From contig JBAXKC010000040.1 in NCBI GenBank assembly GCA_037137535.1, positions 1 to 22,617 of the forward strand: a stretch of 22,617 nucleotides of DNA, given 5' to 3'. The DNA comes from a bacterium. GTDB lineage: Bacteria; Cyanobacteriota; Vampirovibrionia; Gastranaerophilales; JBAXKC01. The notes under the pieces were generated by a model. It was given only the letters and a program-made list of their open reading frames with translations. It did no database searches and had not been told where the DNA came from. The translations under genes were made by a program, and so were the position numbers. Shown here one piece after another: positions 1 through 22,617 of this stretch. The first letter of the stretch is position 1. Each line of letters opens with the position of its first letter.

Positions 1-8271: not shown

Positions 8272-9981
8272 CTAAACAAATACTTTATTTCTTTTCTTGG
8301 ATAAGATGTCATTCCAATAGTTTATCTCTTTACTTTGTGGATAATTTTCACCAAAATTACTTATAAATATAGTATTGGCTTGTTTTAAATTAGCCTCGGC
8401 TTCATCAAGTTTTCCACGTTTAATCTCTACCATTGCAAGGATTTTGGCAGCAGTTGCAATTGCAGGATGATTCGCAGGTAACAATTTTTCATAAATATCT
8501 TTTGAATGTTGTGCAAATATTTCTGCTTGTTCATCTTTTCCTTGTTGTAAATAAATCAAAGCCATATTTCCAATTACTACTGCATAATTTGTAGTGTCTA
8601 TTCCCACAGTTTTTTGAGTTATTTCAATTGAGCGGTTATATGTACTTTCAGCTTTATCATATTGACCTATTCGTCTATACAGTTCACCCAAATTATTTAA
8701 ATATCTAGGCATATTAAATTGATCATTACTACTCTCAGCTATTTTTATCGCACGTTCAAGTAATGGTAATGCCTCATTAAATCTTTGCTGAGAATAATAA
8801 ATCAAAGCTAAACCATTTAAAGAGGCAGATAAGATAGAATTATTTTCTCCTAATTTATCTTCAATAAGATTTATGGACATTGAAAAAGTCTGCTCAGCTT
8901 TTTTAAGTTGATTTGAAGTTCTATACAATTCTCCAAGATCAGTAAGGCTTGTTAAATATTGTTTATAAGGAATCGGTGAAAGACCTTCTTCTATTGCAAT
9001 AGCTTTATTAAATAATTGCTCTCCCTTTTCATAGCTAGCTGTTTCTGTAAATATAACGCCAGTATTATTAATAATTGTAAGATATTCTTCGCTTTGCCTT
9101 CCAAACACTTTTTCAGCAGCAGGAATTAAATCATCATAGATGTTGCACGCTGCTTCAAATCTTGAAGTTTGATAATATACTAGTCCTAAATTCTGCAAAG
9201 ATATAAGGTAATTTTTATCCAGAATATTATTGGCTTTGAATTCTTCTATTGCCTTTAAATAAAAGTTTTCAGCTTCTTTATAATTGTTTATTTTACTGCA
9301 ATTGATACCTTGTTGCAAATAATTATGAGCTTTTTCTGTCTTTTTGATTTGATCTATCCCTTTTGCAAGTAAATCATAACTTTTTTGAATTTCTACAGTC
9401 TTAGAGTTTGAAGTTCCAAGTCTTTTTTTGCATATTGTTAAAGTTCTTTGTAAATAGCCCTCAGCTTCAATATAATTCTTTTTAGAAATAGCTATATCAT
9501 ACAAATACGCTGTAGCATCAGCTAAATTTAGCTCCTGAGTTGACGGGTATTTTTCATAAACTTTTAATACCTGTCTTAAACAGGCTTCAGCCTCAACGTA
9601 TTTTTGTTGCTGAAGATAGGTCTTAGCCAATCCCCTTTGTAAATCAGCTTTTGCCAAATCAAGTTTTGGAAGTTTAGCACCAATTTCTAATAGTTTAATT
9701 GCTTGTTTAAAATAAATTTCTGCATCAGAGTATTTTTTTTGCTTAAATGAAACATCTGCCAGAAAAGTCAAAGAAAAAACTTCTCCTTTTATATCTTTTG
9801 TTTTTCTGGATTCAACTAATCCTTGATTAAATAGACTTTCTGCTTTTATATAATTCTTGCTATTATCAGCTTTTAAGCCATTCTGTGCATAATATTGCCA
9901 ATTATTGGCTAAAGACATAGAACAAAAACTGCAAGCAGTTACAGTCATTATTATTAAAATAAAATTTTTTCTTCTAAACAT
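8272..9981 (-). CDS. TPR-repeat protein, probable lipoprotein (lipobox VTAC)
   Basis: Multiple tetratricopeptide-like ~34-aa repeats (e.g. A..YL..G..Y.KA...F). N-terminal signal peptide with a Cys lipobox. RBS aaggg. Confidence 0.85.
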   Translation of the reverse strand: MFRRKNFILIIMTVTACSFCSMSLANNWQYYAQNGLKADNSKNYIKAESLFNQGLVESRKTKDIKGEVFSLTFLADVSFKQKKYSDAEIYFKQAIKLLEIGAKLPKLDLAKADLQRGLAKTYLQQQKYVEAEACLRQVLKVYEKYPSTQELNLADATAYLYDIAISKKNYIEAEGYLQRTLTICKKRLGTSNSKTVEIQKSYDLLAKGIDQIKKTEKAHNYLQQGINCSKINNYKEAENFYLKAIEEFKANNILDKNYLISLQNLGLVYYQTSRFEAACNIYDDLIPAAEKVFGRQSEEYLTIINNTGVIFTETASYEKGEQLFNKAIAIEEGLSPIPYKQYLTSLTDLGELYRTSNQLKKAEQTFSMSINLIEDKLGENNSILSASLNGLALIYYSQQRFNEALPLLERAIKIAESSNDQFNMPRYLNNLGELYRRIGQYDKAESTYNRSIEITQKTVGIDTTNYAVVIGNMALIYLQQGKDEQAEIFAQHSKDIYEKLLPANHPAIATAAKILAMVEIKRGKLDEAEANLKQANTIFISNFGENYPQSKEINYWNDILSKKRNKVFV

Positions 9982-10281
9982 AAAAATAGCCCTTAAACTT
10001 TTAATCTAAATTACATCTTTATATTAATTTTATAACAAATAATTTATAATAAACAATTATACATTATTTGTAGTAAATACAAGAATACCGATATGGAAAA
10101 ATTTAACTGTTATAAGTATTATCGTAGGTGTTATAGGCATTATAGCTACAGTTGGGTCAATTATAATTCCACCTTTACTTAATCATGGTATTAGTCAAAC
10201 ACCTATTAAAGAAATAATTAAAAAATAACGTCCGATAATTTGACCAAATATCACACCCAATAAATATTAAGCAAAAATCTA

Positions 10282-12768
10282 TCACTTCTTAAGCGTATGT
10301 AAAAACTTTTCCATTTCCGTTTGTTGATCGGTCGAAATCTCATTTTTATCGATAAAATTCATAGGGTCGTTAAGCTCGTTTATAGCTTCCATTACACCGA
10401 TTTTGCCCGATACTTTCTGGATTGAGGTAAAAAACGATTCAACTGCATAGTTAAAACCGTAGCTGATAAGCGAAAACGGAACCATGACAAGGGAAGAAAT
10501 CCCCATTAATCCGCCAATGACTGTTGCGGTTAAGCCAATAGGGTATCTTAAGTTTTCATTGTCAGGATTATAAATATGCTTTGGAATGGCCCTTATATCG
10601 TCATTCAAGGATTTTAGATATTTTTTAACAAGACTGTTTTTCGTGATAGTTTGATAGAACGGATTATCTTGAACCTTTTTAAGAACCTCTCCGCCTTTTA
10701 TAAAGTTGTAAAAGTTGTTAGTAGAAGCATTTTTCGTAATATGGGCGTCAATATCTTTTGTTAATGAGCCTAATGCCGTTTCAACCTCAGGCAGGGAGAA
10801 TTTTGTTTCTTTAAAATTTTTCATAAAAGCAATTAAGTCGATTAAGCTCGAAATGCTTTTATTATCTGACCTTATGATGTTATAAAGAGCTCTTTTCGCC
10901 TTATGCTCGCTTGAAATAGGTGTTAACATCTTGATAAACATTTCAGTAAAGGCTTTTGCGTTTTCATTATTCTTTAATAAATCTTTCAGTTCTTTTTTAT
11001 AAGCCTCTTTGCAGGTTTTATGGAAAGCTAAAGCTCCCTCTACGCAAGCTTTAAGCTCCTCACTGTTAAACTTTTCGGGATTTTTCCTATATGCAGCAAT
11101 AATCTTGTCTATTTCGGGGAAGGACTTTGAAATACCACCTATAACAGTATTTTTAGGAGTTTCCGACATTCCGCCTATTAATTCTAAAAAGGCAGGAAGA
11201 TTTTTGGAGATTTTTTCATAAGAATTCAGCAAGTTAATTTTAATATTTTCATCATTTTTAAATAAATTTTTTGCAATAAAGCCCGTAAATTTTTCTTTAG
11301 TAAGCAGTTTTGTTTTGATTAATACAACTCCGACTCCAGCAGTCAAGGCAGTAGTTACAAGCGGTAAAAACTTCTTTAATCCTCTGACAAATTCGGTAGC
11401 AAACTCCATATCTTCTGAATACTCTTGAGAGCGGTCGTCAACCTTTTCAAAAGATTTGAATAGCTTATGTTGAAGCCCTTTTGCACTTTCAAGCTGTCCA
11501 GTTTTAATCTTAGACTTTTTCAGCTCTTCCATAAGTGCCTTTTCAGCAGGCAAAATGTTCTTTTTATAGTCGTTATATGCCTTAAAGTCTTTCCTTGAAG
11601 TAAATAAGAACTTCATATCATCAACAAAATCAGCAAAGAAAGACTTATTTTTTTCCTTTTTAGCTTTTATATTCGGTGCTGCTTCAAGTTCTTTATCCGT
11701 AAGAGAAATAAAATTTTTCGGGTCTGATAATAATTCCTGTTTAACCTTATAACGACCGACTTGAGCGGATTTAATCTTTATATTTTGAGCAATCATAATT
11801 TCTGTAAGAAATCCGCCTGCAAAAAACGCACCACCTACAAGAGGAGCAAGAATTTTATTCGCATCACCAGGTAATTTAACCAGTTTAGATATTCCCATAC
11901 CAGCTAAAGCCCCTAATCCTGCAAACAGTCCGTCTGCAATAAAGCCCATTCCCAAAAATGCACTTGTAGCAGACTCAATATTCTCTGAAAAATCCTCTGC
12001 TTCATTATTAATACGCTTTATAACCCTTAAAATAGTTTCTTTTTCACGCTCTGCCTTGATAAGCTGTTCGGGTGTAACTTTTATTGATTTTATAGCAGAC
12101 ATATCTTTTTCATCTTCGACGGAACGCTTTTCTATAAACTCTTTAAACGTTTTTTTATCTTTCAGTAATTTTGAAAAATACCCAAAAGCCTCAACAGGAT
12201 TCTGAAAAACGCTGTCTTTCTCGGCTATAAGCTTAACACCACTAGCCTCTAAACGTTTTTTTGCTTCTGCAAGCTGTTCATCATCATATAAAATAAAATT
12301 TTTAGGATCGCTTAACTCGTTTTGCCTTGCACTTTCTCTAGCCATCTTTGAAGCAAATACCTGTTGCGAAGTAGCCCAAGCGTTTGCAACCATCATTATT
12401 GGCGTTGTCATTACGCTTAAAAGTATTCCCTGACCCGCACTATTTGCCTTAGAAGCAACACCACCCTTAAAACCTTTTAACATAAGAACCGCTAACGGCA
12501 ATGTAAACGCCTGCATACCAATTGAAACCAGTGTTCCTGTTGCGGTTTCTGTTTTGGTAGCTGATTCTTCAGATTTTCCGTCCATGATATTTATTGCATT
12601 TATAATAGTTTTTCCGAATTTATCCGCATTAGTCAAGTCTCCTTGTGAAATAGGACGATTATTCACGAGATAAGCCCTTTTAGCATCCTTATCCCGCTGT
12701 TCTTCTTCCCATTTATTATATTTAGGGGCATCTTTTGCAACCGTACGAAGTGTATTAATTATTTGCAT
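10282..12768 (-). CDS. Large (828 aa) membrane protein with three bilobed hydrophobic hairpins and a repeated ELxDPxNFI motif; Inc-like/vacuolar-membrane effector-like architecture
   Basis: Paired hydrophobic segments (LVSIGMQAFTLPLAVLML + GILLSVMTTPIMMVANAWA; AFLGMGFIADGLFAGLGALAGMGI + LAPLVGGAFFAGGFLTEIMIA; LTATVIGGLMGISSLVMVPFSLISYGF). Each is followed by ELSDPKNFI / ELLSDPKNFI / ELNDPMNFI. Long charged coiled-coil-like linkers. RBS taggga. Confidence 0.75.
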   Translation of the reverse strand: MQIINTLRTVAKDAPKYNKWEEEQRDKDAKRAYLVNNRPISQGDLTNADKFGKTIINAINIMDGKSEESATKTETATGTLVSIGMQAFTLPLAVLMLKGFKGGVASKANSAGQGILLSVMTTPIMMVANAWATSQQVFASKMARESARQNELSDPKNFILYDDEQLAEAKKRLEASGVKLIAEKDSVFQNPVEAFGYFSKLLKDKKTFKEFIEKRSVEDEKDMSAIKSIKVTPEQLIKAEREKETILRVIKRINNEAEDFSENIESATSAFLGMGFIADGLFAGLGALAGMGISKLVKLPGDANKILAPLVGGAFFAGGFLTEIMIAQNIKIKSAQVGRYKVKQELLSDPKNFISLTDKELEAAPNIKAKKEKNKSFFADFVDDMKFLFTSRKDFKAYNDYKKNILPAEKALMEELKKSKIKTGQLESAKGLQHKLFKSFEKVDDRSQEYSEDMEFATEFVRGLKKFLPLVTTALTAGVGVVLIKTKLLTKEKFTGFIAKNLFKNDENIKINLLNSYEKISKNLPAFLELIGGMSETPKNTVIGGISKSFPEIDKIIAAYRKNPEKFNSEELKACVEGALAFHKTCKEAYKKELKDLLKNNENAKAFTEMFIKMLTPISSEHKAKRALYNIIRSDNKSISSLIDLIAFMKNFKETKFSLPEVETALGSLTKDIDAHITKNASTNNFYNFIKGGEVLKKVQDNPFYQTITKNSLVKKYLKSLNDDIRAIPKHIYNPDNENLRYPIGLTATVIGGLMGISSLVMVPFSLISYGFNYAVESFFTSIQKVSGKIGVMEAINELNDPMNFIDKNEISTDQQTEMEKFLHTLKK

Positions 12769-12915
12769 ATTTGTTCCCTAAAAAATATCATTTATTGGTT
12801 TTTCAACATGTATATAAACATAATAATATAAACTTAATTGTCAAAAATTAAGGACATGTTACAAAATATTTTCAATTAGCTCGTAATTGCGAGTAAAGCT
12901 AAGCAATCTAAAAAT

Positions 12916-13135
12916 CATAGGGTTTTCACCTATAAATTCTCTTTGTTCCTATAACATCTCAATGCCTAAAGCCCTCGACTTCCTTTTTATTTTTCAAAAA
13001 ATAAAAGGGAAGCAAAAACAAAAACTTTGCGAGTTCTTGACCACTACCGGCTTATTTTCTTACCCTTTGAGTTGTTTTACACAAAACTATTTTGAGAAAA
13101 GCTGCAAACCGCTCGTTTGTGACGGTTCTTGGTTC
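12916..13135 (+). repeat. Copy D, full-length member of the structured repeat family
   Basis: Aligns to 7893-8121. Palindrome cctttttatttttcaaaaaataaaagg at ~12982-13008. The 3' module carries gcttattttcttac ... agaaaagctgc. It lies in the divergent region between 10282..12768 and kup. The 101-aa track ORF 12887..13192 lies across it and is judged spurious. Confidence 0.8.
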
Positions 13136-13286
13136 AAGATTTTGCAAAAATCGGATTTTATACAGAATAACACAAAACAAACAAAAGCATAAACTCTTCA
13201 ATCCCTGTTATTTCATTACATTTTTCAAATTAATATTTCTTAAATATTGCCCTAAAACTTTGCTTTTATAAATCTTTAATCATAAT

Positions 13287-13342
13287 ATGAGCATGAGAGC
13301 TGAAAGCTCTCACTATGTTTGGGATAAAGTGAGAAAATAGCA
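13287..13342 (+). promoter_or_regulatory. kup leader: 17-codon uORF (MSMRAESSHYVWDKVRK) ending 2 nt before the kup ATG, with two mutually exclusive hairpins
   Basis: gagagct-gaa-agctctc (perfect 7-bp stem) overlaps tctcact-(13 nt)-agtgaga. The second stem covers the probable kup SD (agtgaga). The uORF stop TAG is followed by ca then the ATG. Confidence 0.3.
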
Positions 13343-15154
13343 ATGTATAACAAAGAGGACATTGGAAATATCGTAAAGTCTATGGGACTCGTTTTCGGCG
13401 ACATCGGAACCAGCCCTATATATACCTTTACAGTAATATTTCTTTTAATTCACCCTAATCTTCAAAACGTCATGGGAATCTTATCATTGATTTTCTGGAC
13501 GTTCATGATTCTTGTAACACTTGAATATGCTGTGTTAGCAATGAGTTTAAGCAAAAAAGGCGAAGGCGGAACGGTTGTTCTAAGAGAAATCCTTGTGCCA
13601 CTCCTTAAAGACAGGAAATCAATCCTGTTTATTACAATTCTATCATATGTAGGCGTTTCCTTACTTATGGGCGATGGAGTAATAACCCCTGCCATCAGCA
13701 TTTTGAGTGCGGTGGAAGGTATGCGTTTAATCCCCGGCTGGGCAACAGTTCCTCAGACTTGGCTAATCGCAACAGCGGCAATAATTGCAATCGGGCTTTT
13801 TTCAATACAAAGAAAAGGAACGGAAAAAGTCGCAAACGCTTTTGGTCCGCTAATGGTGATATGGTTTACCACGTTATCAGTGTCAGGGCTTTATTATATA
13901 GCTAAAGCACCTTACATTTTAAAGGCTATAAACCCTTATTACGCAATTCAATTCTTTATGCACAACGGACTGGAAGGTTTTATAATCCTTTCAGCTGTAA
14001 TTCTTTGTGCGACAGGAGGAGAAGCCTTATATGCAGATATGGGACATCTTGGAAGAGTACCAGTTTCAAGAGCATGGTATATCGTGTTTTTTGCCCTTGT
14101 TTTAAATTATTTCGGGCAAGGTGCTTTCCTAATGATAAATCCACACGCTAAAAACATTCTTTTTGAAATGTTATTCAGCGAATCTAAGTTTTTATACGTT
14201 CCTTTCCTTGTTTTAAGTATCATTGCAACTGTTATTGCATCTCAAGCTATGATAAGCGGTATGTTTTCAGTTGTTTATCAAGGTATAACCACAAGAATAA
14301 TGCCACTCTTCAAAGTTGACTACACCTCTCCCGAGCTGAGAGCACAAATTTACATTGGTTTTGTCAATTGGTTCTTATTAGCTTTCGTGTTGATTGTAAT
14401 GTTCATCTTTAAAGAATCCAACAACCTTGCAGCGGCTTATGGGCTTGCTGTCACAGGAACAATGACAATTACGGGAATTATGATGATCTGGATTTTCAAA
14501 ATCAAAAAACAACCTATCAAAGCCTTTTTATCAGTAATTGTTTTAATAGCTGATTTAGCTTTTTTAATTGCAAATATGCATAAAATCCCTAGTGGTGGCT
14601 ATTGGTCAATTATTATCGCCGCTATTCCAATGGCGATAATATTAATTTACACCAACGGCCAGAGAATGCTTTATAGAGCGTTAAAACCGATTGGTCAGGA
14701 GAATTTCTTAAACCAATATGAAGCAAAATACAAAGAGGCTTACAGAATAAGAGAAACAGCTCTTTTCTTAATTAAAGACCCTCGCCAGATACCGCCTTAT
14801 GTCGTTAGTACAATGTTTGGTAACGGTATTATTTATGAAGACAATATTTTTGTCTCTGTAAACATTACTGATCACCCATACGGCACTTCCTACGAGTTTA
14901 AAGACAACCTAGGCACAGGTTTAAGGTATTTTGTAATAAATATCGGATATATGGAAGTTATTGACGTTGAGAAAATCCTCAAAGAAGCGCAGATTAACGA
15001 AAAAGTTATCTTCTACGGACTGGAAGAGATTATTACAGACAATATAATCTGGAAAATCTTCTCCTTCATTAAGAAAAATACCCCTGCCTTCGTTCAATTC
15101 TACGCACTGCCGTCAAATAAACTTCATGGCGTTATTACAAGAGTTGAAATATAA
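13343..15154 (+). CDS. kup: KUP/HAK/KT family potassium uptake protein
   Basis: N-terminal GDIGTSPIYTF signature. ~12 TM segments followed by a cytoplasmic C-terminal domain. 603 aa, typical for the family. Confidence 0.9.
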   Translation: MYNKEDIGNIVKSMGLVFGDIGTSPIYTFTVIFLLIHPNLQNVMGILSLIFWTFMILVTLEYAVLAMSLSKKGEGGTVVLREILVPLLKDRKSILFITILSYVGVSLLMGDGVITPAISILSAVEGMRLIPGWATVPQTWLIATAAIIAIGLFSIQRKGTEKVANAFGPLMVIWFTTLSVSGLYYIAKAPYILKAINPYYAIQFFMHNGLEGFIILSAVILCATGGEALYADMGHLGRVPVSRAWYIVFFALVLNYFGQGAFLMINPHAKNILFEMLFSESKFLYVPFLVLSIIATVIASQAMISGMFSVVYQGITTRIMPLFKVDYTSPELRAQIYIGFVNWFLLAFVLIVMFIFKESNNLAAAYGLAVTGTMTITGIMMIWIFKIKKQPIKAFLSVIVLIADLAFLIANMHKIPSGGYWSIIIAAIPMAIILIYTNGQRMLYRALKPIGQENFLNQYEAKYKEAYRIRETALFLIKDPRQIPPYVVSTMFGNGIIYEDNIFVSVNITDHPYGTSYEFKDNLGTGLRYFVINIGYMEVIDVEKILKEAQINEKVIFYGLEEIITDNIIWKIFSFIKKNTPAFVQFYALPSNKLHGVITRVEI

Positions 15155-15175
15155 TCAGATAATTTTTCATTAAAA

Positions 15176-15204
15176 AAGGCTTTCTCTTAAAGAAAGCCTT
15201 TTTT
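15176..15204. terminator. Bidirectional Rho-independent terminator shared by convergent kup and 15203..15868
   Basis: aaggctttct-cttaa-agaaagcc stem, flanked by an A-run upstream and a T-run downstream. Confidence 0.65.
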
Positions 15205-15868
15205 AATTGATATGTTCTGCTAAAACTGGTAAAACATCAAGTAAACCCTCAAGAATCTCTGAAGCGTTATCTATAAAAAAGTTACTTTTATGTTTTTCAA
15301 TATTAACAAGAGGCTTATTAACATCAGTTTTTCTATCTGCAAAACATTCTAAAAACTCTTCATCTGATGAAGGAGTTAATTTTATATTTAATCGCTCAAA
15401 CTCTTCTTTAGACAACTTACCGTCTTTATATTCTTTCTCTAAAAGCTTTATCAAGCCTTTTTTCTCGGCAACTTTAAGATTAGTCGGAATCATAGCTTCC
15501 ACTTTTGACGCAACATTTGTTATAGGCTCATTTTTTTGAATTTTTAGTAATTCTTTTATGCGTGATTCTGATAACTCGGGCAAAACCTTTTCAGCGTTAT
15601 TCCCCGAACGCTGAAACAACTTTGCAAAAAATATCCTTGATTTATTAAAGCAAAGTACCAAGGCACACCCTACTGCAAACAATCCCGCTTTTTGCACAAA
15701 CGTACTTTTTTTCCTTGTATGATGATGTTTTACTCTTTTAAATTCATCTTTTTCAGACTGAGTCTTATCATAATTAACAGTAGGCTTATTAACCTTATTA
15801 TCAATAGTTTTTATCTGTTTCTTTACTTCAGGTAATTTAAAATTAGAAAGATTTGTATTCTGAACCAT
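15203..15868 (-). CDS. Hypothetical protein with a single TM segment (AGLFAVGCALVLCF) and Lys/Glu-rich regions
   Basis: ORF with RBS aaagga. Ends in the bidirectional terminator. No recognisable domain. Confidence 0.6.
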   Translation of the reverse strand: MVQNTNLSNFKLPEVKKQIKTIDNKVNKPTVNYDKTQSEKDEFKRVKHHHTRKKSTFVQKAGLFAVGCALVLCFNKSRIFFAKLFQRSGNNAEKVLPELSESRIKELLKIQKNEPITNVASKVEAMIPTNLKVAEKKGLIKLLEKEYKDGKLSKEEFERLNIKLTPSSDEEFLECFADRKTDVNKPLVNIEKHKSNFFIDNASEILEGLLDVLPVLAEHIN

Positions 15869-16010
15869 TTAAAATTCCTTTGAGAAAAGTTCAACACCCA
15901 AAATATTAAAACAATACGTTTAATAAAATTGTCAAATTATTACAAAAATATAACTATTTAGTCTCTAAACTCTATTTTAATAAATAATTACTAAAAAGCA
16001 AAGATATAAC

Positions 16011-16136
16011 CATGAGGTTGTCACCTATAATTTCTCTTCGTTGCTGTACTATGTCGATGTCTAAAGCCATCGACATCCTTTTTGTTTTTTAAAAAACAAA
16101 AAGGATGCAAAAACAAAAACTTCTGGGTGATGGGGA
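16011..16136 (+). repeat. Copy E of the structured repeat family (5' module only)
   Basis: catgaggttgtcacctataatttctcttcgtt..., hairpin tcgatgtctaaagccatcga, and a perfect palindrome cctttttgttttttaaaaaacaaaaagg with compensatory a-to-g and t-to-c changes relative to other copies. Ends after gcaaaaacaaaaac. Confidence 0.8.
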
Positions 16137-16317
16137 TTTAGTTGCGGTTTTTTAATTGTTTAAATATCAACTATAATAAGGCTCGCCGGTTCTACTTTTA
16201 ATTAAAATATTATATGAAGATTAATATAATATAAAACATAAAAATTCAAGCAACAAATATTTTTGCCGCTTAATTTTCTGTTTTTTACTTTTTTCTTAGC
16301 GATAAAAGCTCTATCCG

Positions 16318-22617: not shown

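Follow-up and report, generated by a model that had tools for sequence, protein, structure and literature searches.

The 828-amino acid protein P0001, encoded within the 22,617-nucleotide stretch of Gastranaerophilales DNA analysed here (the window), belongs to a large, undescribed family of predicted all-helical integral membrane proteins, with relatives in genomes named or inferred as Melainabacteria (Vampirovibrionia). The protein derives from a unit of about 170 residues that was triplicated. The family is new as a sequence family and as a predicted fold only, a novelty that does not extend to its functional class. We tentatively prefer to read P0001 as a transducer or scaffold of the inner membrane, which may be coupled to a histidine kinase lacking a sensor domain, and its gene as a lineage-specific chromosomal one; we infer this function from architecture and weak synteny only. 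The original prediction, which likened P0001 to the inclusion-membrane (Inc) proteins of intracellular bacteria, is largely refuted because of the taxonomic distribution of the family.

The predicted 828-residue open reading frame is real and runs from ATG to stop, but it is encoded on the minus strand. The protein matches the family profile with E=2.4e-267. A promoter-like site, recognised by consensus match only, lies about 50 nucleotides upstream of the ATG, and Rfam, run on the window and on 7 loci, detects no riboswitch or other RNA upstream of the gene. The features of the gene and protein are the following.

12817..12844, minus strand: putative promoter-like site TTGACA-16-TATGTT, with 10/12 matches to the consensus
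10282..12768, minus strand: complete coding sequence of P0001 (828 aa and stop), member of the undescribed family
12649..12768, minus strand: leading helix of unit 1 (aa 1-40), devoid of signal peptide and homologous to both inter-module 'linkers'
12544..12648, minus strand: acidic pre-membrane helix of unit 1 (aa 41-75)
12538-12582, minus strand: conserved pre-membrane motif of unit 1, DGKSEESATKTETAT (aa 63-77)
12370..12543, minus strand: hydrophobic pair of unit 1 (TM1a, aa 76-100; basic loop, aa 101-109; TM1b, aa 110-133)
12289..12369, minus strand: basic post-membrane helix of unit 1 (aa 134-160), with motif 1 at its end
12292-12318, minus strand: motif 1, ELSDPKNFI (aa 151-159)
12088..12288, minus strand: leading helices of unit 2 (aa 161-227), the first 'linker' of the original prediction
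11971..12087, minus strand: acidic pre-membrane helix of unit 2 (aa 228-266)
11965-12009, minus strand: pre-membrane motif of unit 2, NNEAEDFSENIESAT (aa 254-268)
11785..11970, minus strand: Gly/Ala-rich hydrophobic pair of unit 2 (TM2a, aa 267-299; turn, aa 300-302; TM2b, aa 303-328)
11707..11784, minus strand: basic post-membrane helix of unit 2 (aa 329-354), with motif 2 at its end
11707-11736, minus strand: motif 2, ELLSDPKNFI (aa 345-354)
11509..11706, minus strand: leading helices of unit 3 (aa 355-420), the second 'linker' of the original prediction
11380..11508, minus strand: acidic pre-membrane helix of unit 3 (aa 421-463)
11395-11439, minus strand: pre-membrane motif of unit 3, DDRSQEYSEDMEFAT (aa 444-458)
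11299..11379, minus strand: first hydrophobic helix of unit 3 (TM3a, aa 464-490), not listed previously
10546..11298, minus strand: insert of the third inter-helix loop, variable between lineages (aa 491-741)
10444..10545, minus strand: second hydrophobic helix of unit 3 (TM3b, aa 742-775), one long helix with a conserved Pro
10351..10443, minus strand: post-membrane helix of unit 3 (aa 776-806), with motif 3 at its end
10351-10377, minus strand: motif 3, ELNDPMNFI (aa 798-806)
10285..10350, minus strand: C-terminal helix (aa 807-828), missing in minimal members of about 540 aa

The internal triplication that had been proposed is confirmed by hhalign, both between the modules (E=1.8e-21, 7.5e-13 and 3.3e-16) and between whole thirds of the protein aligned pairwise (E=1e-33, 4.8e-29 and 1.8e-30). 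Each unit consists, in this order, of a leading helix, an acidic pre-membrane helix with the motif DxxSQxYSExxExAT, a hydrophobic helix, a loop, a second hydrophobic helix, a basic post-membrane helix with the motif QKxASRxGR, and a final cap, L-x-[DN]-[PY]-x-x-F. When single-module HMMs are run against 956 neighbouring open reading frames, the module is found in no other protein.

The three ELx(0-1)[SN]DPxNFI peptides on which the triplication had been noticed are present exactly as quoted, at aa 151-159, 345-354 and 798-806, for an expectation of 7e-7 chance matches in a protein of this composition. They do follow hydrophobic segments, but start 17-22 residues after them and not within about 15. 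A second triplicated motif, equally conserved, precedes every hydrophobic pair ([DN]xxS[EQ]xY[SA]ExxExAT, at aa 63, 254 and 444); it had been overlooked. The long Lys/Glu-rich linkers described between modules are indeed helical, with 28% of K+E, but they are not mere spacers: their constant length and their homology to the N-terminal helix make them part of the repeat.

With a Kyte-Doolittle window of 19 residues, hydrophobic segments are found at aa 76-100, 110-133, 267-299, 303-328, 464-490 and 742-775. The closely spaced, bilobed pairs announced for all three modules are thus present in modules 1 and 2 (aa 76-133 and 267-328) but not in module 3, where aa 742-775 form a single long hydrophobic helix and not a hairpin. 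By homology, the partner of this helix is aa 464-490, from which it is separated by a 251-residue insert. In P0001 this insert is helical and net basic (42 K+R versus 31 D+E), is modelled with low confidence, and shares 25-29% identity with its nearest homologues.

Whereas a first search had retrieved 9 homologues, an exhaustive profile search retrieves at least 535 representatives (clusters at 50% identity) at E<=1e-3, including 287 at E<=1e-30, and relatives are present in 249 species-representative genomes. Among non-photosynthetic bacteria, Melainabacteria are the closest to cyanobacteria, and they are common in animal guts; to our knowledge, almost nothing is known of their lineage-specific cell biology. 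Among the 80 genomes listed out of the 249, about half are named Melainabacteria, Gastranaerophilales or non-photosynthetic 'Cyanobacteria bacterium', one of them being the complete genome MEL.A1, and the other names are uninformative or discordant. The discordant labels include CAG 'Clostridium' and 'Brachyspira' bins, which we take to be misnamed Melainabacteria.

P0001 displays the features by which the family is defined, i.e., three copies each of [DN]xxS[EQ]xY[SA]ExxE and of QKxASRxGR...L-x-[DN]-[PY]-x-x-F around six hydrophobic helices, and it fits the family statistics of spans and linkers, with constant leading segments and variable inter-helix loops. Members range from 531 to 1459 aa, and all of this variation lies within the three inter-helix loops, the remainder being length-constant. 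The inter-helix spans, anchored on the motifs since hmmalign-based lengths cut long inserts short, reach 43-187, 53-199 and 48-724 aa, while the first and second linkers measure 72 ± 4 and 64 ± 3 aa, respectively. The three spans co-vary in length (Spearman 0.63-0.82), and the loops of minimal members are reduced to 5-18 aa.

Sequence identity reaches 55-77% in the juxta-membrane helices but drops to 18-52% in the hydrophobic ones and to 25-29% in the insert, and the hydrophobic helices show no conserved polar residues hinting at any specific activity. Pre-membrane helices carry a net charge of -3 to -4.5 and post-membrane helices of +2 to +3; the inter-helix loops are net basic, with +3 in short ones and a net positive charge in 93% of the long inserts. 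Within the ELxDPxNFI motif, only L, D/N and F are kept family-wide, Tyr taking the place of Pro in 60% of third copies, a pattern more in keeping with a helix-capping turn than with a linear docking peptide. The idea that this motif is a docking site for host proteins is not supported.

The structure of the family is best seen in the short form P0008, whose AlphaFold2 model is all-helical (pLDDT 91.4, pTM 0.88), with helices H44-98/H117-163, H244-303/H309-352 and H420-479/H485-531; in the model of P0001, pLDDT exceeds 90 in the pre-membrane, post-membrane and linker helices. Judging from the secondary structure of these models combined with hydropathy, every unit would be a hairpin of two very long helices, of about 55-60 and 45 aa, and the distal 20 residues or so of both helices would be hydrophobic. 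The whole would form a six-helix membrane bundle with a large, length-invariant helical domain on its N-terminal side; this bundle would have a pseudo-threefold arrangement, with a 'ring' of caps. Mean-field DCA on 260 sequences (Meff 187) yields no usable contact map, the top couplings being gap and indel-edge artefacts. As there is no signal peptide and the N-terminal tail is strongly charged, the N-terminal side is presumed to be cytoplasmic, and the three loops would lie on the far side, where they could expand together. Net-basic loops facing outward conflict with the positive-inside rule, so that this N-in topology is tentative; the inserts of the seven longest members give no clue to it, since Pfam finds no known domain within them.

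As a transducer or scaffold of the inner membrane, P0001 would perceive a signal from the envelope or the membrane through its variable outer loops; in minimal forms, the membrane helices themselves could do so. The invariant cytoplasmic bundle, with its three juxta-membrane stripes of acidic and basic residues and its three capping turns, presumably set at one level, would relay this signal to a partner in the cytoplasm. For that partner, the best candidate is a minimal histidine kinase with a NarL-type response regulator, both adjoining the gene in several deeply diverged clades. A NarL-type regulator is encoded at most 4 genes away in 25 of the 84 loci and a kinase in 20 of the 84. This adjacency occurs in three or more arrangements, and the family proteins of the clades concerned share only 27-39% identity; part of it goes back to a single ancestral syntenic block with a local inversion. 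The adjoining kinases (210-221 aa) start at the H-box and have neither a hydrophobic segment nor a sensor domain. The pair is missing from the window and from about 70% of the loci.

The family gene is found about once per locus, and its neighbours look like housekeeping genes, judging from their sequences (dapA, proC and secG, for instance). Other neighbours are an MlaD-domain gene, in 6 loci, and, in three separate clades, cation-related genes, namely KUP (this window), MgtC (13 loci) and Nramp (locus L004). As for export systems, of which Incs use a non-flagellar type III one to reach the membrane of the host vacuole, flagellar export genes alone are seen, near one homologue, also in L004. 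The window itself holds many orphan genes, some of them as paralogous pairs.

The architecture of chemoreceptors, sensor-kinase receptors and accessory sensors such as BceAB-BceS and LiaF-LiaS is that of a transmembrane helix, a variable loop, a transmembrane helix and a conserved cytoplasmic helical bundle. The P0001 family shares this pattern, with loops ranging from a few residues to hundreds, and a two-component system adjoins it in several clades. It differs from them by its three units in one chain, instead of a homodimer, and its kinase partner is only a candidate. Furthermore, neither Pfam nor NCBIfam detects a HAMP, MCPsignal, HisKA or other signalling domain in P0001.

The best surviving alternative, possible though somewhat unlikely, is an envelope tether or structural scaffold anchored in the inner membrane. 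Extending into the periplasm, its Lys-rich helical loops would attach to peptidoglycan, to the outer membrane or to anionic lipids, as a tether comparable to the helical domain of TolA, and the conserved bundle would serve as a stable base only. Long, helical, Lys-rich inserts, net basic in 93% of cases, loops expanding together, the MlaD-domain neighbour in 6 loci and the diderm envelope of Melainabacteria (PMC4040986) all agree with a tether. The loops of minimal members are nevertheless too short to reach anything, the longest members show no recognisable peptidoglycan- or outer-membrane-binding domain, and conservation is strongest across the membrane from the loops.

That P0001 could be a channel or transporter is distinctly doubtful. 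It would then form a pseudo-threefold six-helix barrel of a design like that of mitochondrial carriers, in which the acidic and basic stripes would act as gate or vestibule for an ion or a small solute. Such a function would suit a thrice-repeated pair of membrane helices, the D/E and R/K stripes that are invariant at the membrane boundary, and the cation-related neighbours in three clades. Against it, conservation is lowest in the membrane helices, where no polar residue is conserved, and these neighbours, spotted post hoc, are not conserved. Mitochondrial carriers (SLC25) share with P0001 the three tandem repeats of two membrane helices and the charged residues conserved at one boundary. Their repeat is of about 100 aa, versus about 170 in P0001, their signature PX[DE]XX[KR] is absent from P0001 (no Mito_carr match in Pfam), and neither sequence nor fold matches. 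In addition, the P0001 motifs are carried by long extra-membrane helices and not, as in SLC25, within membrane helices, which in P0001 are poorly conserved.

An alpha-helical pore-forming toxin or holin-like protein, whose hydrophobic-tipped hairpins would stay outside the producer's membrane until triggered, as in ClyA, Hbl, Smh or YaxAB, is highly improbable. P0001 does share with ClyA, Hbl/Nhe, SmhABC and YaxAB long antiparallel helices tipped by a hydrophobic helical hairpin; its hairpin loops are basic, and Foldseek returns SmhB pore and HblL1 (E 5.9-6.9), matches that are not significant and do not support a ClyA-like fold. With three hairpins in one covalent chain and six hydrophobic helices exposed, such a protein would hardly be soluble. 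A gene that occurs in 249 species-representative genomes, about once per locus and in housekeeping contexts, is not toxin-like, and there is neither phage or lysis context nor any match in PHROGs.

Hardly any credence can be given to a secreted, Inc-like or vacuolar-membrane effector inserting its hairpins into a host membrane and showing ELxDPxNFI three times to host proteins. In its favour are two closely spaced hydrophobic pairs, the lack of a Sec signal, basic hairpin loops whose breach of the positive-inside rule might be tolerated in a secreted protein, and a window whose orphan genes and paralogous pairs recall effector islands. Incs and the hairpin vacuolar effectors of Legionella and Coxiella likewise have two hydrophobic segments of about 20 aa joined by a short loop (as in units 1 and 2), long helical flanks and no Sec signal peptide. 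A bilobed hydrophobic domain is nonetheless not specific to Incs, and these effectors have one hairpin, compared with three homologous units in P0001, the third pair being split by 251 aa and hence no hairpin. Incs are encoded by obligate intracellular bacteria (Chlamydiae), whereas the relatives of P0001 belong to a non-intracellular lineage, named or inferred as Melainabacteria. The informative names among the 80 listed of the 249 species-representative genomes are those of Melainabacteria and Gastranaerophilales, the latter being described as obligate gut fermenters with small genomes and not as intracellular (PMC4040986). This distribution, the housekeeping contexts in which the gene occurs about once per locus, and a strongly conserved, length-invariant core, unlike that of fast-evolving effectors, contradict the effector reading. 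The promoter-like site of its own upstream of the gene, the absence of any Inc family match in Pfam, the motif Pro not kept in the third copy, and a conservation highest in the juxta-membrane helices, on the presumed cytoplasmic side of the bacterium itself, also argue against it.

The statement that the module is undescribed holds, as protein-family, structure and literature searches give no match. P0001 matches nothing in Pfam, NCBIfam, PHROGs, PADLOC or PDB sequences; in Pfam it has no match at E<=10, and nothing is consistent across 44 members. The fold search finds no match in PDB or BFVD, and the literature searched contains no description of the family. A transporter fold and a known housekeeping membrane family, the two outcomes named beforehand as contrary to the original prediction, were both looked for and neither was found. 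PilC/GspF platform proteins and the export-gate proteins FliP/FliQ/FliR are internally repeated helical-hairpin membrane proteins, and have in common with P0001 tandem repeats combining helical hairpins and hydrophobic segments. P0001 differs from them in repeat number and size, has no T2SSF or export-gate match in Pfam, and its PDB sequence match to FliP (E=8.2) is insignificant. Also ruled out are an LHC/HLIP-like ExxNGRxAM motif (the motif lies outside the membrane helix and the hosts are non-photosynthetic), CURT1/CAAD and Mic10-like curvature hairpins (no Pfam match), and a phage tape-measure protein or holin (nothing in PHROGs).

The P0001 family lies outside every protein family and solved fold searched, and yet is modelled with high confidence; its minimal forms of 539 aa are suitable for structural work, and the candidate partner kinase is open to interaction testing. 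The gene may be a lineage marker, if its restriction to Melainabacteria holds in a full survey, and a bilobed hydrophobic pair is no evidence of an intracellular lifestyle. In a bolder form of the transducer reading, which we consider unlikely, P0001 would be a transducer of new fold, i.e., a single-chain pseudo-trimer with three co-expanding outer loops for sensing the envelope, whose invariant cytoplasmic bundle would both dock a sensor-less kinase and control it via three L-x-[DN]-P-x-x-F caps. If true, this would be a signature protein of Melainabacteria, and a third architectural solution to transmembrane signalling, beside dimeric receptors and transporter-coupled kinases.

The 828-aa window protein is encoded by a single long ORF (10282-12768, minus strand) and contains exact matches to the three peptides quoted in the original prediction. 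The pattern E-L-x(0,1)-[SN]-D-P-x-N-F-I is found at aa 151, 345 and 798, for 7e-7 chance matches expected in a protein of the same composition, and Kyte-Doolittle analysis delimits the following hydrophobic segments:

aa 76-100 and 110-133, first pair
aa 267-299 and 303-328, second pair
aa 464-490, hydrophobic segment
aa 742-775, hydrophobic segment

As these matches and segments are present, the motifs and the two tight pairs are real. The third of the proposed bilobed hairpins has to be redrawn: segment 742-775 had been wrongly taken as a pair and segment 464-490 had been overlooked. In this third unit, a 251-aa insert (aa 491-741) splits the two hydrophobic helices.

A first homology search gave eight relatives of 536-1120 aa, and their alignment with the window protein reveals two motifs present in three copies in every member. 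The acidic motif [DN]xxS[EQ]xY[SA]ExxExAT (aa 63, 254 and 444 of the window protein) precedes the first hydrophobic helix of each pair, and a basic stretch, QKxASRxGR, follows the second one and closes in a cap, L-x-[DN]-P-x-x-F. The proposed internal triplication is borne out by profile-profile comparison, both of the three modules taken pairwise (E=1.8e-21, 7.5e-13 and 3.3e-16) and of whole thirds of the protein (E=1e-33, 4.8e-29 and 1.8e-30 over 154-161 columns). Since the latter alignment reaches through the N-terminal helix and both inter-unit "linkers", the protein is nothing beyond three copies of one ~170-aa unit. The initial observation was largely right.

The family is large. When 1.84 billion cluster representatives are searched exhaustively with HMMER, 535 proteins pass E<=1e-3, 287 of them E<=1e-30; their lengths range from about 400 aa, for what look like fragments, up to 1459 aa. 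A short member used as query retrieves 674 clusters at 90% identity. Relatives are encoded at 249 loci of GTDB contigs (one genome per species). Among the 80 of these matches listed, about half go by the names Candidatus Gastranaerophilales, Melainabacteria or non-photosynthetic "Cyanobacteria bacterium", and this half includes the complete genome MEL.A1. The names of the others are uninformative or discordant, for instance "uncultured bacterium", "Clostridium sp. CAG:768/967", "Brachyspira sp. CAG:484", "Muribaculaceae" or "Gammaproteobacteria"; we take the CAG bins to be misnamed Melainabacteria. Wherever these names are informative, relatives are found in Melainabacteria, and this distribution suggests that the source MAG is itself a melainabacterium. 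Melainabacteria are described as having a diderm envelope, and the Gastranaerophilales as obligate fermenters with genomes of 1.8-2.3 Mb (Soo et al. 2014, PMC4040986).

The resources searched hold no known relative, either in sequence or in fold. The window protein has no Pfam match at E<=10 and only sub-threshold noise in NCBIfam; Pfam gives no consistent match over 44 family members, PADLOC none, PHROGs only sub-threshold noise (E>=0.02), and the family profile reaches at best E=1.6 against all PDB sequences. The inserts of the seven longest members hold no recognisable domain, and Foldseek finds no match at E<=1e-3 in PDB or BFVD. The AlphaFold2 model of P0008, a short member (539 aa; 71-sequence alignment), is all-helical, with a mean pLDDT of 91.4 and a pTM of 0.88. 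In each of its units, the pre-helix is continuous with the first hydrophobic segment (55-60 aa) and the second hydrophobic segment with the post-helix (44-47 aa). The window protein is modelled with a pLDDT of 72.6 and a pTM of 0.67, confidence being >90 in the conserved helices and <50 in the insert. Secondary structure and repeat together suggest a six-helix bundle with pseudo-threefold packing, and we regard the whole as a new protein family with a new predicted fold.

The helical core is conserved and length-invariant, variation being limited to the three inter-helix loops, which explain the full length range of 531-1459 aa.

Segment lengths in 256 members, anchored on six motifs
N-terminal segment: about 46 aa
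Inter-unit segment 1: 72 +/- 4 aa
Inter-unit segment 2: 64 +/- 3 aa
Inter-helix span 1: 43-187 aa
Inter-helix span 2: 53-199 aa
Inter-helix span 3: 48-724 aa

The three span lengths are correlated (Spearman 0.63-0.82, 135 representatives), as expected if the loops share one face and build one variable domain. Between the window protein and its two closest relatives, identity is 55-77% in pre- and post-helices, 18-52% in hydrophobic helices and 25-29% in the insert. Pre-helices are strongly acidic (net charge -3 to -4.5) and post-helices basic (+2 to +3).

Cap residue frequencies in 139 representatives, copies counted separately
L: copy 1 99%, copy 2 70%, copy 3 69%
D/N: copy 1 88%, copy 2 97%, copy 3 98%
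P: copy 1 73%, copy 2 94%, copy 3 27% (Tyr in 60%)
F: copy 1 100%, copy 3 83%

ELxDPxNFI had been proposed as a possible host-protein docking site; this conservation fits a helix-capping turn, held by two hydrophobic anchors, more closely than a linear docking peptide.

As the window protein has no signal peptide and carries 13 K+R within its N-terminal 75 aa, its N-terminus and all conserved helices should be cytoplasmic, with the loops on the outer side. The short inter-helix loops, however, have a net charge of +3 and a K+R density of 0.22, and 93% of the long inserts are net positive, with 15% Lys. Basic loops, if outside, break the positive-inside rule, a contradiction that keeps alive, with a low probability, the idea that the hairpins are something other than conventional inner-membrane spans. 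The arrangement that we infer is a six-helix membrane bundle prolonged by a cytoplasmic bundle, the loops exiting on the opposite face.

A promoter-like site (consensus match only) lies 50 nt before the window gene, which has no Rfam element and is flanked as follows:

13343-15154: divergent KUP potassium transporter
8272-9981, minus strand: 569-aa TPR protein, 300 nt downstream on the same strand

The TPR protein, which has an N-terminal hydrophobic leader then a Cys and may be a lipoprotein, also adjoins the family gene on an independent Logan contig (L001), and is not beside it in the other homologous loci examined. Over 84 loci, neighbours change between clades; they include dapA, proC and secG, identified by reading their sequences, and, by Pfam, genes for MgtC, Opp permeases, an MlaD-domain protein and an ABC1 kinase. 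In 10 loci the family gene adjoins a gene for an ~890-aa protein with hydrophobic segments in its N-terminal region and an ABC1/UbiB-type atypical kinase domain; in L017, L023, L026, L037, L044, L047 and L057 that gene lies directly upstream, on the opposite strand.

Only a two-component system recurs as a partner. A NarL-type regulator is encoded <=4 genes away in 25 of the 84 loci; for a kinase the count is 20. At least three arrangements occur, in clades between which the family proteins share only 27-39% identity. Most of these kinases (210-221 aa) begin at the H-box and are devoid of hydrophobic segment, which leaves them without an intrinsic sensor. Such minimal kinases adjoin the family gene at L002, L005, L013, L017, L023, L042 and other loci, together with a NarL-type regulator and, frequently, RmuC. 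The adjacency, which is partly one inherited syntenic block with local inversion, is a lead, not a proof, and the window itself lacks the pair.

The leading proposal, at low confidence, is that the protein could act as a transducer or scaffold, linking an input from the envelope or the membrane to a partner in the cytoplasm, for which a sensor-less kinase would be the best candidate. An envelope tether is somewhat less probable, and a channel or transporter is unlikely. A pore-forming toxin is very improbable, and equally so is the Inc-like effector originally read from the bilobed hairpins, an interpretation that is wrong and founders on host biology, on distribution, on the pattern of conservation and on family membership.

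Further genes of the window:

1430-2656, minus strand, and 16318-17526, minus strand: paralogues (408 and 402 aa) sharing 38% identity
19836-21230, minus strand, and 21493-22614, minus strand (running past the window end): tandem paralogues with 74% identity across about 275 aa
3555-4268, plus strand: 237-aa protein recognisable only by its C-terminal J domain (DnaJ, E=1.5e-16)

The 408- and 402-aa paralogues match neither Pfam nor PDB sequences. By eye, their C-terminal halves share a Cys ... His-x-[WF]-L-E-Y ... D-P pattern (TATC/TGTC, SHAWLEY/RHTFLEY, VIDPRNK), which recalls the cores of transglutaminase-like or papain-like cysteine peptidases. The tandem paralogues carry Ser-rich tracts and look as if an orphan gene had recently been duplicated; the 19836-21230 product, the one of the pair scanned, has no Pfam match. 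The J protein has an unusual stand-alone architecture. Several orphan proteins, from the ORFs at 2984, 3555, 2656(-), 7779(-), 17526(-) and 21230(-), have M-x-I-x-N-like N-termini and, about 20-50 aa further, a similar [IL]-[STA]-F-x-[GS] motif (NIAFQG, ETSFGA, EISFSR, ITAFKG, TISFIG, ITAFTS), a pattern noted by eye only. It could act as a sorting or processing signal specific to the lineage, or just reflect low-GC composition.

Among MAGs, orphan families of this sort are no rarity. The triplicated family is nevertheless unusually well defined, large and confidently modelled, in an under-studied lineage, and it brings a testable partner hypothesis.

Follow-up and report, generated by a model that had tools for sequence, protein, structure and literature searches.

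Paired changes in a palindromic module of a bacterial intergenic repeat: a hairpin that shifts in sequence, loop and spacing, with templating as a proposed explanation

The AT-rich palindrome described here is one module (M3) of a modular intergenic repeat, and comparison of its copies shows that M3 has the evolution of a hairpin, its arms remaining complementary as the sequence, the loop and the distance between half-sites shift. In one copy of the repeat (copy E) the palindrome is perfect and carries substitutions matched on both arms, a pattern that templating explains at least as well as selection. The repeat is approximately 250 nt long and is present in six copies on a contig of 22,617 nt (locus tags WCK67_...), the whole of which was analyzed and is called the window below.

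The GC content of the contig is about 32% and its Kup protein is 64–69% identical to proteins of Candidatus Melainabacteria / Gastranaerophilales MAGs. The host is an uncultured bacterium and is probably related to Melainabacteria, a placement that is taken from this one gene. Within these 22.6 kb, all six copies of the repeat are intergenic and both strands are used. On the 5′ side, copies C, D, E and F each adjoin a divergent gene with its start codon 100–170 nt away, and the gene map contains no same-strand gene reading into any of these four copies. Downstream, copies either have no gene on the same strand or are followed by genes unrelated to one another (an MFS transporter, Kup, an ORFan). 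An ORF of 828 aa (10282–12768, minus strand), divergent from the region of copy D, has no Pfam or NCBIfam match. Two ORFan paralogues of 408 and 402 aa (1430–2656 and 16318–17526, both on the minus strand) are 38% identical, with a strongly conserved C-terminal half, and do not match Pfam or NCBIfam either. Three more members of this family were found among 5.8 billion proteins, all of them from the same MAG (WCK67_12420, WCK67_12415 and WCK67_10450); it is a lineage-restricted ORFan family.

The repeat is built of modules M1 to M6. M1 is a variable 5′ part of two types, one common to copies C and F and the other to D and E. M2 is a short GC-containing hairpin (TCGATG-tctgaagc-CATCGA), and M3 is the AT-rich hairpin, 21–35 nt in length, found in five copies in the window and two elsewhere, all intergenic. 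They are followed by an A-rich linker (M4, GCAAAAACAAAAAC), a hairpin spanning about 57 nt (M5; outer stem of 13 bp, GCTTCTTTTCTTA / TGAGAAAAGAAGC) and a T-rich tail (M6). Copies C, D and F are full length. Copy C (7883–8132, plus strand) has M2 at 7959–7978 and M3 at 7982–8008, with a perfect 11-bp core followed by a T.G pair and mismatches. In copy D (12886–13153, plus strand), M2 (12959–12978) is decayed by two mismatches and M3 (12979–13012) has 16 pairs including one T.G. In copy F (17605–17850, minus strand), M2 lies at 17775–17794 and M3 (17748–17774) lacks 7 central nt, leaving 10 perfect bp. Copy E (15996–16144, plus strand) comprises a type II M1, M2, M3, M4 and a remnant of M6; exactly the M5 hairpin is deleted. 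Homology of copy B (6062–6233, minus strand) starts from M3 (6207–6233, with an unpaired G); this copy lacks M1 and M2 and retains M4 to M6. Copy A (59–200, plus strand) consists of M4 to M6 only, with its M5 hairpin at 96–152, and has no palindrome.

No match to the Rfam 15 covariance models (E values up to 1) overlaps any of these copies. Terminal inverted repeats are absent from the element as a whole; complementarity between M4 and M6 is confined to copies A (16/20) and B (12/14), in sequence of low complexity, and no consistent target duplication was found in the copy flanks. The family most resembles REP, BOX or MITE-type repeats, as it is exclusively intergenic, lies in either orientation, mixes its modules, decays and breaks k-mer assemblies. 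That it is mobile we infer only from the copy number and from the presence or absence of the repeat at orthologous loci; a transposase (in about 65 kb), terminal inverted repeats and target duplications were looked for and not found. The literature yielded no described repeat family for the Melainabacteria-like lineage, and the present one appears to be undescribed.

Two copies outside the window were obtained by protein-anchored look-ups, other contigs of the MAG being reached only as short Logan or ENA versions. A search with the 408/402-aa paralogues led to a Logan contig from the MAG's own run (L184), which holds the M2–M3 unit alone (5925–5989) between two convergent genes, each with its own terminator. 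A full homologous element was found at about 4255–4530 on a JGI contig of a related species (L120), whose Kup is 80% identical. No clear element was seen at the orthologous Kup loci of three further relatives (L121, L122 and L186); the repeat can thus be present or absent at orthologous Kup loci. On L122, an imperfect hairpin with an AT core (5960–6020) lies between two co-directional genes and has the strings CTTTTTGTTTTTTA and CAAAAAGGGATG in common with copy E. Either a distant relationship to M3 or a coincidence in low-complexity sequence could account for it; since the homology is doubtful, the hairpin was left uncounted. Scanning genome contigs with GGAWGCAAAAACAAAAAC gave chance single matches among the matches listed, none of which holds the element. 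Specific patterns had no match in metagenome contigs, one of these patterns being able to match L120 and four of the window copies. Viral contigs scanned with the patterns gave chance matches or none, and blastn against a phage collection found no match. The contigs of the relatives are also short. On two of them (L120, 2010–5877; L121, 2062–3725) a CHAP-domain gene comes after Kup, together with small ORFs and a Terminase_3 gene, a prophage-like arrangement, and on L120 the homologous repeat is directly upstream of the terminase gene.

The bases at 16077–16104, cctttttGttttttaaaaaaCaaaaagg, were re-read and agree with those given in a preliminary description of this DNA, which had also correctly recognized a paired a-to-g and t-to-c change in copy E. 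It had understated the dyad symmetry: the M3 of copy E is a perfect AT-rich palindrome of 34 nt on the plus strand (CATCCTTTTTGTTTTTTAAAAAACAAAAAGGATG, 16074–16107) with 17-bp arms and no spacer, including a G:C pair and an A:T outer pair. Two pairs are altered on both sides, A:T to G:C and T:A to A:T (CATCC/GGATG versus CTTCC/GGAAG in D), and one extra A equalises the arm lengths. The 27-mer that was said to be carried by most copies is exact only in C; D is one base off, B and F differ by more, and A has no palindrome. A search allowing three mismatches returned three sites (7982–8008, exact; 12982–13008, one mismatch; and the E site) where 0.00 were expected, and diverged versions lie on the minus strand at 17748–17774 (F) and 6207–6233 (B). 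Nor is this supposedly canonical 27-mer a perfect dyad: a run of five T in its left arm faces four A in the right one, so that the arms of C and D can pair only by way of a T.G wobble or a bulge. Two further statements were accurate. Copy D (12982–13008) differs from C solely by a central T-to-C change in the loop, and copy F carries a shortened perfect palindrome (17751–17771, 10-bp arms), a shape that needs no selection because any central deletion in a palindrome gives it.

Such symmetry is exceptional for this DNA. Nine perfect hairpins whose arms reach 10 bp or more were counted in the window, compared with a mean of 0.59 in shuffled sequences, and four of the nine are M3 copies. A perfect 17-bp arm was absent from 100 dinucleotide shuffles, in which the longest arm was 15 bp. 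Between E and C/D, 8–10 differences were counted over 44 aligned flank positions and M3 diverges about equally (approximately 18%), showing that its sequence is not conserved, only its symmetry. If substitutions were independent and occurred at flank divergence, the probability that 17 of 17 pairs stay Watson-Crick with at least two of them altered on both sides would be about 5e-5 (1e-5 to 6e-5 when the model is run at d = 0.05–0.25). Independent neutral drift is therefore rejected for copy E, which bears out the earlier remark that paired changes of this kind are not expected under it.

Comparison of M3 among eight copies, seven of which contain the palindrome (B to F, L184 and L120; A has no M3). 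Pairs are read outward from the loop and the RNA folding energies (dG, kcal/mol) are compared with those of shuffled sequences. Copy E has 17 Watson-Crick pairs and no loop (0 nt; dG -16.2, z -6.8). Copy D has 10 pairs, a T.G and 5 pairs around a 2-nt loop (dG -13.8, z -5.2). L184 forms 15 pairs with a loop of 5 nt (dG -18.8, z -7.5) and L120 forms 13 pairs with a loop of 7 nt (dG -8.2, z -3.3). Copy F: 10 pairs, a C.A and 2 pairs, 1-nt loop (dG -7.0, z -2.7). Copy C: 11 pairs, a T.G, 1 pair, then mismatches, 0-nt loop (dG -6.6, z -1.9). Copy B: 6 pairs, a G.A (or a bulged extra G), 4 pairs, a T.G and 1 pair, 1-nt loop (dG -3.4, z -0.55, not different from shuffles).

Complementarity thus persists in five of the seven palindromes, B and C being decayed; the extra G in the left arm of B is unpaired and leaves a hairpin no more stable than shuffled sequence. 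In the M3 of L120 one pair is altered on both sides (CC/GG to AC/GT), and in that of L184 at least four pairs are altered on both sides and three new pairs are added. The outer 8 bp of the L184 stem (CGGCAATG/CATTGCCG) are complementary, yet their sequence is unrelated to the canonical CTTCC/GGAAG. The spacing of the half-sites differs by up to 14 nt among copies, given the loops of 0, 1 or 2 nt, the 7 nt removed in F, the 7-nt loop of L120 and the 5-nt loop of L184. Changes confined to one arm were also found: the extra G in B, the asymmetry of the T5/A4 runs in C and D, and an outer-stem C.A mismatch in F and C. Over the seven palindromes, most substitutions are paired, yet indels in one arm occur about as often as paired substitutions do. 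Since it is intra-strand complementarity and not sequence that persists, in L184 and L120 as well, a hairpin is the right level of description; M2 and M5 show comparable behaviour. The hairpin part of the earlier proposal of a selected hairpin is upheld in this way, L184 and L120 still being paired with different loops and outer pairs. Selection does not follow, in view of the two decayed palindromes of seven, the single-arm indels, the deletion in F and the arrangement of the changes in E.

In the right arm of copy E, all three differences (T to C at 16097, the extra A, A to T at 16105) fall within a single uninterrupted block of 9–10 nt, 16097–16105, which is the exact reverse complement of the left arm at 16075–16084. 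Such a block fits quasipalindrome template switching, because a single switch leaves a contiguous reverse-complement footprint, and it matches the templated palindromic mechanism that had been offered earlier as an alternative. In E. coli, quasipalindromes are corrected to perfect palindromes by template switching (PMC7202029), and template switching creates multi-base “compensatory” changes and perfect stems (PMC8794818). In copy E, one arm that already had two substitutions would have served as template for the opposite arm during replication, and a single switch would have fixed all mismatches and the indel together, giving a perfect palindrome. Weak selection in favour of a hairpin that can fold may be superimposed on the templating. 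Both hairpins of E, M2 as well as M3, look polished, a second feature that favours templating over four or five separate selected substitutions. In L184, the M3 stem runs into a sequence that is the 3′ arm of M2 elsewhere and the M2 hairpin is destroyed; this overlap also points to templating, because copying an arm from whatever stands opposite would produce it. The ancestral states, and hence the direction and number of events in E, are those we infer from five paralogous palindromes of the window and two distant ones. On this footing we tentatively propose, with confidence that falls a little short of even, that templating, possibly with weak selection on top, explains the paired changes of copy E. 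The likeness to the published cases (PMC7202029, PMC8794818) lies in the passage from imperfect to perfect repeat, in the block on one arm that is the reverse complement of the other, and in the resemblance to compensatory substitution. Those cases differ in that they come from reporter genes or tree-reconstructed ancestors, whereas the ancestor here is deduced from five paralogous copies.

Classical compensatory evolution predicts the same end state. M3 would then be the stem of a functional small RNA or UTR element on the plus strand, kept by purifying selection through two separate substitutions per pair. Pairing is indeed kept across species despite other loops and closing pairs: in M2, M3 and M5 it survives between-species divergence. 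The inner pairs of M2 are rewritten in L120, and its stem is broken in D and L184. Three pairs of M5 are altered on both sides, a number reached by 0 of 500 shuffles, and 90% of its cells are paired, against 54–58% with slid partners. A U.G is conserved in six of six M5 hairpins, which corresponds to a C.A mismatch on the opposite strand, and T.G is tolerated on the plus strand in the M3 of C and D; these wobbles hint at a constraint on plus-strand RNA, for which a purely mutational model has no need. Copy F as a whole folds better than shuffles (z = -3.4). The same comparison speaks against selection on several counts: no Rfam family was matched and no consistent promoter was found across copies, M3 is decayed in B and C and M2 in D and L184, modules are freely gained and lost (A, B, E and L184), and the downstream genes are unrelated or there is no same-strand one. 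In copy E itself, the symmetry continues through the centre without a loop, which an RNA stem does not need, and the changes are clustered, contiguous and present in that one copy, the other window copies having none. Selection of this classical kind is a possible but doubtful source of the paired changes.

Any function of M3 would most probably be exerted in RNA, jointly with M2, as a portable terminator or insulator hairpin, a role that the data support weakly. The M2 of copy E (16051–16076, plus strand; ATGTCGATG-tctaaagc-CATCGACAT) forms 9 bp, compared with 6 bp in copies C and F, and with the T-run that comes after it resembles an intrinsic terminator. Its CAT at 16074–16076 pairs with ATG at 16051–16053, which brings M2 to 9 bp, and with ATG at 16105–16107, which extends M3. 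A scan for terminator-like structures flags M2 and its T-run in C, E and F; in E the T-run TTTTTGTTTTTT begins within 2 nt of the 9-bp stem, and in C and F the 6-bp stem is followed by five non-T bases. As in intrinsic terminators, the M2 hairpin precedes a T-rich stretch, the left arm of M3. Unlike in these, no same-strand gene ends upstream of copies C to F, a 5-nt spacer intervenes in C and F, and the A-rich right arm has no role. None of copies C to F was found at the same-strand 3′ end of a transcription unit, in L184 the gene's own terminator precedes the copy, and the ordinary terminators of the genome are GC stems flanked by A and T tracts, unlike M2–M3. Three other roles were considered and rejected. 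A sigma-70 promoter in M2–M3 (TCGACT-16-AAAAAT) scores 8/12, below the scan threshold, and its -10 box, judged by eye, is destroyed in E. A hairpin sequestering the SD or acting as RNA thermometer has no start codon at a suitable distance. For a small type I toxin ORF in M5, the reading frame is broken at different positions in B, D and F and lacks a conserved start; the M5 changes of L120 preserve the stem, not codons.

A broader proposal, which we consider unlikely, takes M2–M3 and M4–M6 as two parts of an undescribed family of mobile structured elements of Melainabacteria-like bacteria, the hairpins of which would be read as ssDNA by an unknown HUH-type enzyme, or would belong to a multi-copy small RNA, while being continually re-templated. 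If true, it would provide a natural system for watching template-switch stem repair in the wild.

In a narrower form, M2–M3 would be an ssDNA hairpin signal for an HUH/Y1 enzyme of the REP/RAYT or IS200/IS605 type, or an insertion target, its hairpins being needed for mobilisation or processing. The two adjacent hairpins with conserved structure and variable sequence would suit such a signal, as would the presence or absence of the repeat at orthologous Kup loci and the ability of M4–M6 to stand alone, with weakly complementary ends in A and B. Three of the eight copies also have a homology breakpoint at or beside M3: homology begins at M3 in B, stops at M3 in L184 and begins immediately past it in A. 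M3 is therefore a module junction or fragile site as well. We nevertheless hold this reading to be distinctly unlikely: the window and the related loci (about 65 kb) contain no Y1, HUH or other transposase, no conserved GTAG-type guide motif stands beside M2 or M3, and there are no clear terminal inverted repeats or target duplications. An integron attC site or cassette array was rejected, the copies lying on both strands among housekeeping genes and GTTCTTGA not fitting GTTRRRY.

Very improbable is a duplex site for a dimeric DNA-binding protein, a recombination core or a cruciform site, in which two subunits would read the half-sites. Copies C and E are perfect or near-perfect dyads without spacer, a T6A6 core is easily melted or kinked, and homology breakpoints cluster at M3. 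Against this, the half-sites vary both in spacing, by up to 14 nt, and in sequence (the G:C pair of E, the wholly different outer arms of L184), and a protein that reads bases would not tolerate an A:T to G:C change in both halves combined with variable spacing. Loop, half-site spacing and outer pairs all differ among copies, as suits a hairpin formed within a single strand, and the protein-binding or recombination site envisaged in the preliminary description is disfavoured.

Chance or an assembly artefact, for instance an inverted chimera at the repeat, is barely credible: short-read assemblies do break at these palindromes and short dyads are common in AT-rich sequence of low complexity, but the 17-bp arm and the nine hairpins exceed what shuffles produce, the flanks of E (M2 on the left, M4 on the right) are in normal order, collinear with the other copies and without mirror images, and a Logan contig from a second assembly of the same run (L001) has identical bases up to 16103.

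Among known repeats, REP and BIME sequences are likewise short imperfect palindromes (M3 lies within their 20–40 nt), intergenic and in both orientations; their structure is conserved above their sequence, their copies decay and they are often clustered with other repeat modules. They differ in having a 5′ GTAG-type motif and a cognate RAYT transposase, neither of which was found here in about 65 kb, and the present element combines four hairpins in about 250 nt. The BOX (boxA-boxB-boxC), RUP and SPRITE repeats of Streptococcus pneumoniae (PMC3049150) are similarly modular, with variable combinations and numbers, intergenic and AT-rich with stable predicted folds, and are probably included, untranslated, in the transcripts of their neighbours. 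Their sequences are not similar to the present element, and BOX and RUP have terminal inverted repeats and target duplications, whereas weak M4/M6 complementarity in two copies is what is seen here. Unlike MITEs, the whole element is devoid of terminal inverted repeats.

Covariation is usually taken as proof of selection on a stem. For palindromes in repeat families this is unsafe, because a single replication event with templating produces the same result, and a deletion in the centre automatically leaves the palindrome perfect. In addition, the repeat breaks short-read assemblies of this lineage, which is of practical concern for binning and annotating such genomes. In other respects it is a bacterial intergenic repeat of an ordinary kind, from a lineage that has been little studied.

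Contig L001, which covers 12975–16103 of the window, breaks off next to the copy D palindrome at one end and within the copy E palindrome at the other. Farther along the window, two tandem ORFan paralogues (19836–21230 and 21493–22614) are 74% identical and were co-duplicated with a downstream terminator hairpin, AAAACGCTTCGGAAATAACCGAAGCGTTTT; hairpins near this pair lie at 19262–19291, 19758–19794 and 21454–21485. A protein search with the pair found no homologue besides themselves, the first being also represented by a 99% identical partial copy in an ENA assembly, and a search with the 464-aa family returned no further paralogues. A second small REP-like motif, ATTGCGAG-N4-GC-N-AAGCAATC, is itself an inverted repeat and is located at the 5′ edge of copy D (12886–12908). 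On L120 it is present at 3724–3746, about 3775–3800, 4270–4300 and 4520–4555, including an inverted pair, and contig L121 ends inside it.
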